Assembly (NCBI GenBank): GCA_904063045.1 | Contig: CAJFCJ010000003.1 | Span: forward strand, 62,001 to 126,000 | Length of the DNA: 64,000 bases | Direction of reading: 5' to 3' | Source of the DNA: Dimorphilus gyrociliatus | Taxonomy: Eukaryota; Animalia; Annelida | Shown: piece by piece, positions 1-64,000 of the stretch | How the letters are laid out: the number at the start of each line of letters is the position of its first letter | Numbering within the stretch: the first letter of the stretch is position 1 | Notes under the pieces: model-generated | Told to the model about the DNA's origin: nothing | The model's input: only the letters and a program-made list of their open reading frames with translations | Databases searched by the model: none | Made by a program: the position numbers and the translations under genes

Positions 1-823
1 ATAATTCTGGTAGTTTGGAATTATCCAGATGTTTTTCAACAAGTCCTAGTGTTCCCGATTATTGGTTTAGTGGAAGGACTGGAACATTTTTGGCTCCAAA
101 TGATTGTCCTGCAGGTTGAAAACGAATATTAAATTTTTAAATGTTCACTTTTGTAAATTAAAAATCTTTTATATCGCTTCAACAGAAGATCCAAACGCAG
201 GTGGCGATCCTCATTTCTTGCAAAAAGTATTCGATGGGAAAACTAAACAGTTGACAAACATTTGCTATGACGTGTTTGCAGAAAGCAACGAACTCATTTC
301 TATTCTCCATGATAACTTAACCAATTCAGACGTTCAAGGTGTCCTAAAAGACGACTACTATATGCATCAGATTATAATTAGATACAAAGGCGGATTGATT
401 GTCGTTGATTCATCATTTATTATGTTGAACAACCACAAATTGGAATGGGCTGTATCTAAATACAATTTCGACAATTTAGTAATCGCAGTGTCAAAAAGAG
501 AAGTGTCTATTCAGACATCGTACAAAAATTTCAAGCTGACTACAATAGTTCGCCGAGAATTCAAACAACATACCGGCTCTTTTCTCAATGTCTTTTTCGA
601 GGGCATGGACGCGTTTTCTGGCCGATACAATGGCCTAATAGGAGATATTGGAAAGAGGAAATATATTATAAATGATGGTATCCAATCGAATGGCAAAAGT
701 GTTTGGCTTGATGGTGATACGATTATAGAAGGCAGGGTTACTAAAAGATTTTCAAGTGAATGTATTCTTCTACCAGTAAACCAGTTGTTGCATCCAAAGA
801 AACTATCCGATTATGTTTATTAA
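1..823 (+). CDS. 3' end of a gene with an inter-alpha-trypsin inhibitor heavy chain C-terminal-like (GDPH) domain; 5' part lies outside the window
   Basis: Open frame 3-114, GT..AG intron 115-185 (phase 1), terminal exon 186-823. Spliced ...NDCPAEDPNAGGDPHFLQKVFDG...NICYDV resembles the ITIH C-terminal GDPHF...LCF/Y pattern. The ORF-track start at 104 is not the real start. Confidence 0.65.
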
Positions 824-2559
824 AAACATTCATCTTTTCTATGGCCAATTATATAATCTATCGTCAAGCCCAAATAATTTTACATAATTTCCTCTTCCAC
901 GTGAGAATTGTTGAACGATGGCATTAGCAGTAATTCTTCCAACCCATACAATAGTAGTTTGTTGAGAAGAGAAGAGAGATATTCCAAGAAAATGACTAAC
1001 TTTTCAATGGAACGGCATTTTGTTAAGTGAAACATCACGTCTTATTATATAAATGTTGATTAATTCACTTGAATTCAGTTGATAAATGCTAACCTTTGCT
1101 CTTCTACCATAATTTCAGTATCGTTTTGCTGTTCTTCTCGTTCCGTCATTGTAGTCAAATGTGGTAAAATGAATAATAAATTAGGGTGGATTGGAAACGT
1201 AAAATGTTAAATTTTTTTTCCCGAGTTCTGGTGTTGACTATAAAATGTTTTACCATGCGAAATAATCACGATTTTCATTTCCAAGTTGTCATTAACGGCT
1301 CATTAACACATACGAGAAAGTTAATTGCTACTGCAAAGATAGAGAGAAAAAGTTACGGTGTACGTTTCATAAGTTTTAAGACCAGTATCATTTTCACATA
1401 AGTTATATACACTTTATATACTTAGGTGCACAGGAGTTAAGACTAGATATACTACCAGTTGGTGTATCCCTTCCTGCATTGTTCTTTTCTTATTCGTACT
1501 AAAGGATGAAAGTAATAATTGAAATTATTTTGTATTTGAATGGCATATAGTGTAGCCTGGATAATCAAGGAATTACGCTATTATTACAAGTATTATTTAG
1601 TAAGATGGCCGTCGGTTAATCCTATCTTTCTAAAACATTTCCACCAAGAGAAGAGATGATAAATAGTTGACAATAGCTTTTGTTGAAATATATTTACTGT
1701 TATGAGTAGTCATTTGATTGGGTAGGTAAATTTCTGTGGATTGTTATGAAGAGAAGCTCAAGGAGAGAGGATTTTTGATTGATTAATTTTCATAGTCAAC
1801 CTACATTTGCATAACATTATAGTTTCATGGCCAACAGGAATAGTTCCTTGTTTTTCAATAGTGTATCAAGAAAATAAGAGAGAGGGGACACTGTAATATT
1901 GTTTGCATATTCTGCAACTTTATTCAAGATGACATATATAATATAATAATTGATGGGCGTGTGAACAGTTTTTGTTACAACGTTCGTAGGAAAGCCAAAA
2001 CGATTCCTTTCAAATATCCGGTAAATGTCTATCAGTATAGTTTGTCTTTGAATTAGTATTATCAGTAAAAATCAAATTTTGAAGCACCGAGTTGAAATGG
2101 AAACTTGTACGAAAGAAGATGGAAGAAGAGGTCGAATGGACAGAGAGAGAGAGAGAGAAGAACGACGCTCTACTAAAACCTTTTAAGAACGTTCAATATA
2201 CATTTTCAAATTGTCTCAATAAACATCTGTAAAGGGGCAACTAATTGGTATTTAATGCAAAAAAAGTAAAGGTAGCTAACTGAGTTTTGTAGAACTTGAA
2301 AATGTATCTGATTAAGAATTAAAATTGTATAAGCAAAAAGTAGCTTATTCAGTGTAATGAATCTGTTAAAAGTATGGATAATATCTTGCAAAGCGTTTTA
2401 AGAGATTATCACCTTTTTTTAGAAAATCGCTTAAAAGGGTTAATACATTTTTAATTGTTGACTTAAAAATGAATGCATAAAACAATTGAGCAATCTGAAC
2501 AGAGAGGGAAATTGAGGGACAAGGAGAGAGAGAAGGGAAGAAAGGAGATAGCGTTGAAA

Positions 2560-3627
2560 ATGATCAAGTTAACAGGATCATTAGTCTGTATGTTATATCT
2601 TCAAATAATGATTGCTAAAGTGGAGTTAACGGCAGATCGTAATTTTCACATTGCTGTCAATAATAAAGTTGGGACTATTCCAATGATACAAAAAATAACA
2701 CAAATAAATGTGAATATAGTAGAATCAAAATTTCCTTCGCAATATCTTTTAGAATATCACTCTGGAAATCTTAGATTGGACATGAATAGTTCAAGCTGTT
2801 TTACGCATCCAGTTCTCTGCTCTAATGGATTTTCAATATCTTTATGGTTATTTCTGCCTGACACGAATAACGAAGTTGTTATACTTGCGATGGAAACTTT
2901 GGAGTTTTCTTACAATCCAGTATCAAAGACAGTTTACGTGGTGGGTAATCTCTACCCTAATGTTAATGAATACTTTGTCGAAATGGAGGTGAAATACTTT
3001 GACGAGTGGCAATTCTGGAATATCGAATATAATCCATCTGACAGAGAGATTATTCTTAGGAGAAATCTGTTTGAGGAGAAGGTTTCCATCGTTAGGAACA
3101 AATCTCCGAAGGCACTTTACGGAAACATCATATCTATTGGTTTTCAATTCACAGGTAAAATGGACGATATATACTTTTGGAGTACGCGTCTGAGCATGGC
3201 TGATTTGATCGGGGTAAGAGATAGCGTTTTTCCCAGAGTGTCAAAGACCATAACAGAATGGAATTGTCTTTCTGACAAGTACGATAAGGCGTTTTTCGAT
3301 AATTCAATAGGGACATGTGAGACTGTTGGCAATGGTATAGTGAATATGTCGACTGGTTTTGTCGCCTCGCAATTCCGTGGTTTCGTCAGTTTTATAGATA
3401 AAAATGGAGGAAGCGAAAAAGTGAATTTCTATACTCAAATCAATCAAAACATTTACACATTATGCAAAAATATAACCCTAAATTCATATTTGAATCACAC
3501 TTTTCAATCCTTCAGTTGCGATTGTCCCGCAAAAAATTGCAGTGTATTGATGGAGACAAATAGTAACAACAACATTAATAGAAATAGTTTGCAAATATGT
3601 TCTGTAGTTTTTTACAGTTATGAATAA
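2560..3627 (+). CDS. Single-exon, probably secreted protein with a concanavalin A/LamG-like domain
   Basis: Long ORF (track 2473-3627). ATG at 2560 opens a hydrophobic signal-like stretch (MIKLTGSLVCMLYLQIMIA). SCFTHPVLCSNGFSISLWL and FTGKMDDIYFWSTRLS match LamG/pentraxin-like strand motifs. Confidence 0.6.
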   Translation: MIKLTGSLVCMLYLQIMIAKVELTADRNFHIAVNNKVGTIPMIQKITQINVNIVESKFPSQYLLEYHSGNLRLDMNSSSCFTHPVLCSNGFSISLWLFLPDTNNEVVILAMETLEFSYNPVSKTVYVVGNLYPNVNEYFVEMEVKYFDEWQFWNIEYNPSDREIILRRNLFEEKVSIVRNKSPKALYGNIISIGFQFTGKMDDIYFWSTRLSMADLIGVRDSVFPRVSKTITEWNCLSDKYDKAFFDNSIGTCETVGNGIVNMSTGFVASQFRGFVSFIDKNGGSEKVNFYTQINQNIYTLCKNITLNSYLNHTFQSFSCDCPAKNCSVLMETNSNNNINRNSLQICSVVFYSYE

Positions 3628-4351
3628 TGAAGAATGAATGAAGAAGAGATTGTGAGATAATCAATCACCAAGAGATAATTATAACAATAAGATTATATGT
3701 AGTGGAACAGTATATATGCAATGTGTGATGTCATTAAAAATGTATTAGAAAAGCATGCTCCGCTTGTTCATTTCAGAAGAGACAGTTGAAATTTATCAAC
3801 AAAAATATATAAAAACGTACAATTGGCTTTTCAGTTCGTTCTTATAGAAAGACAGTGTTGGGAGACGAAGAATAGCAACAGCAGCGCCAAGTAGCAATAG
3901 AGTTAGGGTTAGGCTTTTTGAAAGCAATATTGAATGCGGGGGAAGGGGGGCGGCTACTTTTTTTAATACTGATTACTTGCTATGTTCTAGTAGCGGAATT
4001 TTTCAGGTTAATTTATTTCTCTATTCTTCTTCTCTCTCATCTTCTTTCCTTATCATTTCAACGAAAATTTAATCCTTGCGAATGATTGAATTTACGTAAA
4101 ATGAAGTCCTTATTCTTTCAAATTGATGATTTATTATTTAAATCTTAAAGCAATTTACATGTTTTCAATATTTAAATAATCCAAAGGAACCTTCTCTTTA
4201 TTTATCTTTATATTATTGTTTGTCATTTTGTTCTAATCGAGAAGAAATTACGTAAATCGATAATCTTTTATTAGATATTGTTTATTATAAATATACATTT
4301 ATACACTTCTTTCTAATAACGAGAGGTTAAAATTTAGGTTGAAAAGAGCAA

Positions 4352-4386
<35 letters not shown>

Positions 4387-4548
4387 GACCGAGAAATAGA
4401 AGGTAACTAAAGAGACACCGAAAACTGTGACTATAAGAGCAAAGAGCTAATAAGTGACTATCTGGCCTATTAGTCATCTTAAATAGGAGTTTATATTTGG
4501 ACAGTTAACATTGAAAAGTAGGCAGGGAAGAGAGGAAAAAGATTAAAA

Positions 4549-5499
4549 ATGTCGATTGATGGATATTTTCTCCCAGTTCAGGATTTACAATGCGGAATTT
4601 GCACCGAATCATTTGTGAATAATGATCCGAGGATGTTACCCTGCCAGCACACTTTCTGTCTCAACTGCTTGCAAGGTCTGAAAGATAAGGGAAAGCATTT
4701 TTCACGAAATTCTTTCCTCTGTCCTGTTTGCAGGAAAAGCCACCAATGGCCCAATTCAGGAACAAAGGGCTTTCCCAAAAATCTACTTGCCACATCGCTC
4801 AAAGCAACATATCAATCAAAAACGACGGCCGTCTCATCGGCCAGCGAAAGAAATCTGGAGAATTGCCAGCGTCACTTTCAGCAAGCGATCAATCCGCTAA
4901 CCGTCTGTAAATCGTGTAGGCAAAAGAATTTGTGTTTAAAATGTCTAACGGAGCACGCAACTTGCAGCTTGGAGCCGTACGATAAATTCTCGCAAGAGTA
5001 CGACGAGAATAGGAAAAGGATACAGGAAAAGGTGAAACTCTACAGGGATAATATTAACGACGAGTTGAAATCACTATTGAGTCAGCTAAAGACTGCTTTC
5101 AACGACGTAACAAAGGTTGTTGAAGAGAATAAGAATAGGCTAGAGGGAGAGATAATGAAGAAATTGGGGTCATGTAAAGCCGAAGCAGATTCAATATTGT
5201 CCAAGCAGGAGAATGAATTTTCCGATTTAAAATCGGCCGAGGAAAAGATTGACATTCTTCTAAGTACGAAATTGACTTTTTATCCTAGTTTATCGTTGAG
5301 TATAGGAAGTTTACGTAGGGAGAGAGACAATGAGCAAAATCGTAAAGTGACCACTGGGGCCGGTTATTGGTCATCTTATTCCAATCGATTCGGTAGGAAT
5401 ATCCCATTTGATACAAGAGTAATATTGAACGGTTCTCCAGTCGGCTCCCAGTACTCTGAATCCTGTACTAGTTCGGAGACGGATAAGATGAAAAGTTGA
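4549..5499 (+). CDS. TRIM-like RING-HC / B-box / coiled-coil protein, intronless
   Basis: RING-HC C-x2-C...C-x-H-x2-C-x2-C...C-x2-C (CGIC...LPCQHTFCLNC...CPVC); B-box-like CQRH...CKSC...CLKC...H; then a heptad-rich helical region. Confidence 0.85.
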   Translation: MSIDGYFLPVQDLQCGICTESFVNNDPRMLPCQHTFCLNCLQGLKDKGKHFSRNSFLCPVCRKSHQWPNSGTKGFPKNLLATSLKATYQSKTTAVSSASERNLENCQRHFQQAINPLTVCKSCRQKNLCLKCLTEHATCSLEPYDKFSQEYDENRKRIQEKVKLYRDNINDELKSLLSQLKTAFNDVTKVVEENKNRLEGEIMKKLGSCKAEADSILSKQENEFSDLKSAEEKIDILLSTKLTFYPSLSLSIGSLRRERDNEQNRKVTTGAGYWSSYSNRFGRNIPFDTRVILNGSPVGSQYSESCTSSETDKMKS

Positions 5500-6400
5500 C
5501 CGAACTAATCTCCTATCGTTCTCGTCTAAAACAGTCGTATTGTAGAAGAGCCTTCCAGAATATTTCTCTCTTAGAAAAAGTACACCCAGTTTTTTTCCAT
5601 TGTCTTTGTTTTTTTCTCTCTAAATAAACTACACTTTAAAAAAGTCTAAATCATTTAATTCTAAATATTTCAACATATTTCCCTGAAATGTTGCAACTTG
5701 TTGAAAAAAATACAAACCATACTCAGCATACATAAATTTATGAGCGCCATACGCACACACATGACACATGTGTCGTTGGATGAGGGGTGAGGGATGAGAG
5801 AGAGAGAGAGAGGAAGGGAGGGAGAGAGAGAGATGGAGGGAGGGAGGAAGAGACAGAGAAGGAGAGAGAGATAAACAGATAGATAGATAGATAGACAGAC
5901 AGATAGATTGACAGACCGACGCGTAGATAATAATACAGAGGAGGAAGAGGAGGGCTGTTGTAAAATGTTTATTTAAATGAATGCGCAAGCATAGACTATA
6001 GATTGAAAAGATAAGGAAGTATTTTAATAATATAATTAATTAGAATGATAAGAGAGGAATGAAAAAGTTCTACATCTGTTGAAAATGATAAAAATTAAAA
6101 CGAACAAAGAGAATTAAAAAAAAATCAATGAAATAGTTTACTTATAAATAGATAATTGTTGTTTAGTTTACCCTTTGCAATTGGGAGACGTGTAAGCTAG
6201 CTTTATATTTCTTTGGCAAACAATCTTGTTTTTTAGGTTTAAAACTTATTATTGAATTCTGTTGGCAATTGTTTTGCTCTGCAAATATTTTCCATTTAAC
6301 AAACTAACGAAATAAACAAATAAATTAAGGTTTGTATTTTATTGTTTTCTAGTCGCCATCTTATTTGTTTCTATTAGTATTATTAATTCCTGAGTATAGG

Positions 6401-7752
6401 ATGTCGAACGACGAAGAAGTCTTATTCGATTTGGACCAGTATGAGGAAAAAGCGAAAGAGATGATTGAAGACAACTTCATTAGGAGATACATCTTTGAAG
6501 GGGCCGACTTCGACCAAGGAATTCGTAGGAATAGAGAAGCTCTTAAAGAGTATTTATTAAAATACAATACATTAATAACGTATAAATTATTATTGTTTCT
6601 CCAATTGAAAAGCATCCTTCTCTATCCGAGAGTATGCAGAGGTTTGGCCAAGAAAAGAGACCTGTCGACGAAAATTCTAGGGCACGAAATCTCTCTTCCC
6701 ATAGGCTTTTCGCCAACAATGTGCCGTTCGTGGATTCAACACGACGGAGAATTGGCAGCCGCCGAAGTTGCCATAGAAATGAATTTTCCATTTTGCCTAA
6801 GTTTCGTTGCCGAAACGCCTTTGGAAAGAGTGGCGAAATGCTACAAGCGGACGCCGAACTGCGTAAAATTTTTCGGTGTATCGCTCTACGACGAGGAGAG
6901 TCTTAGAGAAGTTGTCGACAGGGCTGAAAAGTGCAATTATCACGGTCTGGTGGTGACCGTCGATCATCCTTGCCACGGTAACAGGAGATTCGACAAGGAA
7001 GATCACGAAGAGTATAAACAATTCAGCAATATAACAATGCCCAATTTACCGAAAAAGATGCAGGAAGAGTTCAAAGACGAAAACGCCTCCTACGACCAAA
7101 GTCCACCGGAAACCTTTGAAGATTTGGCTATGTTAAAAAAAATGACCAAACTTCCAGTTATTGCTAAAGGTATCCTTAGACCAGAGGATGCCCTAGCTTG
7201 CGTTAAAGCTGGTATTGACGCAGTTTGGGTGTCGAATCACGGTGGTAGACAATTGGGCGATTGTCCCGCAACTGTAGAACTCTTGCAAGATATAGCTCCA
7301 GTTCTCAAGGGCTCTGGAGTCGAATTGTACATCGACGGAGGATTTCGACACGGCGCCGACGTGCTGAAGGCTCTGGCAATTGGTGCAAATTGCGTTTTCG
7401 TCGGTAGGCCAGTTTTAAGCGGATTGGCCGTTAATGTAAGTAAATTACATCATAAAGAGAAATTCTTATCATTCGCTTCTTTGCCAATCAAGAATTTCAT
7501 TCTTGTTGTAAATTATAATCATAATAATTATTATTATCAAACTTGATTCCACTTGCCTGATTAACTATTAATTTTTCTCTTTTTCTCTTTTTTCTCTCTT
7601 TCTTCCTTCCTTCCTTCCTGGAAATTCTTTAGGGAAAAGATGGAATTGAAGAGTCAATGAAACTAATGAGAAAAGAGTTGGATATAGCGATGGCATTGTG
7701 CGGATGTAACAGCATTTCAGATATAGATAGCAGCGTACTCTGGTCAAAGTAA
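6401..7752 (+). CDS. FMN-dependent alpha-hydroxy-acid oxidase (HAO/glycolate oxidase family), copy 1, 363 aa
   Basis: Exons 6401-6549, 6613-7435, 7633-7752 with GT..AG introns. Motifs VSNHGGRQL, TVD, IAKG, YIDGGFRHGADVLKALAIGA, VGRP. Ends VLWSK*. Confidence 0.93.
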
Positions 7753-8009
7753 TTGGTCTACACCAAGATCCTGATCAGTATCAATAAAAGGAGAAAACAA
7801 TTCTACATTGGTAGAAAATCAGAGAAAAAAGAACAAATTAGTCTATTCGTTCTAAAGCTTATAATAAAAAAACGTTAATGAAATAAATTCAATAGGCTTA
7901 TCGTTGGTTTCGTAGTTAGATATCTTTTCTTTCTTTGCGTATATTCATATTCATATTCAAACTCAGTCATGCATTGATTCGTTCGTTCAGTCGTTTATTC
8001 AATTATCCA

Positions 8010-8110
8010 TGCACCCATCCATGCATCCAACCGTCTATCCATCCATCCATCCATCCGTCCAACTGTCCGTCCATTCGTTCGTCCATCTATACATCTAACC
8101 TTCATCCAGT
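8010..8110. repeat. (CCAT)n-type degenerate microsatellite
   Basis: Tandem catc units. Produces the spurious HPSI ORF 7935-8201. Confidence 0.85.
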
Positions 8111-9152
8111 CATTCATCTAGTCATCAATCTATCCATACATTCGTCGAGGCAACCAGTGAATCGTTGGATTATTCAATTTTTTCCTTCTTTCTTCAAATA
8201 GGAGAAAAAGATATAAAAAAGGGGAGAAGCAAAAGGGAATGGATGGAGATTGACGGGAGAGGGATGATGGGAAGAAGAATTGCCTGTCTTTTTGAATCTA
8301 TGATTTTCAAGAGTTTGAATAAGGAATATATTGTTGTCTGTGTTGTGGGTAGTATGTAGTTTATTTGAAGATTTTATATAAAGCAAAAATATAGAATATA
8401 TGTAAGGGTTGTGTTAACGAGCTGATTACTGCATAAAGAGTGAATTATTGCTATTTTATTATTCGATTCAAAGGTAAAAGGTAACCTTTTAGTTTTAGAT
8501 TAGACAACTGAATTGAATGTGATTAATCGATTTATTTAATTCAATGTACTACTATGTTTTAGCATAGATGAAAATGATGTTTATTTCTACGAATTGACGG
8601 TTAAATTGGGGTTTGTTTTCAAGTTGTTTAATGTGATAGAACAACGGCGTCGTTTTGTTTATTTCGTGTATAAATGAAAGAAAAATAAAAGAGTCGAAAA
8701 GAGAGAATGTAAAGTCTATATGACGAAAAAGATGTAAAAATGTAGGATTGACGAGCTTGTTCAACAACAACAGATTGCTTTACGTATAGAATAATAATAA
8801 ATAATAAATTGCCGTGTAGTTAAAAAATATGATTATTAATCGAATTGAATTAGTGATGAAATAATTAATATAGTTAATGAACGATTGAACAAATGAATGA
8901 ATGAATGAATGATTCATTGATTTTTGCGCTTTACATTTCGAATGAAATGTAATTTAAAAATATATTCAGATTTTCCAATGTTATATTGAATTATATCATT
9001 TCTATTTTGGCTGTTTGTTTGCTTTATTTTTTATATTATTTTAATGGAGAATGGAGAATAATAGCAATAAAAAAAGAATATACTTGTTATTATTTTACTA
9101 GTGAAAATTGCGTTGGACTGTTTACTTCATCAATGATATCGTTCTACTAAAC

Positions 9153-10391
9153 ATGGATAGAATTATTATCAAGGGACAGTCTAATTTGAACGGTAGAATT
9201 AGCGTTGCCAAATCTAAAAGTTCTTCTCTCGCTCTTATGGCGGCTAGTGTACTTTCCAACGAACCGATAACTCTGATCAATCTACCTAGAATACATGATA
9301 TTTCGGTCATGAAGGGTCTGCTAGAAAGCGTTGGCGTCGTTATCGAAGAGCAGGGAGAATCAACAACCTTTAACGCCTCTAATCTCGTTACGAACGAAAT
9401 CTCAACTGACGCGACCTGGGCGTCTATTTATCTACTAGGTCCTCTGCTGGCCCGCACTGGAATTGTGAAAATTCACCGTCCCGGAGGTGGTGCGGTAGCT
9501 AATAGAGATGTTGATCTAACTTTAAACAATATGGAAAATATGGGCGCCAACGTTTACATGGAAAATGCTTACGTTAAAGCCACCGCCACCAGGATTGTTG
9601 GCAAGAATATTGCGCAACATTTTCCGTCGGTTGCCGCTACGTTTAACACAATCATAACCGCAATGATCGCCGACGGCAGGACTGTCTTGGAAAATGCGGC
9701 AAAGGATCCGGAAATAGTCGACCTGGTAGCCTTTTTAAACCTCATGGGAGGGGTAATTCAGGGATCGGGTATGGATAAAATTATCGTCGATGGAACGTCA
9801 ATAAAACAACTGAAAGGCGTCGAATACGAACCAATACCAGATTATATAGAGGCAACGGCGTTTATCGTTAGTGGACTGATTACTCAGTCGGAAATAACAA
9901 TAGACGAAATTGACCCTAGCCATTTGCTACCAATAACAAAGTTCCTGTTGAAAATTGGCGCAAAGTTTACAATAGGCACCGACTACATACGAACGTATAG
10001 GAAAAAGATATTTAGCGGTAATTTAGAGACGGCTCCCTATCCCGGCTTTCCATCCAACGCCCAACCCCTTCTCCTTGCACTCCTCACTCAGGCTCAGGGA
10101 AAGTCGATAATAACTGAGAATATAAACGAAAATAGATTTCACGTAGTAGCCGAAATGAGGCGGTTAGGCGCCGATATAGAATTGGAGGAGAAGAGAGCGT
10201 TGGTAAACAATTCCAAGTTGACAGGAGGAAAAGTCTATTGCGAGAATAGTATAGACGGTATGGCGTTAGTTTTAGCCTCGTTGGCGGTCAATGGAGAGAC
10301 GACTATCGAAAATGTAGAAATTTTGAAAAGAGGATTTCAAGATGTGATTGATAAATTTCAAGATTTAGGTGCCGATATAAGGATTGTTTAA
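9153..10391 (+). CDS. murA: Bacterial-type UDP-N-acetylglucosamine enolpyruvyl transferase (MurA) homologue, intronless, 412 aa, with substituted catalytic residues
   Basis: Collinear with MurA end to end: [58 protein letters not shown]-x2-ENRF, RLGADI, KRGF...LGADI. ATG at 9153 matches the MurA N-terminus; the track's TTG at 9108 is unlikely. Confidence 0.93.
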
Positions 10392-10429
10392 TGCGGTAAA
10401 GAGATTCCAATTGGATAGGAAGATAGATA

Positions 10430-10525
10430 GATGGATGGATGGATGGATGGATGGATGGATGGATGGATGGATGGATAGTTTGATTGACGGGTGAATGAAT
10501 GGGTAAATGGATGGATGGATGGATG
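10430..10525. repeat. (GGAT)n-type microsatellite just downstream of the murA stop
   Basis: Direct tandem gatg/ggat units. Confidence 0.9.
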
Positions 10526-10742
10526 AATGAATTCAGTATACGCAATCTTCTTTTGTCCATTTATTTGTTTATATTTAGAGTTTTTTTTCTTCTGTTTATT
10601 GAATGAAATAAAGTTGTTTGTAGATGACATGAATTGACACATTTTAAATAAAAATAAGAATAATAACAATAGTAAGATTCGCTATAATCAATACATAAAT
10701 AAAGAATAAATCATAATAATAACAAAATAAAATTCAAAGGGA

Positions 10743-13700
10743 CTATGCCATTACTGAATCTGTACTCTTCTTAACGAGTTCGTTGAATAGGCCGCCACTC
10801 GATATCAGTTGATCGGGAGTGCCTTTTTCTACGAGTTCACCTTTATCGATAACGAGAATCATATCGTAGTCCATTATTGTTTTAATACGGTGAGCAATAG
10901 TAATAATAGTACAATAATGAAAATGTTCCCTAATACAGTCCTGTATAAGGGTGTCAGTTTCATTATCTATATTTGCAGTTGCTTCGTCCAGAATTAGGAC
11001 ATTAGCCTTTCGAAGAAAGGCTCTCGCCAATGACAACATTTGCTTCTCTCCAACGCTAAAATTTCCTCCGTTATCTACAACTTTTGCGTAGATAGTATCT
11101 GGTAGTAATTTTATCTTTGGCGCCATTCCTACGCATTCGAGACTATTCCATATTTCCTGGTCAGAATAGATGCTATTCGGATCTATATTTGATCTTACAG
11201 TACCCGTAAACAAGTACATATCTTGGGGTATCGTTGATACTGAAGATCTGGCAATTGCTAGAGGTAAATTGAAGAGGTTAATACCGTCCAGGATGATTTC
11301 TCCTTCAGGTTCAACAAGTCTAAGAATGGCAGAAACGATTGTGGATTTTCCCGCTCCTGTTCGGCCGACAATGCCAACCTGATAAGAGTTGAGAGATGAA
11401 GTCAAAAGAAGGTAAGAAAGAAAGAAAGAATGAGAGTAAGAATGAACGAACGCACGAACGAACGAATGAATGATTGAGTAGAATTTGTATTTATCTCTAT
11501 TTATCCTCCTTACCTTTTTACCACTTTCTATTTCAAGAGAAAAGTTTTTCAAGGCGTAATCGTCAGTACCTTCGTATTTTAGACTGACATTTTTAAAGGT
11601 TAGCGAACCGTTTCTAGGCCACATCATATCTGTTGGAAGTTCTTTAAACTCTTTTTTCTCTTTATCCAATTCAGTATAGTCGATAACACGTTCGACCGAA
11701 GTAAACTAAAAGAAGAAAGAAGGAAAAACTTAGTTGGATGTTTCTAATTTGTCGGTTTTGTTTTTAATAGAAAACTAACCGCGTCTTCCATGCGGATAAA
11801 CGTTTGAAATATGGTCTGCAGAGGTTCAGACACATGAAGGATATATTGTATGACCAAACCTAGGAGCGTTACTGAGAGAGTAGTAAATCTCAACATGATT
11901 ATAGAAGTTGCCATTAGGATAAGGAAAACGATACTTGTTATCATTGTTCTCAGCCAGAAATAGGACGAATTCAACGCCAAAATCATACGATTATTCTCAT
12001 CCAACAACTCTGAATACTTTTCCCAGAATCTCTGTTGAACATCGTGGCATCTAATAACGGTTAGACCGTCGATAGTATCGCTGACGTGAGAGAGCACGGG
12101 ACTATGGCTGCTTGAGCTCAATCTCTTTAGGACAAAAATTGTTTTCGTTGCGAATTTGAATACTATAAATATGAGTATGATGCTTAGGGCAAAACTAATG
12201 CCAGACATAGGATAGACGTAGAGGGTAAACGAGACGCTAAAGCATAATTGCAGGACTAAATAGATGAAGGTGGCAAAAACCAAAAAGAGTACGTGATCTA
12301 CGGCCATAATATCTTTAGAGAATCGGTTGAGGATTACTCCTATTCTCTGAGAGTCGAAAAACATCATTTTAGCCCTAATGACCTCTTTAAGCATGTCGGC
12401 GTGAATCAGTATGGAGGCTCTCGTATTAAAGGCGGCAAATATAAATTCAACGCCTAAACTGGCCAAAGTTAGAAATCCTATTCCAGCAGCGTAGAATATT
12501 AATGCTTGCCGGTAGGCGGCATAATTTCCAAAGTTTAATTCAATAACCTCGGCGGTATTCTTATCAATTATTAATGTTATGAAGAGGACGACCAGAAGAA
12601 AGAGGACGCCCAGAAATAGAAGAAAGAGGGAGCCTTTTTTCATATAATACCAATGAACACCCCAATTAACGAATCCCTGGCCAGTCCTCTCCAAGTAGTC
12701 TTTCTTTTCTGTTGCATCATCGTGTTTACCTACTTTGTAAACTTCTTTTGATAATATCTGTAGTTGCTCATCTTCATCCTTGTCGACAGTATACTCCGAC
12801 ATTTCTCCATCACTAATTATTAATGATTTATCAACATTTTTCAAATACTGAGTTTGGTGCGTTACTAAAAGGACTGTCTTTGATTTAAGATAATCTTTTA
12901 TGGCAAATTGAAAGACGTGCTCTCCTATATTGGCGTCTAGAGCACTCAAAGGATCGTCTAAGAGGTATATATCCGATTCTCTATAGAGTGCTCTGGCCAG
13001 ACTTATTCTTGCCCTTTGACCTCCGCTTACTTTTAAACCTCTTTCGCCCACAATGGTTTGATCTTTAAGAGGAAATTTTCCAATATCTTCAATCAGTTTG
13101 CTAACTTCGTAGACTGTTTGCAACTTGACCAAATCCAATGGCTCTCCAAATATTACATTTTCTCTGATTGTATCACCAAATACCCATGGTTCTTGGGGCG
13201 AATAATTAAGCCTTCCCTTCCTTATTATCGAACCACTAAGGGTGTTTAATTCGCCCATAAGAACTTGAAGAAGCGTCGACTGTTGTTGCGAAATAGAAGA
13301 AAGAAGAAGGGAGGAAGAAGAGAGAAAAAAGAGCGTATTAAACAAACAGTAACGAAAAAATGGGATTTTTAAAAAACAAATATTAACCTTTCCACATCCA
13401 ATTGTACCTATAACGCAGTAGACTTGACCAGGTTTCATACTAAGGTTAATATTCTTTAGAATGGGAGTGTCAACGTTATCATCCCACGTGGCCGAAACGT
13501 CCTCCAACGCTATCGTTTGCTCGTTTTCGCTGGAATCATCCCTAACAATTTTATTCTCTCTATCGGGAAGTTTGAGAAATTCCTGCAAACAAAAAAACAG
13601 AGACGACGTTGGAGTTGTATGTTCTAATCTATAGATGATTGTCTATTTCTATACTAATCATTTAATGAATGAATGAACAAGTGCCGGTACATACCATAAT

Positions 13701-15209
13701 TCTTTCAAGGCTTTCGTACGCTTCGGCTATGTGGAACATAGCGGTTGCGAATGTATTAAATAGATGGTCTTCGAAAGTTCCCAGCATGAGTGATATATAT
13801 AAGAATTGAGCTACGTTCAAGTGCTCAATTTGTTTGAACCAGTACATGGATGCCAGAACTGCGAATAGGACGATATGCGGTGCAACAATACCCATAGCGT
13901 TTGGTATGGCTTCGATTATAAGCGATTTAAAATTAACTAATAGTTCTTTCCTCCTCTGTTCCTTTATTTTACCCTCAAAGTTACGTTCCCAGGCGTTCAT
14001 CTTAATCAGCTTTATGGCGGAACAAAGTTCCCTAACGCTATTTACCCTCTTATCGGAAAAGAAGGTGATCCATCCGTAATAACTTCCAGAGAGGTAACTT
14101 AAGATAGTTTGAATGAAAACGATGACGGCTAATGTGATTATCATGACGATTGTGACGTTGAAACCAATTTCCATAGATATTATAATAACTAATACAATAG
14201 ACATTACTGGTGAGGTTATGATAAACTGCAAAAATGATAGACAGTCCATAACTTGTTCCGTATCGCTCGTAATCAATGTTAGAATTCTACCGGAAGTAAC
14301 GTTATGTTTTGCAGTCTTGCTAACGGAGAGGAGCTATTAGATGGAAAATAGACGTTGGTTAATAGTTTTGTTTTTTTTTAAGAAGCTAATTATCTGTTCT
14401 TAGCATATCGGATTGAGTAGTAATAATAGTAATCATAGCAAAGATCGTACCAACCTTCTGATAGATGACGCCTCTTATGATGGTTTTAGCTCGAAGACCA
14501 CCAACAAGTTCAAGAAAATTACAATAAGTTATTAGAATATCGGCTAGTAGGTGTATTAAAAATATTCCAGAAAGTAGGCCATATTCTAAAGGAACAACCA
14601 TCGTATTCAAACTAAACTGGCGCAAAAGCTGGTAATATGAAATTGTACTAGCCAAGACGAGTAGGTCCTGTAAAATAGAATCAACGCAAACCAGTTAATC
14701 AGCTAATAGTTTTGGATTAAGGAATTTAGAGCTTACCGTCATGCTATTTAGGAAAACGGACCAGGCTAAATATTTGCAAACGAGCTTTCTAACGGCATTC
14801 ATTACAGTACCCATTCTCAGTTCTTTGTCCTTAATTTCTTCTCTGCGGGAAAATACTCTCGATTTAGAGGAGAAAAACAAAAAAACAAAGACAGAAACAA
14901 TCTTTAAATCGACTCACCGGTATTCTTCGTAAGCTGGAAGTGACTTTAGTTCTGGTAGCGTTTCAAATACAGTCTCTGGTACGAGTTCTTCCTTTGCACC
15001 TCTTCTTATAAACGAAGTCATCCACCTAGGAATTGTTCAAGTTTCTTAAATGATTGATTAATCGGTTCCCTTCCATATACAGTATATGGAAGGATCTAGC
15101 TATACAATTGTGAACGTTAATTCCCTTACCAGAAACATAGTCTCGAAAAAATGTTGGCCTTGACATAAGGGCACTCTTGGCTCTTTTCAATAAGTCTGGT
15201 GGTCTCCAT
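10743..15209 (-). CDS. ABCC4/MRP4-like ABC exporter, copy A, 1222 aa (TMD1-NBD1-TMD2-NBD2)
   Basis: Nine exons: 15209-15130, 15025-14918, 14842-14737, 14667-14455, 14333-13695, 13582-13388, 13279-11780, 11705-11514, 11378-10743; all junctions GT..AG and in phase. N-terminal CPYVKANIFSRLCFWW. NBD1 GTIGCGKS / VSGGQ / YLLDD; NBD2 GRTGAGKS / FSVGE / LILDE; ILNRFSKD. Confidence 0.92.
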
Positions 15210-16141
15210 TGCAAACTTTTAAATCAGTTGGTCGATATTTTCCCGTTACAAACTCATTCTGTCAGGGTTTGAATAGGTTTGTTTTATTGCTTTTAGAGGA
15301 AGACGATAAAATTGATAAGTATACATCTATAAACCAAGGGAGAGAGAGAGAGAGAGAGAAGCGTTCTAAAAGTTCTTACTTACTTGAAAGATGAGGAAAT
15401 GGTCGATTCACTTGTCGGTCGAACTTTTACAGAGTTCTCTATACTAACCTACGGTGGCCATTTTCATTCAAACTGTACGAATTGAGGTATAATCGGAAGC
15501 GTCATATTGTTATGAACATATGTTGTCTTACCAATTGTTTTATTCCTATTCATATTAATTCAAACGTGGAAACATCTGTAATCAGCCATTCTTTTTGTTT
15601 ATATCATCAGTCATGAATTGTTGCTGTACTTTACTGCATACACGCATTTATATATAGGCATATATAATTCCCGCCTATAGAGCATATACAGTACGATTAT
15701 TTTTCATATTTTACTTTCCTTATTAATATTCATAGAATTTTTATTAAAATAAAATCCTTATCAGTCGTGTTTTTGAAAAAACAAAACAATATAAATATTT
15801 ATCAGGGTGGTCGTTTGGAAGATACCGCTAAATCGCTTCTGGCTAATTTGCATATATTCAAAAATTAACGATTTCCTCTACGTCATTACTACGTATATTG
15901 AAAATTGGATATTTTCCAACCGTTTGAAAAAAAGACTAATAATCAATAGATAGATAAAGATAGGGAAATTTAACGGTTGATTAGGGGAGTTGTTGGATCA
16001 ATCGTAAGATTTTTGTTCCGTTATTTTATCGCCCATTTCTTTCTATCCCTCTTACTTCTCTTTAACACTTTTCGTGAATATTTTCTTTGCTATCTAGCTT
16101 TAAGAACATATAAGAAGATAGATAGATGAATAGAAAGACAA

Positions 16142-16177
<36 letters not shown>

Positions 16178-16375
16178 AGAGAGAGAGAAAACAAACAGAC
16201 AGATAGAGACAGGGAATAAGAATGAGAGAGTAAGACATAGGTAGATAATAGCTCAGAAAAGAGTTTCTCTCTCTCTGATTTAAAGAAGGATGCTAATTGA
16301 ATTTTGTACTCTCAGTACTTTCTTGTATATTAATAAAAAAGAAACGCAAAATTAATTAATTAATTATATCATAAA

Positions 16376-19300
16376 TCAATAAATTTGCTGGTGTTGTTGA
16401 TTCTTCACAAGTTCGGCGAATATTCCTCCACTTTTAATCAATTCGATTGATGTTCCGCTTTCTACTAATCTGCCACACTCTATAACTAGAATAACGTCAT
16501 AGTCCATTATCGTGGCTAGCCTATGTGCTATGGTAATAACCGTACAGTTGGCAAAGTGTTTCCTTACGATATTTTGTATATGCTGATCAGTTTTGTTGTC
16601 GACGTTTGCGGTAGCTTCGTCCATAACTAGTACACAGCTTTTTTTAAGAAACGCCCTTGCTAAGGCCATTATTTGCTTTTCTCCCACGCTAAAATTGCTT
16701 CCACAGTCGGTAGTACGCGTATAGAGTTGATCAGTGTAGCTTTTTACCTTTGTCGCCATTCCAACTTTCTGCAGAGAATCCCAGATTTCTTGATCCGAGT
16801 GCATGTTGAATGGATCTAAATTGCTCCTAATTGTTCCGTTATAGATAAAGCTATCTTGAGGAATAATACTTATAGCACTTCTGGCCAGTTGAAGTGGAAT
16901 AAGTAGTAAATTGACATTGTCTATGTAAATTTCACCACTAGGTTCGTGAAGCCTAAGCAGAGCCGAAACAATCGAGCTCTTTCCCGCTCCTGTCCTTCCC
17001 ACAATGCCAACCTATAAATCAACCATTTATTCAGTTAGTCAGGGCAAGTCAACTCATCGAACGTTACATAAAGACAAACTGACAAGCAAACAACTACAAA
17101 CCTTTTGACCACTATCACATTTAAAATTTAAATTTTTCAACGCGTACTCCTCGCAATCAGTATACCGTAAGCATACATTCTTAAAATGAATAGATCCCGT
17201 TCGAGGCCAGTACTCGTCGTCCGGCATTAGACTGAAATTTTCCTTTTCGCCCTCTATATGCATATAATCAAGAATCCTTTCGACCGATGCGAACTGCAAG
17301 TGGCCAAGTATAAGAAAAAGAAGAAGAGGTAAAAAACGAATTACTAACCGCGTCTTCCATCTCTATAAATTTTTGAAAGAGAACTTGAAGAGGCTTCGAT
17401 ATGCCTAATATATACTGAACCACTAAACCTAATAAGGTAACCGACAAGTTCGTTGTCCTTAGCATGATCATAGTGAATACAAGAATCATTAGAAGGGTAA
17501 AAGTTGAACTAATACTTCTTAACCAAAAATAAGAGGAGAAGAGAGCCATATCTATTCTATTGTTTTCGTCGGTGAGCTTTTTCAACTTTTCCCAAAATCT
17601 CTCAGTCATATTATGACACCTGATCACTGATATTCCTGTCAGAGTATCATTGATATGCGATAATAGTGGCGCACTACTCGACAGTTCCAACCTTTTTAAT
17701 CTAAATATAGGATTGGACGCCTTTCTGAAGAGTATATAATTAACTACTATACAAATAACATAGCAAATAGCCAAATAGGGATAGACGTAAGTGGTGAATG
17801 CCATTCCAAAGAAGACGTGGAGAAGCAAAGTGATAAAAGTGCTAAACGCTACAATCATCACTTGATCGACGAATAAGAGATCTTTAGAGAATCTATTAAG
17901 GATGACGGCAACCCTATGAGTGTCAAAAAATGTCATTTTAGCCTTCATAACTTTAACAAGCATTTCGTTGTGAATGTTCTTGGATGATTTGATGGTAAAA
18001 ACCAATAGGAACAATTCGGAGGAGAAGGCAACCAACGTGGCAAAAGATACTGTGACCACAAAAAACAATAGAGCTTGTCTAAAGCTTTTCACGTTGCCGT
18101 AATGTATTTCAATAGCATTCGACATGTTTAACTCTCCTAATAAATTCAAAAGAAACGATGCTACGAATAGTGCAAATGCGATGAAAATCATCAATGGCGA
18201 TCCTTTTTTTATATAGAACCAATGTACTTTCCAGTTGGCGGTACCCTCTCCTGTTCCTTCAAAGTAGGATTCGCCCTCTTCCAACGAGTCTTCCACTTCA
18301 AATTGTTGACTTTCAACTCTGTCCGTATTGGGTAAACTTTGAATTTGTTGAATTTCGTCGTAATTTTCAACACGGCCGTTGTTCAAAGTGAGCACTTTAT
18401 CCACTTCTTTCAAAATATTTTGTTGATGAGTGACGAGCAAGACTGACTTTGATTTGAGATATACTTTTAGCGCCTTTTCAAAAACTAGTCTACTAATTTT
18501 GGCGTCTAAAGCGCTGAAAGGATCGTCTATTAGATATACGTCGGCGTCCCTGTAGAGGCATCTGGCCAAGCTTATTCGTGACCTTTGCCCCCCGCTTAGC
18601 TTGAGGCCTTTTTCCCCGACAACAGTTTGATCTTGTAGAGGCATAGTTTCGAAATCTTGTACAAGACCCGAAGCTTCGTATACTTTGTTTAATTTGTTCA
18701 AATCGAAATTCTCTCCAAACACAACATTTTCTCTAATTGTATCGTGAAATATCCACGGTTCTTGAGGTGAAAAGCTCAATTTTCCGTTGACAATCATTTT
18801 ACCACTCCTTATCCTTTCCTCTCCCAAAACGACTTGAAGTAGAGTCGACTGTTTGTGGTTATTGGTACGTTGTCGTTTTTGAAAAAGACAAAAATTGAAA
18901 GGACACATTATTTTTAATGAATAAAAGAGAGAGTAAGAACCTTTCCACTTCCAATAACGCCAACGATGCCTAGTAGTTCCCCTCTCGACAATTCAAAGTA
19001 AACGTCTTTGAGCATTTTATCTGTTTGTTTCTCATCCCACGAAGTACAAATTTCTTGAGCTTTAACCAGTGTTAAATTAACCTTTTCGTCTATACAACAA
19101 ACGACGTCGTTTGGTTTGTCGTTTCCCATTAAGAATTTCTATTGAAAAGGAATAGTTTTATTTTCTTTAAATGTTTAATTCTGTTAGAAACAAAAGTTTA
19201 GATATTATTTTGATATTCTTCAAGTCTAGCTTGTCCTATTCTGTCAAATTTTATGTTTGTTTGTTTATTTATTTCATATTGGATAGTATACTAACGCTGA

Positions 19301-20842
19301 TCCTTTCAAGACTGGAATGGGCGTTGGCGCAACGATAAATGGCATCGGAGAAGAGGATGAATAGATGAACTTCTAAACTACCGACAAGCAGGGCGATGTA
19401 GAGAAATTTCGCCACTCCGAGCATTTCGATATGCTTAGTGAGATAGAGATAGCAGAGAATTGGTAAAAGAACTAGATTCCTTCCACTGGCAGTGATAGCG
19501 GTAGAAAGTGTATAAATAATACCCGAACCAAATTCGTAATAGAGTTCCGCTTGTCTATAAATGCCGATTTTTTGCATAAAGTTCTTCTCAAGAGAATTAA
19601 TTTTAATGGCTCTAATAAATGAAAATATTTCGGCCATGGTACTCAATCTCTTATCCGACCAATCGGATACATTCTTGTTATACGTGCCGGCTAGCAGGTT
19701 AAAAGTACCTTGATAAAAAACAATGGCAATAAGAGTGCCGGAAATGATTAAAGTCATAATTAGACCAATTTCTAGACCAATGAGAATAACGACAATGGTT
19801 GCCATAACCGGCGAAACAACAAAATAAGAGAAGGTACAAGCAGTTTCAGTAATATTCTCCAAATCCCTCGATAATAAACAAAGAATGTGACCATTTGTTC
19901 CATTTTTTTGATGTCTTTGACTGGCAGTTAGAATCTGTTGGGATAGGAAAAAAATGTTAGTATACGAGAGAGGAGGGATGGAGGTAGGAAGGATGGGAGC
20001 GACTGACTGAGTGAGTGAGTGAGTGACTGAGCGAGTGAGTGGGCGAAGAGGCGGCGGTGTAGGAGGAAAAGCTCAGGAGGGAAATAATAAAGTGGAAGAA
20101 TATTTTCTCTTCTTCTCCTACCTTATTGTAGATGACTGCTATAAGCGAACTTTTTATCTTGGCTCCCATCAATTTTCCAAGAAATCTCGAATAGTTGAGA
20201 ATCAGTGTTGATATTAGATTTAAACAAAATATAAGAGCTAACAAATAATATTCCATATTGATGATTGTTGTTATTTCTTTAAAGTCTCTGAGGAGACGGT
20301 AGTAAATATAGGTCATACCTAAGTTCATTCCTTCCTTAGAAAGAAAAAGAAAGATGGGATTAAGGGCTATAGAAGGACAAATGAAAAGGTTCGTGTACAA
20401 ACTCCTATGAAGCAAAAGATGAGATTGTAGATCCAGTAACTTTTCACAACGTATTTTAGGGATTTAAAGATGGAGAGGAACGTATAGTTGCGCTCTTTAT
20501 GTCTTTCCCTGAAAGATGAATAAACTGCATTGATTAATTTGTATTTTTACTTGTCTATTTGATGGTTATTACATAAATTTACTAAACGTGACTTCGGTTT
20601 TCATTTCGTGAATAATGTCAAAGATATCGTGGGAGTTAAGACCTCTCTTCATTCCTTTCAACATCAACTCATTCATCCACCTAAAAAACATTTTCACAAA
20701 GTAGAACATGAAAAGAATGCTATTAAAATGGCGCAATTATATTCTGTTTTACTTACCAAAACAGCCATTTTGATATGCAATTAGCCTTCAAATAGAGACA
20801 CTCTTTTCTCTTAGCTTTTTTAACTAGATTATCACTTTCCAT
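16376..20842 (-). CDS. ABCC4/MRP4-like ABC exporter, copy B, 1225 aa, tandem paralogue
   Basis: Nine exons: 20842-20757, 20680-20573, 20508-20403, 20334-20122, 19934-19296, 19138-18941, 18848-17349, 17293-17102, 17011-16376. Seven of nine exon lengths equal those of copy A. NBD1 GVIGSGKS / LSGGQ / YLIDD; NBD2 GRTGAGKS / FSVGE / LVMDE. Confidence 0.92.
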
Positions 20843-21924
20843 AATCTCCTATTCAGTCTCTTTTCCTCCTTGAAGCGAGCATTTTTCGCTTTTTTCAACA
20901 ATAGAATATTAAAAAATTTTAAATAATCCCGTTTCAAGTTGAAACAATTCAAGCTTTTTGTTGTTTGCCTACAAAAATCAATCAATTAGTACAGTCAATT
21001 CATCAGTGTTAATTCACAACGTTTCTCTTCATCTATTCTCTAAGCGAATATAGAATATAGTAGAATCAGGATTAGAAGAATATCATCATATTTTCTTTTG
21101 TTCCTCAGAATCGGAAGAAGGCGTTTCGCTATATTTTCTAATTGTTTTGTTTCGGTTCAGTTCCTTTTTTTTGATTTTCCGTGTTCAAAAAAAGGAAGAG
21201 AGAATGGCTATTTGAACATCTGTGACTTTTTTATTCGTATAATTGTTCTGTTAGATGATGATAGGACATTAAACGTCGGTTAGACATGACTGTTCTAAAT
21301 TCAATTGGTAGTTTACGAACAATAGAGTTTACCCTTACATGCAACATTAACATACAAAACTATATAGACATGTCGAAATTGCAACCTGTTTCAGTTTTTA
21401 TTGCATTAAACGCATGAATAATAATATTAATATAGTGTTAATGTGTATGAAATGTATATACTGTACGTGTTTGAATCGATGGATTGATGATTGAATCTAT
21501 ATATAGAATATTATAGGGTTAGATCGGGGAAGAGACGTAGGTATTCTCTGTCTTTCTCTGTTTTTTGTCTATCGGGCGTCTAACGCTTTCAGACACATAC
21601 ACGAACACTGGAAATAGGAGAGAGAGAGAGAGAGAGAGAGAGCCATGTTTACTTCCTTATTTAATGAACTATTGAGTAAAATTGTTGAATATGTTTTAAA
21701 AATAGCTTTTCTAAATGACGTATTGAATGAGAGAATCAAAGTGAAACATCGAATTTACTAGTTTGGTCAGTCTAAATATAGAATTTAGAATTGTTGAGAA
21801 AAATTAATGACAAAGCGAATAGTTGTTTTTAACAAGTGTCAAATCACTGATTGTTATTGAATGAAGAAATGAAAACTTGATTGATTGATTGATTGATCGA
21901 TTAAACGATTACCAAGTAACTTTT

Positions 21925-22160
21925 TTTCTTAGCAGTTTCCCAGAGTTCTTAATTTGTTTGACTAAAAATATCGAATAAATCAATGTTCGTCTTAAAGTTC
22001 CAACAGTTCTAAAAGCTAAATTCTCTCTCTTGACGAAATAGTAGAGACGTTAAATCTGCCTATTGACAAAGGTAATTCCAGTAAATTTATTCCATCTAGT
22101 TGGATTTCATCAGTTGGCTTCCTTAATCTCTAAAGAGAGCCTACAATCGAACTTTTCCGC
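21925..22160 (-). pseudogene. Decayed relic of the NBD2 exon of a third ABCC copy
   Basis: Minus strand reads RKSSIVGSL*RLRKPTDEIQLDGINLLELPLSIGRFNVSTIS, then after frameshifts GTLR..NIDLFDIFS...*ELWETAKK. Compare copy A GKSTIVSAILRLVEPEGEIILDGINLFNLPLAIARSSVSTIP...GTVRSNIDP. In-frame TAG at 22132-22130. Confidence 0.8.
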
Positions 22161-23229
22161 TTAGGATCAGTCGGAGTTTAAATCTTACTGAAGAGAGCGA
22201 GCGAGCGAGAGAGAGAGAGAGAGAGAGAGAAAAGAGGGGGAAGGAAGGCGCAAGAAAACAAGTAAATAGAAATGAGTTGTCTTTTCCGAAATGATGAACG
22301 ATAGTATGGGTAAAACGAAACAATCATGAGCCGTTTTAACTGTTTCTCAGAATAAATATAATCCATTCATCAACTCTATCCTTATTTGTTTAAGAGACGA
22401 TAAAGGCGAAATTTATTTTTATTTGTCTTTCAAGGACATCTTCGAAGGACAAAGACTAATTGCATTTTAAGAAAACAACCAAACTCGGACTTTTAATTAA
22501 TTTTAAACTTTTTTCTCATCAACCAAATATTAATTATATCAATAATCAAATTGATAAAAACACGTCTTTCTACTATTTTCCTCTCTAGATTTAGCTTTTT
22601 GTGAGGAGTAAAAGGAAATAAATGCTCAACTGCCAAAAATAGAATAGGGTGAGGTGCGTGGGTGGAGGGGTGGATGTTTTTTTTTGAGGCTTGGAAAGGG
22701 GCAGCGAGAGGGAGAGAGAGGGAGTCGACGACGACAGCGACGGTGATTAAGGGGACGCTTCGTCGAAAGTTGGTTTTAACCGGAAATAATTTAATTTTAA
22801 GATGAAATTTGATCTCGGTTTGTTGGCTAAAGTTGGACGAAAATATAAATTTCATTTCGAAACTGTAACCGAAGACGGAAGACGGTAGAAGAAAGGAGAA
22901 TAGCAGAATATTCTTTCACTGTTTACGGGCAGATCTTGAGAAGAAACAAGAAAAGGAGGTAAAGCGAGCGAGGAGAAGAATGGAATTAATTCGATTACGA
23001 ATAGAAAGAGATTTTACGCCTCGATGCAAAAATTATAGAGTATATAAATGATATAAGGATACATATTTAAGTGATACGAATAATTTCCTTTCTTACAAAC
23101 GTAATTTTATATACCAAGATACTCGAATACATTCAGAATCAATTGAGAAACGAACTTTTAAGAGAACGATAACAAGCTAATTATAATGAATAGGCTATCA
23201 ATAGATCATAAACCCTCCAAATGAGACAA

Positions 23230-23271
<42 letters not shown>

Positions 23272-25785
23272 AGACAGATTGGGAGAATTTCGACTGCGGT
23301 CAAGTGACAATATTTCGTATTACGTTTAGGGTTTCTATCTAAACGATTGCTCTAAAGAGAGATTAAAACAATGGATTTTACTTTCAAGTTCTCTACTATT
23401 ACCCTTTCAAATATCGATTGACCTTCTCATCGAGGCCGCTGCTTAAACGGATCATCGGCGCAGTGAATAAATAGACAGGGATCTTTGGGGGCGGGGGACT
23501 GTTTTTTTGTTGTTTGAAGCTTCGTCTCTAAACGCACAACACCAATAGCAACCGCAATAAGAATAACGATAATAATTAAAAGCCTTTTCCCAGATGGAAT
23601 CTCATCTTTTGAATGAAAATGTATGATTCATATTAACCGTACGATACAGCATAATCCCAGCCCTAACGTTGTGTCTATCCCTCTCAACGTCTCATAAGCG
23701 TTATTTTCAAAGACCAAGAACTACGTTTGGATTGATCAATCATTGTTTTCGTCGCTTCAGGCATATAAAAATTCTCGCGTTCTTTTCGCTCATTAAGCTG
23801 GTGGATGAATCTTTCAGAGTTATCATACGAATTAGAGACGGTGTAAATTTCTGCACTCTTAACAATAACAGATAGGCTCTTTTCGTTAGACATTATCCTA
23901 TTAATATTCATAACGTCTCTTAGTATTAAATAAAATAAAGAGAGATAGCAAGTAAGGAAGGGTAGAGCTAAAAATTGCGATTGGAGATTATCTATTTGTC
24001 GAGTAGAATTGAGAAAAAGGACAGATGAGATAATGAGAGAGAGAGAGAGAGAGAGAAAGAGGGAGAGAGAAAGAAAAAAAGAAAGAGATAAACATATTGA
24101 ATAGTTAACAATTAGAAGTTGATGAAGAGAAATTGAATTGTATTGAATTTGTATTCATTAAAAATGATATACAAGGTGACATCGAAGAAATAGTCTCTTT
24201 ATATCTGAGACAATGATTATATTGCTATAAAGCGTGTACTGTATTGATTATTGGTCAAGGTTGAGGTTTGTATTGAAGAAAAACGTAAACAAAAATATTC
24301 ATATTTTTTTATCATTATACAATATAATCTTTTTTCAATTTTTAATAATCTTCATTGACGTTGTACACTGCAAATTTGTAGAGCTTAATCTCTTGGACTT
24401 ACTAATAGCGTTGCTATCTATTTTTGCTTCGCTTTCAATTATTTCGCTATTCTTATCATAGTCATTGTTGTTGTATCGGAGAAAAACTTTTAGGCACGCT
24501 ATTACGAAAAGAGAGAAAGAGGGAGAGAGGGAGAGATTGGAGAGGGGGAATAGAAAGGTAGTGGAACTCATAAAAGAGATCATAATGGATTTTATTCCAG
24601 AGCCAATAAGTATTAAGACTATAATTGACACAAGAGGTGATACAATGAGGAGTTGAAAGAAGAAAATTGCTTATATTATTTCAGCACGATTAATCGATAT
24701 TTGTAATATATTAATGTTTGGCAGTTTGTTTATTGTTCAGGTTGAGAATATAAATAAAATCTGTTTATATTAAAAGTGAACAGGATAGAAAGTAGTTTAT
24801 ATTCCGACAGCAAAAATCAATTAAGAGAAAGAGAGAGAGGAAAGAGAGTGAACTCACAAGTCTGGCAAAGAGCGAACGAGAATCTTTTTTACACAAGTTT
24901 GCCTTTCTAGGCGTTTAAATAAATAGCTTGGAGCTAATAACGAAGCGAGGAAACTATTCAAATTTCGTAGAATGCTTAAAAATAACCAGGGAGAGAAACT
25001 TTTCTACAATTGCCAAACTATCTTTCCCTTTTCATTTCCCTTTCATTCTGTTATCACTTTCTTTTTATTATCAATATTGTTTGAAAAGATGATGATAAGT
25101 TGTTGCATTGATCAAAGCAATCGATTTCTCTTCTTTTCACTTTTCAAGAGCACGATCTGCAATGTGTCTTTAAAAGTTTCTCATTGATGTTGCCATTTTC
25201 TTTCAAGCAGGTGACTAACCGAATTGGAATTGACTTTTAAATAGGCTCTAAACAGGATAAGAGAAAATTGTTTTTGACATCAACTATGCGTAAAGATCAC
25301 ATTGATAATATTTATCCCTTTCCTGTAAACCTATGTCTGTTTTATAAATATTAATTAATAATGGAAAAATCCCCATTTCTAGGAAAAATACTACTAGTAA
25401 CTTGTTAGCATTAACAATATTATTTTCTAGGTAAGAAGAGAGTTGAAAAAGAGCGATTTTAATGTCCGACAACGCCTAGATTATGTTAGTTTGCTGAATA
25501 AAAATACAGTATAAGCTTTATTTGATAGGAAATTTTTGAAGAAACATTTTTTTCGGTTTTGTAATTTGATGTTAAAAATAAAGAGGATAAATTGAAGATG
25601 ATTGATTGACGTGTCGTTTTAAAATTGGTTAAACTTGCTTTATGAAATCCTCAGGAGAAGAGAGAGAAAATAAGATATGTAATTTTTTCTCTCTCATCTC
25701 TCCCCTGCTCTCCGCTTTGACTCTACTCTATTCAATTAATTATGAGTTTTCCAGAATTGACCAAATTAACACAACGTTGGAAGAG

Positions 25786-25814
25786 TGAGTGAGTGTGTGA
25801 GTGAGTGAGTGAGT

Positions 25815-25866
<52 letters not shown>
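25786..25866. repeat. (GAGT)n + (GA)n compound microsatellite, representative of dozens of AG tracts
   Basis: About 20 perfect GA units preceded by gagt units. Confidence 0.9.
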
Positions 25867-26730
25867 GGAAGAGAAGCAAGGTTGAAAGGTCAGAAGGAGA
25901 GAAAGGTCAGAATGGAGAGGCAGAGGAGGGAAAAGAGACAACACTAAAATTTCGATCGAGGAAGAGAAAAGACAAAAGGGTTAGAGAATATAGAAATTTT
26001 TGATTCCAGTAAAGAGGATTAATATAAAGGATTTATTAATATTTTCTGCGAATTAATTAAAAAGAAGAGAGAAAAAAAAAGGATAGAATTTTTTTCTCCT
26101 CCATTTTTCGTATTAAATTCGATTGTTTTGGTCTTGAAAAATGTATTTTCTTCTATTAAAACTGTACTAATATTTTATAGAAAGAAACATTTCAATGCCA
26201 TTTTCATCTTGGTTGTTTAAATATTTTGCTATAAACTATTTACATATTAATTAATTAATATGGATAATACATTTGATGGCGATTTAAGAAGAATGAACAT
26301 TTTATATTGAACATATTTCATTCTGCGTGCATCGTTTATTATATCAAAAGAATGCAGGAATAGTGTTGACAAAAATGTATCGACCCAGTGTCAACATTTT
26401 CTAGCATACTAAAATGAATATATGTCGAAATGTATATATACAAATATATATACATTCATATATACTGTATATATATTTATATTAGGTTGTAGTTTTAAAT
26501 ATATTCATTTATATATACTTAGATATATATATATAAATGTTATATTTATATTTATACACACACACTTGATCATTATTGACGACAAAGACCTTAAAAAGGA
26601 AAAGAGGGGCAGCTCTGTGGTATTATTTTTTTTACATTTTTATACTTTTTTTCTTTTCAAGTTGAAAATCTGGAATGAAAAACAGAAAACACAAAAATTA
26701 ACTATTAATTAAGTTCCTTTAAAAGAGAGA

Positions 26731-26772
<42 letters not shown>

Positions 26773-27033
26773 ATGGCAATATTACTAACCGATTGTCCCA
26801 CGTTTAATCATCCTTGTTACTTCTCTTGGTTATATCCCCTGTAATACATGAATAAATAAATATTTACACTGTATAATGTATACTGTATATATTGCATATA
26901 GGTATAGATATTAGTAATAGTTGGTGAGATTCTCTTCAAGTATACCTATTATTTTTATTGACAATATAAAACACTTCCAGTTAGAAAATTGTTACAAAAT
27001 TCTTTGAAAAAGAACGAAGGAGATAGATTGATA

Positions 27034-27080
<47 letters not shown>

Positions 27081-28008
27081 GAGTTAGAATAGGTAAGTGA
27101 CACGTAAAAGATGAAAAGAGAGAGATAGAATGAGACGTTTTTGATATGTCCTTCAACAAACGTAGATAGACAGAGTATTGTACAATGTATACAACTGCAA
27201 CGATATAAATACGATATGAGGAAAATAGAGAGAGGAATACAAAACAAATATATCACGTATACAGTTTACTAAACACCATACTTCATATTTAAAGTACAAG
27301 GGATTTAGGATGTTTTTTTATCAATCGGTAGAATAGGATAAATAGGAAGGAAGAGAAAGAGAGAAACACCGTAAGGAAAAGATTTAATAAAGGAAAATAA
27401 TAGACATTTATAAGGTGTATATGAGAGGAAGACTAAACGTATATAAGGGTCATTTTTGTGGAGATATAACACTACTGTAACTCACCGCGAGCGCATTAAT
27501 TCTGAGAAATTATACATATATGTAAAAACAAAAAATATACATTTCTGCTCAAATAAAGCGCAGTTTGTCATTAAAAAATAAGAAAGCTGGTTTCGTTTGT
27601 TTGAAATTTGATTAAAGCAACAGTAGATGCAGAGAAAGTATTTTGCTTTGGAGAATTTTAAAAGCGAGATATAGGCCTATTTTACAGTTCATAAAAGTAA
27701 TTGGGTAATAATGAAGCAGAAATTGCTAAACATTTGTGAACTTGAGTACCAGAGGGCAAATTTAGTGCAATTTTTTACGCTGATTAAGTGCAGTCTTTAA
27801 TGTGAAAAGTGTAATGAAAGCATCCATCTAATCACTGAGATTAACTAGGAAAAAACAAAAAACTCTTCTAATATTATACAACTCTTCCTCCAAATGAATT
27901 CATCAATTGCAGTTAAGAGATCAATGCATGGAGATTAGTTGCCGCTTAAAAAAGAGTCTTTACTGACAGACTTTGTGAATATCAGATAGAGACGGAAAAG
28001 CGAAGAGT

Positions 28009-28045
<37 letters not shown>

Positions 28046-28205
28046 GCGTAAAAAGAGGAAGCGGAAGAGAGAGAGAGAAAAGAGAAAGATACTTTTTAAA
28101 TCGTCTTTCAAAAAGAGCGTTAGGGAAAGGAAATATTTCTTTGTTTGGTGCTAATTAGTCAAGAAGAGGAAATGGCAAAAGTTGCATAAATACCATTAAA
28201 CTAAA

Positions 28206-31200
28206 CTACTTACGTTCGTATTTTAAACGATGCTGCCACAAAGATGGACTATTAGTTCTATCAATTGGTTGCCTCTTTTTGAAACCTGCAAATGCATTTG
28301 CACCAATCGAATCGAAAGATTTCTTTTTCATTCCTCCGAAAGCCGAAGATCCAATAGCGTCAAACGATCTCTTTAATCCACCGAACGCAGACGATCCAAT
28401 GGAATCGAATGGTCTCTTTCGTAGAGCGCCAAAAGAGGAACTTCCTCCAATAGAATCGAATGATCTCTTAAAACCACTGAAAGCCGAATTTCTTCCAATG
28501 GAATCGAAATTTCTCTTTTTTAATCCTCCAAAAGCGGAGGTTCCAATCGAATCAAAAGTTCTCTTCTTAAGTCCTCCAAACGCCGAGGTTCCAATCGAAT
28601 CGAAAGTTCTCTTCTTAAGTCCTCCAAAGGCTGAGGTTCCTATCGAATCGAAAGTTCTTTTCTTTAGCCCTCCAAAAGCGGACGTTCCTATCGAATCAAA
28701 AGACTTTTTGTCTATATCATTGGATCCAACATAGTTTTCTCGCAATTCGTCCAAGTTCTTCTGTTTAAATAATTAACATAAAACAATGGAATAATTTCTA
28801 ACGCGATTGACTGATTGACTGATTAAATGATTGATTGATTATTTATTTACTTATCTGTATCAACAGATAAAATAGTAAGTAAGCTAGTTGTGTAGTTTTC
28901 TGTTCAATCAATCAATCAATCGAATAGTAAATTAATTACTCAAATGGATTATTTAAATGATTTAAAGAGAGAAAAGGGTTACATTTGTTTGTGTAACAAA
29001 TTTATATAATCTTATGAAAGAATAAAGATAGAAGGGGAGAGGAAGGGGACGGAAGGAAAGAGGGAGAGAGAGGTTTTCTCTCCGCGTAAAACCAAATCAA
29101 ACAATAACAGCGGGGGACAATCTGGGCTTTAAGTTGGTTGTATCATTAAATTTCCTGCCAAAATTATTGGCGTTAGATGAAAAAGTAGAAAACTGTTACA
29201 GATTCAATAATTAAGGCCGTTTTTATTTACAGAAGAGAGAGAGAGAGGGAGGGGAGAAGAGGAGGGGGGAGAGGGATGGAAAAGAAAAAGTAACAAAAAG
29301 TTAACAATTAACTTGAATACTTAATTAATTAAGCATATAAAAAAACCTATTGAATAAGTAAACCCTGACATTTACGACTTTGTTTTGCAAACTCTCTATT
29401 TATATAGTTTGAATAAAAATAGAAAAATAGCGAATTTTTAATGAGAAAATTATGGGAAAATATAATTTTTTCTGCGAATATTTAAACAACAAAAAAAAAA
29501 TGATGGAAAACTTTCATTAAATATCTAATTAAAAAAATTAAAACGTTACAATAAATGATAATCAATACCGATATCAGAATGAATAGCTTAAATCGTCCCT
29601 CTTCCGCCTACTACCAATTTCCTCCCTCACTTATTCCCTCCCACCGCCCAGCTTTCGTTGCTCTTTTAAAAGTAGATTTATTTGTTTGAGTACTCTTATT
29701 CTTGATATAACGTAGAATAGATTAAACTAAACGTTATAGAAAGGGAGCAGTTTCAACCGGAGATTAATCCTAGATGAAATGAAAATACTATGCACTAAAA
29801 CTAAAATTAAAAGTAGGAGAGAGAGAGAGAGGGCCGGGAGGTGGAGGAGGGTGGAGAGAGAGAAAGAGAAATAAAAGGAATAGATTACTAGTTTTGAACG
29901 TTAGCGAGAATAATGCGAAACCGTAGGAAATTATGAAGAGATGATTGAAATAATAGAATGAATGAATGAATGAATGAGGGGCTATTATTCAACGGAGCAT
30001 GTCTGAAATTACACGATTCATGCATTTAGCAATCAGAAATGTTTGTGTCTATTTTTATCAAGAAAATCGCACTGGGAAATTGGTCAACGTCAGAACAAAG
30101 TGTCCGAATGAGAATTCAATTGAAAATGCTATTTCTGGTGGAATCGCTATCGTTTGCTTAATTAATTGAGAAACGAGTTACGAATTTCTAATGAACAAAA
30201 ACAGTGGGAAACTTTCATAAAAACATATTCCACAAATCTTTTCCTTTTCCTTCTTCATCTTTTAATTGAGCGTAATTTAAAATTGTATGCAATCATTCAT
30301 TCATTCGTTCGTTCATTCATTTGCTTATTCATTTGTTGTAGTATACATTTCTCTTCCCTCATTCATTCATTCATTCATTCATTCATTTAATCATACTATC
30401 TTTCTATTCTTTCTACCTTCTTACTTTGAGGCTATCGAGTTTTATTTAGCCTGAGAGTAAATCTACATCTTTCAACGATTTTTCGTATTCTATAAACTAG
30501 ACGGTTGTTCGACGTCGCACGGTGTTCGATAAATGTATATTTATACCTAAAAAAGCGCCTTCGATAAATATTATTTGCAGTTTGGTGGTTGCCGAGTTAT
30601 ATAAGTGGAAATATATAGATTTTTCTCTTTCCCTTCCTCCTCCTCTTTTATCGGCGCTAAATGCCTAATAGTCAACAGAATCTATTTCTCTAAACATCTC
30701 TTTCGATCACTTTCTTTCCTCCTGTCTCCCTTTATTCTTTGCTTTTTCAATTAAGCAAATAGAGAAAACAATTATAATCTTTGATTTTTATGATCTGTTC
30801 TATTGATTTCATTCCTTACTCCTTTCTTTTTCCTCTTCCTGCTCCTGATTCTGCTCCTGCTCCTCCTCTATTTCCTATCTCACTTGCTTTTCCATTTCGT
30901 TTGCTAACGACTTGTTTTATATCATTTCTATACTTTTTCCAGTACTAATTCATTGATAATAAAAGACTTATATAGCTCAATTTTCCTTTTTATCTTTTAA
31001 CTGTCGTTAAACATGACAGAACGAAAGAGGAAAATATGTTTAAATGACTTTTATATGCATGATTTTTTTTTATTTCTCTCTCTCTCTCTTTCCTTCTCTG
31101 TGTCTCTCTTTGGAGCATCTCTTTCTCTATCCTTTTCACTCTTTTACTCGGTCTCGTTTCTTTTTGTTAATTAATTATAATCTTTCATAGACAGCTGCGT

Positions 31201-32701
31201 AGTTTCCTCTCTTTCTTCATCTTTGCCTTTTCTCTCTTTTTTTTCAAATTAACATTTTTCCAACTCTTCTCCGCAGGATTAAAAGGGTATTTTCTTTCTT
31301 TTATACTTTCTTATGGTCGTATAATTTATGACGTAAATACATAAACAGATTGATTGATAGAGAGATAGACAGATAGATAGATAGATGATAGTCAGATTTA
31401 GTATTGTCCCAGTGGATATTTATGATTTCTTTTCCGTCTTTTTTATGTTTTTTATGTTTTTTCGTCCAAGTTTTTGAGAGTACGGAAAGCGTTAAATAGC
31501 TCTATGATCTTCTTTTATTGTTTTGGAAATATTTGAAAGGGAAGGCGAAGAGGAAAAAGGATTATATTAAATTATTTAAGGGCGACAGATATACGCAATC
31601 GTTGATACAGAGACGGAGAGGAAGAGAAAAAACAATACAACTCTATTGAACGCTTTTTAGTCTTATACTAAAGAAGAGATTTTCTAGTAAAATGTCTATG
31701 TCTGTTTGTCAGTGAATATTCAAGAAATGATAGCAAACACAAGAAGCGTCTATTCGATTAAAAGTGTTTCTTTTAGATTGTTTTCCTTCTCCAAGAAAGA
31801 ATAGAATGTAAATAAATTATTTATTTAAATAGTGAAAGATAATTTATTTATATATTGGATCCTTTCAATGTTGACAAATAATTTTACTTTTCTGATGTTT
31901 GTTTGCCTAAATACTTTTTCTAGTTTACTCCGTAAGGAATCTCTTTTCTAGCTCGTACCTACTCAGACAGTTGCGTCGTTTTGTCAGGAAGGCAAGTCGG
32001 AAGAGAGGCGGGAGGTGGGAGTAGAGAAAAGTAAGGGGTCGGCTGCATAAGGGGTAAAAGATATGCAGGGTAGCGAATGGCAATAAAACAAGAAGATTCG
32101 CACATGAATGGTAAGAGGTAGAGAAAACTTTTCTTTTACCTGTCGGGTGTGCTTTTTGCACCCAACACCCTCTATCATCGGCATTATTCTCCCGCCCCCT
32201 TTCTCAAGGACGAAGATTTTAACTATAAAGAAGCAATTAACTCGTCGAGGGCCTTATTATCACCCAACTTCCAGTGTTATATATCTTTTTTGAGCCACCA
32301 ATAGAATGGCTCGGGGAAACTAAGAGCTTTGCGCAATCAACTCGTATGAATAGGGGTTAATCGGTGTGGATTCGATATAATTCAATACAATCAAAAAGAA
32401 AAGGGCATCGTGTTCCTATTATAGTTGTCGTATGTATTATATAACGAAAGACAATACTCATATTGTAAAGCGATTTACTATCTTTTTATCTATTCACTCT
32501 CCAACTGCCGCTTTTTTTCTATTGCTAACAGATTAATGGCTGGATAATGAAGACGGGATAAAAAAGACAGGGTGAACGAGTCTCATTCCCAAGACCGAAA
32601 CTCCGAATAGCAACGATTCGGACAACTTTTCCGAAACGAAAGAGCGGAAGGAAAGAGTAGGTAGAGGAGGATATGAGTATATATTAAAAAAAACACATAC
32701 A

Positions 32702-32738
<37 letters not shown>

Positions 32739-33263
32739 GTGTAAGCTTAAGCGTCTCTAAACTAAAAAATTAGAAAGCGTTTCTATGTTGTATAGAATAA
32801 TAAATGAATGATTTTGGCAAAAATAAGAACTAAGGCCGCTATCTTTGTGATTGTTATCTGTTCAGTCTATGCTTAGATGTTGCTTTGAAAGATTGAAAAA
32901 ACAACTTTCAATGCAAAAAGATACGAAAAGTTTGTCCTCGTTTTTGCTGTAATCTGTCTCTTTCTGGGTGTTTTTATAAAAGTATTGAAATAAAAAATTG
33001 CTTTGACATTTTAGCGACTGTTCTAATAAAAAAGACAAGAAGAGGAAGAGAGAGTGAGAGAGCGGGCGGGAGGGGAGAGAAGGGAAAAGAGGGACAAAGA
33101 AAGAAATAATAAACTATTGATAATGAAATATGAGAAATAAGAAAATAACACTGTTAACGTGGAACAAAGTTATAACTATCAATTGCACAATACTAACCTT
33201 GTTCTTTTCTAAACTTGCTGCGGAGACGCTAAGTAAGCAGATAAACAGCGCCAGGCGTCTCAT
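28206..33263 (-). CDS. FDSIG-type (pedal peptide/orcokinin family) neuropeptide precursor
   Basis: Exon 28760-28206 encodes nine [S/T/N/P]FD[S/A]IG...[A/S]F[G/S/A][G/A][L/F/M] peptides separated by KK/KR/KKR/RKR sites. Candidate signal-peptide exon 33263-33198 (MRRLALFICLLSVSAASLEKNK, phase-0 GT donor) fits the phase-0 acceptor at 28760. The link between the two exons is inferred and other exons may intervene. Confidence 0.85.
28545..28710 (-). repeat. 48-nt coding tandem repeat within the neuropeptide precursor
   Basis: Consecutive 16-codon units (TFDSIGTSAFGGLKKR) with synonymous differences between copies. Confidence 0.8.
32703..32735. repeat. (CA)n microsatellite
   Basis: Perfect ac repeats. 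Confidence 0.9.
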
Positions 33264-36200
33264 TCTCGGTGTGTTGCAGTCGAATGCGGTCGGTTAGAAA
33301 GTTTAGAGAGTATTTGTAGGGGAAAATCGAGTCGTGCAAATGATATGCGCATTTGATTATGAAAATGGCGTAGGCGATTGGAAAATATTATGATCATTAA
33401 AATAGTAGTTTTGTTTCTTTGGGGTGGCTTTCTTCCGCCTTTCCAACCCGATTCGATAGATAAGATGAATAGCTTAAGGAGCAATTTCATTCGTTGAATC
33501 GGTTAAATCCCATTTGATACGGCTATATTTATTCTGCTACTTTCTTCTTTATTTCGCTCTTCCTCCCTCTCTCCCCGTCCCTCCGCCACTGCGTTTAGTT
33601 TATGGAAAAGAGGGGAGAATGACTATTACATAATACAAAATACTTTACTTGCCTAGATGAACCTCTGACGTATAAGTTCTCTTGAATATTTATAAGAGAA
33701 TTGAATAATTGAATGAAAACAACAATCAGTTAAGTGTCTATGACGCAGAGGACAGACATAGAGAAATACATGGAATTATACAGTATACTGTACGCATACA
33801 TCAAAAGCATCCGCAAATAGTAATACAAAAAGCCGTTAATGAGAGATTTAATTGTAAACGTCGATTTAAAACTCGGTTCAACTGGAGAGAAATGAGAAGG
33901 TGAAAACAGATTAAAGGATAAACGGTTGTGGAAGAAGAATGACAGGGTTAGGGTATTAAATATCGAATTTATGAAAAGTTCTATATTCATATTTACATAC
34001 AAATTTCGTCTATTGACGCGAAAAGATGGAAAGAGATGGAACTCTGGCCGTTCCTTCCATTATTCGTTTACGTTTTCCCTTAGGCAGTACGACGGGGACG
34101 GGAAACAAGAAACGGGAAGTAGAAGGAGGAGACGATTTAAGTAAGCGTCGATTGTTAATTGAAAAATTTCGTTTCTTTCTCCGTTTCTTAAAAGTAATTT
34201 AGGTCGTGAAAACAAGGCTAGACGTTACGGCTAGACGCTTCTTTGAAATGCATTAATAAATTCAACGCAATCGTTTGAGAACTTGAATAAATCAACCGTT
34301 TAACAGAGCATATCATTGCCTTATAACAGTTCCATAAAAACAAATTAGACAGATTTTCTTCAAAGACAAATAAATACCTCTCACGAAGAGCTTTATAACA
34401 GGAAGTTCCGGAACGGAAATTTGTAATTTTTTCAGATAAATACTCAATCCTGCCATTCTCTATTATTCCAACAACAAACTAGATTCCATTTATGACATCC
34501 ATCAAAAATAAATGTATATATTTACATAATAAATCTTGTCGCTAAACGATTATTAGTAATAAATAAATAGAAATTAAATTTTTCCTATGATTTATTAAAA
34601 TAATACGAGAGATAATATCATTCTCCTCCCTTCTCGCGTTCTCTTTGAAAGTTGCAGTTGTTGGAGGAGGAACGAGATGGATTGAGGGAAAGGGTTTAAA
34701 TTAATCGTGGCTCTGTTGCTCATCTCTCCTCCACTTCCTCCTCCCGCTCCGTTTGCTATTTTAACCTCTCAACAAAACTATCCTATGACAGACCAATAGA
34801 TTTAGATAAGACGAATTTCTTGACAAACAAGATGGAATTTATTTAATAGCTTATCAAGTCCACCAGATAATACAGACAAATGATTTAATCCCATTCGATT
34901 TATTATTTTAACCTTTATCATTCATCAAAACGCATTAACTAATTGCTACATTTAATAAATACATATTGTAAAGAACATTTTTTCACTCGATCGTCTTTCC
35001 ATTTCCATACTTTCTCTCTCTCTCTCTTTACTAAATAGGCAAGTCGATATTTATTTGTCGGTTCAATCAACTTATAAAGCAGCAAACAAACGTAAAGTTG
35101 CGAACAAATTACATAATTTCCTTTTCCTGGAAGAGCAGTGTAGTCATTATAATTATACTACACTACCACAACAACCACTACCACTACTACTACTTCTGCT
35201 GCTACTCCCAATAGTAGTAATGGTAGTGGTTATAATGAAACAGCGCTTGAATTCTTTAGTTTCTGAAATCGTATATGGGCAAATGTTGCATATTCTCCTC
35301 ATCTTTTCCTTTCCTTTCTTGCCACTTCCTCGTATTTTTTTTAAATAGAGAAAAGAGTATATTTACACAATTTTATCCAATTATCACTATGACAATAAGA
35401 ATAATTAAGAAGATAGAGGAAATTCAATAAAGTGGGAGAGAGAGAGAGAGAAAGAGAGAGAGTGAGAGCATGAGAACAGAAAGAGGAGAAGGGCAAAGAA
35501 AGATAGAGAGAATATCAGTCGTTAGTACTCTGCTTTTTTGTATTGCAAGCGCACTTGCAAGAATTATCTTTATTCCACTACATTTTGTCTAAATAAAGAA
35601 ATATTGAGTGTATCGAGTTGATTAAGCAATAAAAAGCTTTCTTAATTGACTAACCAAACCCTTAAGGAGATATTTCTATTTATTCTATATTCTATATTTT
35701 TCATAAAGAACGCTAAAATAACACTTTCATAATGATTATGCTACGGGAGAGAGAGACGAGGGAGGAGAGGCGAGAGGAAAAGTAAGGGATTAAGGAGAGG
35801 AGAAAAACAAGGGAAAGGAAAAGTGTAAATACTTTTTGAAAACCACAAAAAAAACCTTTTTTATTAGTATAATCAACTAAAGTAGACTATTTTTGGTATA
35901 TTAATCAAACATTTATAGCTTTATCAACGTTTCGATGGATTTATAGACGGAAAGATCGATAGATGGATGGAGGGAGGGAACAACAAGGCTGCGTTAGGGT
36001 AGTGTGGGTAGAATTTAATTCTGCGAATAACCTGGGGGGAAAATGATATTGTCAATGACAGATAAAAATAAACGATGAACCGTTTGACACAGTAGGATTA
36101 CTGATTCGTGATTCTAACATGTACAGTATATATCATGTACAAGATATAACATTTACACGTTAGATAGTTTAAGAATGAGTACAAGAGAGGTTTTCAAGTG

Positions 36201-38005
36201 TAAAAATGAGTAGTCAATTAGGGTGTTGAAATACGAAAGGTGATCTTCTAAAAAGAGAGCGTGCCTTTTTCTACGGCGAATAGATAGCTAAAGAATTTGA
36301 AGAGTATTGAATTTGAGCTATCAAATCCGCTTACCATTCGTTGATTCTTATTTATTTCCTCGATAATTTCATTATTTTCAAGTAAAATGTAATTTTTATA
36401 GGTTTTCTAGCAAATTTTCCTAAAATAGACGCTATCAGACGCTATCTTGTCAACTTTTATTTAGACGGAAATCTGTATTCAATCAAATTTTCTCTCCTCT
36501 TTCTTCTTCTTCTTCTTCTTCTACGCCCTCCCCTTCCTCTGCCACTTCTCGTAGTTGAACTTTTCTTTTCTCATTGTCACTCTTTCCCCTTTCTGGGAAT
36601 TGTCCTTTTGAAGACAACTATATTTGAGAGGAAGCAACAAGAAATATAGAGCAAGATTAAATTGAAAGGTCACATGACATAATTCGTTTGTTAAAATTTA
36701 TACCATCATTTAGTAGGATGAATGGGAAAATAAAATAATAAAATCTCTTTAGCAGTCTTTGTTTATGAGTTCTTTGTATAAACATTAATTTAGTAGAGTT
36801 TACTTAGTGAATTACACTCAAATTCTAATAATTACCTATATCTATTTAAATATTTAATAATAAACCTTTATGCTACTGATAAAAGTTAATAGACCTTGTT
36901 TTTTTTCTCTTTAAGGGATTTCATCTTATTTCCTGAAAAAACTAAGGACTGGCTAAAGGGTCAAGGCTCCATCGAATAAGACGGGAAAACTTTTTCCAAA
37001 AGCCAAAAGAGACGGACGGATTATTGGACGGAAGAACGACTGGATGAAGTGAAGGGATTGGTGGACGAATGGATGAGTGAATGGAACTTTTGGATGGAGA
37101 ATAAATGATATTCTTAATTTTCCCTTCTTCAGCATTCAAGTTCAATCCAATTTGTTGTTTCGTGTCTATGTTAATACTTTTACTAGATTGCGTGATCATG
37201 GGACTTTGTCTTTCAATATAAATGGAAAATGGTGTTAATTAGGAACTTTTGTTTTTATTCCATTCTCTTTTTAAAGGGAATTTTAATTAATAAAAAGAAC
37301 ACATTAAAAACATAATAGAAAATATTATACTAAATTTAGTGCAGGAGTTTGAAATTTGTACTTGATTTTTTCCTCTCTTTTCCCACTCTCTCTCTCTCTC
37401 TCCCACTGCGATTTCTCTTTCTATTTATCTTTGCTGTCATGGTCTTTTTTGTTGTAAAAAAAATGTCTCTTTTGTTTCTAGGAAAAGTTATTCATACATG
37501 TACTGTATATACACAGTATACACGGTACGCACTGTACTCTCTAATAGGAAGACAAAATAATAAACACAATGAATGACAGATAGGATTGCTATGAAAAGAT
37601 TCAGATGAAAACCCCTTTAATGGTCATTTGTACATTCTTTTCCCTTTATATGCTTTTTATATTCATATTGTATCGTAGTTGGTTTTTCTTTAGTTTACCA
37701 GGTTCCCCCTTCTTTTTACTTTTCTCTCCTCGTTAACATTCTGCTATCGGCGGAAGAAAGCGAAAAAGATATGGAGGTGGAAAATAAACAATGGGACAAA
37801 CGGAACAGTGAAAGCTATAGCTTTTCGTACTAAAATTCAGTGTATTTGTCAGTTGTTCTACTCGGTTCATTGGGTGTGACAATTGTTTTAATGAAGAAGA
37901 AAAATATAGAAAAGAAACTAAAAATATTACGCTTTTCCTTTGCTTCATTCCTTTGAAAATTAAAAGGTGGACAGATACTCCGACCGACTTTCAGCGTTTG
38001 AGTGA

Positions 38006-38042
<37 letters not shown>

Positions 38043-41037
38043 GGTGTACGTTCACATGTACAAGTGAAAGAGTTAAGGGAAACCAAATTCTTATTTGATT
38101 GAATTCATCTCACACTACGAGACTTTTATTCTAAATCTCAGTTGCAAAGGGAAAAAAACATTGCGTTGAAATTAAATTGCTTTCGAAAAGAGTAAATTGG
38201 TCAGTTTGTTTACAGACTTCTTTGATGAATTTTCTATATTAAAGGCTTACAAACTGGACAAAAGGCAAGATTTGTATTCTCACTTGATCTCTCATGATTT
38301 TTTTCTCCGTTTAGTTTCTCGTTTTAGTTTTCTTTATCGCCGATTCTAATTTTAGAGAAAAATTAAGAGATACAGAGAGGAAAGAGGGGAAAGAAGGAGA
38401 GACAGAAAGAGAGAATGAAAGCGGGAAATAGTCGCCTAAAATAATGAATATGTGTAACAAAAAAAAAATTACTTGTCGAGTGAAGCGAAGGGGAAAACTG
38501 AACTAGGAAAATGAAACAGGCAGGGGTAAGGCTAAGCTTATTTATTTACAAAACCTTACCAAAGTGCAAACATCAAAATTCGCGTCACTAAGAAGAGATT
38601 AAACCAAAAAATGGACTAGATTCGCAATGTCTCGTTCGAGTATTTTTAGTTGACGAAAGATGATAGAACGTGTTATAAGTCGTTTATGGGACTATATTAA
38701 GATATAAGTAATAGAGAGGGGCGAAGGAAAGGTGAAAAAGATAGAAAACTCTACTCGGGCGGGTAGCTTTGATAGAAAAAGAATGGTATTAGTGTATATA
38801 TCACGGAAAGTTTGCTATAGCATAAAAATTTGAAAGAAATCAATTATTTACTTGCTTGATTTCCATTCTAAGATTCTAATACCAGCACGAAAGTTTGATT
38901 TTATCGAAAGCGAAATGACGATGAGGATAGAGGGGTATCGAGCAGTGAGAGAGAGAGAGAGGCGCGCTGAAAGAACAAAGGTTACATTCTGATACCTGGA
39001 TACGTGGATGGATGCATGAATAGAAGGCGGATGGGTAGATGAATATATAGATCTAAAAAGATAGATAGATTGATAGATATGTAGAAATGTAGCTATATCG
39101 ATGGATAGATGAATAGATAAATTGAAAGATAGCCAGATGAATAGCTAGATAGGCATGCACATGGTGTAGAAGGTGGGAGAGGGGAGCCGGGTGGTTCTGT
39201 GAAAAAAAAATGAAAATAAGCAAAAAAAAAACAACAGGGAAAAGACATATATAGAAAGATAAATAGCTATAAAGGCTCATAAAGTTAAATGGTTCAAGAA
39301 AAAGAAATATATACCGTATAAAGTAGTTAATTATTTTCGTATTCCTTCAGAAATACTGATAATCACTTGGGAGGAAAGAGGGGAGAGAGAGAGACTACTT
39401 TTTAATAGAAAATCTACTGATCGTTTCATCCATTTTTTTTTGGCTAAAAGTCTAATAAACTATGATATTTGCCGCCACATTATTCATATTTACTCAACGC
39501 CCTAGTAATCATCAAAAATCGTCATCTTTTTTTTATATGAAACTTTTTTTTCTTTCCTTTTACCATTAACCTTTCCTCTTCCTTTGATTCTTTTCTTCCT
39601 TCCCTCTACCCTGCCTCCCTCCCTTCCTCTCCCTCCCTGTCCCCCTCTCTCTGCCCTTCTTCTTTGTCGATAATTGATATAGTTTCTGTTCTCTGCTAGT
39701 TAATTATTGTTTGTTAATAAATTTATAATTATTTGATTACTAGGAAATTTAACAAGGCGATCGATAGGCGCTTTTAAGAGTTTCGTTAATAATTGCCTAA
39801 AGATTTTCAATTATAAGAGATGCAAAGACGTAAAACGGTTCAATTGCAACATATATAATCATTACATTTCTACTTTATTATATTCTTTTATACAACTGTT
39901 ATTGTAAGATAATATACTGTATTAGATGATGTATAGACGCAATTTGTACCATCAGATAGCCGTGTATTTCGCAACATGTCGTCATTTTAGGAAAATCTAT
40001 TGCGTTATTATAGAATATTGTATATATTAAGCATACGGTAAATAAACCTTCCAATAGTATATACATTATACATATATACAAATAAACAAATACGAAAATC
40101 TCTGTTCTAATAGTCAGACATGGATTGTTATTTTAATACTAGGATATGCTAATGAGTCATTCAAACCAAGTATCGTTACGACTTTTTGACATAGCCCCGT
40201 AGACCTTTCACTTCCATTCCATTACGCGTTGACACCTCGCCAGAGACTAAGTGCAATTTAGGCGTATAAATGTGTCTGCGTGCATTATTTATCTCTTTTA
40301 ATCACCCTATGTTTCTCTATTTTAATATTAATATTATTCTTTTGCTAATCATGCTTTTATTAACTTGAACGACAAAACTTTCAATCGATCGATTAGTTGA
40401 TAAATCAATCAGTCAATCATTTAGCCAATCATTTATTCGTATCAGTCTGCAGAGTGAATAGTATAGTTGGAGGTGGAAAAGAAATATTAATTCCTTAATT
40501 TCCTCTCCTCATTCATTCGATTACAAAGGATAAAAGGGGTTAGAATTTAATAGTTGGTCAATAAATATGTTTGTTTATTTACTTGTTTGTGTTTTCAGTT
40601 GTTTTGTGTCTGGTTGCGTGCAATTTTGTTTCTTTCCTTTGCCCTCTTTTCCTTTCAGATTAATTGAAAGGGTTGTTGAGGCGAAAATGAAATTTATCTC
40701 TTAGGGAAAATGTTCCAGAAGAGAAATATCAGCTCCATTGAAAAAAGCACCACGTTCAAATTATCCCCTGTGCCACATGTTGGTATTACTAAATAGCAAA
40801 CACGTGTTAGATGTAATGATTAGTGATTTGCCAATAAAATTTATTAAACGAAAATACAGCTATTACGTAGGACTAAAAGAGGGAAGAAAGTTAAGGAGAG
40901 CAGTCTTTGTCGTCTTTTTCATTAAAAGCTAGGAAGAGAAAAGAAAGGTGATTGACTTTTTATTTACTTCTCTAAATAATTTAATGTTTTGTTTTCATTT
41001 ATATACCTTTCTTTCCATTTTCTTTTTTCGAAAGAGA

Positions 41038-41085
<48 letters not shown>

Positions 41086-41357
41086 AAGAGAAAGATTCAA
41101 AACTACAATCAAACTATAAAAGAATACTAGTGAATGGAACAAAGAAAATATTAATAGTGCCTGATATCTCTCTAAACATTGTTATACATATCTATTTATA
41201 CATTCAGTATATTCAGCCCGATTGAAGATGTTTATCGGCTTCATTTTCTACTTTTAACCATTCGAATACGAATATCTCTTTTTATAGTTTTTTAAGTTGA
41301 TTCTTCCACGAATCTATAAATAAAACATTGTTGTGTTTGGACACAGAGAACAAGACT

Positions 41358-42700
41358 ATGGCGAGTGAAAAAGTACCATTTTCCCTCGATGACATTGAGA
41401 AAGCAGCCAAGAAAAAAATGGAAAAGGATGTGGCTGATTATATTTATGGAGGTGCCGATCAACATCAAGGAGTCGTTAGAAATCAAAAAGTCATGAAAGA
41501 GTAAGATAATCATTTATTCTCTCTTTCCTATCTGATCCAGACTTTTTTGAGATATTGTTCCCCTCTCTCTCCTTCTCTTCCTCTTTATTACTTGCTATTG
41601 TATGTTTTATTCCTCTACACCTAGAATACTTCTAAATCCAAAAGTATGCGCTAATCTTTCTACCAGAGATTTATCAACGACCATCTTAGGCTATAAAATA
41701 TCAATGCCCATAGGCTTTTCACCCACTGGCTGCCGTGAGTGGGTGATAGATGACGGAGAAACCTATGCGGCAAAGTCGGCCGCTTCCTGGAATATACCAT
41801 TTAGCCTGAGTTCATTTACTGAGATACCTTTGGAAATGGTTAATGAAAGTATGAAAGAGTTTGGCGATCCCCTAAGAATAATGCAAATGAGTGTTTATCC
41901 AGAAGAAGCGATGACAAAGGAGATCATTAAGAGGGTGGAAAAATGCGGCTTTCAAGCTATTGTATTAACTCTTGATCATCCGGTGCACGGAAGGAGAAGC
42001 TTTGACGGTTCGGAAGGTGACGATCCATGGGAGGAAACTGGTCTACCTAATCTACCCGAAAAGCTATTGCTCGATTATGAAAAGTCAATAAGAGACGGTA
42101 CTTTGGAGGAAATCGAAACCAGCACCGAAAGTTGGCAGGATATTACGAAGATTAAAAGAATGACCAAATTGAAAGTAATAGCTAAAGGTATTGCCCGTCC
42201 AAACGACGCCTTGGAGGCTATAAAAGCAGGAGCCGACGCTATTTGGATATCGAATCACGGAGGAAGGCAATTGGGTGATGGTCCCGCCACAATCGATTGC
42301 CTTCGGCGAATAGCTCCAGTTGTCAAGCAGTTTGGGGTTGAAATATACATTGACGGAGGCTTCAGGAGCGGAAACGATGTATTAAAGGCTTTGGCTTTGG
42401 GTGCGAGGTGCATTTTTATTGGTAGGCCTGTTCTCAGTGCTCTGGCAGTCAAGGTGAGAAAGAGATATGTATATACTGTATTATATGTATCTACATATAT
42501 ACAGTTATATTTTATAATATCTATTGTATTATATGTAAAAGTAAAGGCTGGTTTTTCTTTTCTTCAAAACCAAAAAAAAACAGGGAGAAGAGGGGGTGAG
42601 TGATATGCTAAAGATTATGAAGAGGGAATTGGATATCTCAATGGCTCTCTGCGGCTGCAGGAATATCGAAGAAGTAAGCGAATCGATTCTTTGGACTTGA
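41358..42700 (+). CDS. FMN-dependent alpha-hydroxy-acid oxidase, copy 2, 362 aa
   Basis: Exons 41358-41500, 41625-42453, 42584-42700, same intron positions as copy 1. ISNHGGRQL, YIDGGFRSG, IGRP. Ends ILWT*. Confidence 0.93.
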
Positions 42701-43772
42701 ATCTTCTACTACGTAGAAGAAATAGAGAATAGAATAAAAATGAGGTGAGGATGGAGAAGAGGAGAGAGAGAGAAAGACAGGTGATAATATTAAGGGAGAA
42801 GAAGAAAAAAAAAAGAGTAGGAAATTAAACGCAAAAGAAAAAGAAGAAAAAACTAAAAAATAGAAAATATAGTATCTTTATTCCTTCCAATAAAATATCA
42901 ATCATAAATATTCATAGATCAAATATTAATCTTGATAGATTATTCGTTAAATGTGATACTTAAAATATAAATCTTTTAATCGTAAAGAATAAGCGTAAGT
43001 AGTAAATACACCTATATTTATGCATACTCTCTACAATCTATATATATATATATATATAAAACAAGGGGCAAAAGAGTGAAAAGCTTTCTGCAGCTAGGAA
43101 GAAATTCTTTATTTTTACCTTGCAGAAGATCTTATCCAAACCTCATTATAACAATATCGTACTCGACGTTGTATTAGATGAGAGACTCGCTAGACGCCTA
43201 CTTATTCCCCAGTATTGAATCTGACCTCGAATGGAAGTTTGCCAGACAAACTAAGCCGGTTTTAAAAAGAGAGCGGAAATAAAAGAGTACATACAAACAT
43301 ACATAACATATAATACATATAGACTAATTGCTATTATGTATATATTTTACATATCAATATCAATGTCGCACTAATAGAATGTGAGGATTAATGTTTATCA
43401 TATAGAAAAAGCAATGAATAAAAAGGTTAACTTTCATCTGGATCAAGCATTTAGAATAAAAAAAGTAAAGAAAGTAATAAGAGAAACATTCGTTGTTGAA
43501 TGTAATGCTAAGCGTGCAAACTATAGATATACAGTATATATGGAGAAAAAAAAGCGAACCTATGAGAATCGATTCTTTGTATCTTTTGTACAAATTTAAA
43601 ATATTATTCTTCTACTAGAATCAAACTTTATTTTTCTCTTTAACAACTTTTTTCCCCTGTTTGCAATCTAAAGTCTTGCGGCGTAGCAGTTTACAGAATA
43701 AAGGCAGCGAGCAAAGAAAGAGTGAGCGAGTGAGTAAGTGTATGTGTATATAAATATATATAGATATAAATT

Positions 43773-43810
<38 letters not shown>

Positions 43811-45501
43811 CAGTATATATAATGTGTATATACGCGTGTGCGTATATGTGTATGAAAATAAAGAAAAGACAATGAGAATGGTATAAAATGCCTCCAAGAA
43901 TAATTTTAGTCTAAAGAGGAAGGGATTACAAGTTAAAACAAAAAAAAAGATTCACTTGACCTTGCTGTAATACGAAGAGTAGATAGTAGGTGTTACATAG
44001 ATTAGTGGAAAAGTAAAAATTGACAATAATAGATTTTAATTAATTTTCCTTGGAAAACGTCAATTAATAGCCTTGAAATAATTACCGCAGCATTCTCTTA
44101 ACGATAACGTCTTTCTCAATTCCTCTTTAATATTCGTTTAATTGTTTTCCCCCCTCCCAAAACAACTTTCTCTTTCTTCTTGTCATCGAAAAAGTAACTA
44201 CATCTCCATCTAGCGTATACTAAGGGAATGACGTATGATCAGCGTCGTCTGGTTGGAGAGGGTTTTTCAATAGAGAGAAAAACGAAAAGGACAAGGAATA
44301 AGGAAGAAAATGGAATAAGTAAGACGGAGAAGAAGAAGAAGAAGAAGGAGGAGAAGGAGGAGAAGGGAGAAAAGAGCAAGAGAAGGAAGGAGAGGCCGTA
44401 GGACGGAAAAATAAAACACAAAAGATGGAGAAAGAAAGAATGACGGAATAGAACGGAATCAAATAACAGTTATGTAGTATACAGTACAAGAAGAGATTGT
44501 ACATATGTGTGTATTATGTAAAAGGTAATTAAGCTTATATGTTCTTATTATCAAGCAAAAGAGAGAAAGAAAAAAAGAAAAAGAGTAATTTCTCGGAAGT
44601 AAACATATTTGGTTGAAAAAAAAAAGACTACAAACATTTTGCTAACAATAAGATATACAGTATATAAATATATTCTCTATTTTTTTCTCTTTTTGGCTCA
44701 CCTGTTCTCCCCGATACGCCTATTATCAATCGAATAAAACATTGACAAGCAGACAAAAAGAGAGAACTTAACTGTTTTTTTTATATTTGTAATTTAAGCC
44801 TACCACTCACATACACATTTATATATACTGTATATATACTAATATATTAGTATATATACATATATGTTAATACTTGGATGTTTAATTTTCATCATCCATT
44901 CGCCCTCACAATCAATATTCTATAAATGGGTACAACTCCATTACAAACGAAAGCATGGAAAAGAAACGACACCCTATTACTACCCCTATCTTTTATGTAA
45001 TCGTTCTCTTCGTCAATTCCCCCACCCATCTTCTTTGTTAAGAATTATTAGGAGGGGGCAAGCGCTATTATGGCTGCTTTCTTTTGTTCACAATAGAAAA
45101 GAGTCAACCGATACAATGTTCTACGTGAGTTACCAACACGTAGACGATAATCGATACTACGGGCAAAGAGGAGGTATGGGAGAGTGCGAACAGTAAAAGG
45201 AAGGAAGAAGGTATGGTTAGGCAAACCAACAATACATTAATACACGTGTTACAACTAATTAAAAAAACGTTATCATTCATCGCATCAGAATGTGGTAACC
45301 GCTTCATAAATTAACCTTTTAAAAGCTATTTATAAGCGACAGCAAATGAGGGAATGTATCTCACAATCAACACACGTGCCGCTATATGAGGGAAAACGTG
45401 TTCTTTATAAAATTCGATGGTTGCAGATTATACCTTTCACATCCAAATTTGCTTCAGGTCGGTAGACAACTACTTTTCCGCTTTATATTTCGCTTTTTCC
45501 C

Positions 45502-45541
<40 letters not shown>

Positions 45542-45639
45542 CTTTTCAGGTTCTACCCAATTTGAATACACCCAACTCTTCACTCCGGCGAAATATACTT
45601 TTTCATTAGAATTCTCTTAAAAGAAACGCAACAGTAAAA

Positions 45640-46905
45640 ATGGAAGAAACTCAATCATGCTTCTGCTTGGAAGAAATGGAGAAGATCGGACGTGAAAAAA
45701 TGGACAAGTCCGTTGCTAAATACATCTACGGCGGAGCTGATCAACACCAAGCCGTATCAAGAAATAGAGAGGCGATAAAAGAGTAAGTTTTAAAGTTTTC
45801 ACTTTTTTTCAAATACAATCTCTCCTATGATGGTAAAACGTATCTATAATTTCCGTTCTACCCTTGTAAAATAGGATTCTCTTGGCACCAAAAGTCTGCG
45901 CCGGTATCTCAAAGAGAGATCTCTCAACTACCATCCTCGGACAGAAAGTCGACATGCCTATCGGATTCTCTCCCACAATGTGCAGAGCCTGGATCACTGA
46001 CGAAGGTGAAATCTACGCAGCCATTGCCGCCGGCGAAGCTAACATCCCATTTGGCTTCAGTTCATTCACCGAAACATCTATCGAAGACGTTGGCGAATCG
46101 ATGGCTGATTTTGAAAATCCTTTGAAAATTATGCAAATGAGCATTTATCCTGAAAAGGAGATGACAATGGAAATTATCAAAAGAATTAAGAAAGCCGGAT
46201 TCCAAGCTATTGCTGTTACCGTTGATCATCCAGTTCACGGAAGAAGAGACTTTGACGGCGGTGACGACGAAGAACCAGAAATCTGGCAAGAAACTGGCCT
46301 ACCCAATTTCCCAAAAAAACTTCTCTACTTGCATGAAAAGGAAAAGAACAATAAAGACCCCGACGAGATTGAAACCACTCACGAAACTTGGCAGCAAATC
46401 ACTGATTTGAAAGAATGGAGCGGCTTAAAAGTCGTCGTCAAGGGTATTGCCCGACCAGAAGACGCCGAAGCAGCAATAAAGGCTGGAGCCGATGCTATAT
46501 GGGTATCAAATCACGGTGGTAGACAATTAGGAGATGGCCCAGCTACAATTGATTGCCTTAGAAAAATTGCACCAGTTGTGAAGAAGGCAGGAGTTGACTT
46601 GTACATCGACGGAGGATTCAGAACAGGATCCGATGTCCTTAAAGCTTTAGCTTTGGGAGCGAATGCCGTATTCATTGGAAGACCAGTTTTGAGCGCTATA
46701 GCTTATAACGTGAGTAAAAACAACAATTATTAGCTTTTCGTCCGTTTATCGGTTGCTTAACCAAACTTTTTTACAATTGAAACAATAGGGTTACGAGGGA
46801 GTAAAAGAAATGCTCGGTATCTTAAGAAAGGAATTAGACATTTCAATGGCTCTTTGCGGATGCAGTAAACTCTCAGACATCGACCAATCGATTCTATGGG
46901 AGTAA
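45640..46905 (+). CDS. FMN-dependent alpha-hydroxy-acid oxidase, copy 3, 364 aa
   Basis: Exons 45640-45782, 45875-46709, 46789-46905. VSNHGGRQL, YIDGGFRTG, IGRP. Ends ILWE*. Confidence 0.93.
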
Positions 46906-47773
46906 CCGAAAGAAGTACAAGAAAAAGAAGAAGAAGAGGAGGAGGAGGAGAAAGATGAAGTGGAGGAGAAGAACGAAGAGGAGGAGTAGAAATAGTAAAA
47001 AAAAAAGATAATCGAGAGATTTAGGAATAGATTAGGAAGAGAATTTAATGAAGATTTAAACCTAACCGAATTCAAAAATCAAAAGCCAAAATATAAAATT
47101 ACAAAAATAAAAACAACTGCAAAAGCAATTTATTAATAATATTAATATATAGTTAACTAATTAACGCAGCAAACACTATTTGAATGTTAACCATAAACAT
47201 TCTCTTCTTTTCCACCTGTTAGAATTTTTCTTTTCTTTCTTTCTTCCTTCTTTCTTCGTTTTCATACCCTCAGAGAAGAGGGCTTTCTGATTACTTACAC
47301 GTACTTGTTCCCTCTTCATCAGTCCTACTTCCGTTTTAAATTAGCCATGACCAATATCATATCAAGCTACAATTAAATTAAAGATGGCGCTACTAGTTTC
47401 AATATCTAATGAGGATTGTGGCGACGACGACTGATGAACAAAGTTTTTCATTTCAAGAGTAGCTAACATAAGCGAAGACTAAATGAGAGAGAGACAGAGA
47501 GGGAGGGAGGGAGGGAGGGAGGGAGGGAGGGAGAGAGAGAGAGAAAGAAAAGAAGGGTAGTACCGGAAATGAATAATAATACGATAGAGAGAAAGCGGAA
47601 TCAAATTAAAATTTGGATTTGTTGTTGTTATTGTTTTCGCTGCAGTGCTTTTAGAGTTGTAATTATTTCTTAATGAGAGAGAATTTTCCGGAAGAGTTTA
47701 GCATGTGGGCAAAACTGAAAAATAAGTTACGTACAAATGTCTTTTAATAGAGGGAAGAAAAATGAGAGAAAAT

Positions 47774-47823
<50 letters not shown>

Positions 47824-50800
47824 AGGAGAAGGAGGTGGAGGAGGAGGCGGATAGACTGCGGCTGTTAATCATGCAAATAGTGTAGACAGAAAAAAGAGAC
47901 AAAGAATTTAGACAGATATTTTTATCAAGTGTTTTTATAGTTTTTGAAGAGAAAATTTACGAATATCAAGTGGATTTTGAAATGTAAATAATCTTGTAAA
48001 TAGATGATTTAATGGCAGTTTGTTTATTTGCTTCTGTTGCTTCATTTTACTTGTTATCTTTATTGTTGTTTGTTGTTGTTATTGTTGATGTGGATGTTCT
48101 TTTCATTTTCCCTTTCTTTTCTTTCTACTTCACCTTCTTTTTCAGTTTCCGCCTGTTTTTCTTATTCTTCGTGTTCTTGTTCTTATTCTTCTTCTTTGTG
48201 AAAAAGAAAAGTTTTTAAGGAAAGATAACGAGAATCTTGTTGTGAAAAGTCTTTTGAAAAGGTTGTAATTAATAGGGAATCCTCGAAAGAACCGAGTGGC
48301 AACTGTTTACTTTCTATAATGTTCCTGTACCCATTGAAAAGCGTCATTAAACTGGAAGAAAGTTCAAACGATATAAAGGGGCTTATTTAGCCTAGTTGCC
48401 TTGCGAATGACCCAGTTTCAGTGCAAATTCGTGCTAGGATATTAAATTACAAATTTGTCGTTTACAAATATTTTATAGGAAAGGTTAAAGAAAAAAAATA
48501 TTACAAACAACAAAGAAAAACCGGAGTCAATAATTCCAACTTTTTTTCTTTATTATTATCTTTTATACAACATAACTTGAGAGTTTGTCCTCAGTCTCTT
48601 GTCTCACTCTCTCTCTACACCTGCCATAAAACCGACGGGAACACTTTTATTCATCAATTTAACACTTACCTAGTTGTTCTTCTCTTTCAACTTTTACATA
48701 TTATATACTGCCTATATGATAATGAATATGTACAAATATATATACTGTATATGTATACTTGAGGTGCAGGCAGCAAATGGGTGGATGGGTGTAGAGGGAA
48801 ATTCTATAAGCCCTGTAAAAGTCGTACAATTGTGTATAAAATGTACACGTTATATACGGTTAGAAAAGAGGGAAAAACGAAAAGAAAGGAACTGTTTGCA
48901 TACGAGTTATTTTTCTTCTTCTTTTCTTTCTTTTCTTTTTCTTTTTACTCTTTTCTTCGCTGTTTTCTTCAAACATTTAACCAATATAATAAGCTACAAC
49001 ACTGTAATTTTGACTATATACATCGTCTAAAGTATTATATACTCTCAATATAAACATTGCAAACAGTTTTTATCTTAGTCTCTTGTTTACTTTCTATAAT
49101 TAACATTGAACATTTAATAATTTCTCTAATCGCATTACATTTTCGCTTTTCTCTCAGTTAATCTTTTATATCTTTAATAGTATTTTACTAGTCTACAAAC
49201 ATTGATGTTTTTCCTTTTCCTCTCCCCTTCTTCCCTGTCTCTTTTTACCAATATTTTATCATTTTAATATCTCTTTCCCTCCATCCCCTCCTTCTCTCTC
49301 GGCCTTACTCCTCGGTAGTTCTCCACTGTATCCCTGTGGTATAATGTTTGCTTGTTTTTAATTATACTCATCGAAGGTGCGATAATGAATGTATAGATAA
49401 GTAAGCAGAGGCAGGGATTTTTTTAAAGTTCTGATTAAAGTAACAAAAGAGAGATAAGTAAAAAGTACTATACTGTTCTATTGTTGTTTCAAATGAAAAA
49501 AAAACCCTGCTTTGAAAGAATATTCAGGTTGTCTGAGGTTAATTTTTAGTAGTAATTCAAGGAGTTTTAAGGATATCCGTTTCCTATATGAACAAACGAT
49601 TGTCAATAATAATAAACATTCTACTCTTATTAAGACAATCACTTGTTCTTTATCATTTATACTATATATATATTTATATATACAATATATATTAGTTTCT
49701 TAGATATGCGCTTTAAAACAAATCTTGCTTTTCAATCATCTCTTTAATTAAAACTTTTTTAAATCGCTCTTTTTTCCATAAGTTACTTTAAATAAAAATT
49801 GTCAAGACGACACGAGACGAGACGGGTGGAGGGAGATGGAGAGATAGAGGGAAGGGGAAGCGGGTAAACTGTGTGTGTGTGTGTGTTTGAGTAAGAGAGT
49901 GAGAGACAATGACTTGTATATCGACGGTAAAGATGATGACAACGAGGAAGAATAAAGAGAGCATGAAAACAAATTAGTCAGTAACATCCTGCTGTGACAT
50001 TGCCAATCTTCAAACATGTACCTTATTAGGCATGTGGTAGCTATTCTCAACCATTGCCTGTGAAAATCATCGAATAAGACCAACTCAATACGACCATTAG
50101 TCAAGATTCTGTTGGAATGTTGGTAAGAGAACTAGAGAAATGTTGCAATAGTAATAAATATAGGCACAGATTTCTAGCCAAAGAGAAAGATGAAGAGAAC
50201 ACTTAATAAAATACAAATACTGTAGTTTGTTTTACTTTTTAATGTAATACATTAATAAACAATAGAACGTATATTGACTATCTATATATACTGTATATAT
50301 ATATATATATATAGATACATTTAGATTTTTATAATATACTACACGTACATACTGTACACTGTATGTCTTATGTTATATAGAATTATTCTTCAGAATTCTA
50401 ATCTTTCCTTGTACGAGAACATGTAATAACAATTATTAGACATGTAGAATACATATATACTGTATATCCTGTATATATATACTCTAGTATACAAATTTAA
50501 CAGCAACGCTTGAAACCGACACGGAAAGTTCAATAGTAGCCAAACAATACATACATGCATATATATACAGAAAATAGGATTTATACTTTGTAAAGGAGTT
50601 GGGACGAACGTAAGAGAAGATCGAAAGAAATTAAAAGTATTGCAAGTTTTACAAATTTACATATAGAAAATCATATACTCATTTCTTTTCCTTGCATTTT
50701 GTATATCTAACCAATTAAAAAACTAAAAGAAAGAAGAGAGAGAGAGAGAGAGAAAGAAAGAAAACAATGAAAAGCAAAATATATTTGTTTCCTTAACAAG

Positions 50801-51245
50801 TAACGATTGAGAAGAAATTTCTAATATACAAAGTCCTGTTAATTGATTATGAGAAAAAATTCAACGCTTTTCAAAGTTAAGCCGTTAAGCAGTTGTAATA
50901 ATTTTATTCTTATTCCTTTTCTTTTATTCATACTATCTTTAATCAACTTTTTAGCATAGGAAAAGCGAAAAAAAAGGAAAGGAAGGTAGAAAGTTTAGAG
51001 GTATAGTAAACTTAAGGAAGCATAGTAAAGGGATTTCACTCATTAAGCTACCTTGTTAATTTAGTTCAATAAAAGAGAACAAATAATAATTGTTTGTTTC
51101 TTCCTTTCTCACTTTCTCTCTATCTATATCTTTCTCTTCTTGTTTTTTGTTTTTACTTTCAGTCTGTTCGCCTGCCAGCTTTTATCTTTTTATTTAACAG
51201 TTACAGCAAATAATAATATACGTATTTCTCTTTCTCAGTCACCCA

Positions 51246-51276
<31 letters not shown>

Positions 51277-51477
51277 GTTTTCTATCTCTACAGCTATCTC
51301 TCTTTCTTTCTCTCTTTCGATATCCATCTAATTCTTAATTTTTAATGAAAATCGTTCTGAATCAGGAAATGTTTCTTTCGAATTTCACCTATTTACATTG
51401 ATATTAACATAAAATACGCCTATGATTAGATAAAAAAAAATTTAATCTCACAACAGTTCATTTTTAGTATCCTTGCC

Positions 51478-52857
51478 TTAAATTTTTGTTTCTTGATTCC
51501 CTCCGCCTTCGGCGGATGAGGATAATTCTTCCCTGTTTAGCTTCTGAATGTTTGAATGTCGTCTACAAAAATCTTCGTAATTCTCAACATCTTCTATGGT
51601 GTCTGGTAACGGTTTGTTCTTTGTTTCCGGTAAAGGTAAAGCTAGCAAAGAGCATATAATTGATAGGACTCCGTAGACAAATAGCGGTAGATCGGGACCT
51701 ATCAGCTTTCCGGCATTCAATTTCGACATATAGCCTATAAAAGGGTACAATATGCCTCCTATCCTGCCAGACGAAGAAGCTAAGCCAGCGCCTGTATTCC
51801 GGCAAACTGTCGGATAAATTTCTGGTCCATAAACGTAGATTACGGTAAAAGACCCATTAAAACAGAATCTAACAACGACGGCCAAAGCAACAGGAATATA
51901 GGCAACAGTCCCTGTTCAAAAGTTGAAATGAGAGAAAAGAAAGGAAAATGAAATGGTTGATTATGATTATGAGATTAATTGTATAATGTATACATGTGTA
52001 ATTTATTTACCTGATTTTTTGGGTATAAAAGGTATTATAATGCACATTATACCGCCAACTATTTGCATCAGACAAAGGGGCCATCTTCGTCCAACTCTAT
52101 AAAACGGTAAGAAGAAAAGATTGAATGATGTAGTTAGAATGTTTCTTTTCCTAATAGGTCATCTTGGTTTTTATTATCGGCAAACTTTTAGTAACAGAAA
52201 GGAGAAGAACACTAAATAAAAGTCTGGTAATAATCTTTTAAGCTCTGACTCTATTTTTTGAGAGAAAACAAAAATAAGAGGTTAGCACCTTTTCAGCTTT
52301 ACTCTAAATTTTCCCTTAATTAAAAAGGTTAGAAAGGGAAAGAGAGAGAGAGAGAAGCAGAATAATAATAAGAAGAGCATTACGTAAAAGTTTCACGTTA
52401 GCTATTTAGTTCTCCTATTAGCCTCACCAACATTTTTTTAAACAGGAATGAAGATCGATAGAGCGCTTAAAGAAAGGATCAACACAAAGGATATTTGCCT
52501 TTAAAAATTATTAGGCAATAATTAATGTTCAAGGTTAAAATTCTATGATTTTTCTATCTATTACATTAGCTAAAAACTAGACAAACAAGAAGAGAGAAAG
52601 AGTTAGAAATGATACAATATTAGAAAAAGAAGGAAAAAATTAAAGCAGAATTTTGTAAAGAGTTGAGACGTTTCTCTTCTTTTTGTTACTCCTTCTTATT
52701 TCATCATTCTTAAGAAATCATTGTCAACATATTTCAAAGGAAGTTAAAACATGGTCGTAAAGTTCCATTAAATAATCGTAAATACAGTATGTACAGTATA
52801 TATACTAAATATATTAGTATATATATATATATGTACTGTATATATATACACTGTATA

Positions 52858-52888
<31 letters not shown>

Positions 52889-55800
52889 TACTTAGTATTA
52901 GAGAATTACTGTACAATGAAAAAGCCAGGAAGCTCATTAAAAAAAAAAAAGTACAAAGTTGTTTGGTGTAGCTATTCATACTAAAAGAGAGAGAGAGAGA
53001 GAGAGACAGATAGACAGACAGACAGATAAACAGAGTCCTAGGTTAAATATTGATTTAGATTGTTACTTGTTCTTCTTTTTGATAAATAAACACAAAGAGC
53101 TAATAATAAAAATAGATGGGCGACTATGTTTAATAAAAGAAAGAAATAAGAAACAAACTTGTATAAGAGAAATAGAGTTACGGCTACTGATGGAATTTCA
53201 ACCAAACCTCCAAGAGCAAAATTGATGTATAGATCTCCGTATAAATTAGGAAAATGAAAACAAACTCCGTAATAAACCATTGTATTGACAAGCCAAATTC
53301 CGTTGACGCAAAATGTTATTTTTCTTAGGTTTTTCGTTCTAAATAGATCAATTATCGTGTATGTTTTTCTTTCTTTTGTTGATTTTTTATTCTCGTCTTC
53401 TTTTCCATTCATAAGTGGTTGTTTATCGGAATCCGACAAACAATCGGCAGGTAACGGTCGTCTATTTATTTTAGCAGCCTTTTCTAGAATTTTCTCCGCT
53501 TCTTTGACTTTACCTTGAGAAACGAGCCACACAACGGATTCGGGTAGAAACCTAGTTGAATAAAACTTAATAAAGATCGTCTGTCATTTTTGTAAGAATA
53601 ACGTGGAAACTCTGACGTAAAAATAGCTTGAGAAAAGACAAAAAAATATGGAAAAGAGAAGCAAAAACTTTACACCTGACCATGATTAGCATCTGATTAC
53701 AGAAAAACTCATCTAAAATGTCTAAACATAGCAACGGAGTTTCGTTTAAAACAAATTAACTTTTAAACCATTTAAACTTTCCTGCGGAAATTTTAATTTC
53801 TTTTCTCCCCATTCGTCGGTATTTGCAGTGTCAAACCACAAAATGCTACAGATCTCTGCTAGCAGCGCAAATGAGACAGAGAATGAGAGAGAGAGAGAGA
53901 AACGAAGAAATAAAGAGCGAAAGACAGAGAGAGAAAAAAAAGAGCGAGGAAAGGGTATGTAGTGACAAAGAGAGATTTAGCGTATGTATATACTAACCAC
54001 CAAAGGCATATACCAAGGACTGCTGGCAAACTTATACATGTTTGTAAACTTTTCCAGTCTCTCAAAAAGTACGCAAAAAGTGGTACCATGCACCCGCCCA
54101 CCGCCCAAAAGAATTCGTGCGCTACTCCGAAAATTGTTCTCTGCTTTGGGGGGAATAGTTCTGTAGCCATAATGAAACCAGTGATATTAACACCCTGCTC
54201 CAACATTCCAACAAAGAATCTAAGAAATGTAAAAACGTAGAAATTGGGAGATAATGCTGTCAATGATCCAACAATGCCTTGCGTAACAAGAGCAAAAATG
54301 AAACTTTTCTTTCTCCCAAATTTATCGGATAAAAATCCAAATGCTACTGCTCCAATCATAACACCAACATTAAAGAAAGTATTAGATATTTCTGGCAAGT
54401 AATTCCTCCCGCAAACCAAATTCCACTGAAATGGAGAAAAAAAACATAGTTGAATGAATGAATGAACCAACGACAAGATGGATGGATAGGTGGATGGGTG
54501 GAGAGAAGAATGAATGAAAACGTAATTAGTCTTAATTACAAATTATTAAAGTTATTAAAACTATTGAAATGTATTTTGATAGCTTTGTAATACTCTTCAA
54601 TATTCGTTTAATGTACGCATTATAATCAGCCTGGAAGCCCCTAAAGATGTAAATGTTTGCCGTGAAGGTCTGGAGTAATTTGAAACTTAGAATACCCTTG
54701 AATAGGCCTAGTATAGCAATAATTGCAAATTACTTTTCTTTCAGAACATTGAAATGGAGATGGAAAAGACAAAAAAGAAAATAGGAGAGAGAGAGAGAGA
54801 GAGAGACGGTGAGAGTGAGAGAAGAGAGAAAAAAGCGAGGAGCAGAGACAGACAGACGGACAGACAGTAAGAAGAGAGAAATGAGAAGCCTAAAGAGAAC
54901 TTTTAAACAAGTGTTTAAATATCTATAGGAAATATTGCAACGTTAGCAGACACATGCACACGTATATACACTTATATTAGTATATGCTGTAATTAGAGCG
55001 CACTCTTCGAGCATGTTTTCAACAACATTTTATGATAGGAAATGAAGAATAAAGTAAAACTGTTCAATTTTATGTATCTCTATAAGGATCATTTTCTTCA
55101 TTTACATAATATATACAACAATCGAAAAATTTAAAATTCAATTGCAACAAAGGAGAACTTCAATTTTTGAATTCTAGGTTAGAAAACAAGTTGAAATGAT
55201 TAATATGCGCATTATATATTTATACAATCCTTCTTTAACTCTCTAAGAACCATTCACTCAATCAATCATATATCAAGCATACTGTAACTGCTTATAGTCC
55301 CTCCTCCTTCTCCTCCTCCTCTCTTCTTTCGTATCGTTTTACCCTTTTCTTACTAGCTACAAAAACTTGCCTCGCATCTTCTCTTCGGTATAGGATATTA
55401 AAAAGAAATGTCAATAAAATAACCATCTCCTAAAACTCGAAAAGTCTTTCTAATAGAAAGAATAGAATATAAGGTGTTTGTTAAGTTGTTTTACAATAGA
55501 CTTTTGAATGCTTGTAAGCAGATAACTGGACGAAAATTTAGAGATTCTTGTGAATAAATCTTAAAAATATTCAATGCGCATTTGCTTTGCTAATCCTTAG
55601 GCGTAAAGGAGAGAGGAAAGGAAGGTTAGGTGGATGGATTGATTGAACGGTTGGATGGATGGATGGATGGATGGATGGATAATTGGCTGGTTGATTGGTT
55701 TGTTGGTCGATCGGTTGATCAGTTGATTGGTAGATCGGTAGGTATATAAGTAGGTAGATAGTTCGATGGATAGATAGGTAGGTAGGTAGGTAGTTAGAAA

Positions 55801-58690
55801 AGTAGGTTGATTAGTTGGTTGGTTGGTTGGTTGGTTGGTTAGTTGGTTGGTTGGTTTGTTGGATAGATGGATATATGAATAGAAGGAAAGACAGACAATT
55901 AAATGAGGTAGAGAGAAAGGGAGATGGGTAGATGAATTTGTGAACAAAAGATAGATGGACGGAGAGGCAAGTGATGGGTGGAAAAGTGAGCGGGCGGTTG
56001 GTGATTGGATGAATAAATGAATAGATTAATTAATTAATAAATGCTTAGATAAGAAATTATATAGATTAAATAATAGATAGGCAACTAGTCAGAGACTAAC
56101 ATTGAAAACAATAGATAAAGTTTGGGAGGCAATTTTTGTTAAAAGAAACTTTTGTTTACGGTGAAAAGTATATGTTTCTCTAAACATTTTGTAGAAAAAC
56201 GAACGAAAAAGTGGATGGGAGTATAAAGTGTAGGGACTGCCGTATATAAAATATTCCAACTGTTGATTTTATTTAGTCTGAATACAGACTTGCCACTGCT
56301 GATACGAGAAAAACAAAATAAAACACATACAAACATAACAAAAGCTGTTAAGTGTATACCGGTCCAACTTTTTATTGTATATGCTCTTTTTTAAAGGTGG
56401 AAAAGCAAACTCTTTATTCTGAGTGTTTGTAAAAGATTTTGTACACGGACACATTCGCACTTTTATCTCTTGTCATCTTTCCTCACCATTGACTTGTTCA
56501 TTTGCGCAATCTCTCTCTCTCTCTCTCTCTCTCTTGTTCTTTGACCAAAAACAGTACAGAACAATATTTTTCTACCGCGGTCTCTCGGTACCTATAACCC
56601 CCTTTGCTGTGAGGTTCACCTAACCCCAGCAAGTGTATAGTTTTCCTAAAAATTTTTCAATAAATAGAGTATTTTATTTCTTTTGTAAAAGCAAAAAAGA
56701 GAGGCCTCGAATATTATTATACAACCTTATCGGAGAGAATGTCCTACATAGTTATTTTTTTAAAAGAAAGAATTAAGACTAGCGCAGTTGTCTTTTCCTT
56801 TTTCTCTTTTATGTTGAAATAACATTTGAAAAGTCTTACCTCTGAAACGATTGATTGTTTAATGGGCGATCGTTCGTATTCCCATCCATTAGGGCAGGTA
56901 ATGGTTTGATTACTGTCAAAGGTTCCATTTCCCAAATATTTGCTCATTGAACACTTATCAGAATTTGATAAGTTTTGCGCTACTCCATCTGGAATCTGTT
57001 TTTTATGGAAACATGATTTAAATGAATCGAGAATATTTTCAATATATTATAATAATAATATTAATATTTTTATTAAAAATGGGAAAAAAGAGAGGATACT
57101 AAATAATAACAATAATAATAAAAGGGGTTTTTGGATTGTTGCCGGCAAGATTTTCTCTCTTTTTTTTTGTTGAAAAGGGAAATTGAGCGTAAGATTTTTT
57201 CAGTTGGTTTCATTTCTATTTTCAAAAGAATTTTCTATTTAAAGGGAATAATATAGTGTATATATCTATACTGTACTGTATATACTGTACAGAGGACACT
57301 GTCTGAATCCCGCCTGTATACTATATACTGTCTATTTACATATATATCTATATATTTCTTTCTCCACGCTAAGAGGGAAATCTTTCGTAGTAAGTTGAAT
57401 AAAAGAAATGAATATGAATAATAAAAGGCTGGAATATAATGAAGAGTTGATAATTGAAAAGAGCTACTTAGATGAAAATTCTCCATACTCATTCTTTAGC
57501 AACTTATACCTCACCTGGGTTCCTAATTAGAAAAATAATAAACAGAAAACAGAAAAGAATTTATCACAATGTGGGACGTTAATTCTCTTCTTCTTCATCA
57601 TCATCTTCTTCTTCTTCTTCTCCTCCTTTTCCTACTAATGCTACTTTCGCTCTTTCTCTATTCTATTCTATTCTTTATTATTTTATAACAGGCGACATTT
57701 TTTTTTACTTAAAGACTCTTGTTGTTTTGTAATAGAATAAATTAAGATAATATTTGGAAAAAAAAGGAAAAACGACGTATTTTAAATATCAACTAATGAA
57801 TATATTCCTACTAATTAAAGGTGAAAAACTGCTGCAGGTGAGAAATATAAGATGCTGGTAGAAAATTAGCTAAATAATATGCCAATCTTCACGTCTCCTT
57901 CCTTTTGGCGTATTTCTAATTTAACTAATTTTCAATGTATTTCTCTTATATTGCTGTCTATACTCTCTTTGCAAACAACATAAAGAGCATCTTTAGTTTA
58001 TACACTTGAAGGGAAAAAAAGAAGAGGAAATAATTTAACAACTAACGCAAAACGTAGGTAATAAAAAGAAAGCATTTCTCCTTAACAGACACAATACAAA
58101 AGAGACGAAGAAAGCAAAATAGCAAACAGACTGATTTTCTTTACTGTGTAAGAAGATGAAGGAATGGATGGGACAGAGAGATGAACCAATACGAGGGAGG
58201 GCGGGTGGGGAAGTGGAGGATAGATGAACGGGTGGATTTGCGGATGGATTGATGGATGGATGGACGGACGGATGAATGAATGAATGGGTGGGTAAATGGA
58301 TGGACGGACGGACGGATAGATGGATGCATAGACGGATGGATGGATGGATGGATGGATGGATGGGTAGATGTACGGATGGATGGATGGATGGATCGATGGA
58401 TCGATGGATATACATATACATATATATATATATATATATATGTATAAATTTATATCTAGATATGAATATCTAGACAAATGAATGAATGAATGGCTGAACT
58501 TGAGCACAACTTTAAAGAAATATTTATATGGACAAACCTTGCATTTATGTTGCAATTCATAAGCCAAAAAAGGATAAGAAGTCATATGCCATATGGACGG
58601 CAGATTATCAAATAGTGAAATCCACATGAAAATCCACATTTGATATCGACCATAGGCGCCGAGAGAAACGAGAGCATCGTCCAGATTCAT
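51478..58690 (-). CDS. SLC22-family organic ion transporter (MFS), 549 aa
   Basis: Six exons: 58690-58538, 56995-56840, 54425-53998, 53551-53159, 52096-52011, 51911-51478, phases consistent. Motifs GAYGRYQ, SIVSEWNLVC, SDKFGRK, ELFPP-x2-R, LPES-x2-WL, EIYPT-x2-R, LPETK-x2-PLPDTI. TM11 has Arg (SSGRIGG), as in OAT/OCTN-type rather than OCT-type members. Confidence 0.93.
55625..55880. repeat. Compound GGAT/GGTT/AGGT tetranucleotide microsatellite in SLC22 intron 2
   Basis: Successive tetranucleotide arrays. Confidence 0.85.
58215..58445. repeat. GGAT/GGAC + (TA)n microsatellite in SLC22 intron 1
   Basis: Tandem arrays. Cause of the HPSI and MDGW spurious ORFs. Confidence 0.85.
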
Positions 58691-61399
58691 TTCTAAACTC
58701 CTTTTGGCGTCGATCACCTTGCGTAAAGCGCCACTGCGCGTCAGGATTGTTAGATACAATTAAAGTTTTTTCCGTTCGCTATCTTATGACAAAGGTTTGT
58801 TTTTACAAAGTTTGTTATTTGTTGGATAAAATCGAAAAAGATAGAGTGTCAGTCAATTTAAACTTTATTTAAATATCGTTCACTTTTCGATTACTAATTG
58901 AATAGTAGGACATTTTAAATAAATAACAATTTGCCTTTATCACAAAATCTACAAAATTAATACTCTTCCTAACGAAAATATTGCTATTTGATATTTAGCC
59001 AACAGAGTTTTCTCTTATCTTTGTCTTCTTCCGTTTCTTCCTCCTGCTCGTCCTGTTCAGTCTCCTATTCCTTCAACCATAATATTACATTATTTTTCGT
59101 GTGCTTTCGCTATTTTGCACCTTTTTCTCATCTGCTTACTTTTCTCTTTGTTCCTTCCTTCTTTCCTTTTCAATTCTATGCGTTCTCTCTCTCCGACATC
59201 TCAGGAAAGAACAAACATCTTTTTTCCTAATTTTGCTCCAAGAGAACAGGAAATTAAAAAGGTCTAGTAAATATTATTAGATTTTCTCCCATATTTTCCT
59301 TTGTACTTTTTTTTTCTATCTCCTTTTCTCTCCTTGTTCGTTCTTCTTATCTTCCTAACAAAATCAACAGTTTCGCGGTGCTGACATCTACTGTTTGGAT
59401 AGAAAAACAAGTGAGACGATATTATCTGCTTTGACTGAGAAAATGATAGTTGTACGTAAGAAGGGGAAGAGGCGGAAAAGGAGTAGTTTTCAAGAGTGAT
59501 TATCTATGTTTAAAAAGAAATATACTGTATATCTTATAGAATAGTATAGATAAAAAATGAAAATGAAAATATTAGCCAATCCGCAACTATAAAAGTTTTA
59601 ATACAACTTCAACAATCGTTGAAATAAATACGTTTGAATATTTAATAAAAACACTAAAAGAATTTTATTATCAGCGGCGTCACTATCGGTGTCGGTGACG
59701 TCTACATTTGCGTAGTAAAAAATTAACTATTCTCTACCGACTGCCGTATCAGCTTGAACAAATTTATTAATTAAACCAAACTAATGATCCGTAACCATAA
59801 AGATTTATGTTCTCTTTGAGAAATCATAATACGAATAATATTGGTTACAATAATCCACTAGTGATAATCCTTTAGTATATTCTTTGTTACAATTACGTCT
59901 ATTACCTATATTGTGGAGGTAGATTTTTTGAGTGAGAGCTCTAACAGGCAAAGTATAAAGAAAAGGGAGCAAACCGTGGATTAAACTAAAAGAGAGAGAG
60001 AGAGAGAGAGAGAGAATAAGGTTAAATCGTTATAGATTTATGAACAATAGCAACAACAACTCTTAAGTAAAGATTATTGTTTAGAGTAATTAAAATGAAT
60101 TTAATATAAAAGATTAAGCAATAAATAGTTGATTTGGCAAGTTACAAGTCAAAGTTGGAAATGTCAGTTTTGATATTTATTAATATTCTATATGGTAAAG
60201 TCATGGATTAATCAAATGTGTGTGTGAAATGTCACATTGTTAAAAAAGGGAAAAAAGGAATTATTAATTAGTTTTATTGTGGGGCGTGAAAAGGATAGAG
60301 ACCGAGTGAAGTTGTTGCAATGACATAGAGAAAGAAAAGGGGCCAGACGATACCGTATTTTAGCAACAACAACTTATTTTAATGCTAATATCTTTTTCTT
60401 AAGTGCCAATTGGCTTCTCTCTCTCTCTCTCTGGTCTTAAATAGCAGGAGAAAAAGTGGAAAGAGAGAGACAGAGAAAATTGTTGAGAAATAAAAACAGT
60501 CTAATATTTACTTTGCTAGTTTCCTTTATTACATTTCAATCTATAAGACAGACGGGTTGAGTAAAGAGCCGTAGACAGACAGACAGACAGACACTTTGTA
60601 AAACCGATTATAATTTCTTTACTTGAAAATTTTTGCATCAATGAGATTGAATTGAAATACCATGTTCAAAAATATTATATTCAAATATATATAAACATAC
60701 AGCTTATATTCTTTACTTTGACATACTTTTTCCTATAAAAACAAGCGTGTTTTTATTTTTTTACAATGATTTGATTACATTCAATGAATTTTAATTGTCA
60801 ATGCTGCCATCTATTATGCATTATTTAACTCTCTTTTCTTTTTACAAGCCAAAGTTTAATAAATGATTTAGAGTTTGCGATCGTAGAGAAAAGGTATAAT
60901 TCATATAAATTACATTTCAAGTGTCGAGTACCTATACGTTAATCTTGGATTTTATGATGCTTTTGGATGGAAAAAATAAACATTTTTATTGAAATTATCA
61001 TCGAAAAAAAAAATATTACTGTTTGTTGGTTGGCTAGCTAGTTAGTTGGTTCGGTTAGTTGATTGGTCAGTTTGCTGGTTAGTCGGTTTGCTTATTGATT
61101 GAACGAAAAAAGTATAAGGAGATCAATAAACAAAACATAATATATATATGTTAAATCATTCTTCCTTTATTTCTTTCTTTATTTCATTCTGTCGTTCTTT
61201 CACGATTAGACTTGAAAATTTTAGGTTAGTTTAATCTTCCTTCCTAAATCCCCTTATTCATCAATCAATCATTTCAATACTAAAAAGTCAAATGACTAGG
61301 CCTACTAATCGATGCGATCGATTATTATTGGCAATGATCTCTTATTCCTCTCTGCGGCGTGCGGTTAATACAAACTGTTAAAATTTGGCGAGTAAACAA

Positions 61400-61443
<44 letters not shown>

Positions 61444-61673
61444 ACGAACTCTGTGCAGATTTTTCGTGGGAGGAATAAAATAAAAAAAAAAAACACACTG
61501 CATGGACATATGATTAACGGATACGCGTTTAAACACGTTCCGAAAAGAGAAAATATTCATTTTCACCTGAATCGATCGAGCAGGTAAACGGCTATTACTC
61601 TGTACATGTTTTTCTTATGTTGTTTAATTACTAACGTTCAAGACAAACTCTCCGGTTGGCGGCGTTTAAGCCG

Positions 61674-61683
61674 GTCACGTGAT
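61674..61683. promoter_or_regulatory. Palindromic E-box (TCACGTGA) in a GC-richer patch between divergent genes
   Basis: gtcacgtgat, about 190 bp upstream of the coiled-coil CDS, within a locally GC-rich stretch. Function not demonstrated. Confidence 0.25.
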
Positions 61684-61867
61684 TACAAACAATGAAATCT
61701 CCATCACTCTTTGTGCGGGGCATATTTCGTACTGTACGCTTTTAACTGGAATATTGTGTTTACAGATAAGATTATTTGACACTTAAGATAAGAGCAATGG
61801 ATCGAATCGGCTTGTTATAAAAAAAAAATCGACCTATCGATTGGCACAGGAGCGTGAAGATTTAGTT

Positions 61868-62912
61868 ATGTGCAGCCAATTGAAACATTCGCCCGATTAC
61901 GAGGCTTTAATTAAGAGACAACTGGAAAGGGAAAATGTCGACGAACTTTCCGACCGACCAAAGAGTATTTTAAAGAAGGAAGAAAAAAATTACGAGGTTC
62001 GTTCTGTGTTTTCATTTATCGTATCTTCTTTCACGTTTTCGTATTTTCGCTCATTAGAGTAGCGAGATTGTTTTTTAATACTTTGTCTTTTATTTAACCT
62101 GTTTTTAACAAATCCCTCTTAATAATCCAAACCTCTAACTCGCTCTGTTTCCGACCATGCCAGCTTAAACAAGATTTAGAAGACAGGATATCCTCTTTAC
62201 GCAACGTACTGTCGCAAAGGGACAGAGAAGTTCACGAGTTACGCAAACAATGTTCCAAGCTCGAGGCGGAAATTGGTACTTTGAAAAAGGAGGCTGACCC
62301 CGGTTCTATAGCTGCTTTTAAGAAGGTTATTGCAGATAAAGAGAGGCAAATTGAAGATTTAAAACGTACAAAAGACGAAGATAGAAATGAAAAGAATTGC
62401 GATACAAGTGAAAAAAGATTTAATGAAATTTTATTAGAAAAAGAAAATCTAGCTACAGAAGTATATAGGCTTAAAAAAGAATTAAAAGAAGGATCTATAA
62501 ACTCATACCAAGAAGATAGATTAAGTAAGTATAAACAATGCAGTGTTAATATAATGGGGCATATCAATGGCAGTGTGTGCATATATACAGTTCATATACT
62601 CGTATATATGTATGTAAGTGTATACTGTATAGGCATAAATGTCTAATTATAAATACTGTATAAATGTATATATAAGCAAACTATAGATTTGTACATAGGT
62701 GTACATAAGAAAAAGAGAGTTAAAAAGAGTAAAAATACTGTATATATACAGAATATCTAGCGATATAAACATAGCAAGAATACCTATTTACTAGGTCATC
62801 ATTTTTTTTAAATAATTGACATAACACGTCTAAATAATAAAAAATAAAATAGATAAAATTATCTCTTAAACTGTGCGTGTGTGGTTTCTTCAAATGTATA
62901 AATATTTCATGC

Positions 62913-62957
<45 letters not shown>

Positions 62958-63219
62958 CTATCCTCCGCAAAATGCACCTGCCCGTATATATAAAAATGAA
63001 TAAACGACTGAATGAGTGAGCGAGAGAAAAACTTTAGCCAAATCGACATTTCATTACTTATTTGCATAAAGTATTTAATTATTATAGACCTATTTTTCTT
63101 TAATTTTATTTCCTATTCATAATTTCTTTATGATCTATTATTAGCAAATTTACGTTAGAAAGATCTAGTAATAAAAGAAATGGTGTTGAATTCTCTCTTA
63201 AGCAAATAATAAAAAAAAG

Positions 63220-63260
<41 letters not shown>

Positions 63261-63714
63261 AAGAAAGAAAGAAAAAAGATTATAGAGAATTTTAATTAAA
63301 TAAATTTTACACATGATGCTATATTGCTTTTTCTTATAGAAGAATCGGAAAATGACTTGGAAATTGCTCAGAATACGATTATTGCGGCGAGAAATGAGAT
63401 CAAAGAACTACAAGATAAATTATATTCGGTTAATGATTGTTTAAAAACGTTAGAAAATGAAAAAGATGATTTACGAAAAAAGAATAATTTATTAAAAGAA
63501 GAAGTCGATAGTATTCGATCGGAAAACGATGCTTTCCAGAGAAAAACTCCAATAATCGCTCACGATGTTAATGTAACTTCGTGCATTAAGGAAATTGATG
63601 ATTTAAGAACAGCTTTAAAGAATTTAAGGGCAAAAAATCACGAATTAGTAGAAGATAATATTCAATTATGTAATACGATAAAAGATATGCAAAGGTGTAG
63701 ATTTCTATCTTCAG
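61868..63714 (+). CDS. Long coiled-coil protein, 5' part; continues beyond the window
   Basis: Phase-consistent exons ~61868-61996, 62164-62524, 63340-63714, ending in a GTAAGT donor. E/K/L-rich heptad sequence. Start codon uncertain and family not recognised. Confidence 0.7.
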
Positions 63715-64000
63715 GTAAGTTGTCAATATATAGCCGGATTTCATTTATTTCTCTCTCTCTCTGTCTCTCTCTTCTTTTGTTCGCTTTCTCATTCTCTTAT
63801 TATATTCAATTCTTGAACATATTGTGTATAAATAGTGCTATAATCTTCTTAAAACAACAAACTAGAACAAAGAAAATGATTGAAGCTTCTGTTTTCTGTT
63901 AACATTTCTCTCTTTCTCTCTTTCTTTCTTTCGTTCTTTCCATCCATCCTTCCTTTTCGTGTTAACTCCTTTCGCATTGCTAATTTTTAATTTTTAACAC

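Follow-up and report, generated by a model that had tools for sequence, protein, structure and literature searches.

A bacterial murA gene in the nuclear genome of the annelid Dimorphilus gyrociliatus and its probable conversion into a non-catalytic protein

Reports of bacterial genes in animal genomes mostly concern working enzymes that give the host an additional metabolic capability. Among the described systems closest to the gene reported here are the bacterial cell-wall genes of the mealybug Planococcus citri (PMC6838666) and of aphids (PMC9116674), which reside and are expressed in the animal nucleus. The main text of the mealybug peptidoglycan paper (PMC6838666) does not refer to murA. 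A second point of reference is provided by MurA proteins without the catalytic cysteine. The fosfomycin-resistant Cys-to-Asp MurAs of Chlamydia and Mycobacterium have, like the worm protein described below, no cysteine at position 115; Asp115 preserves catalysis, and these natural variants keep all other active-site residues (PMC4062475). A literature search for MurA combined with pseudoenzyme, or with horizontal transfer in animals, yielded no relevant title, and no published report of the D. gyrociliatus murA gene was found.

D. gyrociliatus is a miniature marine worm. The window analysed comprises 64,000 nucleotides of its genome (positions 62,001 to 126,000 of contig CAJFCJ010000003.1), and all coordinates given below refer to it. 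Bacterial residues are numbered according to E. coli MurA.

The murA locus and its transcript

The murA-like coding sequence (9153..10391, plus strand) extends from an ATG at 9153 to a stop codon at 10389–10391 and consists of 412 codons plus stop, with neither an intron nor an internal stop codon. It is enclosed in a longer open reading frame with a TTG start (9108..10391), and a gene of 412 residues is already called here in the public record (GCA_904063045.1, contig CAJFCJ010000003.1). This 3.23-Mb contig of D. gyrociliatus carries animal genes on either side of murA. Upstream on the same strand lies the spliced HAO gene (DgyrCDS1984; 6401..8881), the coding sequence of which ends near 7752 and the mRNA of which continues to about 8881. 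HAO matches FMN_dh; its RNA contigs contain the GT..AG joints 6327/6398 and 6549/6613 and also skip 7436–7632 between exon blocks. Downstream, an ABCC-type ABC transporter gene encoding 1227 residues is located on the minus strand (10743..15209), convergent with murA, and beyond it a second ABCC copy begins at 16376 on the same strand. No other bacterial-type gene was found near murA.

A discrete, unspliced murA transcript of about 1.37 kb was recovered from two RNA runs of separate studies, X2 (2017) and X3 (2020), in which HAO was represented by spliced contigs. The murA contigs start at 9084 (X2) and 9093 (X3), which delimits a 5' untranslated region of 9084..9152, and reach 10411, from where they continue for 44–48 nt into the microsatellite within the 3' region (10392..10612). 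The X2 and X3 contigs leave 8882–9083, between the HAO mRNA and the murA transcript, without RNA coverage, and murA is thus a separate transcription unit. The depth of the murA RNA contig amounts to approximately one-ninth of that of HAO. In run X6 (2024), which bears the same species label, neither murA nor HAO was present. The 5' untranslated region contains an upstream open reading frame of five codons (ATG at 9133, TAA at 9150) that ends 2 nt upstream of the main ATG, which itself lies in a Kozak-like context (aaacATGg); a Shine-Dalgarno motif was not found upstream of it. The first AATAAA 3' of the stop codon is at 10607–10612. Bacterial signals around murA are not enriched, with 10 sigma-70 promoter-like sites against an expected 7.3 ± 2.5 and one terminator-like site against an expected 1.4.

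The physical link between murA and the animal genes was examined in short-read assemblies. A single 6092-nt contig of DNA run X1 is collinear with 6300–10411 and joins the intron-bearing HAO gene to murA. The short-read contigs break at the microsatellite, a (GATG)27 array, equivalent to (GGAT)n, at 10422–10529, so the junction with ABCC is not bridged by short-read contigs and is supported by the public long-read assembly. Of the two junctions that the sequence-only reading had proposed to check, the HAO side is spanned by independent DNA. Codon usage of murA resembles that of the host (RSCU correlation r = 0.78 with host genes, in contrast to 0.31 with donor-like murA), and its GC3 of 0.43 is close to the 0.47 of the host gene. 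A bacterial murA gene is integrated in the nuclear genome of D. gyrociliatus and is transcribed there. The sequence-only reading had proposed an integrated and retained bacterial gene, complete, intronless and free of stops, between a spliced HAO gene and an ABCC gene, with a GGAT array after the stop codon and no bacterial gene context. This description is borne out by the family matches of the 412-residue product, the two ABCC-type genes on the minus strand, the array that begins 31 nt past the stop codon, the HAO linkage and transcript, the host-like codons, and the phylogeny, orthologue and purifying selection described in the following.

Family, origin and orthologue

The protein matches the Pfam family EPSP_synthase (PF00275; 8e-67) over profile positions 2–416 of 417. 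It passes the NCBIfam MurA subfamily model NF006873 (390 bits, cutoff 297), just misses the equivalog TIGR01072 (383.3 against a cutoff of 392.7) and misses NF009470 (329.9 against 552). E. coli MurA (PDB 1UAE) and other bacterial MurAs have the same length as the worm protein and align with it end to end from Met1 with 33–44% identity. The AlphaFold model has a pLDDT of 89.3 and superimposes on E. coli MurA (1uae) in Foldseek with a TM score of 0.95 and an rmsd of 2.1; the predicted structure thereby shows the two-domain, inside-out α/β-barrel fold of MurA to be kept. Only two segments of the model are of low confidence or disordered, and these are the two former catalytic loops, one of them residues 112–116. 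NikO (4FQD) and AroA (EPSP synthase) share the superfamily fold (TM 0.86–0.90), but their sequence match to the worm protein is far weaker (95 bits, and 68 bits with the AroA model, compared with 278–390 bits for MurA). Judged by these matches, the protein is a derived MurA and falls outside the NikO and AroA families. It is probably cytosolic, since it has no N-terminal extension.

An orthologue, P0002, which is 57.5% identical, was identified in 1.4-kb genomic contigs of SRR23372228/9, from a related species; the orthologue for which the sequence-only reading had suggested a search thus exists. The run that contains P0002 also contains an orthologue of HAO with 86% identity and shared intron positions. 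In this second species, murA and HAO lie on contigs without overlap, and the non-coding sequence around them cannot be aligned; the GC3 values of murA and the host gene are 0.288 and 0.282, respectively. The presence of the orthologue implies that the transfer is older than the split of the two species. A word-indexed search with both proteins, an exhaustive profile search and the ESM Atlas revealed no third orthologue, and in these sequence searches no animal other than the two worms had a MurA orthologue.

All relatives except P0002 are bacterial MurAs; the nearest are of the Bdellovibrionota type, and the best match is 44% identical, far from the near-identity expected of a contaminant. When 1.84 billion representatives were scanned exhaustively, the cluster of the worm protein itself scored 831 bits and the next match 317 bits. 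The two animal proteins group together with a support of 100/100 on a stem of 1.45–1.66 substitutions per site, and this very long branch, the nuclear location and a eukaryotic transcript of its own are among the features that set the worm copy apart from bacterial MurAs. The pair falls within a 21-row bipartition with Bdellovibrionota-type MurAs (support 99/91), and its maximum-likelihood placement is beside them (73/79). In the AU test, a Gamma/Beta-proteobacterial sister group obtained p = 0.021 and a Bacillota sister group, with p = 0.059, was not firmly rejected. The trees hint at a donor of a Bdellovibrionota (Bacteriovoracia/Oligoflexia)-type lineage.

Active-site residues and constraint

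Residue conservation was surveyed in 118 bacterial MurAs, among which 70 columns are conserved to at least 97%, and the roles of the residues were taken from PMC4062475. The D. gyrociliatus protein keeps 54 of the 70 columns and has lost 16; P0002 has lost 23, and 14 of the losses are common to both. Bacterial sequences have lost a mean of 0.58 and a maximum of 6 of these columns. All ten of the residues that were checked are present in the nearest bacterial relatives, and two more distant matches differ at one or three of them. Seven replacements are the same in both worm proteins: R91W, E188D, R232Y, T304S, D305N, R371I and Y399F.

The losses include the catalytic center. What remains of the catalytic loop is a stretch of 10 residues (9480..9509) in which Gly113 takes the place of Cys115 and Arg118, the equivalent of Arg120, is kept. 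Position 115 is occupied by Cys in 117 of the bacterial proteins and by Asp in one; P0002 has Ser, and its loop contains a 3-residue insertion. Ser301-Asn302 (10053..10058) replaces the invariant Thr304-Asp305, in the orthologue as well. Asp305 is Asp in all 118 bacterial proteins and Asn in both animal proteins; it participates in the final deprotonation and in the product release steps (PMC4062475). Arg91, likewise Arg in 118 of 118 bacteria, is Trp89 in D. gyrociliatus (codon 9417..9419) and Trp in P0002. Asn365-Ser366-Ile367 (10245..10253) stands for Asp369-Leu370-Arg371, of which Leu370 and Arg371 are invariant, and the invariant Asn23 and Gly164 have become Ser and Ala. Gly118 and Phe328, also invariant in bacterial MurAs, are replaced in the D. 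gyrociliatus protein too. The phosphate-binding residues Lys22, Arg120 and Arg397 are kept in D. gyrociliatus, as are Arg331 and the segments R120–L124 and S162–V163. P0002 has Arg, Asn and Arg at these three phosphate-binding positions (K22R and R120N) and also carries R331K. Unlike the natural Cys-to-Asp MurAs, the worm proteins thus carry Gly or Ser and have lost many more invariant residues. Synthesis of enolpyruvyl-UDP-GlcNAc has most likely been lost, and since catalytic and invariant residues are gone, the protein most likely does not feed into peptidoglycan synthesis. Binding of PEP or of a UDP-sugar, and even residual or altered chemistry, would be possible for the D. gyrociliatus protein because K22, R120, R331 and R397 and the two segments are kept.

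Comparison of the two coding sequences shows that purifying selection acts on murA in both lineages. Identity is 78% at second codon positions and 41% at third positions; four-fold sites are at random identity (0.29), dS is saturated (NG86 = -1), and omega can therefore only be bounded. Both open reading frames are intact, every indel that separates the two copies preserves the frame, and in neutral simulations, which were of the substitution-only type, the frame was still open in none of 5000 runs. The dN of the murA pair (0.30) is three times that of the neighboring HAO (0.10), which indicates a weaker constraint than on an ordinary enzyme. The tip lengths of the orthologues are 0.18 and 0.75, and of six outgroups used in Tajima tests only two gave a significant result; P0002 may evolve faster than the D. 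gyrociliatus copy. A further peculiarity is found in residues 241–300 (9873..10052), a β-α-β-α-β-β unit of the C-terminal domain. In sliding windows the worm pair is 77–83% identical there; bacteria are variable (top-residue fraction 0.50–0.62), and the worm sequence agrees with the bacterial consensus at only 30–37%. This conservation seems to reflect a constraint peculiar to the animal lineage.

Function and comparison with known systems

We consider it probable that murA is a domesticated gene: transferred, integrated in the host, transcribed, constrained and most likely non-catalytic. According to this model, a bacterial murA entered the nuclear DNA of an ancestor that D. gyrociliatus shares with one or more related species. 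It is now a host gene between HAO and ABCC, with host codon usage and a separate, unspliced mRNA that starts at about 9084. Along the long branch after the transfer, the two-domain fold was kept, and the catalytic Cys115 was replaced by Gly and Asp305 by Asn. Purifying selection has retained the gene in both lineages, with a bacterially variable stretch now strongly conserved. The product most likely works as a pseudoenzyme, a shell that binds a ligand or a protein; a non-catalytic role is proposed because the catalytic residues are lost and yet purifying selection and a newly conserved stretch are found. It is quite unlikely that this shell is a cytosolic receptor for a bacterial or central metabolite such as UDP-MurNAc, UDP-GlcNAc or PEP, or a protein-binding module that acts via residues 241–300, and that it links the sensing of bacteria to host physiology. 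Bacteria are the food of D. gyrociliatus, a biofilm grazer. If either version is correct, the protein would be an animal innate-sensing or regulatory factor derived from a cell-wall enzyme that was gained by horizontal transfer. MurA (UDP-N-acetylglucosamine 1-carboxyvinyltransferase, EC 2.5.1.7), which transfers the enolpyruvyl group of PEP to UDP-GlcNAc, is the first enzyme of peptidoglycan synthesis. To our knowledge, this pathway is absent from animals, and the worm protein therefore cannot regulate an active paralogue of the host.

An alternative is a new enzyme: the MurA scaffold would carry out another reaction or accept another substrate as acceptor, and the catalytic work would fall to other residues. 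In favor of it, the superfamily members AroA and NikO work without the cysteine, the phosphate-binding triad is intact in D. gyrociliatus, and after a burst of changes on the stem the protein came under constraint and gained a newly conserved segment. We nevertheless regard it as unlikely, because K22R, R120N and R331K in P0002 mean that no common active site is conserved, both former catalytic loops are the sole disordered parts of the model, and the conserved 241–300 segment is a whole folding unit distant from these loops. Less probable still is a transcribed relic without function that has decayed slowly since the transfer. The loss of catalytic residues, the threefold higher dN, the low RNA depth and the additional conserved residues missing from the second copy would suit such a relic; they are outweighed by open reading frames that have stayed intact, with in-frame indels, beyond the saturation of synonymous sites, by the neutral simulations and the difference between second and third codon positions, and by the near-invariant structural columns and the confidently predicted fold.

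It is very improbable that the protein is an active MurA that supplies enolpyruvyl-UDP-GlcNAc, for example for symbiont peptidoglycan in a mosaic pathway of the mealybug type, the analogy that the sequence-only reading had drawn. The full-length fold, the expression of the gene, the retained K22, R120 and R397, and the existence of natural Cys-less MurAs (Asp in one of the 118 bacterial proteins and in the chlamydial enzyme, PMC4062475) are in its favor. However, Cys115 has become Gly and not Asp, both species have substitutions at Asp305 and at several positions that bind substrate, the invariant Arg91, Arg371, Leu370, Asn23 and Gly164 are replaced in the D. gyrociliatus protein, the orthologue has dispensed with K22, R120 and R331 and carries an insertion in the catalytic loop, and the protein does not reach the equivalog cutoff for MurA. 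In the main text of the D. gyrociliatus genome paper, horizontal transfer occurs in one cited title only and is not discussed. Bacterial contamination or a chimeric assembly, which an intronless gene of a bacterial family and the unbridged downstream junction might suggest, is rejected on account of the X1 contig that ties murA to the intron-bearing HAO, a bacterial identity of at most 44% among 5.8 billion clusters searched, host-like codons and host-type microsatellite flanks, an orthologue that matches the composition of its own host, and bacterial promoter and terminator signals that are not in excess.

The worm murA could be the first described MurA pseudoenzyme, and it would illustrate cleanly, in nature, how a transferred gene can be retained for a purpose unrelated to the reaction it once catalysed. 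Its retention, intact, host-adapted and transcribed, spans a speciation old enough for synonymous saturation. D. gyrociliatus is an annelid that can be cultured in the laboratory and has a 74-Mb genome, which makes direct testing feasible. The mealybug and aphid genes are described as working enzymes of a host-symbiont mosaic pathway, whereas the worm murA is devoid of catalytic residues; a mur gene in an animal is not by itself evidence for peptidoglycan made by the host. With pseudoenzymes in general the worm protein shares an intact fold, the absence of key catalytic residues, constraint and expression, and it differs from other pseudoenzymes in that it originates from a horizontally transferred bacterial enzyme.

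The murA gene and its neighbours

The murA gene of Dimorphilus gyrociliatus extends on the plus strand from an ATG at 9153 to a stop codon at 10389-10391 (412 codons) and is enclosed by a longer TTG-started ORF from 9108. An identical protein is encoded, as an existing public gene call, on CAJFCJ010000003.1 (3,232,594 bp) of the D. gyrociliatus assembly GCA_904063045.1 (PMC10212961). The protein aligns end to end with Pfam EPSP_synthase (8e-67) and scores 390 bits with the NCBIfam MurA subfamily model (cutoff 297) and 383.3 with the 'equivalog' (same-function) model TIGR01072, slightly below the cutoff of 392.7. Solved MurA structures cover residues 1-412; Clostridioides difficile MurA reaches 278 bits, in contrast to only 95 bits for NikO. 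Upstream of murA lies HAO, a spliced gene for an FMN-dependent hydroxyacid oxidase (6401-7752; DgyrCDS1984 [Dimorphilus gyrociliatus] in NCBI and UniRef), and farther upstream a RING-finger gene. Downstream, two tandem ABCC-type ABC transporter genes on the minus strand (10743-15209 and 16376 onward; 1227 and at least 1225 aa) converge with murA. The ORF, its family matches and its neighbours thus bear out the sequence-only reading of a full-length MurA-like gene between HAO and ABCC genes.

Microsatellites of three related tetranucleotides, (ATCC)n, (AATG)n and (GATG)n, lie on both sides of murA at 8005-8061, 8876-8912 and 10422-10529. The last, (GATG)27, begins 31 nt past the stop codon, so that the gene does lie among host-type repeats as had been proposed. 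These microsatellites explain spurious 'HPSIHPSI' ORFs and the breaks in all short-read assemblies. Sites resembling bacterial promoters or terminators were not in excess around murA. The introns observed, of 63-70 nt, are consistent with the 66-bp median of the 73.8-Mb D. gyrociliatus genome (PMC7854359).

HAO belongs to a cluster of three FMN_dh paralogues in the window (6401-7752, 41602-42603 and 45882-46733), which correspond to DgyrCDS1984 and probably 1988 and 1989; murA and the two ABCC genes lie between the first copy and the next. A fourth HAO-like gene, DgyrCDS2183, is located elsewhere on CAJFCJ010000003.1, and the paralogues are 51-55% identical to one another. A 384-aa ORF without a Pfam match occupies 2473-3627 (+), where the public record has a 331-aa gene (about 2473-3563).

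An orthologue in a related worm and the origin of murA

In a search of 5.8 billion protein clusters, P0002 (56-58% identity), the murA product of a second, related worm species, was the best match apart from the protein itself; the remaining matches were bacterial MurAs of at most 44% identity. The gene is not a contaminant and has no near-identical bacterial counterpart in these clusters, and the database and orthologue searches suggested with the sequence-only reading yielded an end-to-end MurA family match, a single animal relative and otherwise bacterial MurAs. When 1.84 billion representatives were scanned exhaustively by HMMER with a profile of both worm proteins, the self cluster scored 831 bits and the next protein 317 bits. 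A search seeded with P0002 revealed no further family member. P0002 is encoded on 1.4-kb contigs of SRR23372228/9, and both runs yield identical coding sequences. The HAO orthologue in P0002's run is 86% identical to D. gyrociliatus HAO and retains introns at shared positions, which identifies the run as genomic DNA of a related species. The sequence upstream of P0002 contains a T-run with (CAATTTT)n and that downstream (GTTT)n; these flanks have 20-22% GC.

The composition of each copy resembles that of its own host. GC3 is 0.43 for murA versus 0.47 for HAO in D. gyrociliatus and 0.288 versus 0.282 in the second species. Relative synonymous codon usage of D. gyrociliatus murA correlates with that of five host coding segments at r = 0.78, versus 0.31 with donor-like murA genes; any one host segment compared with the others reaches 0.44-0.66, below the value for murA. 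Because an orthologue exists in a related species and each copy matches its host, the transfer is an old one that took place before these two species diverged.

The best matches in species-representative bacterial genomes were MAGs of Oligoflexia, Bacteriovoracaceae and Bacteriovoracia (37-41% identity), and P0002's own match list independently contains proteins named Bdellovibrionota and Halobacteriovoraceae. Maximum-likelihood trees, also among the proposed checks, place the animal pair among bacterial MurAs as a monophyletic group (100/100) on a long stem of 1.45-1.66 substitutions per site, adjoining Bdellovibrionota-type MurAs (73/79) within a 21-row bipartition (99/91). In AU tests, a Bacillota sister was not firmly rejected (p = 0.059) and a Gamma/Beta-proteobacterial sister was marginally rejected (p = 0.021). 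From these comparisons the donor would, at a best guess, be Bdellovibrionota-like.

Loss of catalytic residues and relocated constraint

According to the literature, the residues that interact with MurA ligands are Lys22, Cys115, Asp305, Arg120, Asp369 and Leu370 (PMC4062475). Both worm proteins were aligned with 118 bacterial MurAs, numbered according to E. coli K-12 MurA (genome record). The following residues are invariant in the bacteria (D. gyrociliatus/P0002 in brackets): Lys22 (Lys/Arg), Asn23 (Ser/Asn), Arg91 (Trp/Trp), Gly118 (Ala/Ser), Arg120 (Arg/Asn), Gly164 (Ala/Thr), Thr304 (Ser/Ser), Asp305 (Asn/Asn), Arg331 (Arg/Lys), Leu370 (Ser/Pro), Arg371 (Ile/Ile) and Arg397 (Arg/Arg). Cys115 (117 Cys, 1 Asp) is replaced by Gly in D. 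gyrociliatus and by Ser with a 3-residue loop insertion in P0002, and Phe328, present in 116/118 bacteria, by Asn and Lys, respectively. At the 70 columns conserved to at least 97% in bacteria, 16 residues are lost in the D. gyrociliatus protein and 23 in P0002; a bacterial sequence loses 0.58 on average and 6 at most. Fourteen columns are lost in both worms, and in seven of these the new residue is the same (R91W, E188D, R232Y, T304S, D305N, R371I and Y399F). The nearest bacterial relatives retain all ten residues checked, which assigns the losses to the animal stem; two more distant matches deviate, P0125 at one and P0131 at three of the ten.

The MurA fold is untouched in the AlphaFold model of the D. 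gyrociliatus protein (pLDDT 89.3, pTM 0.89), which superposes on E. coli MurA with a TM of 0.95; its confidence is low only in the two former catalytic loops, at residues 112-116 and 296-298. Since Met1 aligns with the bacterial N-terminus, neither a signal peptide nor a transit peptide is present, and the protein is probably cytosolic. In the best-supported reading, based on these sequence comparisons, the product of an old murA transfer would have lost catalysis and persisted as a pseudoenzyme, a non-catalytic protein in which a new surface is constrained. The main rival is an altered enzyme on the MurA scaffold; arguing against it is the finding that the cleft residues which one species retains have been lost from the other.

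A neutral relic is unlikely given the pattern of divergence. The two worm proteins share 57.5% of their amino acids, all gaps between them are in frame, and codon positions 1, 2 and 3 are 68%, 78% and 41% identical. Four-fold sites are 29% identical, as at random, and dN is 0.30; for HAO between the same species synonymous sites are equally saturated and dN is 0.10. The rate of change in murA is thus about three times that of an ordinary host enzyme, yet far below the neutral rate, and in substitution-only neutral simulations at the observed divergence or half of it the ORF stayed open in 0/5000 runs. Residues 241-300, one beta-alpha-beta-alpha-beta-beta unit of the C-terminal domain, are variable in bacteria but 77-83% identical between the worms, and agreement of the worm sequence with the bacterial consensus in this stretch is only 30-37%; judged from these identities, constraint has moved to this segment. 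Evolution may be faster on the P0002 branch than on that of D. gyrociliatus (tree tips 0.75 versus 0.18), with relative-rate tests significant for only 2/6 outgroups.

Integration, transcription and comparison with known systems

An assembly artefact is unlikely: among public-run contigs mapped to 6300-12200, one 6092-nt contig of the DNA run X1 is collinear with the window from intron-containing HAO through the intergenic region to 10411, in the murA 3' region, and stops at the microsatellite beyond. Of the two junctions to be checked, that between HAO and murA is thereby spanned, whereas for that between murA and ABCC, which no short-read contig bridges, the evidence is the long-read assembly. 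In the RNA runs X2 (from a 2017 study, labelled as another organism) and X3 (a 2020 study), the HAO contigs lack 6328-6397 and 6550-6612, each with GT..AG borders, lack 7436-7632 as well, and end at about 8881. Separate unspliced contigs extend from 9084 to 10411 plus 44 nt in X2 and from 9093 to 10411 plus 48 nt in X3, and neither run covers 8882-9083, so that murA forms its own transcription unit. Its contig depth, an unreliable guide to expression, is roughly 1/9 that of HAO. The context of the main ATG is strong and Kozak-like (aaacATGg); a five-codon upstream ORF (MISFY, 9133-9150) in the 5' UTR, with a weak ATG context and ending 2 nt before the main ATG, could affect translation.

In the HAO mRNA the 3' UTR is about 1.1 kb long (7753-8881) and ends about 200 nt ahead of the murA transcript start, in agreement with descriptions of the D. 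gyrociliatus genome as having long UTRs and short intergenic regions. The 2024 run X6, of the same species label, contained neither murA nor HAO, only short low-complexity matches; it may represent another lineage, another library type or a mislabelled sample.

The reading of murA as an integrated and retained bacterial gene is supported. Full-text searches on MurA or enolpyruvyl transferase and horizontal transfer in annelids or animals, on Dimorphilus and horizontal transfer, and on MurA pseudoenzymes yielded no report of the worm gene, and the D. gyrociliatus genome paper leaves horizontal transfer undiscussed beyond one cited title (PMC7854359). The parallel drawn earlier with the peptidoglycan genes of mealybugs is not supported, since residues needed for the MurA reaction are missing from the worm protein; the main text of the mealybug peptidoglycan paper does not contain murA. 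The gene model was already public and horizontal gene transfer into animals is known as a class; what is new is a transferred animal gene that, on the pseudoenzyme reading, would have been retained after the loss of catalysis.

Follow-up and report, generated by a model that had tools for sequence, protein, structure and literature searches.

The analysed window is a stretch of 64,000 nt of the 3.23-Mb scaffold CAJFCJ010000003.1 (assembly GCA_904063045.1) of the annelid Dimorphilus gyrociliatus, and the gene described here, an intronless homologue of bacterial MurA (EC 2.5.1.7), lies approximately 71 kb into this scaffold. The preliminary description of this DNA had reported an open reading frame (ORF) intact over 412 codons; no internal stop was found in it, and the genome annotation also presents it as one 412-aa gene. 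The start ATG has A at -3 and G at +4. Upstream of it, an in-frame TGA occurs at 9102 and no other ATG follows before the start, so that the ORF has no N-terminal extension. The product has the length of MurA and no added domains. The EPSP_synthase/MurA profile (Pfam PF00275) spans it end to end (residues 7-401, E 8e-67), solved MurA structures match it with E 1e-81, and its score for the NCBIfam subfamily NF006873 is 390 (cut-off 297). One genome-type contig covers positions 8250-8881 and ends at a short repeat. The coordinates of all features are collected in Table 1.

Table 1 Features of the MurA-like locus of D. gyrociliatus (window coordinates; expected identities derive from pairs of bacterial MurAs with the same overall divergence)
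Feature	Position	Strand	Remarks
Hydroxyacid oxidase gene (FMN_dh, DgyrCDS1984)	6401..7752	+	Upstream neighbour; intron-bearing, animal
MurA-homologue ORF	9153..10391	+	ATG to TAA, 412 codons plus stop; intronless, cytosolic type
Codons 22-23	9216..9221	+	Lys22 retained, Asn23 replaced by Ser (alignment, bacterial census)
Residues 61-90, second over-conserved segment	9333..9422	+	18/30 identical, expected 11.3, P = 0.003
Trp89 (E. coli Arg91 position)	9417..9419	+	3-residue deletion before it; Trp and deletion also in orthologue P0002
Former catalytic loop P-G-G-G-A-V-A-N-R	9480..9506	+	Gly113 for Cys115; Arg118 (= Arg120) retained
Residues 101-130 (catalytic loop), under-conserved			14/30 identical, expected 20.1, P = 0.004
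Residues 141-170, under-conserved			12/30 identical, expected 19.3, P = 0.0005
Tyr231 (Arg232 position)	9843..9845	+	Common to the orthologue
Residues 241-300, newly constrained	9873..10052	+	48/60 identical, expected 28.5, P = 3e-9
Ser301-Asn302	10053..10058	+	FPTD to FPSN, Asn for the catalytic base Asp305; common to the orthologue
Residues 361-380, under-conserved			9/20 identical, expected 14.8, P = 0.002
Asn365-Ser366-Ile367 (Asp369-Leu370-Arg371 positions)	10245..10253	+	Asn-Pro-Ile in the orthologue
Arg393 (= Arg397)	10329..10331	+	Retained in both annelid copies
Candidate polyadenylation signal	10607..10612	+	First AATAAA past the stop codon, 216 nt downstream
ABCC-type ABC transporter gene	10743..15209	-	Downstream neighbour; intron-bearing; second such gene from 16376

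A second copy of the gene, P0002, was recovered from contigs of runs SRR23372228 and SRR23372229. It is intronless as well, its frame is open over 427 codons, and its product is 57% identical to the D. gyrociliatus protein. Run SRR23372229 also contains an orthologue of the neighbouring hydroxyacid oxidase gene; the two are 87% identical along a query region of 262 residues and their intron positions coincide, and this run therefore represents genomic DNA of a related annelid. From this one other orthologous gene, we infer that the second species is a dinophilid relative. Neither word-index searches nor an exhaustive profile search of 1.84 billion representative proteins revealed further members of the annelid MurA-like clade.

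These observations raise an obvious question: does the gene belong to the worm, or is it bacterial contamination or the product of an assembly mis-join? The gene lacks introns and is bacterial in type, the genome-type contigs examined leave it unbridged to its flanks, and the D. gyrociliatus genome paper reports the removal of proteobacterial contigs. Nevertheless, contamination or a mis-join appears extremely improbable in view of several independent observations. The scaffold is megabase-sized, and no N letters occur at window positions 5001-16000, an interval that includes the gene itself and, on either side, the end of the intron-bearing animal neighbour that faces it. The flanks have a GC content of 26-29% and contain animal-type microsatellites. 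The codon usage of the gene correlates with that of host exons at 0.77 and with that of Bdellovibrionota murA at 0.43, and its GC3 of 0.43 falls within the range of host exons (0.36-0.47); the GC3 of the orthologue is 0.29 versus 0.27 for its own host, and the fit to the host thus recurs in each of the two species. The orthologue, which comes from an independent genomic data set, has eukaryote-like flanks too. Finally, the best bacterial score among the 1.84 billion representatives was 317 bits, compared with 831 bits for the annelid cluster.

In the MurA tree, the annelid pair is supported at 100/100 and rests on a long stem (~1.1 changes per site); a split supported at 100/99 places it on the side of the Bdellovibrionota. 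Its nearest named relatives are Bacteriovoracales and Bdellovibrionota; the pair forms a long branch that joins near the base of the Bdellovibrionota-like group, and its nesting inside this group is without support. Judged by linkage, composition, tree position and presence in a second host, the gene is a horizontally acquired bacterial gene resident in an annelid genome.

The residues of the D. gyrociliatus protein were assigned by MAFFT alignment against E. coli K-12 MurA (b3189). All of the replacements listed in the preliminary description (C115G, D305N, N23S, R91W, H125T, R232Y, D369N and R371I) are present, and the deletion of about 3 aa placed just before R91W appears in the alignment as a 3-residue gap. 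The residues described as kept (K22, D49, R120, S162, R331 and R397) are indeed retained in this protein, and the Cys targeted by fosfomycin is absent, as had been stated. The alignment adds six changes to this list: L370S, F328N, G164A, G118A, P121D and T304S. W91, G115, Y232, N305, N369, I371 and the 3-residue deletion are common to both annelid copies. The orthologue has undergone further losses (Lys22 to Arg, Arg120 to Asn and Arg331 to Lys), and its catalytic loop carries a 3-residue insertion.

The significance of these changes was assessed in a census of 311 bacterial MurAs at 12 key sites, from which some longest-ORF extractions from bacterial loci that were not murA were excluded. In the census alignment, 8 of the 12 sites are changed in the D. 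gyrociliatus protein and 10 in the orthologue, while none of the 311 bacterial proteins deviates at two or more. K22, N23, R91, R120, H125, D305, R331 and R371 are invariant across the bacterial set; position 115 is occupied by Cys in 97% of the proteins and by Asp in the remainder, compared with Gly in both annelid copies, and Asp369 and Leu370 are conserved in 91% and 94%, respectively. On this comparison, the residue losses in the D. gyrociliatus protein far exceed chance. An earlier presence of the same substitutions in bacterial MurA clades is not supported, since the nearest bacterial relatives are canonical. Both annelid proteins also score below the cut-off of the murA equivalog TIGR01072 (392.7), with 383.3 for D. 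gyrociliatus and 310.3 for the orthologue, in contrast to 549.4 for a Bdellovibrionota MurA. The losses are explained by the setting, since the host is an animal and the gene a horizontal acquisition.

The roles of the lost residues are well described: Cys115 is the general acid/base and product-release residue, Asp305 performs the final deprotonation, and Asp369 and Leu370 are ligand contacts (PMC4062475; PMC4790336). Cys115 can reportedly be replaced by Asp alone, and the C115E mutant is reported to be inactive (PMC4790336). The residues missing from the annelid protein are thus those named in the literature, which supports the earlier suggestion that canonical enolpyruvyl transfer is probably lost. 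Because Cys115, Asp305, Asp369 and three anion-binding arginines are replaced, the transfer of enolpyruvyl from PEP to UDP-GlcNAc is very probably abolished. Part of the phosphate pocket had been described as remaining, namely Lys22, Arg120 and Arg397, which bind the phosphonate/phosphate group (PMC4790336). This holds for the D. gyrociliatus protein but not for the orthologue, which has R22 and N120; a function common to both copies therefore cannot rest on the K22/R120/R397 triad.

Another question is whether the transferred gene has lost all function and is decaying into a pseudogene. The loss of catalytic residues would fit such a fate, and the sole run recovered in the search for expression consists of genomic contigs, with the gene outside their coverage. 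In the MurA-like pair, protein evolution has also been about 2-4 times as fast as in the adjacent housekeeping gene (dN 0.30 versus 0.12-0.14), and the orthologue branch is 3.5 times longer than that of the D. gyrociliatus copy (0.69 versus 0.20), an asymmetry of rates that the neighbouring gene does not share. Even so, this fate is very improbable. Synonymous sites between the two copies are saturated (71% of four-fold sites differ), as they are in the hydroxyacid oxidase gene between the same species, and both frames have nevertheless stayed open in AT-rich DNA. The proteins still agree at more than half of their residues, both are predicted to fold, the structural Gly and Pro positions of the MurA family are retained, and one 60-residue unit is strongly conserved between the copies (see below). 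With dS saturated, counting methods fail and the maximum-likelihood dN/dS of 0.03 is unreliable, and the supported statement is that dN/dS is well below 1, because dN (0.29-0.30) is far under the saturated dS. Saturated synonymous sites together with this dN therefore indicate purifying selection on both copies; a ratio near 1 was not found. The earlier argument for selection on the ORF and against its decay is strengthened by the orthologue, whose frame is open and whose replacement residues are the same despite saturated synonymous sites.

At the level of the fold, the annelid protein remains a MurA. It is homologous to bacterial MurA over its full length, with 41-44% identity to Bdellovibrionota-type proteins and 33-34% to that of E. 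coli. AlphaFold2 predicted its structure with a pLDDT of 93.7 and a pTM of 0.92 (pLDDT 93.2 for the orthologue), and the comparison with MurA-ligand complexes proposed in the preliminary description gave Foldseek TM values of 0.95-0.97 to liganded MurA structures. As in MurA, the predicted fold is an inside-out alpha/beta-barrel of two domains, modelled in a closed form like that of liganded structures, and the parts of lowest confidence are the former catalytic loop (pLDDT 66) and residues 81-90 (pLDDT 70).

The distribution of constraint over this fold is inverted relative to bacterial MurA: the active-site segments drift, while a putative surface unit that is variable in bacteria is conserved. 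Residues 241-300 are 80% identical between the annelid copies, compared with 47% expected from bacterial pairs of equal overall divergence, an excess that no 60-aa window reached in 5000 simulations. This segment makes up most of a folding unit of the C-terminal domain (231-293), in which the predicted fold has helices at 231-243 and 255-267 and strands at 247-251, 272-274, 278-281 and 290-293. Its core (E. coli 255-295) has a net charge of +4 and +7 in the annelid copies versus a bacterial mean of -0.1, whereas residues 61-90 are unusually acidic (-5 and -7 versus a bacterial mean of -0.2). The basic patch suggested general nucleic-acid binding, an idea that was rejected as a property of the whole protein, which is acidic overall (pI 5.3). 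Conservation falls significantly below that of genuine MurA pairs in the catalytic loop and in the segments that bind substrate (Table 1). Such a move of constraint to another part of the fold speaks for binding or scaffolding rather than for new chemistry at the former active site.

These results allow the history of the gene to be outlined. An ancestor of dinophilid annelids would have taken up a bacterial murA horizontally, from a donor with affinity to marine predatory Bdellovibrionota (Bacteriovoracales/Oligoflexia), and the acquired gene would have become a resident, intronless nuclear gene. The active site was probably remodelled before the split of the two sampled worm lineages, with Cys115 changed to Gly, Asp305 and Asp369 to Asn, and the three anion-binding arginines to Trp, Tyr and Ile. 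Purifying selection has held the MurA fold in both species, most strongly at residues 241-300, while the catalytic loop and UDP-sugar-binding segments drifted. What is selected would be not catalysis but the ability to bind a partner or a non-anionic ligand, by way of the remodelled cleft and the newly constrained putative surface. Between 8 and 10 of the 12 key sites have been lost under purifying selection and both copies are confidently predicted to fold, a combination expected of a pseudoenzyme; the earlier description of a repurposed enzyme or pseudoenzyme is upheld, as catalytic residues are lost and selection continues. Taken together, the evidence indicates that the gene probably encodes a domesticated, non-canonical MurA-fold pseudoenzyme or binding protein with a predicted binding role.

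Could the protein nevertheless still be an enzyme? It might be a weak MurA that works through other residues, or a transferase, of enolpyruvyl or a related type, whose remodelled cleft has taken on another substrate and another chemistry. Both species preserve the six replacement residues, so the cleft does not drift at random, and a catalytic or ligand site in altered form is conceivable; the D. gyrociliatus protein retains the phosphate-binding triad together with Asp49, Ser162 and Arg331, and its predicted closed form resembles that of a liganded enzyme. We consider continued catalysis rather unlikely, however, since both proton-transfer residues are neutralised, position 115 of MurA reportedly tolerates Asp but not Glu, and Asp369, Arg371, Arg91 and Asn23 are lost as well. 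In addition, the orthologue lacks Lys22, Arg120 and Arg331 and has an enlarged catalytic loop, the segments that would serve catalysis are those with relaxed conservation, and both proteins fall short of the curated equivalog cut-off.

A more specific form of the binding-protein reading starts from the replacement of three Arg and two Asp by Trp, Tyr, Ile and two Asn, conserved in both species. Trp, Tyr, Ile and Asn are a make-up typical of carbohydrate-binding sites. The anion-binding catalytic cleft of MurA might thus have been turned into a neutral sugar-binding site, and the protein might serve in the cytosol to sense or bind units of the bacterial cell wall (GlcNAc/MurNAc-type fragments) or the worm's own amino-sugars, with the charged putative surface 241-300 coupling binding to a host partner. 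This specific proposal is speculative and, as it stands, distinctly unlikely; if true, an enzyme of bacterial cell-wall synthesis would have become, in an animal, a receptor for compounds related to cell walls.

Comparable transfers are known from insects. A murA from Wolbachia occurs in the ant Pheidole pallidula, where the authors suggest a possible antibacterial role (PMC13320244), and in the mealybug-bacterial peptidoglycan mosaic, acquired genes act catalytically in the peptidoglycan pathway of the symbiont (PMC6838666). As in these cases, a gene of the bacterial cell-wall pathway, in the ant even of the same enzyme family, is intact and resident in an animal genome. Unlike them, the annelid gene has lost its catalytic residues, its putative donor belongs to a free-living predatory lineage rather than to endosymbionts, and it is common to two deeply diverged species. 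Bacterial genes in animals are usually explained by an enzyme activity gained; here the activity appears to have been stripped and the protein kept under selection.

Pseudoenzymes are homologues that have lost their activity but persist in binding, regulatory or scaffolding roles, and one of them, Rcl1, an inactive relative of RNA 3'-phosphate cyclase, belongs to the same fold superfamily as MurA. The annelid protein resembles such proteins in its enzyme fold, lost catalytic residues, purifying selection and constraint away from the active site, but differs in that it would have arisen after transfer between domains of life and not by duplication within one genome. In the searched literature, we found neither a MurA-derived pseudoenzyme nor an annelid MurA, and the D. 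gyrociliatus genome paper and the supplements examined make no mention of the gene. The gene offers a clear example from nature of a foreign enzyme recycled as a predicted non-catalytic protein, in two lineages with saturated synonymous sites. It also makes a tractable test of the origin of pseudoenzymes: the ancestral chemistry is familiar from MurA, as are its structures and assays, D. gyrociliatus, whose genome is compact, is kept in the laboratory, and the constraint map singles out a 60-residue putative surface to probe.

Degenerate MurA paralogues also occur sporadically in bacteria. Bacillota typically have two MurA paralogues (PMC4062475), and in Polycladospora coralii the paralogue WP_191139532.1, situated in the fba-tal-murAB-glpX-rho locus, is of normal length and has N23, R91, C115, R120, R331, D369, R371 and R397 replaced. 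In contrast to the annelid copies, such Bacillota paralogues carry other replacement residues, arose in independent events and are unrelated to the annelid clade. They bear an ordinary MurA annotation in databases, a label that conceals probably inactive members both in D. gyrociliatus and in a few bacteria.

The MurA-like gene of Dimorphilus gyrociliatus, a miniature marine annelid, is a bacterial-type gene lying within animal DNA. A single locus, on the 3,232,594-bp scaffold CAJFCJ010000003.1 (GCA_904063045.1), encodes exactly this protein. Window 5001-16000, in which the gene lies together with the gene-proximal end of each neighbour, is free of any N. The flanks have 26-29% GC and contain microsatellites of animal type. 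On either strand, the (GGAT)n/(GAAT)n arrays on both sides of the gene read as spurious 'IHPSIHPS' ORFs; they also interrupt a short-read contig from a genomic sequencing run whose contigs do not cover the gene. The scaffold also carries at least three hydroxyacid oxidase paralogues (DgyrCDS1984, 1989 and 2183) with a mutual identity of 51-55%. The coordinates of all features are collected in the table.

Features of the MurA-like gene, its surroundings, segments of shifted constraint and degenerate bacterial homologues
Feature	Location	Strand	Characteristics
MurA homologue ORF	window 9153-10391	+	412 codons, ATG start, uninterrupted
Hydroxyacid oxidase gene DgyrCDS1984	window 6401-7752	+	upstream, intron-bearing
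Two ABCC transporter genes in tandem	window 10743-15209 and from 16376	-	downstream, intron-bearing
(GGAT)n/(GAAT)n microsatellites	window 7935-8201, 8882-8926, 10420-10530
Segment leading to position 91	window residues 61-90		identical 18/30, expected 11.3, P = 0.003
Catalytic loop	window residues 101-130		identical 14/30, expected 20.1, P = 0.004
Ser162-Gly164 segment	window residues 141-170		identical 12/30, expected 19.3, P = 0.0005
One folding unit of C-terminal domain, variable in bacteria	window residues 241-300		identical 48/60, expected 28.5, P = 3e-9
Asp369-Arg371 segment	window residues 361-380		identical 9/20, expected 14.8, P = 0.002
P0450 (WP_191139532.1, Polycladospora coralii)	L088:6001-7254		eight key sites changed: N23D, R91S, C115T, R120S, R331S, D369H, R371S, R397S
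P0481 (Bacillota or Clostridia MAG protein)	L089:6001-7263		N23K, C115N, R120Q, R331T
P0387 (Bacillota or Clostridia MAG protein)	L090:6001-7284		K22R, C115E, R371A; among spore-cortex genes

The Pfam EPSP_synthase/MurA family matches the protein end to end (E 8e-67), and all solved MurA structures match it as well (best E 1e-81, residues 1-412). Bases -3 and +4 relative to the ATG are A and G, respectively. With a stop in frame 17 codons upstream, no ATG between, and an N-terminal sequence that can be aligned to bacterial MurA without gaps, the protein has no signal or transit peptide.

Among 5.8 billion proteins searched, the only close relative was P0002, a 427-residue protein encoded on identical 1.4-kb contigs of runs SRR23372228 and SRR23372229; its identity across the 412 aligned codons is 57% (range between aligners, 56-58%), and bacterial proteins, at 43-44% identity, come next. 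The nature of these runs was probed with the neighbouring hydroxyacid oxidase gene, whose nearest relative other than itself (P0258, 87% identical across the 262 query residues) lies on a contig of SRR23372229 with introns at the same places as in D. gyrociliatus. This run was therefore derived from the genome of a related annelid, in which P0002 is the intronless orthologue; AT-rich sequence containing a T-run and a (GTTT)n microsatellite flanks it. Coding GC3 in the relative (0.27-0.29) is markedly AT-richer than in D. gyrociliatus (0.43-0.47), and the protein divergence of the oxidase is symmetric between the two.

An intact bacterial murA thus resides in annelid nuclear DNA and is common to two deeply diverged species. 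GC3 of the gene tracks each host (0.43 vs 0.36-0.47 in exons of D. gyrociliatus; 0.29 vs 0.27 in the relative), and its codon usage correlates at 0.77 with host exons vs 0.43 with Bdellovibrionota murA, which indicates that both copies have been resident for a long time. In a maximum-likelihood tree of 54 proteins (LG+C20 PMSF, 1000 ultrafast bootstraps), the annelid pair received 100/100 support, its long stem measuring ~1.1 changes per site; a split with 100/99 support placed it on the same side as Bdellovibrionota, the closest named sequences being Bacteriovoracales, Bdellovibrionota and Oligoflexia. Because this long branch joins near the base of the group and not inside it, the donor can be called Bdellovibrionota-like but not assigned to a named lineage.

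A key question is whether the two copies are decaying. Synonymous sites are saturated between them (71% of four-fold sites differ), so that dN/dS takes no precise value; dN is 0.29-0.30. The neighbouring oxidase gene is equally saturated (78%), with a dN of 0.12-0.14. Free decay is nevertheless ruled out, because two open frames of >400 codons persist in AT-rich DNA and are still 57% identical despite saturation; both proteins have been under purifying selection. The branch of P0002 in the tree (0.69 vs 0.20) is longer specifically for the MurA-like gene, since no such asymmetry is seen for the oxidase.

The preliminary description had listed active-site substitutions by manual alignment, and our alignment with E. 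coli K-12 MurA and the best relatives bears all of them out: C115G, D305N, N23S, H125T, R232Y, D369N, R371I, and R91W with a 3-residue deletion immediately before it, while K22, D49, R120, S162, R331 and R397 are indeed retained. In a census of 311 bacterial MurAs, K22, N23, R91, R120, H125, D305, R331 and R371 were invariant, position 115 was occupied by Cys (97%) or else by Asp, and no protein deviated at two or more of the 12 key sites; the annelid protein deviates at eight. Cys115 serves as general acid/base, is required for product release and is replaceable by Asp only, the Glu mutant being inactive; the final deprotonation involves Asp305, the ligand is contacted by Asp369 and Leu370, and Lys22, Arg120 and Arg397 hold the phosphonate/phosphate group (PMC4062475; PMC4790336). 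The protein scores 383.3 bits against TIGR01072, the NCBI curated murA equivalog, below the cut-off of 392.7 (Bdellovibrionota MurA, 549), and active sites are canonical in all bacterial relatives on the Bdellovibrionota side. W91, G115, Y232, N305, N369, I371 and the deletion are common to P0002, and the remodelling is therefore older than the split of the two lineages. P0002 has further lost K22 (Arg), R120 (Asn) and R331 (Lys), and its catalytic loop has gained three residues.

AlphaFold2 models indicate that the MurA fold is well kept in both copies (pLDDT 93.7 for the D. gyrociliatus protein and 93.2 for P0002; pTM 0.92 for both), and the model of the former superimposes on liganded MurA structures with TM 0.95-0.97 and rmsd 1.4-1.9 Å. 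Low confidence is confined to the former catalytic loop, the deletion-bearing stretch before position 91 (pLDDT 70 and 74) and, in P0002, the inserted residues.

The per-site identity of the pair was set against a reference of 400 bacterial MurA pairs matched for overall divergence (52-63% identity). With nearly all catalytic residues replaced, conservation has moved off the active site (table); the excess at residues 241-300 was reached by no 60-residue window in 5000 simulations. Relative to bacteria, basic character is higher in the core of this unit and acidic character in residues 61-90. The copies are 36% identical at 25 former active-site positions (a set assembled in part from the preliminary description) vs 57% overall; at the 12 key sites they agree at seven, about the average, and the replacement residues are therefore not drifting freely. 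The canonical MurA reaction has probably been lost, and what selection maintains is probably the ability to bind a partner or a non-anionic ligand. The change of three Arg and two Asp to conserved Trp, Tyr, Ile and two Asn would also fit a cleft with an altered specificity, such as one for neutral sugars, a reading of low probability.

Neither a MurA pseudoenzyme nor an annelid MurA was found in the literature searched, and the gene goes unmentioned in the D. gyrociliatus genome paper; the related cases in that literature are a Wolbachia-derived murA in one ant (PMC13320244) and the mealybug peptidoglycan mosaic (PMC6838666). An exhaustive profile search from the pair (1.84 billion representative proteins) gave no further member of the annelid clade, which scored 831 bits vs 317 for the next match. 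Among the top 150 matches, degenerate active sites also occur in a few bacterial homologues, each with its own set of replacements: a Polycladospora coralii paralogue, one Bacillota MAG protein and one Clostridia MAG protein. All three are of normal length and are labelled plain MurA in databases, and none is related to the annelid pair. P0450 lies in the order fba-tal-murA-glpX-rho, the murAB position in Bacillus, where Bacillota usually keep a second murA copy; with its degenerate sites, it looks like an inactive second paralogue. Fusions of a MurA domain with additional sequence, unusual for MurA, are seen in several metagenomic proteins: P0007 (594 aa, additionally carrying Pfam PF00107), P0380 (584 aa), P0406 (612 aa, C115N) and P0509 (652 aa).
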